Part shown: in pieces, positions 1 through 64,000 of the stretch | Layout: each line of letters begins with the position of its first letter | How positions within the stretch are numbered: the stretch's first letter is position 1 | Position numbers and translations under genes: made by a program | The notes under the pieces: model-generated | The model's input: the letters and a program-made list of their open reading frames with translations, nothing else | Database searches by the model: none | What the model was told of the DNA's origin: nothing | Virus record (IMG/VR): IMGVR_UViG_3300007712_000002 | Coordinates: 28,504-92,503 of that record | Reading direction: 5' to 3' (one strand) | Length of the DNA stretch: 64,000 nucleotides | From: a virus

Positions 1-2
1 GA

Positions 3-455
3 TGGTATAACAAAGTCAAGGACAACTTATCAAATATTGTCCCTGCAATCAGTTATTATGAAAAAGAGCTAGAGGAAGCCCGCAAGGAAACATTCTTGTC
101 GGGTAACCTCGAAGCGAACAGCAAACGTATACCAGGTGATGTAGCTTATCGCTTTGCTCAGTTACAAGAGGTTGATGCTATCTTGGAATATCTCAACATC
201 GAACTTCGCAAGATACATCGTGAGAAGTATCGCAAATATCTTGAGCACTATAACAAAGCACTCAGCAGCCGTGATGCTGACAAGTTTGCGGAAGGCGACC
301 AGGACTACATTGACATGGAGCACTTGGTCAATGAGTTTGCACTCGTCCGCAACAAATATCTAGCCATCATGAAGGGACTGGATAACAAAAGCTTCCAAAT
401 TAACAATATCACCAAGCTTCGCACGGCGGGCATGGAAGATATCAGTCTAGATTGA
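3..455 (+). CDS. uvsY: Recombination mediator UvsY-like protein (5' end probably outside window)
   Basis: Frame is open from nt 3; YxxYLEHYNKALSSRDADKF...KGLDNKSFQINNITKLRTAGMED is typical of T4-like UvsY. Confidence 0.8.
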   Translation, partial: WYNKVKDNLSNIVPAISYYEKELEEARKETFLSGNLEANSKRIPGDVAYRFAQLQEVDAILEYLNIELRKIHREKYRKYLEHYNKALSSRDADKFAEGDQDYIDMEHLVNEFALVRNKYLAIMKGLDNKSFQINNITKLRTAGMEDISLD

Positions 456-505
456 CATGTTGGCGTCGTTCATGTATAGTCAATCAGAAAATAAAGGATT
501 CTAAC

Positions 506-742
506 GTGGATAACCTTATCCAAACAATCATGTATCTGCTCATCGGATACCTTGTTGGCATTTGGCTGGCCGCGCCAGGCATTTTTTCCTGGACGGTGAG
601 TGCAACACAGTGGGGCAACATCTTGGTCTACGTCTACATGTTGTTTTGGCCGTTCATACTTCTCTTCCACTTTGTCTTGTGGATCATCGCTATCGTGTTG
701 ATCTTCATCGTGGTTGCAATGATTTTGGAACGCTACTCCTAA
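506..742 (+). CDS. Small membrane protein
   Basis: Hydrophobic ORF, GTG start after AAGGA. Confidence 0.6.
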   Translation: MDNLIQTIMYLLIGYLVGIWLAAPGIFSWTVSATQWGNILVYVYMLFWPFILLFHFVLWIIAIVLIFIVVAMILERYS

Positions 743-759
743 AAAAGTTGAAAGAGTGG

Positions 760-788
760 TTGACAAACCAAGCTACCTTGCTTATATT
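760..788 (+). promoter_or_regulatory. Sigma70-type early promoter (TTGACAAACCAAG family)
   Basis: TTGACA-17 nt-TATATT followed by AAAGGAG RBS; near-identical copy at 45090. Confidence 0.8.
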
Positions 789-807
789 GGTAAGGTAAGC
801 AAAGGAG

Positions 808-1116
808 ATGGACATGGCATCCAAAATTGAAATGCTCGCTGCACTGACTCCAGGTTGCAATACTGCGTCTAGCCAGCCTGCAACGATCAGCAGCCGAAAG
901 TTTGATTTCGACAAGAGCAAGAACCTGTTCCTCGCCGAAGTCAGCGAACTCCAAATCCGCGAGATGGGCTGCTTCTACATTCGCAGTGCTCGCACTGGCG
1001 ACACTCGTCTGTTCATGCTCCAGAAAGTGGAGCGTGACGCAAGTGGCGAGGACATTCTCGCCTTTCACTACATCAGCCCGGGACAAGGTCTCAGTGCTGT
1101 TGTGTTCAACGACTAA
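808..1116 (+). CDS. Hypothetical early protein
   Basis: ORF with AAAGGAG RBS downstream of promoter. Confidence 0.7.
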   Translation: MDMASKIEMLAALTPGCNTASSQPATISSRKFDFDKSKNLFLAEVSELQIREMGCFYIRSARTGDTRLFMLQKVERDASGEDILAFHYISPGQGLSAVVFND

Positions 1117-1135
1117 ACCTCAAAAAGGAACTAAC

Positions 1136-1249
1136 ATGGATATCTTGATTGTTTTGGTAGCTTGCCCGCTTCTGGCGCTTGGAATTGGTTACCTCTATGC
1201 ACTGAAGATTGGTGCAGAACATCGTCCTGAATACGATAAAATTGCTTGA
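1136..1249 (+). CDS. Small membrane peptide
   Basis: AAAGGA RBS; MDILIVLVACPLLALGIGYLY hydrophobic stretch. Confidence 0.5.
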   Translation: MDILIVLVACPLLALGIGYLYALKIGAEHRPEYDKIA

Positions 1250-1313
1250 CGCCCCGGGGCGTCTCGCAGTATACTAACAACATTAGAAGTATTACAAATC
1301 AGAAGGAAGTCCG

Positions 1314-2087
1314 ATGATTGGATATCGCCCTACAAAAGAAAAATATCCCCTGATGGAGGCACTTGCTGTCGCCGTTGCGATTGATCGCGAACAAGGCTTT
1401 ATCAAGTCCAACCAGGGATACTACGATCAAGATACTGATCAGCGTGTTGATGACAACCGCACGGTTGCTCTCCGCACGTTGCGGGTTCGCCACGGCGCCA
1501 AACCACAGACCAATGGTGATGGTGTGGAACTTTATCGTGTCGAAACCACATCAGAAGATGAACAGAAGGCACAGGAAATCTTCAGCTACTTTGACCAGGT
1601 CTTGCTCATGGACAAGATGGCCGATAACCTTGTCAAGCATGGCCGTGACGGCCTGATCAATGACTACAATCTCCAGTTGAGCAGGATGTTTGACAAAGGT
1701 GAGATTGACGTTAACAAAGAGCTGGCTATGATTGTCAGCCTTCCCAACAGCCGTCGGATGGCCGACAAGCGCGACCAAATGGATGAGTTTCATGCCAGCC
1801 ATAAAGCCAACGGCTACGTTGGTGATTTGCGTCAACGTATCAAGGTCGTGGCCCGGGTCATGGACGTCAAGTTTCTCCCCCGTCATCATATTCATCTTGC
1901 GACAGTTGTTACTGAAGATGAAAAGCTTATCAAGTTCTTCATGAACGAGAAGCTGGGTGATATGGCCCGCACGATCAATGGCAAGACTATTGAGATCACG
2001 GGCACGGTCAAGAAGCAGGAAGTCAATGATTTTACTGGCTGCCAGGAAACAGTGATCAACCGTGTCAAGATCGGAGAAACCCAGTAA
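1314..2087 (+). CDS. Hypothetical protein, possible C-terminal OB-fold
   Basis: 257-aa ORF with RBS; beta-rich C-terminus (IEITGTVKKQ...TVINRVKI). Confidence 0.6.
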   Translation: MIGYRPTKEKYPLMEALAVAVAIDREQGFIKSNQGYYDQDTDQRVDDNRTVALRTLRVRHGAKPQTNGDGVELYRVETTSEDEQKAQEIFSYFDQVLLMDKMADNLVKHGRDGLINDYNLQLSRMFDKGEIDVNKELAMIVSLPNSRRMADKRDQMDEFHASHKANGYVGDLRQRIKVVARVMDVKFLPRHHIHLATVVTEDEKLIKFFMNEKLGDMARTINGKTIEITGTVKKQEVNDFTGCQETVINRVKIGETQ

Positions 2088-2105
2088 CCCACTGAAAATA
2101 AAACA

Positions 2106-2135
2106 GACAAAGGCGCTCCAAGGGGCGCCTTTGTC
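2106..2135 (+). terminator. Hairpin, likely terminator
   Basis: GACAAAGGCGC...GCGCCTTTGTC inverted repeat. Confidence 0.6.
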
Positions 2136-2190
2136 ATTGACACTACCAATACCTTTTGCTAGATTACATGGGTAAGCAATAGGAGATAAA

Positions 2191-3222
2191 ATGACCGAGA
2201 TCATTGTCAAGCGTGGACGTTACGGAGAGCAAGAAATTGTCAACCAGCCGTTCACCATGGAGCTCAGCCCGCGCATGGGCAAGAAGGGCATGTATGTCAC
2301 AGTTGACGGCACGCCGATCGGACAAAAGCGCAAGGTGCGGGTCCTGATCGACAGCGAAAACGATGTCAAACTCAATGATAGCACCGCTGTTATCCGTCCC
2401 GTGGAAGCACAGGCCGAACCTGAAGTCCAAGCCGAGACTGACGAGCAGATCATGGATCGTATGCGTGAAAAGTTTCAAGTGCTGGATGGTATGACCATGG
2501 CGGCAGTTGAAGGCCATGTCCGCGCTATGATCGTTACAGGTCCTCCTGGTGTTGGCAAAAGCTTTGGTATCGAAACCACGCTGGAGAGCCTGGATGTCAT
2601 GGACAAGGTCACTGACACCGAATTGCATGATGAGACTGCGAAGCGCGGCGTCGAGAAGGTCGCAAGTGCAAGCGCACTGGGCCTTTACCAATTGCTTTGG
2701 GAATACCGTGCAGAAGGAAGCCTGCTTGTTCTGGACGATAGCGACAGCGTCCTAAATGACGAAGCTGGCATCAACATGCTCAAAGCTGCCACTGACTCGG
2801 GCAAGAAGCGCAAGTTGACCTGGCGCACTGAAAGCCGTGTGCTTGAAGATCGCGGCATACCTGACGAGTTCGAGTTTGAAGGTAGCATTATCTTTGTTAC
2901 CAACCTTGACTTTGAAAAGTCGCGCGGCAAGATTGGTGAGCACCTCAAGGCTATTGTTAGCCGCTGCCACTACCTGGACATGGGTATCCACGACAGCCAT
3001 GAAAAGTTTCTCCGCTGCAAGCAGATTGTGCGTGATGGAATGTTGACGTCCTACAAGTTTGATGATGTGATGATTGATCGTATCCTCACTTACATCGAGG
3101 TCAACCAGAAGTCACTGCGCGAACTTAGCCTGCGTATGGTCAAGAAGATTGCGGACCTTGCTCGCATGGATCCTGATAGTTGGCAGACGTATGCAGACCA
3201 GACTTGCTTGCGGGGGAAGTGA
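2191..3222 (+). CDS. AAA+/P-loop ATPase
   Basis: Walker A GPPGVGKS, Walker B LVLDDSD, sensor IIFVTN, arginine finger AIVSRC. Confidence 0.85.
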   Translation: MTEIIVKRGRYGEQEIVNQPFTMELSPRMGKKGMYVTVDGTPIGQKRKVRVLIDSENDVKLNDSTAVIRPVEAQAEPEVQAETDEQIMDRMREKFQVLDGMTMAAVEGHVRAMIVTGPPGVGKSFGIETTLESLDVMDKVTDTELHDETAKRGVEKVASASALGLYQLLWEYRAEGSLLVLDDSDSVLNDEAGINMLKAATDSGKKRKLTWRTESRVLEDRGIPDEFEFEGSIIFVTNLDFEKSRGKIGEHLKAIVSRCHYLDMGIHDSHEKFLRCKQIVRDGMLTSYKFDDVMIDRILTYIEVNQKSLRELSLRMVKKIADLARMDPDSWQTYADQTCLRGK

Positions 3223-3223
3223 C

Positions 3224-3532
3224 ATGAACCTGGAATCGCTTCGTGAATATGCTGATCTGCAGGAGGAAGTCCTGCAGATCGCACAGTGTATTGTGGATAC
3301 AGAAGCGTCTGATCCACAGGAAAACGCAGGCGAGCCGCTCAGAGCATACAGATTTACACCTGAACTCTACGTCACTGAAGTGGACCTTTCGCCTATTAAC
3401 CAAGGCATGATCTCGATCCACTATGTGGAAGACTGGGGACAGGCTGGCAGTGAGAGCAAAATCTTGCATCGCACCATTGAAGAGTTCTGTGATCCTAAAT
3501 ACCTTTTTAAATCGATAGAAGATGGAAACTGA
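3224..3532 (+). CDS. Hypothetical protein
   Basis: ORF abutting the ATPase gene. Confidence 0.6.
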   Translation: MNLESLREYADLQEEVLQIAQCIVDTEASDPQENAGEPLRAYRFTPELYVTEVDLSPINQGMISIHYVEDWGQAGSESKILHRTIEEFCDPKYLFKSIEDGN

Positions 3533-3534
3533 TT

Positions 3535-3798
3535 ATGAATATACCAGATGGTATTGATGGATGGGATTTTGATTTTGATAATACAGTTGTCTTCTATCAT
3601 GATAGTCATGTCCAAATGAAAGACATGAAATCCTGGTTCAGATCATTTTTAAATGACGAAGTGCGTTATGTTCCCGTCGCGCGGTCCGGACCATCAGGAC
3701 CATATTCTTGGTGGTTCGAACTTACAGATAACGACTTTGTTATGCTCAAAATAGTATTATCAATCACTGAACCTTCTGCTCCACCACGAACATTCTAA
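3535..3798 (+). CDS. Hypothetical protein (F-x-D/E...M/F-K-L family)
   Basis: ORF; C-terminal FELTDNDFVMLKI. Confidence 0.6.
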   Translation: MNIPDGIDGWDFDFDNTVVFYHDSHVQMKDMKSWFRSFLNDEVRYVPVARSGPSGPYSWWFELTDNDFVMLKIVLSITEPSAPPRTF

Positions 3799-3849
3799 TT
3801 ACTCAAAGTATCTTCTTGACATCATTAAAGAATAAATGTATGTTATGAA

Positions 3850-3926
3850 TTAACCAGCCAGTATCATCTCCTTTCCATCATTGCGTCCCTGGTTGGTCAA
3901 GCGGGTCGGGCAAGAGTCCGACCCGC
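3850..3926 (+). ncRNA. Candidate small RNA with anti-Shine-Dalgarno loop
   Basis: Own promoter TTGACA(3816)-17-TATGTT; two hairpins, first loop CAUCUCCUUUCCAUCAU. Confidence 0.5.
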
Positions 3927-3981
3927 ACTCATCTATGATAAGTATTTGACAATCATAGATAAAAAGTGTATTATTATTAAC

Positions 3982-5565
3982 ATGGAAGCAAAAATCGAGC
4001 TGCTCGATGAAGTGAATTGTAAAATTCACGGTCTTAACACGTCTACTAGGCGCAAGTTACATGATGAGTTTAGCTTCATGCTACCTCATGCTTATCACGT
4101 CCCGGCTTTTAAAATGGGTAGATGGGACGGCAAGACCAACTTCTTCGCTCTAGGCGGCAAAACATATGTAAATTTGTTAGAAGATATTCTGCCCTCGCTC
4201 CTTGAAGAAGGATACGAGGTCAGTCTAATTGACAATCGCAATAAGTATGATCTAGAACTCACTCCAATTGATGTAGATCACTTTGCGGATCGTGTATGGC
4301 CTGAAGGTCATCCAGTCGCCGGCGAACCTGTTATATTGCGCGACTATCAACTAGAGATCATCAATAACTTTTTGAAGAACCAATCCAGTGTTCAAGAAGT
4401 AGCAACAGGAGCAGGCAAGACACTTATTACAGCCGCCCTGAGCGACCTCATCGAGCGCAGTATGACAGAAGAACAGTTAGTGATGCACAAGCTAACAACT
4501 GGCAGCGACGGCGGCGCTAGAACTATTGTGGTTGTGCCAAACAAAGGCTTGGTTACCCAAACAGAAGAAGACTACCAAAATCTGGGTCTGGATGTGGGAG
4601 TATATTATGGTGATCGCAAAGAATACAATCGCACCCACACCATCTGCACTTGGCAAAGCCTAGAGATCATACAGAAGAATTTCAAGAACGGCAAAAGCGA
4701 CATGAGTCTAGAGGACTTCACACGTGGAGTCATGGCAGTGATTGTTGATGAGGCACACGGCGCCAAGGCTGATGTCCTCAAGGCCATGCTGGTCGGCGCG
4801 TTCCGTAACATACCAATACGTTGGGGGCTAACGGGCACCATACCCCCTGAAGAACACGCCGCAGTGGGCCTCAAGGTATCGTTGGGGCCAGTTGTGGGAG
4901 AGCTAGCAGCCGCTACACTACAAGCTGACGGGGTGCTATCAAACTGTCACGTTGACATAATACAGATGCAAGACAATGTGCTTTATGATAACTATCAGAG
5001 TGAGTTGAGTTATCTTACCACTGACAGCGCAAGACTAGACTACATGGCAGAATTTATCATGGCTATCGCTGGTGAAGAAAATACACTCGTGTTAGTCGAT
5101 AGGGTAAAGGCTGGACGAGGCCTACTAGAGAGGCTACCTGAAGACCGAACCGTGTTTGTTAGTGGCGAGATGAAGAACGAAGACCGCCGCGGACATTACA
5201 AAGATATTTCAAACAGCGATGGAAAGATCATCGTTGCAACCTACGGGGTCGCGGCCGTGGGTATTAACGTTCCCCGAATTTTCAATATGGTGCTTGTGGA
5301 ACCTGGCAAGAGCTTTATCCGTGTGATTCAAAGTATCGGGCGCGGATTGCGCCGTGCTGAGGATAAAGATTTCGTCAACATTTACGACATTTGTAGTTCA
5401 GCCAAGTTTAGTAAACGCCATCTCACGTCAAGGAAGAAGTTTTATAAAAAGGCCGAGTATCCTTTCAAGATCAACAAAGTAGATTGGCGACAAGACCAAA
5501 AACTGATTCGTGAATTAGGGAAACGAGTATTAAAGGAACCCCAAGTTGAAAATCTTAACCAGTGA
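3982..5565 (+). CDS. uvsW: UvsW-like SF2 DNA helicase
   Basis: LRDYQ, ATGAGKT, DEAH, GLTGT, QSIGRGLR motifs. Confidence 0.9.
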   Translation: MEAKIELLDEVNCKIHGLNTSTRRKLHDEFSFMLPHAYHVPAFKMGRWDGKTNFFALGGKTYVNLLEDILPSLLEEGYEVSLIDNRNKYDLELTPIDVDHFADRVWPEGHPVAGEPVILRDYQLEIINNFLKNQSSVQEVATGAGKTLITAALSDLIERSMTEEQLVMHKLTTGSDGGARTIVVVPNKGLVTQTEEDYQNLGLDVGVYYGDRKEYNRTHTICTWQSLEIIQKNFKNGKSDMSLEDFTRGVMAVIVDEAHGAKADVLKAMLVGAFRNIPIRWGLTGTIPPEEHAAVGLKVSLGPVVGELAAATLQADGVLSNCHVDIIQMQDNVLYDNYQSELSYLTTDSARLDYMAEFIMAIAGEENTLVLVDRVKAGRGLLERLPEDRTVFVSGEMKNEDRRGHYKDISNSDGKIIVATYGVAAVGINVPRIFNMVLVEPGKSFIRVIQSIGRGLRRAEDKDFVNIYDICSSAKFSKRHLTSRKKFYKKAEYPFKINKVDWRQDQKLIRELGKRVLKEPQVENLNQ

Positions 5566-6046
5566 AAATCAAACTTACGAGTTGGATTTCGTACCTGATG
5601 AGATTGATGATATTCGCTATTGCGTTCTCGATTACAGTGACAAGCAAAATCCTGATTACTACTTTATGCCGCTCGTATTTTTGGAGATCTTCAATGCTCC
5701 AGCAGCAGTATTACAAGTGGGTGATTATACATTTAAGATGCCTATTGACTGGAGTTTGATCATATGTGACAGCGAAATTGGTGAGCCTGAAGTTATACCT
5801 ATCACGTCACTTAATGACAGAGGGTTTTCAGCGTTTACTATTAATCCTATCTCAAGCTACATGCCCAGCTATCAAACCATTGAAATCGTCAATGTATACA
5901 GCGAGGTTAAATGGCATTTTCCTAAACTCAAACAAGGACATTTGTTAGCAGTGCCAATGGGAGATCAAGACGGATCAAACTGCGCGTTCTTTGTCAAAGA
6001 AACCAGCAAGGTTCCTGATGTGCTCGACATAAGCGAACTATGGTAG
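5546..6046 (+). CDS. Hypothetical protein in replication cluster
   Basis: 166-aa ORF overlapping the uvsW end. Confidence 0.7.
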   Translation: MKILTSENQTYELDFVPDEIDDIRYCVLDYSDKQNPDYYFMPLVFLEIFNAPAAVLQVGDYTFKMPIDWSLIICDSEIGEPEVIPITSLNDRGFSAFTINPISSYMPSYQTIEIVNVYSEVKWHFPKLKQGHLLAVPMGDQDGSNCAFFVKETSKVPDVLDISELW

Positions 6047-6185
6047 ACCGTGCAATTGTATACGCCCCCTATCTACCACTCTTCCCAGGTCAGCTAACGA
6101 CATTGGATGGATCAAAACACTATAATGACCGCCCGTATATGTGTATAATGAATATGTTAGGTCTATTGAATAACGGAAAAACGAG

Positions 6186-6653
6186 ATGCCAACAATTAAA
6201 GAAGAGATGTCTGCGATTGATTTACGCAAGTATAATTGGTATGCCAATCTCAATGAAGACGACAAAAAAGAGTTGAGCATGTGGGTCCTCATGCGTTACT
6301 GTTCTAGCACGAGCAGTAAGGTTGATGACATCAACCATTTTTATCTCAATATGACAAACGAACTAGTCAACGTCAATTTTAACGATCTGCGTCACTATCC
6401 TGATTTGCAGTTTCGTCTCATGCAATGTGTTGGTATTGGCAGTAACCAGTTTCACGCTTGGATCAAACCTGGCAAGAGAAAGAAGTCAAGCAAGGGCAAT
6501 GCAAAGCTTGAGGAATTCTATCTTGGTCTATACCCTCATCTAAAAGACGATGAGTTGGCAATGGCATTGGATTCAATGAGCGAACAAGACGTTCGCGATA
6601 TGCTTGAGGACGCCGGCATACCCAAGAACAAGGTAAAAGAATATCTCAAATGA
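6186..6653 (+). CDS. Possible clamp-loader small subunit (gp62-like)
   Basis: WVLMRY...N...QFHAWIKP...KK pattern and replication context. Confidence 0.45.
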   Translation: MPTIKEEMSAIDLRKYNWYANLNEDDKKELSMWVLMRYCSSTSSKVDDINHFYLNMTNELVNVNFNDLRHYPDLQFRLMQCVGIGSNQFHAWIKPGKRKKSSKGNAKLEEFYLGLYPHLKDDELAMALDSMSEQDVRDMLEDAGIPKNKVKEYLK

Positions 6654-7324
6654 CTTTCAAGTGTGAGTATTGTGGAAATACCTTCAAGCGCGAAAGCTCA
6701 TTGACTAATCACATGTGTAAGATCAAGAAGCGTTTCCTTCAACGCGACGAGCAACATGTTAAATTGGGCCTGAAGTTTTTTGATGATTGGTATCGTATCG
6801 CTATGGGCGCTAGTGGTCATAAAACATACGAACAATTTGCAAAAAGTCAATATTATGGGGCTTTTGTTCGTTTTGGACTTTACGTTCTCGAAACCCGCGT
6901 GTTAGCACCAGAGCGTTATCTAAGCTGGCTGATACGTGAGAAGACGCCCGTAGACAGGTGGTGCAAGGACAGCATATACAACCAATATCTGGCTGAACAA
7001 AGCAAACGGGAAACAGCAGAGCGCGCTCTAGAGCGTTTTGTTATACATGCTGATAGCTGGTCAGAACGCACAGGATATCACTGGACAGAATACTGGCGCG
7101 AGGTCAAACCACATACGTTGGTCAATGATATAAAAATGGGCAAGGTATCTCCATGGGTATTTCTAGGATACAGCAAAGCCAAAGACGCTCTTGATGAATT
7201 ACCAAATGAACTGTTAAATGATATTGCTGAGACAATTGATCTCTCTTATTGGCAACGCAAATTAGAACTGAACCAAAGAGACGTTAAGTGGATTGAAGGA
7301 ATATTAGATGTCAAAACAACCTAA
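6650..7324 (+). CDS. C2H2-like zinc-finger protein
   Basis: N-terminal FKCEYCGNTFKRESSLTNHMC. Confidence 0.7.
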   Translation: MTFKCEYCGNTFKRESSLTNHMCKIKKRFLQRDEQHVKLGLKFFDDWYRIAMGASGHKTYEQFAKSQYYGAFVRFGLYVLETRVLAPERYLSWLIREKTPVDRWCKDSIYNQYLAEQSKRETAERALERFVIHADSWSERTGYHWTEYWREVKPHTLVNDIKMGKVSPWVFLGYSKAKDALDELPNELLNDIAETIDLSYWQRKLELNQRDVKWIEGILDVKTT

Positions 7325-7547
7325 GTATTTGTTCCTTCCAATAAAAGCAATTGCGTCAGATAGCAGAATCGATTCAGATCAAGACCAAGTCATGATTTTA
7401 TTATCTGATTACACTTATTGGGGCCATCCAAAAATTAATAAGGCTTTGGAAAAATGGTGTGATGAATATGGCGCCGTCCTGGATGGATTGACATTGGTTT
7501 TTCCTGATGATGAAACATTTTTGTTATTTAAGATGACATGGGTATGA
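7308..7547 (+). CDS. Hypothetical protein (F-x-D/E...F-K-M family)
   Basis: ORF; C-terminal FPDDETFLLFKMTW. Confidence 0.6.
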   Translation: MSKQPKYLFLPIKAIASDSRIDSDQDQVMILLSDYTYWGHPKINKALEKWCDEYGAVLDGLTLVFPDDETFLLFKMTWV

Positions 7548-7552
7548 TATAA

Positions 7553-8134
7553 ATGAAACCAGCAGTAACAGATATCGATATTGACACACCAGATCGTGAC
7601 AAAATTCTAAAGCTATTTCGTCATACAATCGCAAGCAACCACAGTGGTAAAAAACCCAGGGCTCATAATACTGGTGTATATTTCCATCGTGTGCCAGAAG
7701 ATCCTTTAACTGGTCGTTGTAGCATTGATTACCAAGAAGCCGAGGATTTGGGATATTTCAAAATTGATGTTCTCAATGTCGGTATCTATAAGGATGTAAA
7801 AGATGAACAGCACATGAATCAATTGCTTGAACGAGAGCCTGTGTGGGAATTGTTAGAGGAAAAAGATTTCTGTGATATGCTATTCCACATACGTGGACAC
7901 CATGACATTTGTCGTCAAATGAAGCCACGCAATGTTGAGCAATTAGCAGCGGTTTTGGCTATGATTCGACCAGCAAAAAGATCACTTGTTGGTAAGGAGT
8001 GGGATCATGTCATGAAACATGTCTGGACCCGCCCACGTAACGACGATTACTACTTTAAGAAAAGCCATGCTGTCGGCTATGCAATGGCTGTCAAATTACA
8101 TATGAATTTATTGGTTGAAAAAATAAATGAATAA
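7553..8134 (+). CDS. DNA polymerase III alpha (DnaE)-like short protein
   Basis: DIDID, HNTGVYF, YFKIDVL, LAMIRP, FKKSHAVGY match DnaE palm/finger motifs in only 193 aa. Confidence 0.8.
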   Translation: MKPAVTDIDIDTPDRDKILKLFRHTIASNHSGKKPRAHNTGVYFHRVPEDPLTGRCSIDYQEAEDLGYFKIDVLNVGIYKDVKDEQHMNQLLEREPVWELLEEKDFCDMLFHIRGHHDICRQMKPRNVEQLAAVLAMIRPAKRSLVGKEWDHVMKHVWTRPRNDDYYFKKSHAVGYAMAVKLHMNLLVEKINE

Positions 8135-8816
8135 AATTGATCATTTAAATGAACATGGATATGCTGTTTGGAAAACCCTCGTTTCACCTACCTCTCTCTA
8201 TAGCCTAGTATATCATAAAGACACATTTGATATTCCTCTGCGTGGTCATGACATAAATGGAAATTATTATGAGTGTTATCACCGCAGTGTTGAATGGGCA
8301 AATTATTGGACACTACCACTCAATCAAAACAATCGAGTCAGAGAAATACGTGCCAATGTTGACCCTGTTGTTGAGCAACTTCTAGATCGTCCGGTTTTTT
8401 ATCATGCTGATGCCAGTGTATTAACAGAATTAAACAATACTATACGACCACATATCGATACACCACATAGACATAAGCCTTGGAATAAAAAAATTGACCG
8501 CAGGCTTGGAATACAAGTTGCAATGCCCATGCATGACATGAAAGTTACAGCTGGCATAACAGCATTTGTTCCTGGTAGTCATCGAAAATACTGGGATATA
8601 AAGAAATGTTATCGTGGAGATTACACACAACAATTTTTAAGGGAATGTGAACAACCTCAAATCACATATGGAGATATGATAGTTTGGGATGCAAGAACAT
8701 TGCATAGCCAAATGCCAAATGTTAGTCATTCAAGTCGATACATGTTAATAATGAATTACCTTGAAGAAGACGTTGTTCAAGATGTGATGCAATATGAAGC
8801 TAGTCTGCACGCCTAA
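8127..8816 (+). CDS. 2OG-Fe(II) dioxygenase, PhyH-like
   Basis: PHIDTP, FVPGSH, GD..VW.ARTLHS..PN.S..SR. Confidence 0.8.
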   Translation: MNKIDHLNEHGYAVWKTLVSPTSLYSLVYHKDTFDIPLRGHDINGNYYECYHRSVEWANYWTLPLNQNNRVREIRANVDPVVEQLLDRPVFYHADASVLTELNNTIRPHIDTPHRHKPWNKKIDRRLGIQVAMPMHDMKVTAGITAFVPGSHRKYWDIKKCYRGDYTQQFLRECEQPQITYGDMIVWDARTLHSQMPNVSHSSRYMLIMNYLEEDVVQDVMQYEASLHA

Positions 8817-9180
8817 TCAGCTGAACATTCTTTCGCTTTACACGTTTTTGCATGATATCCTTGAGACAAACACTTGGCCCATATTTGATCTCAAAATCTT
8901 TGATATTGAATGTTCGCAAGCAATCCTTAAAGGGTGCAAAACGTTTGCCAAGAATGATGTTGATTGGAATCATGCGATTTGTTTCCCACCACCATTCTGC
9001 ACCATATTCTAAAAACGCTTTGCGAAGTTCTGGTGTTTTGATTTCGTCAAATACATACATGCTAATCAAGTTTGCGTCTTGATTTTGTATGATGCCCAAA
9101 TATTCATTCTTGCCGTAAACTGCTACGGTCAAAAAAGGATACTCATCAAGCAAATCTTCTAGTTTAATATTTCCTGTCAT
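8800..9180 (-). CDS. Hypothetical protein (only clear minus-strand gene)
   Basis: ORF preceded on the minus strand by TATAAATA (9185-9192). Confidence 0.75.
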   Translation of the reverse strand: MTGNIKLEDLLDEYPFLTVAVYGKNEYLGIIQNQDANLISMYVFDEIKTPELRKAFLEYGAEWWWETNRMIPINIILGKRFAPFKDCLRTFNIKDFEIKYGPSVCLKDIMQKRVKRKNVQLIRRAD

Positions 9181-9229
9181 GCACCTATTTATACGCAAAA
9201 CGTCTTGGTGATTTTTGATAAATATCTGC

Positions 9230-9670
9230 ATGACAGTTTATGTATATAATACGCCACACGTTTCCAGTCCGATCAATGATCGCCGCGCAGGAACATATCG
9301 TGTTGGTAGTGATAGTCCTGATCCAATACAGATTTATAAGGGATGGGACACAGTGTTGTATTTTGCGTTCCGAAACCACACCAATCGAGCTTATTTAACA
9401 GTGGGATCTACCATTACGGCGCGCGTATACAATACAGAAAATGTTGAAGTTTTCGAAGGCACAATGGTAAGTGATCCTTTGATGGACGGCGCTGCAACTT
9501 TGTTTATGAACGCAGCCCAGACTGATATTTTCGAGGCCGGACTATATAGCATGATTGTCGAAGTCACTGATGAGCGCGGCCGCACTTTGGTTGCCCAAAC
9601 CAGCACCCGCAGCCTTCCCCGCTTTGTAATTGAAGTTATTGACCAGACTACAGTGGCTCTAAACATCTGA
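9230..9670 (+). CDS. Hypothetical beta-rich protein, likely virion
   Basis: TAAATA late promoter directly upstream. Confidence 0.65.
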   Translation: MTVYVYNTPHVSSPINDRRAGTYRVGSDSPDPIQIYKGWDTVLYFAFRNHTNRAYLTVGSTITARVYNTENVEVFEGTMVSDPLMDGAATLFMNAAQTDIFEAGLYSMIVEVTDERGRTLVAQTSTRSLPRFVIEVIDQTTVALNI

Positions 9671-9707
9671 TAGACACGTCCAGACTATTGTAATATACTG
9701 ATTCTAA

Positions 9708-10718
9708 ATGCATTTCTTTGTGGAGTTTATTCGCAACCGAACCGTCGGTTGGCGGCCCAGTAGTTCAGGCTGGGTGACAGGAAACTGTCCTGTTTGTGTT
9801 CGCATGGGTGAACCTCGTCCTGATACAAAACAACGTGGTGGTTTTCAATTCTCTGATAATGAATGGGTTTATCATTGCTTCAATTGTGGTTTTAAGACAG
9901 GTTGGTCCAAAGGTCATCGCATGAGTAGTGGTGTTCAGACTCTACTCTCGGGCATGGGATTCGATCGCAGCGATATACAACGTCTAAATATCGAATTGAT
10001 GCGTGAGGAAGAAACTGCAAATCTACTCAATCCGTTACCAGAAGAAAAACCTGCCTATACACCAGACTGGCCTGAAAGAAGCTTACCTGAAGGCACATCA
10101 CTAATATCAGACATTGCGCCAGTCAAAATGAACAAGAACTTTGAAGCTGGATTGGTTATGCTCAGTGATCGTCATCTTTTACATTGGCACGATTGGGCAT
10201 ATACTGATGCTGATTTCAAATATCGAAAACGTATCATCCTGCCTTATAGGTATAAAGGAAAGATAGTTGGCCACAATGCAAGATTTATTGGATCGCCGCC
10301 AGCTAATACACCCAAATATATAGTAATCAAGCCACCACATTTTGTTTTTAATCTTGACAGACAAAAGCCCGAACGGAATGCTGTGATTGTGGTGGAAGGA
10401 GATTTTGACGCCATAAGTATCGATGGTGTTGCACTTGGCACTAACAGTGTCAGCAATGAACAAGCTAGCTTGATCAACCAATTGAACAAGAAGACCGTGC
10501 TGTTACCAGATGCTGACAGGTCAGGTAATTCTCTAATTGGCCCTGCAATTGAGCAGGGATGGCATGTGAGCTTTCCAGAATGGATGGAGTTGTATAAAGA
10601 TGCAAACCAAGCCTGTGAAAAACTTGGTTCGCCTTTTGTATTAAAAAGCATATTGTCAAGCGCAACAGATAACCCAACCAAGATAAGAGTTTTGGCAAAA
10701 AGATTTCTCAAGGACTAA
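9708..10718 (+). CDS. DNA primase (gp61-like)
   Basis: Zn ribbon CPVC...HCFNCG; TOPRIM VEGDFDA and PDAD. Confidence 0.9.
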   Translation: MHFFVEFIRNRTVGWRPSSSGWVTGNCPVCVRMGEPRPDTKQRGGFQFSDNEWVYHCFNCGFKTGWSKGHRMSSGVQTLLSGMGFDRSDIQRLNIELMREEETANLLNPLPEEKPAYTPDWPERSLPEGTSLISDIAPVKMNKNFEAGLVMLSDRHLLHWHDWAYTDADFKYRKRIILPYRYKGKIVGHNARFIGSPPANTPKYIVIKPPHFVFNLDRQKPERNAVIVVEGDFDAISIDGVALGTNSVSNEQASLINQLNKKTVLLPDADRSGNSLIGPAIEQGWHVSFPEWMELYKDANQACEKLGSPFVLKSILSSATDNPTKIRVLAKRFLKD

Positions 10719-10719
10719 A

Positions 10720-11007
10720 TTGCAGGATATTAGAACATTTGATGAGTGGATTGATGAACCAAGATGGTCCTGGTATTATACTCCATTATGGCGCTGTCAT
10801 GCCGTAAGAGTAGAGATACATGAATTAACTTCTACGTCTCGTTTATATCAGTCTGGTGGTTCACTTATGTCAACAAGTCAACTCAGACCCGACCTTATAG
10901 TATACCACATTTATTTTACACCAGAAGAGTTTGTGATGTGGAAATTAGAATCTAATGCATTGAATTATGACAAAACAAATATAGACCAAGGATATGTTTA
11001 CAGTTAA
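10720..11007 (+). CDS. Hypothetical protein
   Basis: ORF between primase and helicase; FTPEEFVMWKL. Confidence 0.5.
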   Translation: MQDIRTFDEWIDEPRWSWYYTPLWRCHAVRVEIHELTSTSRLYQSGGSLMSTSQLRPDLIVYHIYFTPEEFVMWKLESNALNYDKTNIDQGYVYS

Positions 11008-12383
11008 TGGCTGAAGAATACAATACAGAGTTACAAAGACTATACCTAGAATTCCTAGTAAGTGATCACGAATTATTTGTGCGTTGCAATTCAATTCTGG
11101 ATGAAAGTTATTTTGACCGCAGCATACGTGATAGTGTTAAATTTCTCCGCGAGTATGCTGATGAATATGGTGCGGTTCCTGAGATCAAACAAATAAGAGC
11201 AAAAACAGGTCTGGAATTACAAGACATTGGCAAAGCTGGCGCAGACCATCGTAATTGGTTCCTAGATGATTTTGAACGATTTTGCCGACACAAAGCCCTT
11301 GAAGCAGCTATCCTGCAATCCACAGACAAGTTAGAACGTAAGGAATATGGTGCAGTTGAGGAATTAATCAAACAGGCAGTCCAAATTGGTCTAGCAAAAG
11401 AACTAGGTACCGACTATTGGGAAAATCCGGCAGAACGACTACAGCGTATCATGGAACGCAAGGGTGGAACCAGCACAGGCTGGTCCACGGTTGATTATTA
11501 CTTATACGGCGGCTTCAATCGTGGAGAGCTCAATATTTTTGCTGGAGGAAGCGGCGCGGGCAAGTCACTCTTCCTTCAAAACCTAGCAATCAATTGGGTT
11601 GAAAAAGGATTCAATGTTGTTTACGTGAGTCTCGAACTCAGCGAAGACTTGTGTGCAATGAGACTTGATAGCATGATTACTGGTTTGCAAACCAAAGAGC
11701 TATTCAAGAACATGGAGGACGTTGCGCTCAAAGTTAGCATGAAGAGCAAGAAGTCAGGCAAGTTGCAAATTGTGCAGTTGCCCAATGGCATCAATGTCAA
11801 TGATCTCCGTGCTTATATTAAAGAATATCAGATCCAAAACGACATCCGAGTCGACGCTATCCTAGTTGACTATTTGGATCTTATGATGCCAGCAAAGGCT
11901 AAGGTAAGTGCCGACAACGTGTTTCTCAAGGATAAGCACGTATCAGAAGAATTGCGCAACTTTGCAATGGAAGGTGATTACCTCTTTGCTACGGCAAGCC
12001 AGCTAAACCGTGGTGCTGTTGATGAAGTAGAGTTTGACCACAGCCACATATCAGGTGGATTGAGTAAGATTCAGACAGCAGACAACGTGATTGGTATTTT
12101 CTCCAGTCGTGCCATGCGCGAGCGTGGACGAGTTCAGATACAGTTTATGAAAACTCGTTCAAGCAGCGGTGTTGGACAAAAGGTTGACTTGGGATTTGAT
12201 CTTGATAGTCTTAGAATACGAGATTTGGAAGAAGATGAGGATGATGCTGAAACAGTAACCGGCAATGCTCTTTATGAAAAGCTAGCTAAAAAGCCAAAAG
12301 AAACTGAAGATCGGGTTGATCGAACCGAAAGAGCTATAAACAATGGTGACAAACTAAAGGCCATACTAAAAAGAAGCGAGTGA
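11007..12383 (+). CDS. Replicative DnaB/gp41-like helicase
   Basis: AGGSGAGKS, SLE, VDYLDL, TASQLNR, KTR motifs. Confidence 0.92.
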   Translation: MAEEYNTELQRLYLEFLVSDHELFVRCNSILDESYFDRSIRDSVKFLREYADEYGAVPEIKQIRAKTGLELQDIGKAGADHRNWFLDDFERFCRHKALEAAILQSTDKLERKEYGAVEELIKQAVQIGLAKELGTDYWENPAERLQRIMERKGGTSTGWSTVDYYLYGGFNRGELNIFAGGSGAGKSLFLQNLAINWVEKGFNVVYVSLELSEDLCAMRLDSMITGLQTKELFKNMEDVALKVSMKSKKSGKLQIVQLPNGINVNDLRAYIKEYQIQNDIRVDAILVDYLDLMMPAKAKVSADNVFLKDKHVSEELRNFAMEGDYLFATASQLNRGAVDEVEFDHSHISGGLSKIQTADNVIGIFSSRAMRERGRVQIQFMKTRSSSGVGQKVDLGFDLDSLRIRDLEEDEDDAETVTGNALYEKLAKKPKETEDRVDRTERAINNGDKLKAILKRSE

Positions 12384-12415
12384 CGGATAAATAATACTAG
12401 AAAAAGGACCCCGTC

Positions 12416-12688
12416 ATGGTGAAAAAGCGCACTCGCAGTATACTTGAGGAAATCAGTCGTATTGATATCCACAAGGATAAAGAGCACTTTATCGAATCCA
12501 AGGCCCGTAATGTTATCGCAGGCACTGAAAATCTATTGACTCTTATCAATGAGACATATGATGAAGACACGGCACACGATTTGACCAAAAGACTGCTAAA
12601 TGCTATTCGCACACAGGATCCAAAAAAGTTTGAGCGAGGCATAAGGAAGGTCAATGAAAGTCGAAGATATCCTAAGCGGAGGTCATAA
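12416..12688 (+). CDS. Hypothetical late protein
   Basis: TAAATA at about 12389; ORF. Confidence 0.7.
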   Translation: MVKKRTRSILEEISRIDIHKDKEHFIESKARNVIAGTENLLTLINETYDEDTAHDLTKRLLNAIRTQDPKKFERGIRKVNESRRYPKRRS

Positions 12689-13562
12689 ACGACGCAGCCG
12701 TCGTGGACCACGAAAAGGCAGAATTAAAGGCATTGAACTCGCTCCAATCAAGTTGCGTGAAGGCGGTCATATGGATGGAGTTGGTGCTATTCACATTGAT
12801 GAGATCAAACCAACACTTCAGAAACTTGAACGTGACTTGGGTATTGATCTTCAAAATAATGTTCTTGGCAGCGTAGGAAAGAAAGAATTTAGCGGCGATA
12901 TTGACGTCGCAATTCATATCAAACCAGAAGATTTTGAAAAATTCAAATCACAAGTAGAAAAGTCGCCTATTGTTGATGACACTGTAAAAGGTCCTCTTGT
13001 GCTTATGAGCCGTGTTCAAATTCAAAACTACGATCCTGAACTCAGCACAGATAAAAAGCGCACAGGATATGTGCAAGTTGATTACATGATGGATGAAGAT
13101 CCAGAATGGCTCAAAACGTTTTATCATGCGCCAAGTGAAAAAGAAAGCCGCTATAAAGGAGCTCATCGTAATATTGCAATTGGTGCCCTAAGCCAGTTTG
13201 TTGATCGTGAAGAAGGATCAGAAAAAACTCCTGATGGTCGTCCTGTTGAAGTAGAACGCTATATGTTCTCAAGCACCAAGGGCCTGGTCCGTGTCCGTCG
13301 TCGACTCAAGCCGCGTAAAGATGGCAAGGGCTATACCAAAGCCTGGGAGAATGAAGTAATTGGCGGGCCTTGGAAAACAGGCGATGAGATTGCTGAAAAA
13401 TTGGGACTTGGCACAGCAAAAGACCTTAATAGTTTTGAAACAATTTTTTCAGCAATCAAGAAAAATCATCCCCGCCTAGTTAAGCCTTTCGCACAGGCTA
13501 TAGCAGCAGACAAGACAATCCAAGATATGGGTGTGCCAGACGAGATCAAAGAGTATCTATGA
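12654..13562 (+). CDS. Pol-beta-superfamily nucleotidyltransferase-like protein
   Basis: LGSVGKKEFSGDIDV and VQVD acidic motif. Confidence 0.6.
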   Translation: MKVEDILSGGHKRRSRRGPRKGRIKGIELAPIKLREGGHMDGVGAIHIDEIKPTLQKLERDLGIDLQNNVLGSVGKKEFSGDIDVAIHIKPEDFEKFKSQVEKSPIVDDTVKGPLVLMSRVQIQNYDPELSTDKKRTGYVQVDYMMDEDPEWLKTFYHAPSEKESRYKGAHRNIAIGALSQFVDREEGSEKTPDGRPVEVERYMFSSTKGLVRVRRRLKPRKDGKGYTKAWENEVIGGPWKTGDEIAEKLGLGTAKDLNSFETIFSAIKKNHPRLVKPFAQAIAADKTIQDMGVPDEIKEYL

Positions 13563-14662
13563 GAATACGTCACCTAATAGAAGCTGACCGCAAAAAGATG
13601 GGCAGGGACCTCAATCACATTGAGGACCTTGTTTTCTTCTATGGAAGTGATGGAGCACAAGAGGCCCTAGAAATACTTCAAGATTTGACAGATGATGATC
13701 GTCATGATCTCAGCATTAAGTGGGATGGCAAGGTTGCGTTGTTTTATGGGCGTGATGAGGATGGTGTGTTCGGAATGGGGACAAAAGGCAATTGGGCCAA
13801 GAACATGCCCATGACAAGCCCAGAGGCAGCCTATGAGTATATTACAACGGCAGGCAAGGGAGAAGACTGGCGGAAAGAAATGGGACAGGATTTCATCAAG
13901 ATATTCCCCATGCTTGAAAACAGTGTGCCACAAAACTTCAGTGGATATGTGACTGGCGATTTGATTTTTTCACCAGTGTTAGCACCCAAGAAAAAAACAC
14001 CAGAAGGTATCCAGTTCAAGAGCAATCAGGTTGTTTACACGGTTGATCCTCAGAGTGAACTTGGCAAGCGTGTAGCACAGGCTGAAGTTGGAATGGCCCT
14101 GCACCTTAAATTTGATTCATGGAATAGTTCAAATAAAGCTGTGATCGGACAAGATACAGTAAAACAGTTGAATTCGCCACAAGTATTGGCACTAGGACAA
14201 ACGTATGCACCCAGCGCACCACGTTTGGACGACAGCGTTCTCAAGAAACTCTCCAGTATGATACAAAAGAACAGCCACGCAATTGATAGTTTAATTGAAC
14301 GTCGCGCCGGACTGAGCGATATACCAAATATCATATACACATTTAATAATCAAATGACTAGAGCAGGCAAAGCAAACGATGTTTCAACACAAGAGTTTTT
14401 CGAGTGGCTTTCTGGAAGCAAAGTAAGTGCTAACAAACAAGCCAAACTAGCTGCAATAAACGAAGAAAATCCTCGTGCTTTCCCAGCACTTTTTGAGTTA
14501 GTTCGTGCAGTTGCTGATGCAAAGAACAATATCATTGATCAGTTAGAAGCCGCTACGACAGATATTCGAGCATCAACAGACGGACAGGCCGGGGGCGAAG
14601 GCTATGTAAGCCTTAAACACAAAGTAAAATTGGTTCCACGCCATCGTTGGCGACCAAGTTAA
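13559..14662 (+). CDS. Ligase-like covalent nucleotidyltransferase-fold protein (DUF6267-like)
   Basis: HIED, KWDG, GDL, GEGYV...KLVPR motifs. Confidence 0.55.
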   Translation: MRIRHLIEADRKKMGRDLNHIEDLVFFYGSDGAQEALEILQDLTDDDRHDLSIKWDGKVALFYGRDEDGVFGMGTKGNWAKNMPMTSPEAAYEYITTAGKGEDWRKEMGQDFIKIFPMLENSVPQNFSGYVTGDLIFSPVLAPKKKTPEGIQFKSNQVVYTVDPQSELGKRVAQAEVGMALHLKFDSWNSSNKAVIGQDTVKQLNSPQVLALGQTYAPSAPRLDDSVLKKLSSMIQKNSHAIDSLIERRAGLSDIPNIIYTFNNQMTRAGKANDVSTQEFFEWLSGSKVSANKQAKLAAINEENPRAFPALFELVRAVADAKNNIIDQLEAATTDIRASTDGQAGGEGYVSLKHKVKLVPRHRWRPS

Positions 14663-14673
14663 GGAGAAGACAG

Positions 14674-15111
14674 ATGGCAGAAGGCAAAGGACTCGTGTCA
14701 TGGCTTAAAGCCAATGCTGGTGCAATACTAATACCACTAGCATCAGGTGCAATTGCATTGGTAGTTTCATATGGTTCATCAATCGAAGAAGAAACGCGGC
14801 TTTATAATCGTGTTAGTCAATTAGAGGCAGCAGTTTCATCTCTTGAGAATCAAGACAATGAATTTGACGAAGATATTGACGATCTAGAAGATTTGGTTGA
14901 CGATAAAAGCAGAGCAGTTGAACAGATGGTTATCAGTGAGGGCCGTGATCTTGAACGCAGCATAATTAGATTGGAAGGACGTGTTGAAAATCTTAATCGA
15001 CGCTTGACTTTTCTTGATGGTATTGGTGGTCCAGTCTATGGTCCAACTTATGAAAATTACAGCGTTGACCCATCTAATGACAACATGACACAGCCCTCAG
15101 AAACGGAATAA
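14674..15111 (+). CDS. Membrane-anchored coiled-coil protein
   Basis: N-terminal TM segment then heptad repeats. Confidence 0.65.
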   Translation: MAEGKGLVSWLKANAGAILIPLASGAIALVVSYGSSIEEETRLYNRVSQLEAAVSSLENQDNEFDEDIDDLEDLVDDKSRAVEQMVISEGRDLERSIIRLEGRVENLNRRLTFLDGIGGPVYGPTYENYSVDPSNDNMTQPSETE

Positions 15112-15112
15112 A

Positions 15113-15820
15113 ATGGAATTAAAACTTATTACAGAATTTAACGAAAGCACACAGTATAGAAGCAAAAGTGCCTTCCGCCAGACTGATGCTCGCACAGTCT
15201 GTGATCATGCCTTCATGGACATGATTGCTTTGTGGATTCTATACAACGAAAACGAGTTTGCTCCTTGGGCATTGGAATATGCTAGTCGCACAGTTCAGTT
15301 CAATCGCTTTACTAACTATCGCCAAATGGGCACAGACCTTTATCTCAATTTGCATGTGATTACTGAAAAAAGAACAGATCTTCTCGGAATGAATGACAAG
15401 GATCTAATCATGCTTGACCGCGTCCAACTTGATGTTCCTAATATTGTTCGTTATCTTCGCATGATGTCACAGAACAATATAAACCAAGGAATGGCGAGAA
15501 TGACACTGCAAAAACTTGAACATTCCCTGCACATCAATAATTCAAATTATCGCAGTGTGCGTCGTATTGCACAAAATTGGCCCAATCTTGCAACTAATCA
15601 GAAGCGCATGGTAATCACACGTATGAATTTCTTTTATCAGATGAATGCCCGTCGTTCTGAAGTATTCAAGCAAATTAAATTGCTTGGTAAGAGTCAAGGC
15701 CTAATAGCAAAAGATGCAAATAATCCAGAGATACCCTTTGCTGCTAAAGCAGCGGCCGCCGCCGCTGCTGGCGCTACTGGATATGCAATAGGCCACAGGA
15801 TTGGTAAAAGTCTTCTATGA
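15113..15820 (+). CDS. Hypothetical protein, likely virion
   Basis: 235-aa ORF in late operon. Confidence 0.7.
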   Translation: MELKLITEFNESTQYRSKSAFRQTDARTVCDHAFMDMIALWILYNENEFAPWALEYASRTVQFNRFTNYRQMGTDLYLNLHVITEKRTDLLGMNDKDLIMLDRVQLDVPNIVRYLRMMSQNNINQGMARMTLQKLEHSLHINNSNYRSVRRIAQNWPNLATNQKRMVITRMNFFYQMNARRSEVFKQIKLLGKSQGLIAKDANNPEIPFAAKAAAAAAAGATGYAIGHRIGKSLL

Positions 15821-16230
15821 CCCAACAAATATTAGCTTTCACTCTGGTTGATATCACAGATAGTGGCACAACCAGAGTCCGAGATAGCAATACAAAAGAA
15901 TATCATCAGCAACAAAATCTCAACGTTCTTTTGCAGACCATTGGATTGAGAGCGCAGCCGTTCGATCCAGAGGTTCAAATCCTTGAAAATGAATCACTAG
16001 ATAATATGGGATTTGGGGAATTTTTTGGAATCGACCCACAAAGAGTATGGTCATTGAAATTCCAAGTTGAACATGAAATGGCATGGAGCGATGGCGTTGA
16101 TCAATTAGCACTCCTCAAGCAAGATGCAAATGGTGTAGCAATTACTAGTGATCTAGACAACACAGTTGAATTTCCTATAAATGCGTTTGATACCCGGGAT
16201 AATGTAAATCTTTATTTTGCAATCAATTAA
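15817..16230 (+). CDS. Hypothetical protein, likely virion
   Basis: TLVDIT..G....QQ.N.N..LQTIGLRAQP pattern. Confidence 0.7.
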   Translation: MTQQILAFTLVDITDSGTTRVRDSNTKEYHQQQNLNVLLQTIGLRAQPFDPEVQILENESLDNMGFGEFFGIDPQRVWSLKFQVEHEMAWSDGVDQLALLKQDANGVAITSDLDNTVEFPINAFDTRDNVNLYFAIN

Positions 16231-16283
16231 CAGGCTACCTAATTTTTTAACAAGCCCAATAAATATGATTGTAAGGGAATTAG

Positions 16284-16580
16284 ATGACTACACCTTTTAA
16301 TAGCGAACTTGAGAAAAAGAATCTCGAAGTACACGTTGACATGGAACGTCAACGGTTTGCAATCCTATCTGAAAAAGTCGAGACGTTGGATGAACGCATG
16401 GATGCGGTTTTTAGTGAAATCGGTGATTTTCGCAAAGAACACGCAAAAAACATGCAACAGATACGAGAAGAAAATGCCCTTAACTCACAAGGAACACACA
16501 AGCTGTTCGTAGGAGCAGCAGCAACAGTAATTGGCGGACTCTTGAGCACTATTGTTGTTCTGTTAATTGCTTTTATATAA
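16284..16580 (+). CDS. Coiled-coil protein with C-terminal TM segment
   Basis: Late promoter; hydrophobic C-terminus. Confidence 0.65.
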   Translation: MTTPFNSELEKKNLEVHVDMERQRFAILSEKVETLDERMDAVFSEIGDFRKEHAKNMQQIREENALNSQGTHKLFVGAAATVIGGLLSTIVVLLIAFI

Positions 16581-16601
16581 AACACTCTTGCATTACAACT
16601 T

Positions 16602-16632
16602 GCGTCGCCTCTAGGGGCGGCGCCTTTTTATT
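16602..16632 (+). terminator. Rho-independent terminator
   Basis: GCGTCGCCTC-TA-GGGGCGGCGC followed by TTTTT. Confidence 0.75.
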
Positions 16633-16665
16633 AACGGATAGCATAAATACCCAAAAGGAAACGTT

Positions 16666-16950
16666 ATGAAACTGAATGATATTACGGGAGAGAGTGATTC
16701 ACTAGTCGAGACCAAAATGGTCTGGGCAAAGTCAGGTGGAAAAGTCGCCCGCAAATATCGTTGCACATTTGGAAAACGTAAAGGTCGTGTTGTAAGCGAT
16801 CCAAGCCAATGTAGCAAGCCAGTTGACATGAAAAAGCGTTTTACCCTGCGCCGCACCAAAGCGCAAAAAGGTAGTAGAATGACTCGCAAGGCACAACGCA
16901 CCAAACGCACAAATCCAGCGAGCAAGATGGTAAAGGCACTAAACAAATGA
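16666..16950 (+). CDS. Basic late protein with acidic N-terminal leader
   Basis: CATAAATAC promoter; K/R-rich body. Confidence 0.7.
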   Translation: MKLNDITGESDSLVETKMVWAKSGGKVARKYRCTFGKRKGRVVSDPSQCSKPVDMKKRFTLRRTKAQKGSRMTRKAQRTKRTNPASKMVKALNK

Positions 16951-17168
16951 CAGATATTGACAGACTACGCAAACTGAGTGGTATTTCAGAAGATAATGAC
17001 AATTCGACGCTAGAAAAAATCCAAAAAGGTATTAGTAACTACGTTCGTCAGGAAAATGATCATCATTGGCCTTTTGGTTTTGAGCGCGAGTTGGCTGAAT
17101 TTATTCAAGCTGAGTTGGAAAAAGATGAGACAGTTGATAATATGCCACAATGGGGAGAACGCACATGA
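16947..17168 (+). CDS. DIxRLRxLSG-motif small protein
   Basis: MTDIDRLRKLSGISE. Confidence 0.65.
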   Translation: MTDIDRLRKLSGISEDNDNSTLEKIQKGISNYVRQENDHHWPFGFERELAEFIQAELEKDETVDNMPQWGERT

Positions 17169-18244
17169 AACTTCTTGAAGCAATCGAAAGCACTTCAGTA
17201 AAAGATGCTATTCAAAAGATGGTAACTGATATGTTCAATGATGAGTTGGACGATAATCGTCTTGATCAAATTATTGATGGTCTTAGCCTTAGCGATCTAC
17301 TTGCCCTTGACCAGGCCTATCAAGATGGCGACAAAGAAACAATTAGCAAAATACTTGGACCTTTTCCAAAATTGGAATACAGCATGGGCGCAGGCCGCCA
17401 ATCCAGCAGCGCAGCAAGCAACCGTCCAGCACCAAGAACCGCAGGCGGCCAGCAAGCAAGCAAAAAACCAGGGACGCAAAAAACAGTAAACACCAACCGT
17501 AACTATAGCAGCGGTGTCCAAAACGCTGTTACCACAAAGAATGTTGATGGTGAAAATGGAGACGATCCTGAAGCAATGGTTAAAGATGATGAACCAGTTG
17601 AAGAAACCAACAGTGGTTCATTCAATGACGAGCGATTCAATTCACATGAAGTTATCCGCGCCCTTGAAGGAATTGCAAGTGATGAAGAAGGCGATGATCC
17701 TGTGTTTTCATCAGGACTACAACAGCTAGCCAATCGCATTAATCAAAGCTATCCTGATAGTGTTACTATCGCAGAAATCGTTAACATGCTACAGGAACCA
17801 CAGCTAAGTTCTATTGATAAAGATGACGTCTTTTATGCCTTGCAAGCTAGTGGAATTATGGATATACAGATGGAAGCAAGCGTCGGCGCGCCTGACTATA
17901 ATCCAGCAGCAGGTCGCCATAACCAATTCCAAAATAGTGACGACGTGATTGTCACAAGTGGTGAATGGGAAGGTAAGACTGGCATGGTTCAATCAGTGCG
18001 CCCTAATAGTGTCACCGTTCGTCTCTATAACCACGATTTCTTAATGGACTTTGAGCCAGATGAGATCGAACACAATGACTATGCAGATAGCGATCAAGAA
18101 GAAGACAACATGCGTTTGAGTATGGGCGACGACGAATATGATCGTATACATGGCGACTTGGGTTACAAAGATGAGTCAGTAACCGAAAATGTTGATGTCG
18201 TCGACATGGTTAAATGGCTCAAGCGTAGAGCAGGGATTGAATAA
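17165..18244 (+). CDS. Acidic protein, likely head-associated, with KOW-like segment
   Basis: MKLLEAIES start; VIVTSGEWEGKTGMV; C-terminal WLKRRAGI. Confidence 0.7.
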   Translation: MKLLEAIESTSVKDAIQKMVTDMFNDELDDNRLDQIIDGLSLSDLLALDQAYQDGDKETISKILGPFPKLEYSMGAGRQSSSAASNRPAPRTAGGQQASKKPGTQKTVNTNRNYSSGVQNAVTTKNVDGENGDDPEAMVKDDEPVEETNSGSFNDERFNSHEVIRALEGIASDEEGDDPVFSSGLQQLANRINQSYPDSVTIAEIVNMLQEPQLSSIDKDDVFYALQASGIMDIQMEASVGAPDYNPAAGRHNQFQNSDDVIVTSGEWEGKTGMVQSVRPNSVTVRLYNHDFLMDFEPDEIEHNDYADSDQEEDNMRLSMGDDEYDRIHGDLGYKDESVTENVDVVDMVKWLKRRAGIE

Positions 18245-18468
18245 TGCGCAGTATTGTAACAAAAGGTGGTATTCCTACTTTTGTTTCCAAACATGAGTAT
18301 ACCTTTATTGAAGAAAACTTTGAACATGGAGACATGATTTATAAGAATGAACTTAACGAGCACGAAGCAGAAATTGCTAGAGTGCTAACTACTAGAGGAA
18401 TACTACAGCGTTTTAGTGATGCTGATAAAGGCATTTACTACACGCAAAATATCAATCGAGGAATTTAA
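18244..18468 (+). CDS. Hypothetical protein
   Basis: Coupled ORF. Confidence 0.65.
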   Translation: MRSIVTKGGIPTFVSKHEYTFIEENFEHGDMIYKNELNEHEAEIARVLTTRGILQRFSDADKGIYYTQNINRGI

Positions 18469-18648
18469 ATGTTACCAGTAGAACAGACCTGCCCTAAATG
18501 TCACGGACGATTCATGGGGAGCGATGTCATTGGATATCCATGTCCCAGCTGCACAGGAATAAGTGAGCAAAGCCTCATTGAGGCACTCACATCAATGAAC
18601 CAAATGTATTATCAGGAGGAAGAAAATGACAGACCAAGAACAGACTAA
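18469..18648 (+). CDS. Small zinc-ribbon protein (not in ORF track)
   Basis: MLPVEQTCPKCHG...YPCPSCTG, 59 aa, GAGG RBS. Confidence 0.55.
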   Translation: MLPVEQTCPKCHGRFMGSDVIGYPCPSCTGISEQSLIEALTSMNQMYYQEEENDRPRTD

Positions 18649-19228
18649 CGCAATGGCTAACATCCTTGGCAAACTGGGCCAAGTTGAAGAAGGCACATAC
18701 GAAAAGACTGGGGGAGGTGCATCTAACGAAGACACAGCAGCAATGGCTGATGTTTTGCGTAAATTACAAGAAACCACTGGTGCGTTTTCACAAGACATTG
18801 TGAATGAAAGCAAGAAGCAACCCGACTTGGGTGTTGCCGTTCAGGCGCAGCGCACAAAGGCTGGCGTCAGTGTCAGCCATTATGATATTCAGACCGAGAA
18901 GAAAACAGTCCATGAAGGTCTTACAAAAACATTCTATCATGTTGTTGACAACAAGACTGGAGAAATAGTTTATGAGGATCTTGGACTATTTGAAACTGCC
19001 ATGGGTATTGTAAAACATCTTCTCTATACCAACAACAGCCAAAAACTATCTCGACTCGTCGACCTTGATCAAGAATATGTCGGGGCAATGATGGAGACAT
19101 ATGGTTATAAAACAAGACTCAAGCGTATTGACGAAAGTTCAGTGAAGTATGATGTGACATCAGCCAAATATTCTAATGCTAAATCACGTCTCGGTGCTGT
19201 CAAGATGAAAATCCTCAAGGCTCTATAA
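18626..19228 (+). CDS. Hypothetical protein, likely virion
   Basis: 200-aa ORF with GGAGG RBS. Confidence 0.7.
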   Translation: MTDQEQTNAMANILGKLGQVEEGTYEKTGGGASNEDTAAMADVLRKLQETTGAFSQDIVNESKKQPDLGVAVQAQRTKAGVSVSHYDIQTEKKTVHEGLTKTFYHVVDNKTGEIVYEDLGLFETAMGIVKHLLYTNNSQKLSRLVDLDQEYVGAMMETYGYKTRLKRIDESSVKYDVTSAKYSNAKSRLGAVKMKILKAL

Positions 19229-19275
19229 CTAGGGCTTTCGCATAAATACATTACAGACAGTTACGGAGATCTGAT

Positions 19276-20001
19276 ATGATTCTAAAAGAATTTACAACAC
19301 GAGGCGGAACGAAGCTAGAAAAGCTTACTCGCGCCCTCAATGAAAATTACAATTATGATATTAACTTCAAGGGTATGACAGTCGCCCGCGCCGAGCGCCT
19401 AGCTGAGCGAGCACGCCTGAAAGTTGAAGAAAACAGTGATGTCAACAAACGCATTAAATTTGCAATGATTGCAGAGAGCCTCGATCTCTGGATGCAAGCA
19501 AACGTACAAAGTGAACTTACATCATTCAATTTAGCTGAAGGGCTTGATGACGAAAGCATGGAAGAAGCAAAAGTCATCCTTGCAGCAAAAGAATTAAGCG
19601 ATAAGATCCAGGGCATGATTGAAGATGCCGCAAAGATGCAGGTTCAAGACCTGCTTCCAATCGTTGATGCCATGAAAGCTGAATTGGGTGGAAGTGAGGC
19701 AGATGCCTTTGCTACATCCGCAGACGCAGCATTGGGCGGCCTAGTCGACACACTCAAGTCAGCCAAGGAAGAATATGACGGAGCAATTCAAGCTGCTCAA
19801 GGACAAGAACCAGCAACCGACATGGACAACTTTGACATGGACGGCGACATGGGCGACATGGGCGATGAAATGGACACAGACATGGACAACTTTGACATGG
19901 ACGGCGGCGATGATATGGAAGTTGACGATGAATTTGGTGGTGATGATGCAAATGTTGCTGATGACGAACCAACCGGACGTGAGATGAAAGACGAGATCTA
20001 A
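19276..20001 (+). CDS. Scaffold/prohead-core-like acidic helical protein
   Basis: Late promoter; D/M/G-rich C-terminus. Confidence 0.6.
   Translation: MILKEFTTRGGTKLEKLTRALNENYNYDINFKGMTVARAERLAERARLKVEENSDVNKRIKFAMIAESLDLWMQANVQSELTSFNLAEGLDDESMEEAKVILAAKELSDKIQGMIEDAAKMQVQDLLPIVDAMKAELGGSEADAFATSADAALGGLVDTLKSAKEEYDGAIQAAQGQEPATDMDNFDMDGDMGDMGDEMDTDMDNFDMDGGDDMEVDDEFGGDDANVADDEPTGREMKDEI
19819..19906 (+). repeat. Intragenic direct repeat (DMDNFDMDG x2)
   Basis: GACATGGACAACTTTGACATGGACGGCG at 19819 and 19879. Confidence 0.8.
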
Positions 20002-20339
20002 TGCGAGCACACGAGCTGTTTGATAGTGATTATAACGAGGATCTCCGTTCAGAAGTAATCACTCTGCTCACAGCCGTAAGTGCTGAAGGAATAGATCAAG
20101 TTAAAACTCAAAACTTGTTAATTGATCTCGAAAACCAGGGTTATGCAGTTGATGAGCAAAGTTTGCTTGAACTTCTCAATACAATGGAAGTGGTTGCGAC
20201 TGCCAACAGTGATACAATTGAAATTGCCACAAGCGATGCGGACGTAATGGTCGGCCAGGATGCAGATGAAATTGAGCAAGACCGTGTTGATAATTTGGCT
20301 ACTAATCAAGCAACAAAAGACCTGGGAGACGAAATATGA
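20001..20339 (+). CDS. Acidic hypothetical protein
   Basis: MRAHELFD start; coupled ORF. Confidence 0.7.
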   Translation: MRAHELFDSDYNEDLRSEVITLLTAVSAEGIDQVKTQNLLIDLENQGYAVDEQSLLELLNTMEVVATANSDTIEIATSDADVMVGQDADEIEQDRVDNLATNQATKDLGDEI

Positions 20340-20590
20340 ACGATTTGAATAGGATGAGACAGCTAGCTGGAGTCAGAGAATGGGATGATGAAGGTGAAGA
20401 TGAATTTGACGGTTCACAATCACTCTGGTTATTGCAAGTATCAGTTAGGCATGAAGGAACATATTTTGCTGGGATTTATTCATCACGAGAATTAGCATGG
20501 GATGCATCTGAAAGACTTGATTTAAATAACGACGAATCTGTTAATGTAACACAAGTTACACTTGATGCAGAACCCGAAACCCTTTACTAA
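20336..20590 (+). CDS. DLNRMRxLAG-motif small protein
   Basis: MNDLNRMRQLAGVRE. Confidence 0.65.
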   Translation: MNDLNRMRQLAGVREWDDEGEDEFDGSQSLWLLQVSVRHEGTYFAGIYSSRELAWDASERLDLNNDESVNVTQVTLDAEPETLY

Positions 20591-20599
20591 GGAAGATAT

Positions 20600-21229
20600 A
20601 TGGCATATGATTTAACTGCAACCCAAGCCCGCACAGTGTCAACCACAGACCTAGTTATCTACAACGAGATTGACACAATTAGTCGAGCAATTATGGCCGC
20701 TGCACTAACAGGTGAATTAAGCACCACAGTAGATGACGGGACCACAATGACAGAAAGCACACCTACTATTACTGTAACCAGTTCTGGTGCAGGTGCCTTT
20801 ACACCAAGTGAAACCATTGTGCTAGCAGGTTCAACAATTACACTTGGTGATGGTAGTGGTGACGGCACAAATGTCTACCAGGCAACAGCAGATATTAATG
20901 CCGCTGATATTACTGGTCTTACAGCTACAACAGATGGAAGCGAAATTACACTATCATATGAACCACCCCAAGCAACCTGGGGAATAACACTGGCAGAAGG
21001 ATCAGGCTCTGCATTGGCAGATTTGGGCTTTACAGCAGGATCAGAAAGTCCTGCAACACCAGAGAGCGTGGATTATTATAGTGTGTGGAGTGGCGTAACA
21101 GAAGACAGAAAGAAATCATATGAGCTTGCACAAGTTGTAAATCATTTTCAGAATCTAGGATATAATATCCTTGCTAAAAAGAACACAACCACAGCATCGA
21201 GCGTTATTAAATGGGAGATATATTGGTGA
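20600..21229 (+). CDS. Structural protein (T/G/A-rich)
   Basis: Composition and late-operon context. Confidence 0.65.
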   Translation: MAYDLTATQARTVSTTDLVIYNEIDTISRAIMAAALTGELSTTVDDGTTMTESTPTITVTSSGAGAFTPSETIVLAGSTITLGDGSGDGTNVYQATADINAADITGLTATTDGSEITLSYEPPQATWGITLAEGSGSALADLGFTAGSESPATPESVDYYSVWSGVTEDRKKSYELAQVVNHFQNLGYNILAKKNTTTASSVIKWEIYW

Positions 21230-21531
21230 TGGATATTAATAGACTGAGACAACTTTCTGGTATGGCAAATAATCCAAAGCCTGCTATTTTTGAAAGTTTT
21301 GATGAGAATACCAAAATAGCTATTGAGAGAAATAAAGGTCGAATAGGCCAACCAGTTCTTGGTCCAAAAGAAAATGAATTACCCAACACAATGGTGCTAT
21401 CTAATGATGGAAATATTATAGCAGTGTCAGCTTCGGGTGGCGCAACTATTGTAATTTATGACACGCTTCTTGAAGAAAAGGAAGATATTTTCTTGCCTGA
21501 CGAGGCAATTCGCGCACTCGTTAACATGTAA
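21229..21531 (+). CDS. MDINRL-motif small protein
   Basis: MDINRLRQLSG. Confidence 0.7.
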   Translation: MDINRLRQLSGMANNPKPAIFESFDENTKIAIERNKGRIGQPVLGPKENELPNTMVLSNDGNIIAVSASGGATIVIYDTLLEEKEDIFLPDEAIRALVNM

Positions 21532-21559
21532 TCAAACAAAGACTTAAAAAGGAAAGATA

Positions 21560-21781
21560 ATGGATATTAACAGATTAAAGAAGCTCAGTGGTTTAACAGA
21601 AAGCGTGGACCTTGAAGAGCAGGTAGGAAATGAAGGCCTCCTTCGTGCAGCATTGCAATGCTTACAGGCTTGCAAAGAAGGCGATACATCAAGTTGTGAT
21701 GAAGTTATTTCAGCTATCGAGTTTGAGCTTGACGGTCCTGAGTATTACGATCCTTATCCTAATATGGATCATCGTTATTAA
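21560..21781 (+). CDS. MDINRL-motif small protein
   Basis: MDINRLKKLSGLTES. Confidence 0.7.
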   Translation: MDINRLKKLSGLTESVDLEEQVGNEGLLRAALQCLQACKEGDTSSCDEVISAIEFELDGPEYYDPYPNMDHRY

Positions 21782-21796
21782 TAGGAAGATAGTAAA

Positions 21797-22048
21797 ATGA
21801 ACATTAACAGATTAAAAAAACTAGCAGGCATGTTAACTGAGTCAATCGATGGTGAGGAAATCGGAGAACATCTTATTGAAATTTCAGAGCATATAGACTA
21901 CACAATTTCACATATAAATCAACTTCATAATCAAATTATTGGAGATGATCCAGAAGCAGATGCTATTTTAGCTGAAGTCTTGGAAACGATGAAAAACCAC
22001 GAAATAAAAATACGCAGGCTTGCAGAGTCTAGAATGACAGGAATTTAA
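21797..22048 (+). CDS. MDINRL-motif small protein
   Basis: MNINRLKKLAGMLTES. Confidence 0.7.
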   Translation: MNINRLKKLAGMLTESIDGEEIGEHLIEISEHIDYTISHINQLHNQIIGDDPEADAILAEVLETMKNHEIKIRRLAESRMTGI

Positions 22049-22058
22049 GGGCAATATA

Positions 22059-22301
22059 ATGGATATTAATAGACTAAGAGCACTTGCAGGCACAGAAGTT
22101 AGTGAAGCTCGACCACGCCGCGGCGAAGTTGGTGCTATGAGCCAAGAAGAAATCACTGAATATGTCTCTGAAGTTGCAGCACTTGTAAACCAGGCAGCAG
22201 ACAAGTTAGAAAGGATCACACCAGAGCTAGGCCTTGATGCCGACGCTGATGGTATTATCCCAGAAATGCGCCGTATTGCAAAAGAACTAGGGAGCATATA
22301 A
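22059..22301 (+). CDS. MDINRL-motif small protein
   Basis: MDINRLRALAGTEVSEA. Confidence 0.7.
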   Translation: MDINRLRALAGTEVSEARPRRGEVGAMSQEEITEYVSEVAALVNQAADKLERITPELGLDADADGIIPEMRRIAKELGSI

Positions 22302-22615
22302 TGGATATTAACAGATTAAGAAAACTAGCAGGCATGATAAATGAGTCAGCTCAATTTGATGAAGATACAAGAAAGATGACGAATGAATTGCATCGCATGA
22401 TGGACGAGGGTGAAATTGATCCGCGCACAGTTGCAGATGCGGCACTCATATATATGAGCGAAGATGAAGTTGCAGACATGATGCACTCCAACGAAATGAT
22501 GCCATATGATTCATACGACGATGAAGATGAAGATGAAGATCCAGATTATTTCGACGACCTTGATGCTGGTGATACTGAAATGGATCGCCGTTCAGACCTA
22601 CGTAGAGGATGGTAA
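22301..22615 (+). CDS. MDINRL-motif small protein
   Basis: MDINRLRKLAGMINES. Confidence 0.7.
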   Translation: MDINRLRKLAGMINESAQFDEDTRKMTNELHRMMDEGEIDPRTVADAALIYMSEDEVADMMHSNEMMPYDSYDDEDEDEDPDYFDDLDAGDTEMDRRSDLRRGW

Positions 22616-22617
22616 AA

Positions 22618-22863
22618 ATGGATATTGATCGACTAAAACAACTATCAGGATTGAATGAACTTGGTTATGACAGCCCACCTGGTCGCGGCAAGCCTATGGG
22701 CGTTGAAGAAATCAACGCCAAAGTTGAAGCTGCAAAAGACAAGGCAATGGACCTCGCACGTGACCTTGAAGCACTGGCCCCACATCTTGGGCTTGACGAC
22801 GCAGAGGTCCGTGAGATGAGCGATTGGCTAGCAGGACTAGCTGGCGATTTGGATAGTATTTAA
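22618..22863 (+). CDS. MDINRL-motif small protein (paralog of 22059)
   Basis: MDIDRLKQLSGLNE; shares LE...P.LGLD...EM...A..L.SI with 22059. Confidence 0.7.
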   Translation: MDIDRLKQLSGLNELGYDSPPGRGKPMGVEEINAKVEAAKDKAMDLARDLEALAPHLGLDDAEVREMSDWLAGLAGDLDSI

Positions 22864-22906
22864 GATTTTTCTAGACTTTTCAACATTTTACATGTAATAT
22901 GGTGGT

Positions 22907-23584
22907 ATGATTGTTGAAAAATTCCCTTATCAAGAAATCAAACGCAAGCGCGTTGAAGGCAAGCGACTCTACGATACCGAGAGTGGCTTTCTTCCTTCTG
23001 TAACAACTATCCTTGACAAAACCAAACCAGCTGAAGCAGTTCGAAAGCTTAACGAGTGGCGACGACGTGTAGGGCAGGAAGAAGCCCAACGCATCACAAA
23101 CGAAGCTGCTAACGTCGGAACTCTTATGCACGGGTTCCTAGAGGAATGGTTACTGACTAACGACTTCAATGCCGGCAAAAACATGCCAAACATAGTGGCA
23201 AAGAAAATGGCTGAAACGGTCATTGGAAACATACAAGACGATTTAGACGAAGCTTGGGGCACAGAAATTGGTCTTTACTATCCTGGGCTTTACGCAGGAA
23301 CAACTGACCTCGTAGGTGTATGGAAAGGCCGCCCAACCATCATGGATTTCAAGCAAACAAATCGTCCTAAGAAGCGTGAATGGATCGAAGATTATTTCAT
23401 GCAAGGCGCAGCATATGGCCAAGCCCATAACGCTCTTTTTGATACTGACATTGAAAATGTCGCTATCTTTATGTGCTCACGCGATTGTGAGTTTCAATTA
23501 TTTGAGCTTGATCAAAACGAGTTCAAAGAGTATAGTGAAAAATTTGCTTATCGAGTGGGCAGATTTTACGAACTCGATAAATAA
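22907..23584 (+). CDS. PD-(D/E)XK exonuclease
   Basis: LPSVTTIL, GT.MH..LE, AGTTDL, IMDFKQ, Q..AY. Confidence 0.85.
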   Translation: MIVEKFPYQEIKRKRVEGKRLYDTESGFLPSVTTILDKTKPAEAVRKLNEWRRRVGQEEAQRITNEAANVGTLMHGFLEEWLLTNDFNAGKNMPNIVAKKMAETVIGNIQDDLDEAWGTEIGLYYPGLYAGTTDLVGVWKGRPTIMDFKQTNRPKKREWIEDYFMQGAAYGQAHNALFDTDIENVAIFMCSRDCEFQLFELDQNEFKEYSEKFAYRVGRFYELDK

Positions 23585-23671
23585 AAACAAGCGGGATAGA
23601 CGCAACATATAGTGTCATTAATACACTATGAGCGCACTATACGTTGTTGAAAAACAATATTAGTCAACACT

Positions 23672-24184
23672 GTGGAACAACTGAACATTAGTCAGTTACG
23701 AAATTTGTGGTTGCGTTCACCCGATGAACGTCTAGCAGGTTGGAGAGAGTTTAGGATTGAACTTCAGTCCTCGTATGACCTATACGAGGCAAACGGCACT
23801 GACGCGGATGACAAAATCCTTCTGTCTTGTCTACAAGCTATTAGCACGTGGTGGGAACAAACACCGCTTGTTAGCGTAGCTATTGATCCGTTCGATTCTA
23901 GCTCATGGCCAACTGTCTGGGAAATCATTGATCAAGGTGAATGCTGTAAGTATAGTAGAGGCCTTGCAATGGCGTATAACATGCATTATATGGATACAAA
24001 CGTCAAAATCACCCTAGACCGGGTGCACGACCTCACCTTCAATGACGAATACATGATTGCCAATTTTGGTGACAAGTATGCCTTGAACTCACTACATGGA
24101 CAAATTATAGACCCTCATGTTGACTCTTTGGATATAAGAGAGTCGTGGGACATACAACGATCTCTCCTAGAAAATCAATACTAA
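23672..24184 (+). CDS. Hypothetical protein
   Basis: 170-aa ORF. Confidence 0.7.
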   Translation: MEQLNISQLRNLWLRSPDERLAGWREFRIELQSSYDLYEANGTDADDKILLSCLQAISTWWEQTPLVSVAIDPFDSSSWPTVWEIIDQGECCKYSRGLAMAYNMHYMDTNVKITLDRVHDLTFNDEYMIANFGDKYALNSLHGQIIDPHVDSLDIRESWDIQRSLLENQY

Positions 24185-24197
24185 ACAACAGGAGAAC

Positions 24198-26411
24198 GTG
24201 ATGAAAGATATCGATACCCGTGCCCTTATGGGAGAAGCCAAATTCTATGAAGGATATAGTCGCTGGGATGATGACTTAGGCAGGTATGAAACATGGGAAG
24301 AAAGTGTTGCCCGTGTTATGAATATGCACCGTGAGTTTTACAAAGACAATATGACAGAAGAGTTGTCATTGCTCATTGATGAAGCAGAGGCACTTTACAA
24401 ACTCAAATATGTGTTAGGTGCACAACGAGCACTTCAATTTGGTGGTGAGCAGATCCTCAAGCACCAGATGCGTATGTATAATTGCACTTCGTCGTATGCT
24501 GATCGCCCAGCTTTTTTTGGCGAACTATTTTACGTTCTCCTATGTGGAGCGGGCGCGGGTTTCTCAGTTCAGAAACACCACGTTGCGAAGTTGCCAAAAG
24601 TGGCGCAGCGCAAGGGCCAAGCCAAGATCCACGAAGTAGAAGACAGCATTGAAGGCTGGGCTACAGCACTAGACGTCCTCATGTCAAGTTTCTTTGAAGA
24701 TGGCGGCAAGCACCCAGAATATATAGGTCGTCGAGTTTATTTCGACCTCAACAAAATACGTCCTCGTGGCGCAATGATCTCAGGAGGATTCAAGGCACCT
24801 GGTCCAGAGCCTCTACGCAAGGCACTTGACAAGATCGAGCATCTTGTGCAAGGTGCAGTGCTAGCAGGTCGCAACACACTCAAGCCCATTGAAGTGTATG
24901 ACATTTGTATGCACGCCGCTGATGCTGTTCTAGCCGGCGGTGTTCGTCGTTCAGCCACCATCTGCTTGTTTAGCCCTGATGATCGTGAAATGATCGAGGC
25001 AAAAACAGGCGACTGGTATATCCGTAACCCGCAGCGTGGACGTTCAAACAACAGCGCAGTGATTGTGCGTAAACAAGCAGACCGTGAACAGTTTTCAGAA
25101 ATCATGAAGAGCATTCGCCAATTTGGAGAACCAGGTTTTGTGTTTACTGAAAGCACAGAGCATACATACAATCCTTGTGTTGAAATCGGCAAATATCCGG
25201 TCCTCATTGAAGGCAAGAAAAAGCGCAGCGGCTGGCAAGGCTGTAACCTAAGTGAACTTAATGGCGCCAAAGCGACTACTAAGGAAGAGTTTCTCAAAGC
25301 TTGCCGTGTAGGTGCTATATTGGGCACCCTGCAAGCAGGTTACACAGATTTCAAATTCCTTGATGAAACCAGCAAGAAGATTTTTGACCGTGAAGCACTT
25401 ATTGGAGTGAGCATTACAGGGTGGATGAACTCACCAGACGTCTTGTTTGATGAAAAGATCCTCAAAGAAGGTGCAGAGCTTGTCAAGCGTGTCAACCGTC
25501 AGGTTGCCAAGCTACTAGGAATCAATCCAGCGGCGCGAACAACATGTGTCAAGCCAAGCGGTAACGCTAGTGTTCTCCTAGGCACATCAAGTGGTATTCA
25601 TGGTGATCATTCACCTAGATATATTCGTCATGTTCAAATGAACAAAGATACGGAAGTTGCACAACTATTTGCCAAGACCAATCCATATATGGTTGAGGAA
25701 AGTGTCTGGTCAACAAACAACACTGACTATCAGATTGCTTTCCCAGTCATTGCCCCAAAAGAGTCGCTGTTCAAGCGAGACCTCTACGGCGTTAACTTGC
25801 TTGACAAAGTCAAGCTTGTTCAAAATAGCTGGGTTGAGTATGGCACAGACGAGAGTCTTTGTGTCGACCCAACAGTGCGCCACAATGTGAGTAACACAGT
25901 TCAGGTTGCAAACGATCAATGGGATGAAGTTGAAGAATATTTGTTCACTAACCGTGATAGTTTTGCGGGTATCAGTTTTATCTCTGTTAGTGGTGACAAA
26001 GACTTCAACCAAGCACCATTTACAGAAGTTCTGACTGAAGAACAGATTGTTGCAAAATATGGAAGAGCAGCTATGTTTGCCAGTGGATTGATTGTCGAGT
26101 CAACCAAAGGGTTTGGAGATTTGTGGTCAGCAACATTTGCAGCACAACAAGACCAAGAGCAACGAGGCGAACAAGCTGACCTAGGTGCTGAATGGACCCG
26201 ACGTTTCAAGAAGTTCTCCAACAATTATTTTGATGGTGATGAAAAGAAGGCTGAGTATTGTCTCAAAGATGTCTACTTGTTACACAAATGGACAAAAATC
26301 CAACAAAACATGCAGCCAGTTGATTTCTTGACAGGCCTATCTAAGAAAATGTATACTGACATAGATCAAATGGGCGCTCAAGCTTGCGCGGCAGGAGGTT
26401 GTGAGATTTGA
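24198..26411 (+). CDS. nrdJ: Ribonucleotide reductase, class II (B12-dependent)-like
   Basis: YNC, GGVRRSA, NPCVE, GCNL, TTCVKPSG, C-terminal CAAGGCEI. Confidence 0.85.
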   Translation: MMKDIDTRALMGEAKFYEGYSRWDDDLGRYETWEESVARVMNMHREFYKDNMTEELSLLIDEAEALYKLKYVLGAQRALQFGGEQILKHQMRMYNCTSSYADRPAFFGELFYVLLCGAGAGFSVQKHHVAKLPKVAQRKGQAKIHEVEDSIEGWATALDVLMSSFFEDGGKHPEYIGRRVYFDLNKIRPRGAMISGGFKAPGPEPLRKALDKIEHLVQGAVLAGRNTLKPIEVYDICMHAADAVLAGGVRRSATICLFSPDDREMIEAKTGDWYIRNPQRGRSNNSAVIVRKQADREQFSEIMKSIRQFGEPGFVFTESTEHTYNPCVEIGKYPVLIEGKKKRSGWQGCNLSELNGAKATTKEEFLKACRVGAILGTLQAGYTDFKFLDETSKKIFDREALIGVSITGWMNSPDVLFDEKILKEGAELVKRVNRQVAKLLGINPAARTTCVKPSGNASVLLGTSSGIHGDHSPRYIRHVQMNKDTEVAQLFAKTNPYMVEESVWSTNNTDYQIAFPVIAPKESLFKRDLYGVNLLDKVKLVQNSWVEYGTDESLCVDPTVRHNVSNTVQVANDQWDEVEEYLFTNRDSFAGISFISVSGDKDFNQAPFTEVLTEEQIVAKYGRAAMFASGLIVESTKGFGDLWSATFAAQQDQEQRGEQADLGAEWTRRFKKFSNNYFDGDEKKAEYCLKDVYLLHKWTKIQQNMQPVDFLTGLSKKMYTDIDQMGAQACAAGGCEI

Positions 26412-27208
26412 CCGGAGATGTTATTCATTCAGATGCTGTTACAACAATGCGACAGCATCTGAATGATAATTCGATTGATCTTGTTTTGACCAGTCCGCCT
26501 TATGATGATTTGAGAACATACAATGATTCAATACAGTGGAGTTGGTCGGTTTTTGAAGAATCTGCCGCTGACCTAACGAGAGTAATCAAACCTGGCGGCG
26601 TGATTGTTTGGAATACAGGCGATCAAACTATTAATGGTAGTGAAACAGGAAACAGTTTTAGACAAGCATTGCATTTTAAAGACCAATGCGGATTGCGACT
26701 TCACGACACTATGATCTGGCAAAAGAGCAATTTTAGCAATCCAAGTCGCAATCGTTATCACCAGGTATTTGAATACGTTTTTATATTGAGTAAAGGCGCA
26801 CCAAAAACATTTAATCCCATCATTGATCGCAAAAATGTCTATGGAGGTCAACCTGGATCATTTGGTGAAAATACGGTTACAAATCGTGATGGCAGCAAAA
26901 GTGTTCGTGATCGCAAAATCAATCGCGAGTATGGTATGAGGCATAATGTATGGATTGTAAATACTGCTGGACAAGAACGAACGGCGCGGCGCTGGGGTCA
27001 CCCAGCCATGTTTAGTCTCGAATTTGCTATGGATCAAATGCGTTCGTGGAGCAACCCTGGTGATCTGGTTTACGATCCTTTTGGTGGTAGTGGCACTACA
27101 GCAGAGGCAGCGATACGTCTTGATAGAGATTTTGTAATCAGTGAAATTGATCAATCATATTGTGAGATCATAAAGGAAAGAATTGATGCTACATTACGTA
27201 AAGGGTGA
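26408..27208 (+). CDS. DNA methyltransferase, N4-C/N6-A beta class
   Basis: TSPPY...HPAMF...DPFGGSGTT. Confidence 0.9.
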   Translation: MTGDVIHSDAVTTMRQHLNDNSIDLVLTSPPYDDLRTYNDSIQWSWSVFEESAADLTRVIKPGGVIVWNTGDQTINGSETGNSFRQALHFKDQCGLRLHDTMIWQKSNFSNPSRNRYHQVFEYVFILSKGAPKTFNPIIDRKNVYGGQPGSFGENTVTNRDGSKSVRDRKINREYGMRHNVWIVNTAGQERTARRWGHPAMFSLEFAMDQMRSWSNPGDLVYDPFGGSGTTAEAAIRLDRDFVISEIDQSYCEIIKERIDATLRKG

Positions 27209-27617
27209 TGTAACCGATGCAAAACAACAGGTCGTTGCCCACGGCGTGAATTGTTCCGGCGGCTTTGGTAGTGGCGTTGCTGGCGCTATTCGCCGTAAAT
27301 ATCCTGAAATACGAGAAGCATATATCAAACACGAACCCAAAATGTTGGGAACCTGTCAATTTGTTGAACATGCTGATCGCATCTGGGTAAATGCATTTAC
27401 TCAACAAAACTACGGCTATGATGGTGCACAATATGCTGACCTCACAGCCGTTGGACTTTGCTTTGCTGAGATCGCAGACTATATGGACGAGCATGGCCTT
27501 GTAACTATTGCCATGCCAAAAATTGGCTGCGGACTTGGAGGACTCGACTGGGATCAAGTAAGTGTTCTAGTTGAAGGACTATTTGAAGACCACGAGGTCT
27601 ACGTTTACGAACTATAG
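27186..27617 (+). CDS. Macrodomain (ADP-ribose processing) protein
   Basis: KGD, HGVNC.GGFGSGVA, MPKIGCGLGGLDW. Confidence 0.88.
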   Translation: MLHYVKGDVTDAKQQVVAHGVNCSGGFGSGVAGAIRRKYPEIREAYIKHEPKMLGTCQFVEHADRIWVNAFTQQNYGYDGAQYADLTAVGLCFAEIADYMDEHGLVTIAMPKIGCGLGGLDWDQVSVLVEGLFEDHEVYVYEL

Positions 27618-27626
27618 GAAAATAAT

Positions 27627-27902
27627 ATGTCAGAAACTATTATATGGAGCAAAAATGGCTGCCCATATTGCGATCAAGCTAAAGTATTGCTTGATGGTTC
27701 GGGTATTGAATATCAAGAGCGCAATATTAGTGAACAACCAGAGCTAAGAGAAACACTACTTGAAACACTGGATCAGGTCAATCCTGGTGCACCAAAAACT
27801 GTCCCGCAAATCTGGCTGCATGGTAAGTTTGTTGGAGATTATCGCGCTCTTTGTCAATATTATGAAGATCACAATATGTGGTCTGGAAACACAGGAGTTT
27901 AA
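27627..27902 (+). CDS. Glutaredoxin
   Basis: CPYC and TVPQI. Confidence 0.9.
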   Translation: MSETIIWSKNGCPYCDQAKVLLDGSGIEYQERNISEQPELRETLLETLDQVNPGAPKTVPQIWLHGKFVGDYRALCQYYEDHNMWSGNTGV

Positions 27903-28232
27903 ATGTTAACACCAAAGATAAATGAAGTTGTAACCCTCAAACTTGTTTCAGGGGAAGAAGTAATAGGATATTTTGTTGCTGAAGACGCAGAATCAATTGT
28001 TTTGCGAAAACCACTGGTTCCAGTCGCAACAGGACAAGGGTCAATAGGACTAGCGCCTTTTGTGATGTCAAGCGACTACCTCAAACCAGGTGCGAATGTA
28101 GATATCCCTTTCAATAAACAAACTATTATTTCCACTGTGCCTACAGAAAAGCAATTTGCTGACGCTTATACACAACAAGTAAGCGGTATTGATATGTCGG
28201 CATCTGGAAAGCCAGGACTGATTACTACATAA
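27903..28232 (+). CDS. Hypothetical protein, possible Sm-like fold
   Basis: TLKLVSGEEVIG. Confidence 0.6.
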   Translation: MLTPKINEVVTLKLVSGEEVIGYFVAEDAESIVLRKPLVPVATGQGSIGLAPFVMSSDYLKPGANVDIPFNKQTIISTVPTEKQFADAYTQQVSGIDMSASGKPGLITT

Positions 28233-28252
28233 ATACTCCGTGAGGAGTATGT

Positions 28253-29200
28253 ATGAACGTTCCAGTCCATCGCAATACAGACAGTCGTATTTGCGGCGCA
28301 TCAACAACAGTTAAAGGACAGAGCAATGTCTTCGTGAATAATCTGCTTGCAAGTGTGCAAGGAGATACCAATACTCACGGCGGCGGAGCTCTTTCTGCAT
28401 CTGTAAATGATGGAACAGTGTTTATAAATGGCGTCAAGGTCGTTTTACAAGGCAGTGCTGCTTCTCCAGACAGTCTATGCCCGCCCCGTGGTCAACCACA
28501 TTGTAACCCTCGAAGCTCTAGCGGTAGTCCAGACGTTTTTGCATGTAACGGCGTAGCAGGTGGTGGAACGGGGAGCTCTGGGGCAGGCGCTGGTGGACGC
28601 GATCAAGCAGCGGACAGCACTACCCAAGCACAAGGCCAGGCGCCTGATCCCAACGCTACACCAGAAGAAGATCTGGCTGATGATTATACAGATCCAAATG
28701 GTGAAAAATCATTTGATCGCTCAGCCTTTAGTGAAGAAGATCTTGCACGTATCGATGAATTAGAAAGTGATCCGGCTTGGCGTAGTGAATTGGAAGCATT
28801 GGAAGCAAAGTATCCAAACTTGGATCGAACCGAGCTATACCAAATTGTAAATGGTGAAAGCGACTTCGATCCACAAGCAACAAACCCGAGCGGTGCAACT
28901 GGACTCTTCCAGCTGATGCCTGACAGCGCTCGTGAGATTGGATACTCTACTACTCAGATTTATAATCAGACACCAGCGCAGCAACTCAATACCTATGGCA
29001 AGTATCTGGACCGTTGGAATTACAATTCCAACAATTCTTTGGGTATGATGCAAGCCGCCCCTGCTTATGCAAGCAGAGCTCCAAACGAAGTTGTTTATGG
29101 TGTAAACAGTGCGGCTTGGAAACAAAATCCAGGCTGGCGTTCTAGTAGAAATGGACCGATCACTGTGGGAAGCATTAACGACTATTATAGGAAAACCTGA
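28253..29200 (+). CDS. PAAR-like spike-tip domain fused to lytic transglycosylase
   Basis: N-terminal CGA....GQ.NVFVN...HGGG; C-terminal ESDFDPQATNPSGATGLFQLMP (SLT motif). Confidence 0.8.
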   Translation: MNVPVHRNTDSRICGASTTVKGQSNVFVNNLLASVQGDTNTHGGGALSASVNDGTVFINGVKVVLQGSAASPDSLCPPRGQPHCNPRSSSGSPDVFACNGVAGGGTGSSGAGAGGRDQAADSTTQAQGQAPDPNATPEEDLADDYTDPNGEKSFDRSAFSEEDLARIDELESDPAWRSELEALEAKYPNLDRTELYQIVNGESDFDPQATNPSGATGLFQLMPDSAREIGYSTTQIYNQTPAQQLNTYGKYLDRWNYNSNNSLGMMQAAPAYASRAPNEVVYGVNSAAWKQNPGWRSSRNGPITVGSINDYYRKT

Positions 29201-31044
29201 TGGCATTTACTGATTTCCCAAACGGCCTCGGAAGCGCCGCCGACTATCTTAGTGCAAACAACAGCACTCGTGCCGAGTTGACTGGCAGTGTTGCTGATAT
29301 TGGGCGTTTGGTTGTCAGTGCTGAGCTGGATTTCAACCTCAAAGAAATCATTTGTAGTTTGTTGGCAGGGCGAGGACTCAAGCTGCCAAATATTCAGATC
29401 TGTATCAGCCTCAATCTCAAAGAGCTGTTGGGAACTATTTTTGGTCAAGTGCAACAGGTTCTCTACGATGCATTGGCATCCTTGGATGCAGCATTTGATC
29501 GTTTCCTTGATCATCTTAAACTAGATGAAGTTTTGGGACGAATCAATAATGTATTGGGCGAAGTCACACAGATCGCCAACATGATCAACTTCTGCTCTGC
29601 ACCCCTTGATCCGATCCAAATTCCAAACGTGCTAGAGAATGCCATGGACAGTTTCCTGGGTGCTGGTAAATCAATCATTGATTCTATCGGACAGATATTG
29701 CCAGGTGAGATTGGTGGTTGTTTAATTGATGGCCAGTTCAACGGCAGCATTTTTAATGGCGGTATCCTCAAGAAGATTTGGGATAACTTTGACGATCTTG
29801 ATACCATAGCAGATACGATCATCAATGACGCTAACTCTGTCATTAGACAAATCGATGACCTCATTGATCGAGAAAACAACGTGTCAGGTGTATACGATCA
29901 AGGTGGTAGCGATCTACTTGAAGATGATGATCGTCCAGTGAACGACGGCATAGGTGCGCTATACAACTCACAAGATGAAGGCATCCAGGGCGCAGTTTAC
30001 GCGGCAGGCCAACTTTGGTCCTCATATCAAAACCTTGCAAGTTATCAGGTTGTTGGTAGCGACGGCACTGTATACAACAATATTTTTGAAACATTCTGTG
30101 AGCCAGAACTGTTACGCATATTGCGCAGAACACCAGATCCCCGCCCAGAGATCGCAGAACGTGAGCCAGTATTCAACTACTGTGGTGAAATCATTGGTTA
30201 CACGAAAGTTACAACACAAGAGTCTCCGACGACCAGTGTAGGCAAGGTTCCTGGTGAAATTGATCAACCAGGATTCGACGCAGGAGGCCTGTCAACCAGT
30301 CCAATCGCTGAAGCTATTGAGATCGCCGCAACAGGAAGCGGTTCTTCAACGTCTGGCGATACTACTATCATCAATAATATTGACGGCACTGGTGTCCTGT
30401 TTGCTGAGAGTGAAGCAGCTCAACTCAGTCTCGGAACAACAGAAGGACAACTTGTCTACAGGACCGATACTGGAACCACATATGTTGATAACGGAGGAAC
30501 CAGCAACACTATATCAGACTTCAATGTGGTTGGCGGTGCATCAGGTGCGAATGTTGGTGCTGGCTCTCAAGTTTATGCTGGTCTTTCAGGGCAAGAATTG
30601 CAATTTCGCACGATTACCAGCGGCGAATATATCAACCTAACACAAACACTCAACGAGATCGAAGTATCTGCAGACATTGCCCGTTACGAAGGAACGTTAC
30701 TCACCACAGATGCTACCCTGACTGAAGTGTTGTTTGACACTGTGCCCAATCCTACTCCTGGCACCAACACAACGTGGTTCCTAACCATCACCGCTGTGGC
30801 CAACCGCAGAAACACCAACGACGCAGTTGCTATCCGAATGGAAACTGTGATCGACAACGCCACTGGCACCGTTTCCGTGGTTGGCGTGGGCGGAAACAAA
30901 ACTGTCTACAACGCATCAGCAGCGACCGCCAACTATGATCTCGTGGTTGACGTATCCAGCAACCAAACTCGTGTTAGAGTTCAAGGGGATACAGCGCACA
31001 ATGTTGACTGGAAGGTGCGCATGGAATATATTGCAAGTCCGTAA
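29200..31044 (+). CDS. Baseplate/tail structural protein
   Basis: 614 aa after PAAR gene; G/T-rich beta C-terminus. Confidence 0.6.
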   Translation: MAFTDFPNGLGSAADYLSANNSTRAELTGSVADIGRLVVSAELDFNLKEIICSLLAGRGLKLPNIQICISLNLKELLGTIFGQVQQVLYDALASLDAAFDRFLDHLKLDEVLGRINNVLGEVTQIANMINFCSAPLDPIQIPNVLENAMDSFLGAGKSIIDSIGQILPGEIGGCLIDGQFNGSIFNGGILKKIWDNFDDLDTIADTIINDANSVIRQIDDLIDRENNVSGVYDQGGSDLLEDDDRPVNDGIGALYNSQDEGIQGAVYAAGQLWSSYQNLASYQVVGSDGTVYNNIFETFCEPELLRILRRTPDPRPEIAEREPVFNYCGEIIGYTKVTTQESPTTSVGKVPGEIDQPGFDAGGLSTSPIAEAIEIAATGSGSSTSGDTTIINNIDGTGVLFAESEAAQLSLGTTEGQLVYRTDTGTTYVDNGGTSNTISDFNVVGGASGANVGAGSQVYAGLSGQELQFRTITSGEYINLTQTLNEIEVSADIARYEGTLLTTDATLTEVLFDTVPNPTPGTNTTWFLTITAVANRRNTNDAVAIRMETVIDNATGTVSVVGVGGNKTVYNASAATANYDLVVDVSSNQTRVRVQGDTAHNVDWKVRMEYIASP

Positions 31045-31117
31045 AACTTTTTGGTTGACAGGCAAAGCCGTTTGCCATATAGTCTTGGTATATTGATTCT
31101 AACCAAGGACTGAAAAT

Positions 31118-32139
31118 ATGAGATCCAAAATCTGCGAAGACGGCAAAGCACGTATCCTTGCCAAGGTGGTTGTTCCCATGGGCGTCCAGGAAATCACGCT
31201 GTTCGCTATGGCAAATCCTCGGTTCCACGAGAATGATGAGGCCATGAATGACTTCGAAAACCTCAATAAGCGTCAGCTGTTCAATGTTGCCAAGGAGAGC
31301 GTTGCTCTTCGTGGCGATAACATCGAACTGGCCGACAACATTGTTGTGGACAACTGGACGACTCGTCAGATCGCTCGTGCAACACAACATGTCAAGCGGC
31401 TCTTTCCTGAGGTCGACTGATGGCAAGTATTTACGATTACCCGCCTGGAACATATGTTCAAGGCAAGGAAGACGACTGGATCGGAACGGTCGAATACCTG
31501 TCTGTCAATCCATATGGTGAGCCGTGTTTGGTTATTCGCATGATCAAACGCTCATTCACCAATAACAAGGGAATGCACGATTTGGGTTGGACACCGATAG
31601 ACCAATCCTGTGAATTTTGGCGGCGCACAGACAGGATGCATCACGGAAACATTAAACTTCTTGAAGAAGAAATGAGGGTATAAGATGTGGTTGGTTGTCT
31701 GGCTGGCAGGAGAAGCCAGCATGATCATGGGTGGCAACACGGGCATGAGCGTTGTATTTTGTAACACAATGCGAGAAGTGGTCATCACTGACATTGCAGA
31801 AGGTGTGCGGCAAGATACTGACGGAACGCTCTGGGTAGAAGCTGAAAATGGTGATCGTCTTCCTTTCCAGGAATGGTCGGTTACATGTGAAGAAACACGT
31901 CCTGTGCTAGGCGATGTGAGGAAATAATGACAAAGACAACGCAAGACTTTATCGAAAACCCTGGTCTATCTGACTGTCTCATGAACATCATGCCGTTTCT
32001 GGTTTGGTCAGCAGACATGGACGAGATACACGGCGGCGTTCACGCTCGCGACGCCCTAGCTAGTTTCCGTCACATACTAGGCTGGGAACAAGAACGTTTT
32101 GACGCATTGTGTGATATCTTTCGCCAGGAACCAGAATGA
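31118..32139 (+). other. Four small hypothetical early ORFs (31118-31420, 31420-31683, 31685-31927, 31927-32139)
   Basis: Coupled ORFs downstream of TTGACA(31055) promoter. Confidence 0.6.
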
Positions 32140-32471
32140 CACGTTACAGCCTTTTCATTGATGACGAACGCTTGCCACCTCGCAATGACGGCCGCAATTG
32201 GGTCGTCGCTCGAGACTGGGAAGATGTCATGATGAACCTGCGTATTCGCGGAATGCCAGGATTTGTCAGCTTTGACCATGATCTCGGCGAAGACCTTCAC
32301 ACTGGCTACGACATCGCCAAGTTCTTGGTTGAGCTAGATATGGGTGGCGATGATGCTTTTGTTATCCCAGATGAGTTTGATTTCTACGTGCACAGCCAAA
32401 ATCCTGTGGGCAAAGCAAACATCGAACATTATCTTAACAACTATTTGGAGCACCGAAAAAATGTGGTATGA
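32136..32471 (+). CDS. Cyclic-phosphate-processing receiver-like domain protein
   Basis: LFIDDER.P, SFDHDLG, TGYD, HSQNPVG. Confidence 0.75.
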   Translation: MTRYSLFIDDERLPPRNDGRNWVVARDWEDVMMNLRIRGMPGFVSFDHDLGEDLHTGYDIAKFLVELDMGGDDAFVIPDEFDFYVHSQNPVGKANIEHYLNNYLEHRKNVV

Positions 32472-32925
32472 TATTGTTAGCTTTATTGGCAGTAACTATG
32501 CTCAATTTATCTTGTGGCTGGGTGGCGGCGCCGCCAGTGCAGAAATTTGGCTGTTGCTTATTGCAGTGGTTCCTGCTATGATATTCATGGCTGTTCCCCT
32601 TTTCTGCGTGGCTCGGCTGACAGCCGAGCCGGGACGGACCGGGACGCAGACAGGAGCAATTTTTGCTTTTTTGAGTGTTCCTCTGTTTGTCTTGGGATTT
32701 ATGTTATCCATGATCTTTGGGATCAATGGAAATGTTCATTTCCAAGAAAACTTTCGCGAGTGTGTGCAGTTTGAAGACATAACTATAGAGGCTCAAACTC
32801 CTGTGATGGTTCTCATGTGCCGCTACCGTGATCATGTTGACAACGATTTCAGCCCCTGGGAACCACGCCGAGCACTTTATGGCACCAAATTTCTTGATGC
32901 TGATGTTGTTGACGAAATGCCTTGA
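32461..32925 (+). CDS. Membrane protein
   Basis: Several hydrophobic segments. Confidence 0.6.
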   Translation: MWYDIVSFIGSNYAQFILWLGGGAASAEIWLLLIAVVPAMIFMAVPLFCVARLTAEPGRTGTQTGAIFAFLSVPLFVLGFMLSMIFGINGNVHFQENFRECVQFEDITIEAQTPVMVLMCRYRDHVDNDFSPWEPRRALYGTKFLDADVVDEMP

Positions 32926-32980
32926 CAAGCACGAATAAATCTGCTAAACAAAACTTCTGTAAGTAACTAGAGAGACAGAT

Positions 32981-33532
32981 ATGATTCGTCTAACGGTTTT
33001 TCTAACTCAGTTAGCAGGCATCGCAGCCGTAACGGCAAGTGCAGAGCCCGTGTCTATCACCTTGCTTCCATCATCATATGAAAAGGAAGCCCATGAACAG
33101 GACAAAATTGACCCACAATCACACCATTGTCTAACCGAAGCCATCTACTGGGAAGGGCGAAACCAGGACGGATTTGCCATGGCTGCGATTGGTCATGTGA
33201 TCATGAATCGTGTTCGCAGTCCTGATTTTCCTGATGCGGTATGTGACGTAGTCCATCAAGGACCTCTTGATGGAGGCCCTATCGAATTGAATCGCTGCCA
33301 GTTTAGTTACTACTGTGACGGCAAAAGTGACACGCCTCCCCTTGAAAACATATTAGAAATAACCGCATGGGATTTTTCTCATATTATTGCAGAGCTCATC
33401 TTGTATGGAGAAAGCGAAGATTTAACCAGCGGTAGCACCTACTATCATGCAACTTATGTTGAACCATTTTGGAGCAAAGAATACCAAGAAGTTGCAATGT
33501 TGGGAGATCACATCTTTTATCGACACTACTAA
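32981..33532 (+). CDS. Cell wall hydrolase, SleB/Hydrolase_2 family
   Basis: CL..AIYWEGR, V..NRV, CQFSYYCDG, YYHA.YV.P.W, HIFY. Confidence 0.9.
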   Translation: MIRLTVFLTQLAGIAAVTASAEPVSITLLPSSYEKEAHEQDKIDPQSHHCLTEAIYWEGRNQDGFAMAAIGHVIMNRVRSPDFPDAVCDVVHQGPLDGGPIELNRCQFSYYCDGKSDTPPLENILEITAWDFSHIIAELILYGESEDLTSGSTYYHATYVEPFWSKEYQEVAMLGDHIFYRHY

Positions 33533-33617
33533 ACAACTTATACGTGCACAAGCCATCCCCTGCCTAGAAATAGTGCAGGGGATAAATATGATGACATAAC
33601 AAAAAGAGGCTTGTAAA

Positions 33618-33926
33618 ATGCACGAATATCCATGCCGTATGATCCGGATCATAAACGGCAATACAATTGAGGCTGATATCGATCTGGGATTTGGTATATC
33701 TATTAGACAGAATATCAAACTTTACGGTATCGACAATACTGAAGAAAGTATGGCTGCTCTAATCAAAACACTACCACGAAAATTCATCTGTAGGACCATT
33801 TATAATAAGCGGGGGAGAACAGGGCGAGTATTGGGATATGTCTTCAGTGAAGACAGTCAAGGCGATCTAATAAATATTAACGATCAATTAATAGAACAAG
33901 GTGTCGCCAAAAAATACAACTCATGA
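33618..33926 (+). CDS. Thermonuclease-like protein, catalytic Asp appears altered
   Basis: RIINGNTIEADIDLGF...LYGID; GRVLG. Confidence 0.6.
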   Translation: MHEYPCRMIRIINGNTIEADIDLGFGISIRQNIKLYGIDNTEESMAALIKTLPRKFICRTIYNKRGRTGRVLGYVFSEDSQGDLININDQLIEQGVAKKYNS

Positions 33927-35386
33927 GATTAATTTTTGGAATTTGGACAATGATCGTCGCTCTGACAGTCAGTGTCGTTGCCGCATATTATAGTATTGTC
34001 GGTCTCACAGCAATTTTTGCTGCGGCAGTTATTCCGATTATTATTATGGGCGCTACACTTGAGGTTGCAAAAGTTACAGCCGCGGTGTGGCTACACAGTT
34101 TCTGGCAGGAAGGAGCATTTCTAACTAAAGCGTATTTGGTTAGCGCAGTAGTTATACTCATGTTCATTACCAGCATGGGCATTTTTGGCTTTCTATCCAA
34201 AGCACATATAGAACAAGCTGCCAACAGTGGTGGTCTTGTGGCTCAAATCGAACGTGTTGATCAAGAAATATCACGCGAACAGCAAATAATAGAACGTGCT
34301 AATATTGCAATAACAGGCTACGGAGAGCGTGTCGAAAGCGCAGACACAGGCATCCAACGACGTATTGAAGCACAGGAACGTCTGATAGCAGACATTAGCG
34401 ATCGCCTCGAACGTGATATTGCCACACAAAATCAAATAATTAGCCAAAGTAATAACCTATTGGCACCATTGCAACAAGAACTCGAACGCATCGAAGAGCG
34501 CAGGAACGAGCTCAGAGCAGCCCAAGCAAGCGGCGATGTGGTAGCACTACAGGCACTCGTTGGTGCCGATCCTGATGGTGTGTTGGGGCCACAAACACAA
34601 CAGAGCATTCAGGAATTCCAGGATGATCTAGATACCCGCCGAACAGAAACAATCACACAGCTAGAGAGAGTGTCCAATACAGATGATCCAGCCGTTGTGG
34701 CAGCTCGTGCCGAAATAACACGATTACAACAGGCAGCAAATGCTGAGATTGCGCGAGCACAAGAAGCCATCAATGCTTTTCGTGAACAGTTGGTTTCAGT
34801 TACAACACAAGACAACACATCTGATATCCAAGCACAAGAAGAAACTATACGCACATCAAATGAACGTATCGATGAACTTCTTGATCGTAAATTTGAGTTA
34901 CAAGGTGAGTTGAGAGTTTTGGAAACAGAAGTGGGTCCTGTGCGTTATGTTGCAGAACTTGTATACGGTGACACCAACACAGAGTTACTTGAAGAAGCAG
35001 TTAGGTGGGTCATCATTATCATCGTTCTTGTGTTTGATCCTCTTGCTATTGTTTTGGTTCTTGCTGGTCTCAGCATCTTGCATCCCAAGCAAACACTTGA
35101 CAATGATGATGAAGTGCTGCATAATGAGAACAATGAAACATCAGATGAGTCTAGCGAAGGTTCTGTTCAAGGACAGCACCCGCAGTCTCCGTCTAGTTTT
35201 GCTGATCAACCAGCAAAAAATTTATCAGAAGTTCAGAAGGACATTATGTATGGCGCAAGCACCTCAGAAACCCAAGACGCAAAAGTAAAGAGTGCACCTT
35301 CTGAAAAACCTAAAGGTCGAGCGACTGGATTCGCAGGAATTCATGTAACGCCAATTGACAATGGATCAAAAAATAATGACAACTAA
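33923..35386 (+). CDS. Membrane-anchored coiled-coil protein with peptidoglycan-binding motif
   Basis: N-terminal TMs, long coiled coil, LVGADPDGVLGPQT, C-terminal TM VFDPLA. Confidence 0.7.
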   Translation: MRLIFGIWTMIVALTVSVVAAYYSIVGLTAIFAAAVIPIIIMGATLEVAKVTAAVWLHSFWQEGAFLTKAYLVSAVVILMFITSMGIFGFLSKAHIEQAANSGGLVAQIERVDQEISREQQIIERANIAITGYGERVESADTGIQRRIEAQERLIADISDRLERDIATQNQIISQSNNLLAPLQQELERIEERRNELRAAQASGDVVALQALVGADPDGVLGPQTQQSIQEFQDDLDTRRTETITQLERVSNTDDPAVVAARAEITRLQQAANAEIARAQEAINAFREQLVSVTTQDNTSDIQAQEETIRTSNERIDELLDRKFELQGELRVLETEVGPVRYVAELVYGDTNTELLEEAVRWVIIIIVLVFDPLAIVLVLAGLSILHPKQTLDNDDEVLHNENNETSDESSEGSVQGQHPQSPSSFADQPAKNLSEVQKDIMYGASTSETQDAKVKSAPSEKPKGRATGFAGIHVTPIDNGSKNNDN

Positions 35387-35810
35387 AAACACGGTGTATA
35401 CTGTTACACCGCCAGATCTACGAATCAATATGATAGGTCCCAGTGTTCTATTATTAGGAACCGATCTTGAACACTGCCAGGATTATACACAACTTTACGA
35501 TAAATTGTTTCCAGAGGTTGAGATTACTTTCTTTGTTGGAGAAGAAGGATTCAACCCAGGCCTAGCACATTGGTATCGTGCAACGGCAGGAATGGCAAGC
35601 AATATTTTTGTTAATTTAGACAATATCACAGCAGAAGAAATTTTCTTGGCAATGCAAGCAGAGCACGAAAATCGCGCCCTGGTATTTTGGGTTGCTAAAG
35701 ATAAAACATACCCAGCAATGGTTTCGTTACTAAACAGCTATCAATATCAAGTTTTTAATTCTCTTGACGAAGTAGAGAAATTTATGCTTGACGAATTTAA
35801 CAAGAGTTAG
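35376..35810 (+). CDS. Hypothetical protein
   Basis: ORF. Confidence 0.65.
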   Translation: MTTKNTVYTVTPPDLRINMIGPSVLLLGTDLEHCQDYTQLYDKLFPEVEITFFVGEEGFNPGLAHWYRATAGMASNIFVNLDNITAEEIFLAMQAEHENRALVFWVAKDKTYPAMVSLLNSYQYQVFNSLDEVEKFMLDEFNKS

Positions 35811-35852
35811 TATACTGATAGAAATGGGTTACTCAAAGGATTTAACCAGTTA

Positions 35853-36401
35853 ATGAAAAATAGGTCACGGATTTTGGCCAATAGTGATATTCGTCACAAG
35901 AGTGTTCGAGTTGTCACAGATGATGGTAGTGCAGTTTTGCACACAAGCGCAGCTATTAAGCAAGCTGAAGATCAAGGCTTGGATCTCATTTTGATCAATG
36001 AGAAAGCTGATCCACCCATATGTAAAATACTCGAACTTGGTAAGTATCGTTACGAACAGCAGCAACAAGAAAAACAAGCCGCCAAGAGACAGAGAGAAAG
36101 TCGGGTCACCATCAAAGAGGTGCAGTTCAAACCCAATATTGATGTTCATGATTTTGAAACCAAGTGTGGAAAAATAAACAAGTTCATCGAAAAAGGCAAC
36201 AAGGTAAAGCTGTTGGTTCAATTCCGTGGACGAGAGCGTCAACATACCGATCTCGGATACGATATTATTGATCGTGTCCTTGAGTTGGTAGAAAACGTAG
36301 AACTAGACGGCAAGCCGCAGTTTAGTGGCAACCGTATTACAGCAATTCTAAAAGGAAACAAGGATGGCCAGACAAACGCCAAACCAAAAGAAACAACATA
36401 G
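35853..36401 (+). CDS. infC: Translation initiation factor IF-3
   Basis: GLDL....ADPPICKI...[24 protein letters not shown]. Confidence 0.92.
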
Positions 36402-36609
36402 CGGACCTCGTGGAACACGAGTTGAAGTCCGTGACGGAAATATAAATCAAGCACTTCGACGACTCAAAAAGATTATGCAAAGCGAAGGTGTTTTTAAAGA
36501 GATTCGTGATCGCCGCTATTTTGAAAAGCCCAGCATGACACGCAAAAAGGCTCGTGCGGCGGCGCGGAAACGCTGGCAAAAAGAAGTTGCTCGGCGTGAC
36601 GACTGGTAA
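36364..36609 (+). CDS. rpsU: Ribosomal protein bS21
   Basis: [15 protein letters not shown]....EG...E...RRYFEKPS. Confidence 0.92.
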
Positions 36610-36673
36610 TAAATACCAGCGAGGATGCCAATGAGGGTCCTCAATACAATCTTGCTTAACTAAGGAGATAGAA

Positions 36674-37120
36674 ATGAACAAGACACTTACAACTAGAACT
36701 CTGCCTGGATTTCTCAATGAAAGAGGAATCGGATTTGATAACATGTTCGAACTTTTTGACGAAGCCGTCGGACATGCTAGCAGCGTAGCTTATCCACCAT
36801 ACAACTTGATCAAAGTAAGCGACGATGATTTTGTCGTTGAGGTTGCTCTTGCTGGCTTCACAATTGACGATCTTGAGATCACTCAAGACGGCAAGAAGCT
36901 GACAATCGAAGGCCGCAAGCCTGAGATCAAGGATGATGAGGTGACATACCTACATCGCGGAATTAGCTCACGCGCATTTACACGTGAGTTCGTTCTTGCA
37001 GAACATGTGGAAGTCGTTGAGGCAGAAATGGAAGACGGTGTGCTTCTAGTCAAGTTGCACCGTGAGTTGCCAGAATCAATGAAACCACGTCAAATTGAAA
37101 TCAAAAAGATCGGCAAGTAA
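36674..37120 (+). CDS. Small heat-shock protein Hsp20
   Basis: YPPYN, VALAGF, YLHRGISSRAFTREF.L, DGVL. Confidence 0.93.
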   Translation: MNKTLTTRTLPGFLNERGIGFDNMFELFDEAVGHASSVAYPPYNLIKVSDDDFVVEVALAGFTIDDLEITQDGKKLTIEGRKPEIKDDEVTYLHRGISSRAFTREFVLAEHVEVVEAEMEDGVLLVKLHRELPESMKPRQIEIKKIGK

Positions 37121-37184
37121 CAACACTAGTTGTTACGATCAGAAGAGGGGAGGGGACTACCCTCCCCTTGAATAAGAGGACAAT

Positions 37185-37481
37185 ATGTCTGATACTGATG
37201 TAGTTGAAAAGACTGAAACTCGGTTAGAAGAACCCCGTAAATGGGCTGTTATCGTTCACAACGATGATGTAACGCCCATGGACTTTGTGGTTGAATTACT
37301 TCATTATGTATTCAAACTGGACGTAAAGTCTGCTACAGACCTAATGGTCAAGATACACATGGAAGGCCGAGGCGTTGCTGGTGTGTATCCATATGAAATT
37401 GCAGAGCAGAAATATTCCGAAGCAAATGTCCTTATCAAGTTGAGTTCAATGCAGCTCAAACTCAGTCTTGAAGAAGAATGA
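37185..37481 (+). CDS. clpS: ClpS adaptor
   Basis: VHNDDVTPMDFVV, IH.EG.GVAG.Y..EIAE. Confidence 0.92.
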   Translation: MSDTDVVEKTETRLEEPRKWAVIVHNDDVTPMDFVVELLHYVFKLDVKSATDLMVKIHMEGRGVAGVYPYEIAEQKYSEANVLIKLSSMQLKLSLEEE

Positions 37482-37502
37482 AGAACTTGTATAAATAGAC
37501 AT

Positions 37503-38780
37503 ATGAGAGCTCGTGAATTATTTTTTGAATCCAAAAAGGAAAAAAATGAATTGTCTGATCTAGTTCGCAATTCAGACAATGTTGGTCTATTGACCAAGAT
37601 CGCAAATTATCTCAGCAGCAAGATACAAGCTGAAGAGCCCCGGCCTGATTCTGAAGAAAACATTGATAATGTCAATGAAGAGATGGCAGGTAATGTCAAA
37701 AACACAGTGCTAGCCATGCTTGACAAACTGGACGACAACAGTCCTGAGTGGGCTAAAATTATCGACATCCTTCGACGAGATGAAGTATCAGAACTTTCAA
37801 CACAAGTCGTTCAAACTAAACTGGGTTCTGTTAATGGATACCTAGATAAAAAGTTACGAGATCTTGTAATGCGTTCCAAAGCCCCATTTGAGCAAAAGGA
37901 AGAGTTTCTAAGGAAACTAGCATCTGGTGATGGTTACTTTGATGGTAAAGAACTACTCAATCAACGCAGCGGCAACATTTATCAGATGTTGAGCTCCAAT
38001 CCTGTTGCAGCTGATCTCGGTCCTAAAATGGCTTTGGAATTCCGTGGTGACATGGGATATGGTCCAGACCAGGGTCCTGGTGAAATCATGATGACATTAC
38101 TAGGCAAAAACATTCAGTTAGCATCAAAAGGCGACCTTAAGATTGGTAACCAAGTCGCCGAAGTCAAAGCAACAAGCCGTAGCAAAAAAGGAAAAAAAGG
38201 ATTTAGTGGAGGCCGCCTATATAGCACCACTGGATATGGTTCAGGATTTGCTATCAAGAAAGATCTATACAAAAATCTACTTGCTGTTGGTATTCCAGAA
38301 CAAGCATTGCTTGAATATGGTTTGCCTACTAGAAAGGCTGCAACGGACTCTGGTGTTGAAGTCAAAAAGGGTGGCGTTAATTTGAACTTGAGTGGATTAG
38401 CCAATATAAATGGACTGTTTAAAGAATATGAAGTTTCACCTGATCAAGCAAAAACTGTGATCAAAGGTATAGTTGATGGACTATACACTAAATTACCGTC
38501 GGGCATGGAAAAAGGTATTCTCAATCTGATACAAAATGATGGAACATTTGATCCACAAGACTTCCTAATTGAAATGACCAAGCTTGCACATGTTTACTAC
38601 ATGGGTCTTGAAGGACATGACTCTCTTATGCTTTTCAACACAGACTCTGGTAACTATGCTGTGATGTATACTGCCGAAGACGTTGAAAAACTCTTGAGGG
38701 ACGGAATCATATCTCTAACATCACATATTGATCTTGAAGATGATCGAGGCAAAGGAAGCAGCCAATTAATCATTAAATGA
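37503..38780 (+). CDS. Late protein with restriction-endonuclease-like motif
   Basis: TATAAATA promoter; MRARELFFES start; GPGE...GDL....EVKA. Confidence 0.55.
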   Translation: MRARELFFESKKEKNELSDLVRNSDNVGLLTKIANYLSSKIQAEEPRPDSEENIDNVNEEMAGNVKNTVLAMLDKLDDNSPEWAKIIDILRRDEVSELSTQVVQTKLGSVNGYLDKKLRDLVMRSKAPFEQKEEFLRKLASGDGYFDGKELLNQRSGNIYQMLSSNPVAADLGPKMALEFRGDMGYGPDQGPGEIMMTLLGKNIQLASKGDLKIGNQVAEVKATSRSKKGKKGFSGGRLYSTTGYGSGFAIKKDLYKNLLAVGIPEQALLEYGLPTRKAATDSGVEVKKGGVNLNLSGLANINGLFKEYEVSPDQAKTVIKGIVDGLYTKLPSGMEKGILNLIQNDGTFDPQDFLIEMTKLAHVYYMGLEGHDSLMLFNTDSGNYAVMYTAEDVEKLLRDGIISLTSHIDLEDDRGKGSSQLIIK

Positions 38781-38904
38781 GTTATGCACTCAACGCATTT
38801 CGACTTTGTTGATATTGCAGTAGTAAAACCCCTGACTTTATAGTAAATATTAGTATGCAGGTGCAGCAATATGGCTGCGCCATTTTCATGTCAGGAGTAA
38901 AAAA

Positions 38905-39039
38905 ATGTTTTCACGTCTATTTAATCGCACGCCACGAGCCCGCCGCAGCGATATCGAACGTTATGTTCGCATGGAATACAAGCCAGAGGATTTTGGTCCA
39001 ATGGTAGAAGAGCTATCACGTAAGTGGAATGCACGATGA
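38905..39039 (+). CDS. Small protein, 44 aa (not in ORF track)
   Basis: AGGAG RBS; MFSRLFNRTPRARRSDIERYVRMEY. Confidence 0.6.
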   Translation: MFSRLFNRTPRARRSDIERYVRMEYKPEDFGPMVEELSRKWNAR

Positions 39040-39182
39040 TTACCAGTATATTTCGCAGCATATCTGATTTCTTTAACAGAATCCACAACTATAATGAAGT
39101 TGATGATTATCTGTCACGTGCAGTAAGTCCAGAAGATCTCGAACGTCGCATCAAAAATCTACAACGCAATGGAAAACTATGA
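39036..39182 (+). CDS. Small protein, 48 aa, DUF3563-like
   Basis: YLSRAVSPEDLERRIKNL; ATGA overlap. Confidence 0.6.
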   Translation: MITSIFRSISDFFNRIHNYNEVDDYLSRAVSPEDLERRIKNLQRNGKL

Positions 39183-39301
39183 TGAAATTTATGAACCGAA
39201 TCCAACGCCACGGCTACTTGCGGGCCGCCGGTGAACTGTATAGGCAGGGTTATCCCCAACTAGCAGCTAAACTTAAAAAGCAAGCAGACAACTTAGAGTG
39301 A
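39179..39301 (+). CDS. Small protein, 40 aa
   Basis: ATGA overlap; RAAGELYRQGY. Confidence 0.55.
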   Translation: MMKFMNRIQRHGYLRAAGELYRQGYPQLAAKLKKQADNLE

Positions 39302-39327
39302 GCCACTGTGCTCACTCTAATCTTTTT
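39293..39327 (+). terminator. Rho-independent terminator
   Basis: TTAGAGTGAGC-loop-GCTCACTCTAA then TCTTTTT. Confidence 0.75.
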
Positions 39328-39373
39328 GACATATCTCTCAAGATAAGTATAATGGACAAGAGAGGAACATACC

Positions 39374-39922
39374 ATGTCAAAACCCAACGAGGGCAAAATA
39401 CTTATCGCAACACCCAAAGTTACGAATAAGATATTTCAGAAAACTGTGATTTACATACACACTGACGACGATACTGGTGCGATTGGTGTTATGCTTAATG
39501 TTCCAATGGATTATGATATGGCAACCAAATGGTCACAGGAAATCTCCTGGTCATATCCAGAAAAGATATACCATGGCGGCCCTGTTGAGAGACAGATCGG
39601 ATACGTGTTGCACGGTAGCGACTATGCAAAAGATTCAACCATATATCTCAATGATCACATTTCATATACTGGCGGCAGAAGCATTGTCAATGATATCAAT
39701 CGTGGCATGGGTCCTTGTGGTTTCATGCTTTTGACAGGATACTGTCAGTGGCAGCCCAAGCAATTACAAACGGAAATTGACAGTGGAATGTGGATGACTG
39801 TTGATTTTGATCCAGAATTCTTCTTCCATGATCTCGATCGTGAAGAAGGCTGGGAGTTTGCAATCAACATTGCTGCTGGGAATACCACACAAAAACTTCT
39901 TGATGTGGTTGACAGCATTTAA
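39374..39922 (+). CDS. YqgE/AlgH (DUF179) family protein
   Basis: LIATP..F...VI, GA.G..LN.P, GGPV, GY..W...QL..EI..G.W. Confidence 0.9.
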   Translation: MSKPNEGKILIATPKVTNKIFQKTVIYIHTDDDTGAIGVMLNVPMDYDMATKWSQEISWSYPEKIYHGGPVERQIGYVLHGSDYAKDSTIYLNDHISYTGGRSIVNDINRGMGPCGFMLLTGYCQWQPKQLQTEIDSGMWMTVDFDPEFFFHDLDREEGWEFAINIAAGNTTQKLLDVVDSI

Positions 39923-40068
39923 AAACCGTGCTATCTAACATGCTCACACCCAGGGAGAGTAGATGTTTGAAGTAGTAATAATCAAAAATGACGAAAAAAA
40001 CGAGACATGGGATTGTCTTGATGAAATGCAGGCTGAATGTGTTTTCTTCCGCTCCCGCATGAGAAAGG

Positions 40069-40584
40069 ATGTTCAATATGTCGAAATCAACGAGATTATC
40101 GACCTTGAATCCTTTGCCACTTGATAGTCAAGATAGACTGATGCTCAAGGACCGTGATAACCGATATAGTCGTTCCTTGACTTTTAGCGAGCAACCAAAT
40201 TGGACCCATGCATACATCTATTGCAGACATGTAATGGAAAATCTCCAATATCATACAAAATATTATAAGATTTATAGTGCATCAGAAGTCATCAGATCTA
40301 AGATGTCAGATAGCCGAACAATGCAAGAGTTTCAATTTATTTACACGCCAGAATATATGTATTTGTTCATCTGTGATCGTTCAAGTTATAAGCTCAAGGG
40401 CCGCGCGGGTGCTGATACCAGAATAATGATACCTGCCGACGAAGTAGTTGAATTTGAAAACTTTCGTGATCTAGAAACAATTCATTATATAAAATGTCGA
40501 TCTGAGGATGTGCGGGCACAAGATAAGCACATACATAAAGAAAAATTCATTCGTGATTTCATGGAACGCACTGAATTGCAATAA
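40069..40584 (+). CDS. Hypothetical protein
   Basis: ORF with RBS. Confidence 0.6.
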   Translation: MFNMSKSTRLSTLNPLPLDSQDRLMLKDRDNRYSRSLTFSEQPNWTHAYIYCRHVMENLQYHTKYYKIYSASEVIRSKMSDSRTMQEFQFIYTPEYMYLFICDRSSYKLKGRAGADTRIMIPADEVVEFENFRDLETIHYIKCRSEDVRAQDKHIHKEKFIRDFMERTELQ

Positions 40585-40617
40585 ATACCTTTGCGATAAA
40601 GCAAAGGAGATTTTATC

Positions 40618-40806
40618 ATGGAATTCTTTACAAACATTTGGGATTGGTTTCTAGCACGTTGGGCAGAACGCACAACTTGGGATGGTAGCGTTATCATCGC
40701 TCTTGGCGTCGTGGTCCTCGTATTCCAAACCCTACTACCATATGCAGCATGGGCAGCAATTGCTTATGGTGCTTGGACACTACTAAAGGGTGAAGGCTCT
40801 GAGTGA
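40618..40806 (+). CDS. Small membrane protein (holin-like)
   Basis: Late promoter, strong RBS; ERTTWDG followed by TM segments. Confidence 0.6.
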   Translation: MEFFTNIWDWFLARWAERTTWDGSVIIALGVVVLVFQTLLPYAAWAAIAYGAWTLLKGEGSE

Positions 40807-41221
40807 AGCCCGGAACCTACAAAAAGCTCAAGTATGAACTTGGACAGCTAGTCTTTTGGGCTATAGTATTCGGTATCGTTTTACTAGGGTTGGCCCTATT
40901 TGCATAGAGGAGGTAGCTCGGTTGGTAGCTGAGTATATCGCCGTCGGCGCATTTGTACTTTTCATTATATGGGTAGTAGCAATGGGCGTTGGGGCGTTTG
41001 ACCGTAATGATAAATCCAACACAGATAATTGAGCTTGCAAAAGAAATTGAAGAGGGAGATCCGATCGACTGGTTAGGTCTCCCTCTCAATCGCGTGATGC
41101 AGTATACAACATGTTGGGTTTATTTGTAATGGAGCGTATTGAGGGCGCTGCTGGATTCACGCTGACCATCTCGTTTTAATAACACACTTGACATGTCCAC
41201 AGGTTTCCTGTATAAATAAAA

Positions 41222-41520
41222 CTGTATTGATGACGTTCATCATGATGTAGGACGGACCGGGGTTCAATTCCCCGCACCTCCACCAAATCAGACTGGTGCC
41301 TGACACCATCAAGGTAGTGCTTGTAAATAACTGGATGATGATTACTATGGGGGTGATATGGGATCGACGTATGCTGATAGGTGAAAAGAGATGCCCGGAT
41401 GTAAGCTCGGTTAACGCGAACGAATCTATAACTGCAAACACAAACGCAGCGCCAGAAATGGCAATCGCAGCCTAAGGGCAGCACGAGGTATGGGCTCCAC
41501 CTTGTTACCAAACGGGCCCA
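41222..41520 (+). ncRNA. ssrA: Two-piece, circularly permuted tmRNA
   Basis: T-arm plus CACCTCCACCA (ends 41285), intervening segment, GGGGGTG 5' end at 41349 (G3-U70), tag ANTNAAPEMAIAA* at 41434-41475. Confidence 0.92.
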
Positions 41521-41529
41521 TTTTCTTGA

Positions 41530-42906
41530 TTGGATGATAACAATATGCCATTTAAAGAGGAGTGTGGTGTTTTTGGGGTCTACAATAGCCCAGATGCAGC
41601 AGCACTCACCGTCTTAGGACTACACGCCCTGCAACACAGAGGTCAAGAGGCGGCTGGTATTATTAGCTATGATGGCGATTTTCATATTGAAAAGACCCAG
41701 GGACTAGTAGGCGACCATTTCAACCGCAAGTCAGTGGTAGAAAAGTTGACAGGCAATGCGGCCATCGGACATACAAGATATTCGACATCGGGTGAATATA
41801 ATTCTCTAAACAATGTTCAACCCATGTTTGCTGAATTTGATCGCGGTGGGTTTGCCATTGCACACAATGGCAACTTGACCAATCAGAAAAAATTGCGTCG
41901 TGAACTAATCGAGAGCGGAGCCCTATTTTATAGTTCAAGCGACACTGAAATCTTTATTCACTTGATGGCTCGTTCACAAGCAAAAACTGTGGTAGAACGT
42001 TTTCAAGACGCCTTGAACCAAACACAAGGTGCATTTTCTATTGTGGCTGTTACTACAAAAAAGATGATTGGTGCTAGAGATCCAAATGGATTTCGTCCAT
42101 TGTCTCTGGGTTACCACAATGGTGCTTATTTCCTATCAAGTGAAACTTGCGCATTTGATATTACTGGTGCTGATTTTGTTCGTGACGTCGAACCTGGTGA
42201 GATTGTGGTTATAACAGAAGACGGTGTGGAAAGTATCAAGTATGCAGATCGTGCCAGACATTTTTGTATTTTTGAGTTTGTTTACTTTAGCCGACCTGAC
42301 AGTGTGATTGACGACAAAAACGTTCACGAAGTAAGAAAGCAGATTGGCCGTGAATTGGCTTCAGAGCACATGGTTGATGCAGACTTGGTGGTTCCGGTCC
42401 CTGACAGCGGCATCCCCGCAGCAATGGGCTATTCTCAACAATCCAAAATTCCATATGACTTGGGCATTACAAGAAATCACTATGTAGGGCGAACATTCAT
42501 TGAGCCTGAGGATCATGTTCGTCACCTGGGCGTTAAGATGAAACACAACGCAAACGCAAGTGTTCTCCGTGATCAGCGTGTTGCTCTGATAGATGACAGT
42601 ATTGTGAGAGGCACAACCAGCCGCAAGCTTGTTGACATGATTCGTAATGCTGGTGCCCGTGAAATACATCTGCTCATAGCAAGTCCGCCGACAATAAACA
42701 GTTGTTATTATGGAGTTGATACACCAACAAAAACAGAACTCATTGCTAATAATATGAGTGTTGATGAAATGTGTGAATACATCGGAGCAGATTCACTAAA
42801 TTTTTTATCGATTCAAGGAATGCACCGCGCCGTGAAAATGAACGGCATGTGTGATGCTTGCTTTTCCAACAACTATCCAATACAGATTTTTGACAATGAA
42901 AACTAA
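41530..42906 (+). CDS. purF: Amidophosphoribosyltransferase
   Basis: ECGVFG, LQHRGQE, GHTRYST, AHNGNL, PVPDSG, IDDSIVRGTT. Confidence 0.95.
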   Translation: MDDNNMPFKEECGVFGVYNSPDAAALTVLGLHALQHRGQEAAGIISYDGDFHIEKTQGLVGDHFNRKSVVEKLTGNAAIGHTRYSTSGEYNSLNNVQPMFAEFDRGGFAIAHNGNLTNQKKLRRELIESGALFYSSSDTEIFIHLMARSQAKTVVERFQDALNQTQGAFSIVAVTTKKMIGARDPNGFRPLSLGYHNGAYFLSSETCAFDITGADFVRDVEPGEIVVITEDGVESIKYADRARHFCIFEFVYFSRPDSVIDDKNVHEVRKQIGRELASEHMVDADLVVPVPDSGIPAAMGYSQQSKIPYDLGITRNHYVGRTFIEPEDHVRHLGVKMKHNANASVLRDQRVALIDDSIVRGTTSRKLVDMIRNAGAREIHLLIASPPTINSCYYGVDTPTKTELIANNMSVDEMCEYIGADSLNFLSIQGMHRAVKMNGMCDACFSNNYPIQIFDNEN

Positions 42907-43273
42907 ACTCACAATGGTTCTTGTCACAGGCGGACGCGGCTACAATGATGTCGGAACGGTGTTTGATTGCCTAACCAAATTGAATGCTCAGTTTGAACGC
43001 CTAGTGGTCATTCACGGAGCGGCAAAAGGCGCAGACAGCCTGGCAGGTGAAGTTTGTGCGGAAGCAGGCATTGAATTTGTTACCGTTCCCGCAGCCTGGA
43101 AGAAATACAGCCGCGCCGCCGGCCCTATTAGGAATCAGCTGATGCTTGACCTGTTCCCCAAACTTGATATGGTCCTTGCTTTTCCAGGTGGTGATGGAAC
43201 AGCTGATATGATGTCACAAGCAAAAAAACGAAATATACCTGTGATTGAATCTCAAGATTTGTTGCAGGATTAG
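42896..43273 (+). CDS. DUF2493/YspA SLOG-family protein
   Basis: VTGGR, IHGAAKGAD, AAGPIRN..M, FPGG.GTADM. Confidence 0.85.
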   Translation: MKTKLTMVLVTGGRGYNDVGTVFDCLTKLNAQFERLVVIHGAAKGADSLAGEVCAEAGIEFVTVPAAWKKYSRAAGPIRNQLMLDLFPKLDMVLAFPGGDGTADMMSQAKKRNIPVIESQDLLQD

Positions 43274-43364
43274 AAGGGGTGAGAGCCAAAAATAACTCCG
43301 TGTCAGGCCAATGGTTAGCCTGACAGCCACGAGCTTGATAAATATCCTATAACAAGGAGAGCTA

Positions 43365-43907
43365 ATGGCTGATATTCAACTAAGCACACTCGGATCAGTA
43401 ATCAAGACGGCATACGAAGGTGAAGCAGATACAAATGTATTTACTGATTCTGAAAAGTCCAAATTAACAGGCATTGCTTCTGGTGCAACAGCTGACCAAA
43501 CAGGTGCTGAAATCAAATCACTTTACGAGGCCGAATCAGATACCAATGCATTTACTGATGCTGAACAAACCAAGTTATCCGGTCTTGGCACAAATGTAAA
43601 CCCTCAAACAGGAACATCATATACTCTAGCATTAGATGATCAATATGATGTTGTTACGATGGATAACGCTGGCGCAAACACAGTGTTAATCGACCCTGTA
43701 GGAACCACAAATTACCCAGTGGGATATACTGTGGAAATCATTCAACTTGGAGCCGGAGCAACATCAATAGAAGCCGGCGCCGGCGTAACGCTGAACGGTG
43801 TTTCAACAGGAAGCGGCACTATTACTGCACAATATGATGTCATAAAACTGCGCCACGTCGCAAGCGACGAATGGATTGTTAGTGGTGACGTTGGTGCTAT
43901 TTCATAA
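43365..43907 (+). CDS. Tail-fibre-like structural protein
   Basis: Late promoter; repeated YEGEADTN.FTD.E..KL.G; WIVSGD end. Confidence 0.7.
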   Translation: MADIQLSTLGSVIKTAYEGEADTNVFTDSEKSKLTGIASGATADQTGAEIKSLYEAESDTNAFTDAEQTKLSGLGTNVNPQTGTSYTLALDDQYDVVTMDNAGANTVLIDPVGTTNYPVGYTVEIIQLGAGATSIEAGAGVTLNGVSTGSGTITAQYDVIKLRHVASDEWIVSGDVGAIS

Positions 43908-43922
43908 TACGTAGATATTAAT

Positions 43923-44609
43923 ATGATCAATATACGTCCTTGGACATGGTTTCATAAAAAGCCGATAACGGTAGCAGTTGAACCCCCACATATACATGAA
44001 GATCATGTCCCCTTGCCAAGTATCGTTCTCATACATGGAGCACATCAGAGCAATGTGACATTTGAATATTTGCGACATGCCTTGCCTGCATTCCGCTACA
44101 TCAATATTGAATGGAGCACAGTGAACGGGTTTGACAACAATCTATTAGAGATGATCGATGCTCTCAAAAACACAGGCCCTATCTATTTTGTTGGTCACAG
44201 CATGGGTTGTATTTACGCAGCACACTTATCACAGCACGTAGAGTGTATTGGTGGTGCAGCAATCAGCGCACCATGGGGAGGCAGTAGACAAGCAGATTGG
44301 GTGCGATACATGATGCCTAGTTATCCGCTCTACAAGGAAGTAGGCACCAAGAGTGACATCGTTGCCTTTGCCCGTGGGTGTGAACTACCAGGACGCTGGA
44401 CCAATTACGTGAGCACAGAAGGCAATGTGCCAGGCATGGGCGAACAGAACGATTGTGTATTGACACTCTCCAGTATGACCGCTCGCAAAGACCTACACAC
44501 CAAATACATCAAAGCTACTCACTACGAAATCGTCATGGCGACAGAACTGGTGCACAGTGTAGGGAAAAACTTTCTCCGCGCCAGCGAAAAATATTCAATG
44601 ATGTCTTGA
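43923..44609 (+). CDS. Alpha/beta hydrolase
   Basis: IHGA, GHSMG, ND, TH catalytic pattern. Confidence 0.85.
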   Translation: MINIRPWTWFHKKPITVAVEPPHIHEDHVPLPSIVLIHGAHQSNVTFEYLRHALPAFRYINIEWSTVNGFDNNLLEMIDALKNTGPIYFVGHSMGCIYAAHLSQHVECIGGAAISAPWGGSRQADWVRYMMPSYPLYKEVGTKSDIVAFARGCELPGRWTNYVSTEGNVPGMGEQNDCVLTLSSMTARKDLHTKYIKATHYEIVMATELVHSVGKNFLRASEKYSMMS

Positions 44610-44640
44610 CAAACCAAGGCATATTGCCTATAATCAAGAT

Positions 44641-47042
44641 ATGAATGTAAAAGAATCTATGTATGACGGGTATCGTGCTCTATACGCACTTGATCTTCCT
44701 GTTCAAGTCAAACACCGTATGTTCACGGAATTGTCCTCGATCAATCCATCAAACTGGCGGGTGGTTGGCATGACCCTTGCAGCTCTTGACGAGTTCGTCC
44801 GTCACGGGTTGGATCGTCCACGAACTGTTTGTCGTGCTCATGCTGTTACACGTATGCAAACCAGCCGCGAGATGTTTGAAGGTCCCATGATGGACATGGA
44901 CGTTTGGTGGGAGTTTTATACCAGCCGCGACAAAACAGTGATCGCTACCAAGAGCGAAAACATGCGCAAGGAAGCTGAAGTATCCGCATTTGAGGTTCCT
45001 GAGGGCCTGTTCCCGTCAAGAGGTTTTGCATTTCGAGTAGGCAAAGAGGAACGTGAGTTTCTTTTGTCAAAAAAAGATGAATTTTATACTTGACAAACCA
45101 AGGCGTATTGCTTATATTAATACTGTAAGCAAAGGAGATACCCATGTCGGCTTTCGATCTTATCCGTGACCTCCACAAAGATGCACGTGGCTTTCGTCCT
45201 AGCCAGGGCTGGATGGAAATCTTCGAAGGGCTGTCAGACGCCGCCCAAGAAGAAACCTGGAACAGCCTTTGTGATGAGATGGCTGAGCGCGAAGCCGAAC
45301 AAGCTCGCGCTGAACTCGCCGCCCAGCGCGAATATGAAACTCGCATCGGTGGAATGATCGACGATTATGGCATCGACCGTGCCACTGCCATCCGTTGGGA
45401 CGCAGAAGCCTTTGAACTTGACACGGCCAGCGCCATCCAGTATCATGGTTGTGCAGACCAAGAAATCGAGTTCTTCCTTTACAAGCAAGGTATTTCGACT
45501 CGAATGTTCCCCATGTATGTGGCGGAAATCACCGCCTCCCTGGACGTTTAAAATAGGAGAACCAATGGCTGATCATGTCCCTTTTCAACGCTGGAAGATT
45601 TTCTGGTGGTCCATGAAGATGGCCATCGCCAGCGGTCATAACCGCGAAGACAACCCAGAGCTCGCAAGAGTATATTACGAACTTGCTGAGATGGGTAACC
45701 AAGCTCTGAAAGCTTGCGAGGAAGGACAACAAGACGCCTTCATCGAGAAGATTGAATCCCTCAACGGACAATCTGTTATGAAGCAATTTAGTAATGATGA
45801 TCTTGAAAGGATGTTGGACGGCACTCATGAAGACGTTCCTGAATGGTTGAGAAAAGATCGCAAATGAGTTCACCATCAACCACTATCAAGACTGTGATTC
45901 TCAGTCAAACTGATGATAAAAGGTTTGTTCTGGGATCTATTGAGATGGTTAATGGGGCAAGATATAATCTCAGTGAAGAACGAACTCTTGAGATTTTGCG
46001 CGATCTTGAATTTGACGCAGTAAATCTTCTACGGAAAGAACTTGGAGATATTGAATACTAATGAGCAATCAACGACCAGCAAAGACCTATCGAGCAGCCG
46101 CCCCCAACGAAGGTGGCTTGAATATCACACGGCTGAAAGAATTTGCTGCTGAGGCTGAAAGACTTTTGGAGGAAAAGGGTGAAGAAGACGCTGCGTTCTA
46201 TTTTGGTCAACTCGCCGAATACATCCAACGCCACCCGGAAAAAGGGCTCAGTGAGAGCGTCGCTCGAATCCTTGGTATTTGATCCACAAACCCTCCCTGT
46301 GGTTTCTGAAATAGAAGCTCACCGCCTTGCCAGTCAGCATGAATTAGTTAGCGTAGGCATGGCGCGTCACGCCCTTCGTAAAGGTTGTAAATATTTCCTC
46401 AAAGTTCGCAGAGAATACGCACAACAAGCCGGCGTGGATATCATCAATTGGTATGGTGATATTTCTATGCCTGGTGTGGTATATTATGCGGACGGAAAAA
46501 TCTTTCTAAGTGATGAGGAACTATATACCATTTTGAAGATGCTGTATTCATGATTACGAATATGTCATGCGCACAGTGCGGCACACTTGACATCAAATCA
46601 AAGTCAGTGTATTTTGGTCGCAACAATGAGTTTTTGGGTGAATGGCCTCTCTATTACTTTGGAGCAGGACCAAACAACCCACAAGATGCAGAAGTTTACT
46701 TTTGTGGCGCGGGGTGCGCTAACCTATATCACAAGGAGATTGGTGATGCCACGCAAGGGTGAAATGAGCGAACAAGATGCAGCGGATGAGCTGGTTCGCC
46801 AAAACGCTGCTTATTACAATGTGGTTCTCTATGTTCCACAACGAAATAGTCGCGTCCATTTTAGCAGCGAGAATATTGACGACGCTGTAGAATTCGCTGA
46901 AACTGTTTACGATGACAAAAACCTTCCTCGTGTTCGCAGCGCAATGATCTATGCGGTCCAAGAAGATGGTCGGTTCGCCATGGTCGGAAGCACCAATCGC
47001 TTTGATCGAAAATACAAGCCAGTCAAGGTCAAAATCTATTGA
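44641..47042 (+). other. Run of small hypothetical early ORFs (44641, 45144, 45565, 45864, 46061, about 46275, 46550, 46746)
   Basis: Coupled ORFs behind TTGACAAACCAAG promoters at 44606 and 45090. Confidence 0.6.
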
Positions 47043-47185
47043 CATGGCGAAATTAGTGGCTGGTTAGCGCACAAACTAAATCTACTCACTAAATAAAAAT
47101 GTGTTGACAGGGTCATGAGGATCGTGTTAGCTTGATTATGTATAGTCCGAGAATACATCTAAAAGGAAAAGAAATGAGATAGAAA

Positions 47186-47698
47186 ATGTATACCCAAGGA
47201 ACAGTAGCTAACTTCAGCCCAGAACAGGTTGAAGAAATCGTGGACTTACTCTCCACACTTGACACAGACACAAAAATTTATTTCGGTTGTGACTCTGTCC
47301 GAACACGTAGAAAAGGTCGTTGGTATGCGACATTCGCGGCAGTTTTTATCGTTCACATGAACGGAAAAAACGGTTGTCGTCTGTTCAGCCACATGAGCAC
47401 AGAACCAGACTACGATGTGAAGATCGACCGTCCAAAGATGCGCATGATGAAGGAAGTCCAAAAGGTGTGTGAACTATATACGCAAATGATTCCATTCATT
47501 GATGAGTTTGACATTGAGGTCCACCTCGACATCAACACTGATCCAAAGCACGGATCAAACTGCGCCGCAACCGAAGCCGCAGGCTACGTTCTTGGCGTAA
47601 CAGGTCTCCCGGAAGAGCAGATCAAGCTCAAGCCGGAGAGCTTTGCTGCTAGCTTTGGTGCAGACGCCGCTGCACACGGTCGCTTCGAAAGAAGTTGA
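47186..47698 (+). CDS. RNase H-like YkuK/DUF458 protein
   Basis: YFGCDS, RMMKEV, EVHLDIN...GS, ASFGAD. Confidence 0.85.
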   Translation: MYTQGTVANFSPEQVEEIVDLLSTLDTDTKIYFGCDSVRTRRKGRWYATFAAVFIVHMNGKNGCRLFSHMSTEPDYDVKIDRPKMRMMKEVQKVCELYTQMIPFIDEFDIEVHLDINTDPKHGSNCAATEAAGYVLGVTGLPEEQIKLKPESFAASFGADAAAHGRFERS

Positions 47699-48297
47699 CC
47701 TATAGCAGGACAGATATAAAAGAGATGCGGGCAGGTTTACCTGCCCGTATCAACCGAATAAAAGAACGTCAACAACTTAAACGCGAGGAGCCGATGAGCT
47801 ACACTCTAAGGTTTTCAACCCGTAAATTTGATGGATTGTTTGGAACGGCTTATCCCCGTCTTAAAAAAATTCCTAACCATAAACGCGAAAGCATCATTTC
47901 ATTATACCTTAGTCACATAAGCAATAATTCCAAGGTGACTGTGGATTACAATGAAATTACACCATTTACCAGTGCTTATAGCATCATTATTGATACTGGA
48001 GGCAGGCAAGGATATAATGCTGCTCTTGAAATCGAACAAATTTGTCGTGGCTTTAAACGATTGAACTTTCTTAGTCCGCCACGGTGGTGGAATCGATTTG
48101 CTCCATTCCGTCATCCGAGCGACACTTTCATGATCAACGATCTTGAAATGGGTCCTGTCATTGAATGGCTACTAGAGAACTGCAAAACCAGTGACTACCA
48201 GATTTTTACTAAGTTTGAAAAGGACATCAGTATTGGCTTCCGCGACGGTGAAAATGCTGCAATGTTTAAGTTGACATTTGGCGAAGAAGAGATCTAA
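47695..48297 (+). CDS. Hypothetical protein (F-x-D/E...MFKL family)
   Basis: C-terminal FRDGENAAMFKLTFG. Confidence 0.6.
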   Translation: MTYSRTDIKEMRAGLPARINRIKERQQLKREEPMSYTLRFSTRKFDGLFGTAYPRLKKIPNHKRESIISLYLSHISNNSKVTVDYNEITPFTSAYSIIIDTGGRQGYNAALEIEQICRGFKRLNFLSPPRWWNRFAPFRHPSDTFMINDLEMGPVIEWLLENCKTSDYQIFTKFEKDISIGFRDGENAAMFKLTFGEEEI

Positions 48298-48300
48298 TAA

Positions 48301-48516
48301 CACATGCTCACTGAGGCGGCCGCACTGACAACCTAGTTGGAGTGAGGACAAGCTCAGGACAGGCCCAGAACCTGTGGGAGGCTATCGCCGCTCGTACCAC
48401 TGATACCGCAAGGGGGCTTGCAACGGAAACAGGTCGAGGTAAGTTCTATCCTGTGAGACCGGGTTCCGGCCAATAGACGAATGGTCGCCCTTGACAGAAT
48501 CCTGGCTATTATGTGA
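48301..48516 (+). ncRNA. rnpB: Compact RNase P RNA (about 215 nt)
   Basis: GAGGACAAGCUCAGGA / ACAGAAUCCUGGCUA form P4 with the bulged U; P2 GGCGGCC/GGUCGCC; UAGACGAAUG; P1 closes the ends. Confidence 0.85.
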
Positions 48517-48608
48517 GTTAGATAAATACAAGGTAATTGGAGAATAAAACATGCTAAAAGATATTTGGGTATAAACTACCAGTATTCATATTGCAACTAA
48601 AAAACTTC

Positions 48609-48662
48609 TTGACAACTGATGTCAAGCCATATATAGTGTCGAGTAAGAGTTGTGCATAAATA
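48609..48662 (+). promoter_or_regulatory. Sigma70 promoter plus late TAAATA promoter for the Cys leader
   Basis: TTGACA-17-TATAGT; CATAAATAC. Confidence 0.75.
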
Positions 48663-48683
48663 CCAGCACAACAGGAGAACGAA

Positions 48684-48818
48684 ATGACTTTTGAAGGATA
48701 TAGAGATGGAATTGTTCGTGGCGATGGCGGCACTGCTACTGTGTGCCCATGCGGTGAAAACTGTCAGTGCAGCCCATGCACTTGCGGTGGCAATTCCTGT
48801 GAAGGTTGGGGCGGCTAG
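48684..48818 (+). CDS. Cys-rich 44-aa peptide (candidate leader; metallothionein-like)
   Basis: AGGAG RBS; MTFEGYRDGIVRGDGGTATVCPCGENCQCSPCTCGGNSCEGWGG*. Confidence 0.75.
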   Translation: MTFEGYRDGIVRGDGGTATVCPCGENCQCSPCTCGGNSCEGWGG

Positions 48819-48881
48819 ACAATAGCTCAACCTTAAAGGATACAAGCCCCGCCTAGTGTGGGGCTTTATCATTTGAATTAT

Positions 48882-48963
48882 GTTGCGGGGCCCGGACGGG
48901 AAGGGGCCGGATTGCAAATCCGAGGCACGAAAGTAGCGAGTTCGACTCTCGCCCGCAACTCCA
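48882..48963 (+). tRNA. tRNA-Cys(GCA), extended variable region
   Basis: GTTGCGG/CCGCAAC-T-CCA; loop TTGCAAA. Confidence 0.8.
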
Positions 48964-48969
48964 AAAAAT

Positions 48970-49043
48970 GTGCTCGTGGCGGAAAGGCGACGCGCCGGAC
49001 TGCAACTCCGGTCATGCAGGTTCGAGTCCTGCCGAGCACTCCA
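48970..49043 (+). tRNA. tRNA-Cys(GCA)
   Basis: Canonical cloverleaf with CCA. Confidence 0.92.
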
Positions 49044-49200
49044 ATATATCCTATTACTATGCGGTTGTCCTCGTGGGGACCCCTTAAAACGAGAGTAAAG
49101 CTGAGCCTCAGCCGGTAGTCGCAATATAGGACAGTGTCATTAGACGTGAGATGGCACACCAACGATTGACAATATTGTGTTCACATGTTAAATTGAAAAT

Positions 49201-49509
49201 ATGAGCTATTTTCGTGATTTAAAAGTCTACAAATTGTTCCCCGAACTCAGGGCTACAATTAGACAAACATACATTGCAAAGTTGGCTGGGTTGTTGACTT
49301 TGCTTTTGTTTTCGCCACTCATAGCGATTGGTGTCATATCCATTGGTCTTGTCCATCTATTTGATTTGGTTGGGCAATACTCACTCTGGCCAGCACACAA
49401 GATAACCAACTGGCTTCATGACTATCAGCGTGATCAGATACGCTCAGCCCATTCTGTCGTCCCCATTGACAAAATCCAAGAGAGATTGGGAGATCAAGAT
49501 GACGACTAA
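49201..49509 (+). CDS. Membrane protein
   Basis: TM segment. Confidence 0.55.
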   Translation: MSYFRDLKVYKLFPELRATIRQTYIAKLAGLLTLLLFSPLIAIGVISIGLVHLFDLVGQYSLWPAHKITNWLHDYQRDQIRSAHSVVPIDKIQERLGDQDDD

Positions 49510-50638
49510 CATCAAATACTTTGACCGGTATTATGTTGGTCAACGGAACCAGGATACTGCCAGTGGCAAACCGTTGGCTTTTGCTGTTCCTGACGGTGAC
49601 GATGCCGCAGCAAAAAAACGCAAGGCAACAGTTGATGCCTGGGTCGCAGGATATTGGTCAGCACGAGACACTCGCGGTCGCCTCCGCAAAGACCTCAAAG
49701 AGATGGGCGAGGTTTACGATAATAAACCCATGACAGGTTTCCGCCTCACTGACTGGAGTGACCGTTACATCACTGACAACAAGGTAGTTCGTGTGCTTGA
49801 CCCAAGAGGATTCGAGCTTGAGATCTACATTCCCAACCTCATGGACATCATCCTTAACTCGGAAGTTGACCACGGCGAAATCAAGGATGAGCTGGTATGG
49901 CTGCGCGAAGGCAGCAACAATCGTCTGGTGCGCACATCAGATCCTGCTTTTGCTGAGGCTAAACAAAATATGGTTCGGGCTGCAAAGAAGAAAGCTGCAC
50001 CCAAGAAAAGTCACGAAGTTGGAGATATCATTTCCAACACCTGGGGCACATTCCTCTACATGGGACTCATGGACGTAGAGTTCGTTGTGCCTCGTGGCAA
50101 GCGCGTGGTTGACGACGAGATGACTCGTCAGTTCGGCACGCGCCGAGTTGGTGGTTTCTTTGGCTTTCCAGGTAACGGACCCATTCGTGAAGAAGTTTAC
50201 CAGACCTACTATCGAATCGACGATGACCGCCTTGAAAGCGTGAGCATTGGCCGCCGCCATGTTTACCAAGATGTTAATAGAGGTTGGAATGGGCATGTGG
50301 CAAGGGATACCATCACGTTCCGCAAGAGCAAGATGGCGACGCAACAAGTAGTGAGCTCTAATAACCTGCTACCTCCTGTAGGTGAGGAAAGTTATTATCA
50401 CGTTGACTATGAAGTGTTCATGTATTACGACGAGGATGGCCGGCTTTACACACAGAAAGAGCATTATGATCTGGAAGAAGATCTTAACAAGAACATACAG
50501 CGTCCGAATGAGCACAAATATCTTGAAGGCATACGCCAATGGAAGACCTGTGTCGTTCGGGTCAACGATGGACCACTTGAAACTGATCCAGTAAAAGGTC
50601 GCTTCCGTGAAGAACTGATTAGGGGTCAATATCATTGA
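49499..50638 (+). CDS. Hypothetical protein
   Basis: Long ORF; DN.P..GF...DPRGFELEI motif. Confidence 0.75.
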   Translation: MTTNIKYFDRYYVGQRNQDTASGKPLAFAVPDGDDAAAKKRKATVDAWVAGYWSARDTRGRLRKDLKEMGEVYDNKPMTGFRLTDWSDRYITDNKVVRVLDPRGFELEIYIPNLMDIILNSEVDHGEIKDELVWLREGSNNRLVRTSDPAFAEAKQNMVRAAKKKAAPKKSHEVGDIISNTWGTFLYMGLMDVEFVVPRGKRVVDDEMTRQFGTRRVGGFFGFPGNGPIREEVYQTYYRIDDDRLESVSIGRRHVYQDVNRGWNGHVARDTITFRKSKMATQQVVSSNNLLPPVGEESYYHVDYEVFMYYDEDGRLYTQKEHYDLEEDLNKNIQRPNEHKYLEGIRQWKTCVVRVNDGPLETDPVKGRFREELIRGQYH

Positions 50639-57856: not shown

Positions 57857-57931
57857 GGACCGGTAGCTCAGAGGCAGAGCAGCGGACTCTTAATCCGCGT
57901 GTCGAGATTTCGAAATTCTCCCGGTTCACCA
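57857..57931 (+). tRNA. tRNA-Lys(CTT)
   Basis: Canonical cloverleaf. Confidence 0.92.
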
Positions 57932-57976
57932 ACCTTGCTGTTGACAGCTAAATAAGATTACTGTAGGAGTAACACG

Positions 57977-58456
57977 ATGAGCAACAGCCAAGAGATGCGC
58001 CGTATCATGACACTAATGGAAGCGCCAAGTGCAACCCAAGAACTCGGTATGGATTTTGATAAATTCGAAAGTCTTTTGATGAGACTCACGGCAGATGAGG
58101 CTCGTGAATGGCAAGACCATGCTCAAAAAGGATATACTGACCGTCCAGCGGCACCCAATACTGGATCATTTGTTTCTCGGGGTTATGGAATGATTGAGCC
58201 AAAATATAATATTGACATATCAGCTGGCTATCAGGGAATGTTCACTCGTCGTTATGTGGCACTTCTCCAGATTGGGTCAAACATTTCTCTAGAAATACGC
58301 AAAGAAATCATCAACGACTTCAAAATTGCCCTTGCGGACAAAACAGGTTTCGATCCCGAACAGTCAACAGTGGCCGAGACTGATGATGGCGTTAGGCTAC
58401 ATTTTGACACAGTGAGCGGCACCGCATGGGGCGGTGTTGGTGTTTGGAAAGAATAA
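57977..58456 (+). CDS. Late protein, putative head-internal
   Basis: TAAATA promoter; MSNSQEMRRIMTLMEA. Confidence 0.7.
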   Translation: MSNSQEMRRIMTLMEAPSATQELGMDFDKFESLLMRLTADEAREWQDHAQKGYTDRPAAPNTGSFVSRGYGMIEPKYNIDISAGYQGMFTRRYVALLQIGSNISLEIRKEIINDFKIALADKTGFDPEQSTVAETDDGVRLHFDTVSGTAWGGVGVWKE

Positions 58457-58605
58457 CCCACAATATAATTTGATGACGGCCCTCAGGCGGTGGAAAGCAC
58501 TACAAGGCTCTCGGTTAGACGAAAGTTTGCCATTCTTTGGGAGAATGGTTGGGAGTCAGGAGACAAGTCCGGAGAGGAAGTTGCAACCCGTCATCAAATC
58601 AATAT

Positions 58606-58681
58606 GCTAGTTACTCTCTATCGGAAAGAGACGCGGCCGATAACCGTGGATGACAAGGTTCGACTCCTTGAACTAGCACCA
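58606..58681 (+). tRNA. tRNA-Ile(GAT)
   Basis: Loop CCGATAA (C33); CCA end. Confidence 0.85.
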
Positions 58682-58726
58682 AAAACTACACTCATAAATA
58701 AGTAAGATATATGGAAGGTATAGAAA

Positions 58727-59254
58727 ATGTCAAATATCAATGAAGAATCCTTTGATAGATTACGTCAGTTGGCAGGATTGAAGCCTTCAAAAACAGAGAC
58801 CGCGCCGTCAACAGCAACACCTCTAGTGGCGAGGGTCAAACTCGAGTCATTGAAACCTAGATATGTTAGGGTTGGATCTAAAGATGTTGTCGCTGCACTT
58901 TTGGGTGTGAACAACACTGTTGATCAAATACTTGCTAAAGTTGCAGAACACTATAAAGAAACGGACTCCTCTACAACGCCTCCTTTTGAAGCTAAGATAG
59001 TGGATGTAGATCCTTCTAAAGCGTCAAAAGTGCAAGATTTAAAAGAGCTCAAGCTTGAAACCGTCCAGAATCTGGACGCCACTCTCAAGGAAATGTGGGA
59101 TGAGCATGATTTGGCTGATGGATGGGAAATTGTGGTAGGCGACGGCTATCCTATTGAACATGCAATAAAAATGGTTTTGCATGATTTTATTGATGACTAT
59201 GTTGCTGATAATCCATTAAGGCATTCCAGCAACATAACATCTTATAGTATATAA
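58727..59254 (+). CDS. Late protein with DRLRQLAG motif
   Basis: CATAAATA promoter; MSNINEESFDRLRQLAGL. Confidence 0.7.
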   Translation: MSNINEESFDRLRQLAGLKPSKTETAPSTATPLVARVKLESLKPRYVRVGSKDVVAALLGVNNTVDQILAKVAEHYKETDSSTTPPFEAKIVDVDPSKASKVQDLKELKLETVQNLDATLKEMWDEHDLADGWEIVVGDGYPIEHAIKMVLHDFIDDYVADNPLRHSSNITSYSI

Positions 59255-59260
59255 ATTTAT

Positions 59261-59334
59261 TGCCCGATCTTCTAATGGCAGGAAAGCTGGCTCTGAACCA
59301 GACAATGGTGGTTCGACCCCACCTCGGGCATCCA
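59261..59334 (+). tRNA. tRNA-Gln(CTG)
   Basis: Loop CTCTGAA; CCA end. Confidence 0.9.
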
Positions 59335-59338
59335 AATT

Positions 59339-59445
59339 TGACAAGCAAGTGACGAGAATTGGCAGACGTGGCTGGTTAACAACCGGCTGAAGGATCCGTG
59401 AGAATTTAGGCCTTCGTGTGGGTTCAAATCCCACCTTGCTTGTCA
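59339..59445 (+). ncRNA. Leu-type tRNA-like element, loop TTAACAA, no CCA, 11-bp closing stem
   Basis: TGACAAGCAAG/CTTGCTTGTCA; Leu-like D arm; long variable arm. Confidence 0.55.
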
Positions 59446-59458
59446 TATAAATACACAC

Positions 59459-59755
59459 ATGGTAACAAAATTCTCAACCAACACTAGCAGCCAAGTTGCA
59501 ATCTATATCACTGGTAACGAAGCTAGTGGATATCGCATCACATACGAATTTTTGGAAAATGTGACAGATGAACAGGCTATTGCTATACGCACTAGACTAC
59601 TAAAAAGCTTTTCACTAGGACGACAGTTTGTAGATGCAAAACTATTGTCAGGTGCGCAACGCAAGGCAAATTTGATGAAGACCATATTTAGACAAGAATA
59701 TGGTCTATTAGCAAATACAGTTACGTTAACCAACGAAAGAAATAACGCGGGGTAA
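59459..59755 (+). CDS. Hypothetical late protein
   Basis: TATAAATA promoter; stop codon inside tRNA-Gly. Confidence 0.6.
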   Translation: MVTKFSTNTSSQVAIYITGNEASGYRITYEFLENVTDEQAIAIRTRLLKSFSLGRQFVDAKLLSGAQRKANLMKTIFRQEYGLLANTVTLTNERNNAG

Positions 59756-59829
59756 GCCTAATGGAGACTGGTGTCTTCAGCAGCCTTCCAAGCTGTGCGC
59801 AAGGAGTTCGATTCTCCTGCTCCGCTCCA
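59747..59829 (+). tRNA. tRNA-Gly(TCC), expanded D region
   Basis: Loop CTTCCAA; T-CCA end. Confidence 0.8.
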
Positions 59830-59937
59830 ATCAAGTCAGAAGGCCACGGTTCGAGTCCGTGTTTAGGTCAAGGGAAGACCACTGGCCCGTAACCTGCGGT
59901 AAACTGGTGACTGGGGGAGAGACCCCAACAGAATTTC

Positions 59938-60012
59938 GCTCCTATAGTGATAATGGTAGCACAGCCCTTTGGTAGGGGGCCAGCAAAGGTTCGATTCCTT
60001 TTAGGAGCACCA
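59938..60012 (+). tRNA. tRNA-Thr(GGT)
   Basis: Cloverleaf with CCA. Confidence 0.9.
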
Positions 60013-60105
60013 GAATAAATAATGGCACGATACAACAATGCCCAGAATGTAAAGCGGAACTTGGACACGGAGATTGGTGCCCGCAGTGCCGTGTAAGAAG
60101 ATAAT

Positions 60106-60196
60106 GGAAGTGACAATCTGTGAGGGTTCCAGGGAGGGATTGCTAATCCCATCGTGGTCGCAAGGCCATTGAGTTCGAGTCTCAGCACTTCCGCCA
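60106..60196 (+). tRNA. tRNA-Ser(GCT)
   Basis: Loop TTGCTAA, long variable arm, G-CCA end. Confidence 0.88.
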
Positions 60197-60277
60197 ACAT
60201 CGTTGGATTCTTCAGTTTCCAACAATCCTTGTCCTATATGCTGTGAAAGCGATCAGAACTGGACAAGGATCTATATT

Positions 60278-60353
60278 GCATCCGTAACTCAGGGGACAGA
60301 GTGTCGCGCTTCGAACGCGATGGACGGGGGTTCGAATCCTCCCGGGTGCTCCA
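60278..60353 (+). tRNA. tRNA-Arg(TCG)
   Basis: Loop CTTCGAA; CCA end. Confidence 0.9.
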
Positions 60354-60452
60354 AATCAAGCAGTGTTGGTGATGTGTTAGATCATATCACCCTTCCTTGC
60401 AAGAGTATTCTAAGCAGCGTATGCTATGCTACGAGAATTCAAAGAGAATCAA

Positions 60453-60959
60453 ATGCCAAGACTTTATTCAATTGATGATGATTTTAGTGGAAAAACTCCG
60501 CGACACAATCCGGCGCATTTCTTCCCATCAGCAATTTGGACTAGAGGGATGAGCTCAGATTACTTTTGGAAATACGATTTAGAAGGAGATTTTCCAGCCC
60601 GTTCTTACATACATTGTGATGATCTTGATGATAAAGATACAGGGTTTTGGATTGAGTTGCGTAAAGATGTAGAACGTAGATTTTTAGGAGACGTATTTTA
60701 CCTGTATCAGCGCATGGATTATCGCCGATGGTGGAATAGAAACGCTAGTGAATACAGCAAAGAATACGAAAGACAACGACATGGTTACTGGACTTTCTAC
60801 TTTGAAAACGAAGGCGACCATGCTATGTTTATAATGCAGCACGGTGAAAGGTTAAGTGATAAGCGTTATAGGTTTCACCCTATCATGGGTATTAGTTGTG
60901 AAGATCATCGTTACGATGTTCCAAAGGACGAAGAGGTAGCTAATGCCTGGAGAATTTAG
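60453..60959 (+). CDS. Hypothetical protein
   Basis: ORF; FENEGDHAMFIM motif. Confidence 0.65.
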   Translation: MPRLYSIDDDFSGKTPRHNPAHFFPSAIWTRGMSSDYFWKYDLEGDFPARSYIHCDDLDDKDTGFWIELRKDVERRFLGDVFYLYQRMDYRRWWNRNASEYSKEYERQRHGYWTFYFENEGDHAMFIMQHGERLSDKRYRFHPIMGISCEDHRYDVPKDEEVANAWRI

Positions 60960-61031
60960 CCCCGGCCGACTGGAATGGTCCCAGGCCTCCTAAGCCAGGG
61001 TGAAGCGGTTCGAGTCCGCTCCGGGGCTCCA
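60959..61031 (+). tRNA. tRNA-Arg(CCT)
   Basis: Loop CTCCTAA; CCA end. Confidence 0.85.
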
Positions 61032-61116
61032 AAAAAAGTGAAAACAGTGGTTGACAACCAATGTGCTTTGCTGTATTGTGATAGAGTAAGTTAAGCAAAC
61101 AGACAAGGAAATACAC

Positions 61117-61398
61117 ATGTCGACTTTTACCGCTGCTGATGTCAAAGCACTCAACTCGCTTTTGGCCAACGCTGATTCCGACGACCTCCGCCTCATGGCA
61201 GATCTCATGAAACGGCGCCGGGACCTGATCGGACGGCTGAATATGGGTCGGCTCACGATCGGACAAAAAGTCCAGTTTACGGGCAAGCGTGGTGCCACAC
61301 TCACCGGAACCATCCAAAAGGTCAACCGCAAAAAGTGTGTTGTCCAGACGCCAACCGGACTGTGGAACGTCCCGGGCACCATGCTCAAGGCAGTTTAA
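61117..61398 (+). CDS. Hypothetical early protein, SH3-like C-terminus
   Basis: Promoter TTGACA(61051); AAGGA RBS. Confidence 0.7.
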   Translation: MSTFTAADVKALNSLLANADSDDLRLMADLMKRRRDLIGRLNMGRLTIGQKVQFTGKRGATLTGTIQKVNRKKCVVQTPTGLWNVPGTMLKAV

Positions 61399-61413
61399 CG
61401 CCCAACAAAATAC

Positions 61414-61488
61414 TCTGGGGAAGTGTTGATGGATACACGCCTGGTTGTGGACCAGGAATATAGGGTTCGATACCCTACCCCAGGACCA
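61414..61488 (+). tRNA. tRNA-His(GTG), A73 and no G-1
   Basis: Loop TTGTGGA; ends GG-A-CCA. Confidence 0.88.
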
Positions 61489-61644
61489 ATTGGGACTTGG
61501 CTTCGGCGAGTCCAACCGTGCCCCTTGTAATGCTCTAATTGGTCAAGAGCTCACAAGATAATTAGAAGCCGGGCGACTGGTGAAAGGGTTGCGACGGAGA
61601 CAACAGTCCCGGAAAGGTTTGACCAACCAACTGTTACGAGATTT

Positions 61645-61719
61645 GGCCCTATGGTATATGGTTTATTACACCGGTCTGTCTAACCGGGGAACGGAGTTAG
61701 AGTCTCCGTAGGGTCGCCA
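61645..61719 (+). tRNA. tRNA-Asp(GTC)
   Basis: Loop CTGTCTA; G-CCA end. Confidence 0.88.
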
Positions 61720-61728
61720 AAATAACTA

Positions 61729-61803
61729 TGGCGGGATGGTGAGGGTAACACGAAGGCCAAAGCATCAGAACTTTTGAGGGTTCGATTCCCTCTCCTGCTA
61801 CTA
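61729..61803 (+). pseudogene. Degenerate tRNA-like element
   Basis: Acceptor stem and T-arm present, anticodon arm irregular, ends CTA. Confidence 0.5.
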
Positions 61804-61809
61804 AATTTT

Positions 61810-61884
61810 GGGGACGTAGTGCTAACGGGAACACACTGCCGTGGCACGGCAGAATTGAGGGTTCGATTCCCTCCGTCTCCACCA
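61810..61884 (+). tRNA. tRNA-Ala(GGC)
   Basis: G3-U70; CCA end. Confidence 0.9.
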
Positions 61885-61966
61885 AAGGCGTAGCTGCTCA
61901 TCTGCGATAACAGAGCAGTGAAAAACCCGGCCGCGCAGGGCTGGGTCCAAAATACGAAGTAGACAC

Positions 61967-62040
61967 GGGGCACGTCTATGGGTAGCGGCTGATCCTTGCA
62001 AGATTGGCGTCACGGGGTTCGATTCCCCGGTGCTCCACCA
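61967..62040 (+). tRNA. tRNA-Ala(TGC)
   Basis: G3-U70; loop CTTGCAA. Confidence 0.88.
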
Positions 62041-62124
62041 AAATCACCTTGGCGGCCGAGCGCGATGGCCGCGCATTAGAAATTTGATATGGGTTCGAAT
62101 CCCAGGCAGTCAAGGAGAAATCAT

Positions 62125-62201
62125 GGCACTATAGCTGAGTAGGTTCAAGCGCCCGGCTCATAACTGGGAGTAGGTCAGTTCGATCCTGACTAGTGCCACC
62201 A
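62125..62201 (+). tRNA. tRNA-Met/Ile2(CAT)
   Basis: Loop CTCATAA; canonical cloverleaf. Confidence 0.9.
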
Positions 62202-62213
62202 AATAAATACGGT

Positions 62214-62573
62214 ATGAGAGTCAAACAACTTCAAGAAAACGTTGGATTTAGACGTGACTGGAATCGAGCTAAAAAATCACTAGCTGCTCAAGTCACGCTA
62301 GATCAACCAGATCCACATCTTGGAGATGGCGTATACATTGATTTGATATCTACGGCCGGCGCTCAACGAGGCCAGGGCCACGGCACCCAAGCAATGAATG
62401 CACTCATGAAGATAGCTGACCGTCACAGCATAGATTTGTTCCTTAGTCCTGAAGCATTAGGACAAGGACGTGACGGTGCTCTCAGCCAACAAGCTTTAGA
62501 AAAATGGTATAAGCGTCAGGGATTTGAACCAGTCGAAAATGATGACAGAGTTTGGGTCAGACGTTCAAGATAA
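62214..62573 (+). CDS. GNAT-family acetyltransferase
   Basis: QRGQGHG acetyl-CoA motif; WYKRQGF; TAAATA promoter. Confidence 0.8.
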   Translation: MRVKQLQENVGFRRDWNRAKKSLAAQVTLDQPDPHLGDGVYIDLISTAGAQRGQGHGTQAMNALMKIADRHSIDLFLSPEALGQGRDGALSQQALEKWYKRQGFEPVENDDRVWVRRSR

Positions 62574-62695
62574 CGGGCGGTTGTTTGGACCACTGGCAGG
62601 TCCATAGGCACCTACTAACTTGCACACCTGGCAAGCTCTAGTAGACGATGCTGGTCAATTAGAACGGGTTCGAATCCCTAACTGTCCACCAATTT

Positions 62696-62769
62696 GCGGG
62701 TATCGTATAAAGGTATTACAACTGGTTGCCAATCAGTAGACAGGGGATCGTTACCCCTTACCCGCTCCA
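62696..62769 (+). tRNA. tRNA-Gly(GCC)
   Basis: Loop TTGCCAA; T-CCA end. Confidence 0.88.
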
Positions 62770-63116
62770 AGATCGTAAGCCACCGCATCAAGGGGCAACT
62801 GAAGATCCAAACTGCAAGACCGTGTGGAAGCAAGGTGGAAGCGGCGTGGAACCGTCATGTAGCATGTTGCAAAGCGTTAAAAACCGTGAGCTGGGGAAGG
62901 GCCAGACAGGCATGACGGGAAAGCAAAGTGAAAGCTGAGTGAAAGCGCGGACACTACAGGGCGAGGGCGCAGGAAGAACTTGATGTAGGAGCGGACCGAG
63001 CAGTAGGCACGTCGTCTAACGGTAGGACACCGGCATAGCATTGCAGCATTTGAAGCCGGAAATGTGAGTTCAACTCTCACCGTAAATACTGTTTAATTTT
63101 ACACATAGAGGTAATC

Positions 63117-63299
63117 ATGCAACTTTTTAAGAACCTATTCAACTCATTTAAAACTGAACCAACTGAACTAGAACTCAAGAGACATGAGCTAGCAGCTGAT
63201 CTTAGCGATGTCAACTTCGACCAGCGTTGTCGTATTCTTGACAACCTGATGCATACTGATCCTGAACTTTATGCAAGTTGGATGCAAGATCCTTATTGA
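63117..63299 (+). CDS. Hypothetical protein
   Basis: GAGGT RBS. Confidence 0.6.
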   Translation: MQLFKNLFNSFKTEPTELELKRHELAADLSDVNFDQRCRILDNLMHTDPELYASWMQDPY

Positions 63300-63301
63300 C
63301 T

Positions 63302-63553
63302 ATGTATCGACATATGACAAATGAAGAAAAGCAAGCGTTCTATGCGCGATGTGGTGAAATACTCGGTATAGAACACGACTGGAATACGCCAGTCAAACGA
63401 AGAAATAGATGGAACGCCCGACGCCTAGGAAATGGACGTTACCCAGGATTTGGGCTCATAAGAGTTTATGGTAGTGATGTGATGGTTACCAGCAAAGCTG
63501 GAACACGTTGGTTCAAAACTGCTGAAGAAGTATACGAATATTTGCACAGGTAG
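63302..63553 (+). CDS. Hypothetical protein
   Basis: ORF; stop codon inside tRNA-Phe. Confidence 0.6.
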   Translation: MYRHMTNEEKQAFYARCGEILGIEHDWNTPVKRRNRWNARRLGNGRYPGFGLIRVYGSDVMVTSKAGTRWFKTAEEVYEYLHR

Positions 63554-63619
63554 CTCAGCTGGTAGAGCAGTGGTTTGAAGCACCACGTGTCGGGGGTTCG
63601 AGACCCTCCTTGTGCACCA
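63544..63619 (+). tRNA. tRNA-Phe(GAA)
   Basis: Canonical D and T arms; CCA end. Confidence 0.9.
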
Positions 63620-63625
63620 ATTCTT

Positions 63626-63705
63626 GCAGCTCGCGAATGGCTGGTCCGCGTGTTCGCCGGTCTGAAAAACCGGAGGTCAAGGTTCGATTCCTTGGGGCTG
63701 CACCA
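63626..63705 (+). tRNA. tRNA-Phe(GAA), enlarged D arm
   Basis: CCGGT-CTGAAAA-ACCGG; CCA end. Confidence 0.8.
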
Positions 63706-63767
63706 AAATATTAGTTGACAATCAAAACATCTTACTTTATATTTGTAAAGTAAACAAGGAAGATTAG

Positions 63768-63986
63768 ATGGATAAGACGATACAAGAACGTCAAGCCCGT
63801 ATTGAAGATGCTATCCAATGGCTCGAACAGCGTGGCAACGAAGCACCAGAAATTGCTAAAGATCCTTGGTTCAGTCGCGCCAACGTTTTGAAGGCATATG
63901 CCCGCCGCAGCATGGAAAGTGCTGAAGATTTTATCCAAAACGGTGATAATTTTCTTGGCGGGTGGCCTGATCCTTTTGAGTCCTGA
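63768..63986 (+). CDS. Hypothetical early protein
   Basis: Promoter TTGACA(63715)-17-TATATT; AAGGA RBS. Confidence 0.65.
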   Translation: MDKTIQERQARIEDAIQWLEQRGNEAPEIAKDPWFSRANVLKAYARRSMESAEDFIQNGDNFLGGWPDPFES

Positions 63987-64000
63987 TAATTTATAACTAT

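Follow-up and report, generated by a model that had tools for sequence, protein, structure and literature searches.

The analysed stretch of DNA (hereafter the window), a giant-phage fragment, comprises the 3' 64 kb of a 92.5-kb IMG/VR virus record that is estimated to be about 25% complete. Its large ORFs match phage helicases, a DnaB-like helicase, ribonucleotide reductase and families known only from PHROG, and it also holds a permuted tmRNA gene and about 35 tRNA genes, all on the + strand. The two-piece tmRNA gene at 41184-41522 was recognised by RF04321 at 110 bits and by the alpha_tmRNA model at 66 bits, which hints at a host lineage that uses two-piece tmRNA. Just ahead of tRNA genes, between the stop codon of a 200-aa ORF and a promoter-like site heading a Cys-rich ORF and tRNA-Cys genes, lies a 213-nt RNase P-like RNA on the + strand.

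Anatomy of the locus

In order to define the RNA and its surroundings, the parts were assigned as follows, in window coordinates, with (+) for the + strand.

47186-47698: RNase H-like protein (PF04308, E 7e-12; phrog_11311), two genes upstream of the RNA
47695-48297 (+): upstream ORF, 200 aa, no Pfam family; its stop codon lies 8 nt before P1, and its homologues mark the syntenic site in relatives
47990-48018 (+): promoter-like site (TTGATA-17-TATAAT, 11 of 12) inside the upstream ORF, a consensus match only and the nearest candidate start for the transcript of the RNA
48306-48518 (+): whole RNase P-like RNA, 213 nt
48306-48311 (+): P1 5' strand GCUCAC, paired with GUGAGU at 48513-48518
48315-48321 (+): P2 5' strand GGCGGCC, paired with GGUCGCC at 48483-48489 (7 bp, the bacterial length)
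48323-48344 (+): P3 hairpin (CACU/AGUG plus CAAC/GUUG), 12 nt longer than in the relatives, which have 3 bp plus a UACG or UAUU loop
48345-48359 (+): J3/4 and CR-I (AGGACA), followed by the P4 5' strand AGC[U]CAGGA (48351-48359, bulged U at 48354), paired with UCCUGGCU at 48500-48507
48360-48366 (+): P5 5' strand CAGGCCC, paired with GGGCUUG at 48414-48420
48367-48371 (+): P6 pseudoknot 5' strand AGAAC, paired with GUUCU at 48443-48447 in the P17 loop
48372-48413 (+): 42-nt replacement of the S-domain, consisting of a helix GUGG/CCAC enclosing the hairpin GGC-UAUC-GCC, then UGAUA and a CC-GCAA-GG mini-hairpin
48421-48468 (+): J5/15 CAA (within GCAAC); P15 CGG/CCG (48424-26 / 48466-68); J15/16 AAACA; P16 GGUC/GACC (48432-35 / 48457-60); P17 AGG/CCU (48437-40 / 48449-52); J16/15 GGGUU (48461-48465, the 3'-CCA-binding GGU)
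48469-48482 (+): J15/2 (CR-IV) GCCAAUAGACGAAU, joined directly to P15
48490-48507 (+): J2/4 with CR-V ACAGAA (within 48490-99), then the P4 3' strand UCCUGGCU
48608-48626: near-perfect 7-bp palindromic hairpin (CTTGACA...TGTCAAG) overlapping the -35 box of the downstream promoter-like site
48609-49043 (+): downstream unit of a promoter-like site (TTGACA-17-TATAGT), a Cys-rich 44-aa ORF (48684-48818), a tRNA-like gene (about 48882-48960) and tRNA-Cys (48970-49043)

The observation made in the first-pass annotation, namely that the catalytic core of an RNase P RNA (P1-P5, P4 with a bulged U, CR-IV and CR-V) fits into about 215 nt at 48301-48516, is confirmed, although the ends set by the terminal helix P1 differ slightly from those proposed. 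The sequence GAGGACAAGCTC lies at 48344-48355, and CR-IV (AAUAGACGAAUGG, leading into the 3' strand of P2) and CR-V are present. P6, P15, P16 and P17, which that annotation had missed, are present as well. The deviation of CR-I that it had pointed out is real and consists of a 2-nt insertion (CA) in J3/4 shared with the related locus L010 (see below), whereas the other minimal RNAs read GAGGAAGCUC, plus two P4 pairs next to the bulged U that differ from the bacterial consensus on both strands, which could affect metal binding.

The RNA thus keeps P1-P6, P15-P17, the GGU loop, CR-I, CR-IV and CR-V, but the specificity domain (P7-P14) with CR-II and CR-III is missing, and so is P18, since the 3' strand of P15 is followed directly by GCCAAUAGA. 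In the 42-nt stub, the GUGG/CCAC helix covaries with GUAG/CUAC, the hairpin loop is UAUC in the window and GAAA in L010 and L030, and L022 and L026 carry a 30-nt extension. A reading of the stub as a kink-turn was considered and dropped because no tandem G-A arrangement fits.

Homology and covariation

In a first step, the window was searched with the Rfam models. At the curated thresholds only tRNAs and tmRNA were found, without any RNase P hit. With permissive filters, however, bacterial class A RNase P RNA (RF00010) aligned end to end, with model positions 1-367 on 48304-48524, at 26.9 bits against a gathering threshold of 100 bits, with an E-value of 1.1e-6 against all 4227 families and 4.6e-8 in the whole 92.5-kb record. 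RF00010 was the best match within its clan. The alignment matched the conserved single-stranded blocks, i.e. CGC after P2, GAGGA of CR-I, GCAA of J5/15, CCGGGU of L15, AGAcGAAUGG of CR-IV and ACAGAA of CR-V, while deleting the S-domain and P18. The minimum-free-energy fold alone was not better than that of shuffled sequence (z = +0.91), as expected for a pseudoknotted RNA.

In order to find relatives, we searched for homologues of the upstream protein, which led to four metagenome loci. L009 is nearly the same phage, and its RNA differs by one loop base. L010, whose upstream protein is only 43% identical, carries a clearly homologous RNA at the same place, which was not flagged by Rfam. L011 and L012 go straight from the protein to the Cys-rich ORF and tRNA-Cys genes without the RNA, which is thus dispensable or sits elsewhere in those genomes. 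The downstream module of a strong promoter-like site, a Cys-rich ORF of about 40-45 aa with CxC motifs (weak sub-threshold match to plant metallothionein PF02068) and one to three tRNA-Cys or tRNA-like genes is conserved in all four related lineages whether or not the RNA is present (window 48609-49043; L010:4760-5111; L011:4600-5120; L012:280-716). A gapped motif scan of IMG/VR then gave 19 hits, of which 12 lay inside ORFs and were due to chance, and seven were viral contigs with RNase P-like RNAs. L022, L026 and L030 have the same minimal architecture. L019 (20-237, - strand) is a GC-rich reduced form at the end of a cluster of 12 tRNA genes in a 143-kb viral contig, and was missed by Rfam at E 0.01. 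L028 (3521-3687, + strand) is a partial copy with an intact 3' half and a 5' half that lacks CR-I, overlapped by a promoter-led ORF of about 70 aa, and is possibly a disrupted copy. L020 (3476-3854, - strand, 379 nt) and L023 (1102-1400, - strand, 299 nt) are larger and pass the class A threshold of Rfam at 165 and 189 bits, respectively; L023 is part of a 332-kb viral genome rated 100% complete. All of these RNAs lie on the same strand as phage tRNA clusters, beside or within them, and give a size series of 379, 299, about 236, 213 and 200 nt.

Other searches did not add relatives. BLAST of the region and of relatives against 50,697 deposited phage genomes gave no true match, the only hit being a misfiled Salmonella scaffold matching its own rnpB. 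Single-protein searches of IMG/VR with both flanking ORFs and an alignment-based search of IMG/VR returned nothing. A 17-mer pattern gave seven chance hits (L002-L008), six of which showed no RNase P signal with Rfam, while L008 was checked with the model described below only. The P18-less junction motif occurred in five IMG/VR contigs, whereas in one genome from each of 185,579 bacterial and archaeal species it gave only two matches, both on MAG contigs (L032 and L033) and both due to chance, as they had neither a model hit nor tRNAs.

In a second step, a covariance model, R1, was built from L010, L022, L026 and L030 only, i.e. without the window, covering P2 through the P4 3' strand with nested helices only. 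R1 found exactly one site in the 64-kb window, 48315-48509 on the + strand, at 155.2 bits and E about 1e-43, although the E-values of R1 are rough because of a short calibration. L028 and L019 scored 70.9 and 36 bits on R1, respectively. The absence of any covariance-model hit, which had been named beforehand as a refuting outcome, was therefore not observed, even though the curated Rfam threshold was missed.

Covariation was assessed on five RNAs (the window, L010, L022, L026 and L030) that represent four lineages with 65-78% identity to one another, L022 and L026 being 91% identical. Since MAFFT misregistered the longer P3 of the window, we used the alignment made by the covariance model, to which P4 and P6 were added by hand. 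In the 45 proposed pairs, 98.2% of cells were paired, compared to 35-43% when the partners were slid by 1-3 columns, and 19 pairs changed on both sides, a number reached by 0 of 500 shuffles. Each of the nine helices had at least one compensated pair: three of the 7 pairs of P2, two pairs of P4, two of P5 and three of the 5 pairs of P6 changed on both sides, and P15, P16 and P17 each covaried. The bulged U in P4 was invariant and CR-IV nearly so. P4 and P6 were not part of the aligning model, so that the alignment was not fitted to them; P6 reads AGAAC/GUUCU in the window, GGGAC/GUCCC in L010, GAAAC/GUUUC in L030 and GACAC/GUGUC in L022 and L026. P1, examined separately, was present in all five RNAs as a terminal helix of 6-12 bp with unrelated sequences. 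The maintenance of the pairs, in spite of only 43% identity of the adjacent protein between the window and L010, argues for purifying selection. A protein-coding reading was rejected, since the alignment with L010 has several 1-nt indels and changes that preserve pairs rather than codons.

Comparison with known RNase P RNAs

The catalytic-domain architecture is that of bacterial class A RNase P RNA (E. coli M1 RNA, rnpB): P1-P6, P15-P17, a 7-bp P2, P4 with 3 bp, a bulged U and 5 bp, the P6 pseudoknot, the J16/15 GGU, and CR-I, CR-IV and CR-V. It differs from class A by its length of 213 nt instead of about 350-400, the absence of P7-P14 and P18, the direct transition from P15 to J15/2, the insertion in J3/4, the low RF00010 score and its location in a phage. 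Archaeal type T RNase P RNA of Thermoproteaceae (RF02357; PMC3012483, PMC3579882) is likewise a natural RNA that keeps the catalytic domain, lacks most of the S-domain, has P6 but no P18 and is missed by the standard covariance model. Type T is, however, chromosomal and the only RNase P RNA of the cell, works with archaeal proteins and has a 3-bp P2 and a 2-nt P5/P15 linker, whereas the phage RNA is an accessory gene of a virus with the bacterial 7-bp P2 and GCAA linker. The engineered C-domain ribozyme of E. coli (PMC5839562) has essentially the same parts list. It is active without the S-domain, loses all activity without P15-17, depends on a P6-like pairing and does not need P18 once the S-domain is gone, but it is a laboratory truncation that is 120- to 500-fold less efficient in vitro, whereas the phage RNA is a natural form with a conserved 34-73-nt stub in place of the S-domain. 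The larger phage-borne RNAs L023 and L020 are embedded in phage tRNA arrays and share the CR-I variant GAGGAAGYUC, but they keep S-domain-like parts and P18.

No description of a phage-encoded RNase P RNA was found in full-text literature searches, which did not cover subscription journals, and a 2024 review and a 2026 evolutionary study do not mention one. The only viral case found was the camelpox RNase P-like RNA (PMC3001073), which comes from a eukaryotic virus, has only loose structural similarity to RNase P RNA, showed no pre-tRNA cleavage in vitro and is not linked to tRNA genes.

Proposed role in tRNA processing

The interpretation given in the first-pass annotation, a compact RNase P RNA with an intact catalytic core and without room for most peripheral helices upstream of the tRNA genes, is supported by homology and covariation, whereas its additional proposals that the RNA may process atypical tRNAs and tmRNA and probably uses the host protein subunit remain hypotheses. 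We explain the locus as encoding an RNase P RNA of bacterial type-A descent that has been reduced to its catalytic domain and belongs to a small family found so far only on viral contigs and related unclassified metagenome contigs, and we assign this explanation, including the proposed function, a probability of roughly 0.7. In this view, the RNA would be transcribed with or just behind the upstream gene and trimmed to the P1 helix, would bind the acceptor end of pre-tRNAs through GGU-CCA pairing and the J5/15 adenosines next to U(-1), and would cut off the 5' leader by metal-ion catalysis at P4 without reading the tRNA elbow. Probably helped by the RnpA protein of the host, it would add leader-trimming capacity for the 30-plus tRNAs of the phage. 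The analysis itself demonstrates the homology, the folded architecture, the conservation of the catalytic-core nucleotides, the linkage to tRNA genes and the matching substrate features, whereas expression, cleavage activity, the protein partner, the transcript ends and the benefit to the phage are inferred.

The substrate features fit recognition of the acceptor end. Among the 24 tRNA genes examined at 48970-63616, 21 encode 3'-CCA, the ligand of the GGU loop, and, by our count of the leaders, 18 have U at position -1, while three tRNA-like genes (54645, 55040 and 59343) lack CCA. U(-1) is preferred by bacterial RNase P RNA through A248. With regard to the protein partner, no RnpA gene (PF00825) was found in this fragment, in three related fragments or in the complete 332-kb phage carrying the 299-nt RNA, and therefore a host protein partner, or none, is inferred. 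The RNA starts 8 nt after the upstream stop codon both in the window and in L010, and overlaps the end of an upstream ORF in L022 and L026. Since the nearest promoter-like site is inside the upstream ORF, co-transcription followed by trimming is the likely, albeit unproven, route. Points against the explanation are that no promoter lies directly upstream and no terminator downstream, that the Rfam score is far below the curated cut-off, that the thermodynamic fold is no better than that of shuffled sequence, that C-domain-only constructs are much less efficient in vitro, and that L011 and L012 lack the RNA at the syntenic site.

Among the alternatives, an active ribozyme whose real substrates are not ordinary tRNAs is unlikely. 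Candidate substrates would be the permuted tmRNA precursor (41184-41522), the large tRNA-module RNA at 51555-52152 or the CCA-less tRNA-like elements, and loss of the S-domain, which reads the T-loop/D-loop elbow, would widen or shift the specificity. The window does hold the permuted tmRNA and several odd tRNA-like genes, but L022, L026 and L030 sit among ordinary tRNA genes, and the GGU loop and the CCA and U(-1) features point to standard acceptor-end recognition. Similarly unlikely is a non-catalytic decoy that keeps the surface binding RnpA or pre-tRNA acceptor ends in order to sequester the host protein or substrates and skew tRNA maturation during infection, an idea similar to one once proposed for the camelpox RNA. 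The failure to find an RnpA gene in the phage records searched, the strong reduction of the RNA, its poor RF00010 score and the precedent of an inactive viral RNase P-like RNA are in line with a decoy, but a decoy would not need an invariant bulged U in P4, invariant ACAGAA, the GGU loop and a covarying P6 all together, the retained set is exactly the one needed for catalysis by the C-domain alone, and sabotaging tRNA 5' processing would also hurt the phage's own tRNAs. A decaying relic of a captured host rnpB gene, suggested by the absence of the RNA from the syntenic site in L011 and L012 and by the apparently damaged copy in L028, is disfavoured by the 19 compensated pairs across lineages, the invariant single-stranded catalytic blocks and the recurrence of the same reduced architecture in contigs from different samples.

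A more far-reaching and tentative reading is that large phages carry their own naturally miniaturised RNase P ribozyme, a bacterial-lineage counterpart of archaeal type T, that works on the acceptor end alone, either without protein or by borrowing host RnpA. This would let the phage mature its own tRNAs, including ones with non-standard elbows, independently of the host enzyme, and would provide a ready-made minimal RNase P for structural and mechanistic work. RNase P RNA is one of the few universal ribozymes. Outside one archaeal family, every natural RNA form studied has a specificity domain, bacterial RNase P RNAs are treated as strictly cellular genes, and standard Rfam annotation misses the group described here. 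A selected, 200-240-nt, S-domain-less form of bacterial descent in phages would offer a compact molecule for structural, kinetic and gene-targeting (external guide sequence) work, would be a natural experiment confirming that P6 and P15-17 without P18 or the S-domain are sufficient, and would extend the viral translation toolkit of tRNAs and tmRNA to a ribozyme.

Follow-up and report, generated by a model that had tools for sequence, protein, structure and literature searches.

In Escherichia coli the protein gene secG is co-transcribed with the downstream tRNA gene leuU, and the two are split by RNase P (PMC2241853). Short open reading frames rich in a single amino acid have been described in another setting. 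Such frames lie upstream of genes handling that amino acid in the trpL and hisL attenuators, and the polycysteine leaderless short ORFs of mycobacteria are Cys-responsive (bioRxiv 10.1101/834739). Among non-canonical cysteine tRNAs the nearest described one is selC* tRNA-Cys (PMC5389517, Mukai et al.). The major determinants for CysRS are the anticodon GCA and the discriminator U73 (PMC9976931).

Here we analyse a phage locus in which a short Cys-rich ORF is followed by two genes for tRNA-Cys. It resembles secG-leuU in having a small protein gene and then a tRNA gene, for which we propose a shared transcript and a split by RNase P; it differs in that the phage protein is extremely rich in the very amino acid that its tRNA carries and in that a strong hairpin lies directly between the two genes. 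With trpL, hisL and the polycysteine short ORFs the locus shares the one-amino-acid-rich frame and its position. Unlike these systems, however, it showed no mutually exclusive RNA structure, its peptide is conserved in sequence beyond the codon count, its Cys codons are spaced and not consecutive, and the downstream genes are tRNA genes, not biosynthetic ones.

Layout of the module and RNA structure

The stretch of DNA that was analysed, called the window here, comprises 64,000 nucleotides and belongs to a 92.5-kb IMG/VR virus record. The completeness of this record is estimated at 25%, and the window's phage, a soil phage, is therefore a giant phage. Nearly all of its genes are carried by the plus strand and the GC content is about 44%. 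With ARAGORN and Rfam, over 30 tRNA genes were detected within the window, besides a two-piece tmRNA. The main tRNA array lies about 3 kb downstream of the module of Cys-rich ORF and tRNA-Cys. For comparison we used a distant relative, IMG/VR 3300028423_000861 (G001), which was reached via a 406-aa protein that is encoded close to the module and whose two versions are 43% identical. The records of both phages are fragmentary.

In both phages the module is followed on its 3' side by a 102-aa membrane-type ORF and then by the gene of the 406-aa protein (window 49201-50638; L122, 5707-7149). The N-terminal domain of this protein is widespread in phages, with 219 cultured phage records, and PHROGs lists the protein as function unknown. 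Its AlphaFold2 model is confident (pLDDT 80), yet neither a Pfam family nor a PDB fold matched. Neither the region nor the peptide nor the tRNA yielded a relative among cultured phages. Upstream of the module, the entire stretch 48301-48600 of the window is without counterpart in G001; a 7-codon mini-ORF (MLKDIWV, 48552-48575) with a GGAGA ribosome-binding site is located there, ahead of the module's promoter.

The features of the module are collected in Table 1. The Cys-rich ORF of 44 aa, the two hairpins and the two tRNA-Cys genes that had been named in a preliminary description of this DNA are all present where it had placed them.

Table 1. Coordinates of the module's features (positions in the window)
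Feature	Position	Strand	Remarks
Sigma-70-like promoter	48609..48637	+	TTGACA-17-TATAGT; 11/12 consensus positions match
Shine-Dalgarno sequence	48673..48678	+	AGGAGA, 5 nt 5' of ATG
44-codon gene, Cys-rich metallothionein-like peptide	48684..48818	+	7 Cys; core VCPCGENCQCSPCTCG; tail EGWGG
Hairpin 1, across TAG stop codon	48802..48834	+	48802-48810 pairs with 48826-48834
Hairpin 2, strong stem-loop	48844..48866	+	9 pairs; weak U tail 3' of it
tRNA-Cys(GCA) #1, long variable region	48882..48963	+	Rfam; ARAGORN at lowered threshold
tRNA-Cys(GCA) #2, canonical, U73, encoded CCA	48970..49043	+	ARAGORN; Rfam 61 bits

At the same relative place as the promoter, G001 carries TTGACA-17-CATCAT. The Shine-Dalgarno stretch CAACAGGAGA is identical in both phages. 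A perfect 7+7 palindrome (CTTGACA-ACTGA-TGTCAAG, 48608-48626) overlaps the -35 box and could be a candidate operator; it is absent from G001. No promoter match was found between 48637 and 49166. Behind the module, the spacer 49044-49165 folds no better than shuffled sequences (z = -0.6). A 12-nt inverted repeat on either side of the module was also considered and set aside, being at chance level by our own estimate.

Hairpin 1 has a predicted energy of -16.7 kcal/mol (z = -2.5), and its counterpart in G001 is weaker with 5 bp only. Hairpin 2 (-15.4 kcal/mol, z = -3.2) is followed by the interrupted U tail TATCATTT, which is the weak tail noticed in the preliminary description. Hairpin 2 likely acts as a leaky terminator, stabilises the 3' end of the mRNA in front of the tRNA, or does both. 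At its position G001 has a hairpin of 10 bp and of unrelated sequence, which lacks a U tail, is not called as a terminator and is not complementary to the 5' end of the tRNA. Hairpin and tRNA are 15 nt apart in the window and 4 nt apart in G001.

The complementarity that had suggested a regulatory switch is real, the segment GCCCCGC (48846-48852) being the reverse complement of GCGGGGC (48885-48891) in the 5' part of tRNA-Cys #1. The predicted folding, however, does not make use of it. The minimum-energy fold from the ORF end through tRNA-Cys #1 contains both hairpins and the cloverleaf (-68.8 kcal/mol), and forced pairing of 48846-48852 costs 11 kcal/mol with the tRNA 5' end and 9-11 kcal/mol with the ORF end. 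Hairpin 2 stays intact with a free ORF end and equally with the ORF end masked, as it would be by a terminating ribosome. Moreover, the competing tRNA segment is situated downstream of the terminator and is transcribed later, so that it cannot prevent termination. A mutually exclusive terminator and anti-terminator set by the position of the ribosome, as in an attenuator, was not found, nor is an intrinsic terminator conserved between the relatives, the U tail being weak in the window and lacking in G001. As judged from the two sequences, the conserved feature between ORF and tRNA is a stable hairpin and not a terminator/anti-terminator pair.

The cysteine-rich peptide

The Cys residues of the 44-aa ORF are located at positions 21, 23, 27, 29, 32, 34, and 39. 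The window has 311 ATG-ORFs with a length of 30-100 aa, and no other one reaches both 6 Cys and a Cys share of 12%; in the larger ORFs of the phage the mean Cys content is 0.83%. Records of the identical peptide and of an R7K variant come from several assemblies, and G001 encodes a homologue of 38 aa at the same place. Three further homologues of 44 aa, all metagenomic, were obtained by an exhaustive HMMER search (P0036) and by a profile search (P0037, P0038).

Comparison of the window with G001 codon by codon gave pS 0.74 and pN 0.26 (dN/dS about 0.11), and different codons are used at 10 of the 22 identical residues, including 5 of the 6 shared Cys. In the alignment of six sequences M1, C21, P22, C23, G24, E25, C27, C29, C34, E40, G43, and G44 are invariant. 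The conserved core of the family reads CPCGExCxC..C.C and the C-terminal tail E-x-[WY]-G-G is kept in all six peptides. The number of Cys ranges from 5 to 7 per member, and one homologue has lost a Cys. The alignment thus shows sequence and spacing to be conserved, non-Cys residues included, and not merely the number of Cys. The preliminary description had named exactly this comparison as the one that would tell a protein from a leader, and its outcome speaks for a protein. In an attenuator the regulatory codons would be kept while the peptide drifts; here the low dN/dS and the invariance of P22, G24, E25, E40, G43, and G44 point the other way. On this evidence, together with the homologues and the identical Shine-Dalgarno stretch, the 44-codon ORF is a real gene under purifying selection.

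Additional conservation at the nucleotide level was considered for the ORF tail GAAGGTTGGGGCGG, in which 3 of 4 wobble sites are kept compared with 7 of 16 elsewhere. By our own binomial estimate (p about 0.2) this is not evidence for a constraint at the RNA level.

Searches with the Cys motif itself returned mostly unrelated sequences. A loose DNA pattern of the Cys spacing, applied across viral contigs, matched almost exclusively repeats of TGC/TGT. Two real-looking small Cys-rich ORFs, similar in appearance, were seen in other viral contigs (L016, ~30-86, minus strand; L044, ~7391-7447, minus strand; such as ..VCPCCGGCKCHTCSCPGGPCGP..), and these were not recovered as homologues by the HMMER searches. 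The exact pattern CPCGENCQC has zero matches in viral contigs, one match in metagenomes, which stems from the same phage (L126), and two in genomes, both in unrelated bacterial proteins whose neighbouring genes are not metal-related. One of the two is encoded on a Singulisphaera plasmid and has a signal or anchor sequence (L127, 5150-5542, minus strand), the other a Pseudomonadaceae membrane protein (L128, 2183-2629, plus strand); in both the motif is followed by a His-rich tail. The looser pattern CPCGExCxC is common in unrelated proteins of phages and bacteria, and only one true homologue was recovered with it.

As to the nature of the peptide, the sole family signal is Pfam PF02068 (Metallothio_PEC, plant Ec/PEC), with 24.7 bits and E = 3e-5, which is under the gathering score of 31.8; the same profile matches only two of the six family members at E <= 1. 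NCBIfam and PHROGs gave nothing for the peptide. Among solved structures, 2KAK, a domain of wheat Ec-1, matches best, with E = 0.3 across the Cys core GTATVCPCGENCQCSPCTCGGN, and three low-scoring metallothionein families are found among the Atlas leads. AlphaFold2 gave a disordered and uninformative model (pLDDT 45), disorder being expected for an apo-thiolate peptide.

In size and Cys content the peptide corresponds to metallothioneins in general, with 44 aa and 7 Cys (16%) in the arrangement C-x-C-x3-C-x-C-x2-C-x-C-x4-C; of these Cys, the first four and C34 are shared by all family members. The spacing C-x-C-x3-C-x-C-x2-C-x-C followed by G is that of the plant Ec/PEC (type 4) metallothioneins, and the surrounding G-E-x motif is likewise shared with the beta-E domain of wheat Ec-1 (CGCGEHCGCNPCACG vs CPCGENCQCSPCTCG). 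Both the phage peptide and plant Ec metallothionein are small and have no predicted fold when metal-free. On the other hand, the Pfam score is below threshold, the phage peptides have 5-7 Cys only and the His ligands of Ec-1 are absent. Metallothioneins have few or no aromatic residues, whereas the phage peptide contains F3, Y6, and W42, and the aromatic residue of the tail (W or Y) is kept in 6/6 peptides. Foreign to metallothioneins are also the conserved N-terminal EGYRD and the C-terminal EG[WY]GG, and the origin of the peptide is viral. We consequently call the peptide metallothionein-like and do not assign it to a metallothionein family; metal binding via cysteine thiolates is likely, a role in metal buffering conjectural. 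In the searchable literature no papers on a phage metallothionein were found.

The long-arm tRNA-Cys

tRNA-Cys #1 scores 38.6 bits with Rfam RF00005 in a focused scan (gathering score 29), but was overlooked by ARAGORN at default settings and by the wide Rfam scan at the gathering threshold. It has the anticodon GCA, G8, U73, an encoded CCA and a variable region of 12 nt consisting of a 2-bp stem and a GAAA loop. ARAGORN folds it as 8/4 and Rfam as 7/5, with an anticodon stem of 4-5 bp. Both tRNAs of the module carry the marks of cysteine identity, namely GCA, U73, and encoded CCA, and both exceed the Rfam gathering score (38.6 and 61 bits vs 29). A further tRNA-Cys(GCA) of 88 nt is called by ARAGORN at 54377-54464. 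It has a variable arm of 7 bp, its acceptor and anticodon stems contain several mismatches, and it is not among the Rfam hits at the gathering threshold; the statement that there are only two tRNA-Cys genes accordingly holds for the well-supported ones. A gene for CysRS is absent from both phage fragments.

In G001 the long-arm tRNA-Cys stands alone behind the peptide gene, and the canonical tRNA-Cys is situated 14 kb away in the main array. The long-arm tRNAs of the two phages are 90% identical, compared with 79% for the canonical pair. They differ in the variable arm, in one base of the D loop and in the compensated pair 28-42, which is C-G in the window and U-A in G001.

We scanned the IMG/VR contigs for the pattern of an anticodon arm that a long gap separates from the T loop downstream. 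Matches were found in 97 contigs, 93 of which yield a tRNA-Cys(GCA) of 81-90 nt (64 distinct sequences; loci L178-L273). The variable regions of this class measure 12-21 nt and mostly form a stem of 2-6 bp with a GAAA, GCAA, or GUAA loop, and the stems covary. A UCCA end is present in 58 of the 64 distinct sequences and position 8 is U in 44, the latter favouring an ordinary 7/5 fold. The long-arm gene is the sole tRNA-Cys seen in 86 of 96 loci and thus has the appearance of a normal decoding tRNA in phage arrays. Except in G001, the 450 nt upstream of the gene contain no Cys-rich ORF in any of the approximately 93 class contigs, so that the tRNA class is independent of the peptide.

Outside these contigs, blastn against cultured phages gave no match, and the long-arm pattern was not found in 401 bacterial genomes of one phylum, which is weak evidence given the expected density. 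A description of a long-arm phage tRNA-Cys was not found in the searchable literature. Like selC*, tRNA-Cys #1 has U73, the GCA anticodon and a long variable region, and an 8/4 acceptor/T fold can be drawn. In contrast to selC*, the phage class mostly has U8, is compatible with the 7/5 fold and shows neither a lengthened anticodon stem nor a Sec-like D arm; in its variable arm a GNRA-type loop caps a short stem, and no neighbouring cysS* was found.

Possible roles of the module

We consider it somewhat better than an even chance that the module is a small transcription unit, composed of a metallothionein-like peptide gene and tRNA-Cys, and not a switch. A promoter of the sigma-70 type would drive a well-translated gene of 44 codons, whose product would be a small cysteine-thiolate peptide, probably metal-binding. 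Transcription would run on through one or two stem-loops into the long-arm tRNA-Cys and, in the window's phage only, into a second, canonical tRNA-Cys on the same transcript. A cut by RNase P at the 5' end of the tRNA would separate the message from the tRNA and would leave the mRNA with a protective hairpin at its 3' end. In the window's phage hairpin 2 may also act as a leaky terminator and thereby set the ratio of mRNA to tRNA. By co-expression the supply of tRNA-Cys would be raised whenever the Cys-dense message is made.

The order of peptide gene, hairpin and long-arm tRNA-Cys is kept in the distant relative. From the promoterless stretch, the short distance between hairpin 2 and the tRNA and the precedent of secG-leuU we infer co-transcription and processing by RNase P, and we presume that the peptide binds metal and that a Cys-dense message expressed alongside extra tRNA-Cys is of benefit. 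The preliminary description had offered, as one of its two explanations, a phage metallothionein co-expressed with the tRNAs it needs. What is supported of this proposal is a real gene under purifying selection with the Cys pattern of plant metallothioneins and a promoterless gap to the tRNAs; the family assignment is not, with Pfam remaining sub-threshold, and metal binding and a need for these tRNAs are presumed.

An alternative to which we give a clearly smaller but still appreciable chance is that the peptide acts as a small zinc-knuckle protein which serves neither metal buffering nor tRNA-Cys but, for example, binds a host or phage protein, and that its position reflects inherited gene order only. 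Since CPCGExCxC is widespread in unrelated phage and bacterial proteins with neighbourhoods that are not visibly metal-related, the motif could be a structural zinc knuckle, but of all known families it is the metallothionein domains that fit the Cys pattern best. As regards the position, the linkage of peptide and tRNA-Cys is documented in two phages with a common gene order (RNase H-like gene, 200-aa gene, module, membrane ORF and 406-aa gene) and may thus be inherited synteny; in more distant phages that possess the RNase H-like neighbour gene the module was not found. Against mere inheritance of gene order stands the chance of about 1 in 20 that one isolated tRNA beside one Cys-rich ORF is a tRNA-Cys.

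Peptide and long-arm tRNA-Cys could also be a dedicated functional pair beyond co-expression, the tRNA serving, e.g., as Cys donor for a modification of the ..EG[WY]GG tail or as specialised decoder of the Cys-dense message. It is the long-arm tRNA-Cys alone that stays beside the peptide in both phages; this tRNA is the better conserved of the two, with differences confined to the variable arm and three point positions, and the E-x-aromatic-G-G terminus is found in every one of the six peptides. However, a candidate for the modifying enzyme was not found, the conserved 406-aa neighbour being without Pfam or structural match, and neither fragment encodes CysRS. The long-arm class, moreover, mostly occurs as the sole tRNA-Cys of ordinary arrays in which the peptide is absent, which points to plain decoding, and we think a dedicated pair improbable. 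Quite improbable, in our estimate, is the broader proposal in which a distinct Cys-tRNA is supplied in cis for the Cys-dense message, or modifies the GG tail, and in which the long-arm tRNA-Cys is, separately, an undescribed phage-wide class-II-like tRNA.

The other explanation of the preliminary description, a Cys-sensing leader in which stalling at the seven Cys codons under scarcity of Cys-tRNA shifts the RNA folding and with it read-through into or processing of tRNA-Cys, has the short Cys-dense ORF, the hairpin with a partial U tail, tRNA-Cys as the only isolated tRNAs after the ORF and the Cys-responsive short ORFs of mycobacteria (bioRxiv 10.1101/834739) in its favour, but is very improbable given that hairpin 2 forms regardless of the ORF end, that the relative's hairpin differs, that the competing tRNA segment is made after the terminator, that the peptide is conserved in sequence and Cys spacing and that about 93 other long-arm tRNA-Cys genes of phages have no Cys-rich ORF upstream.

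This negative result removes one of three supports for a wider proposal, according to which the phage gates tRNA genes by amino-acid-matched leader peptides. The small transcription unit that we favour would neatly illustrate how a message very rich in one amino acid is produced along with the matching tRNA. The long-arm tRNA-Cys, as a common phage form with covarying GNRA-capped arms, may be of more interest to tRNA biologists than the module itself. Should the peptide bind metal, a metallothionein-like protein would have to be counted among the gene products of giant soil phages.
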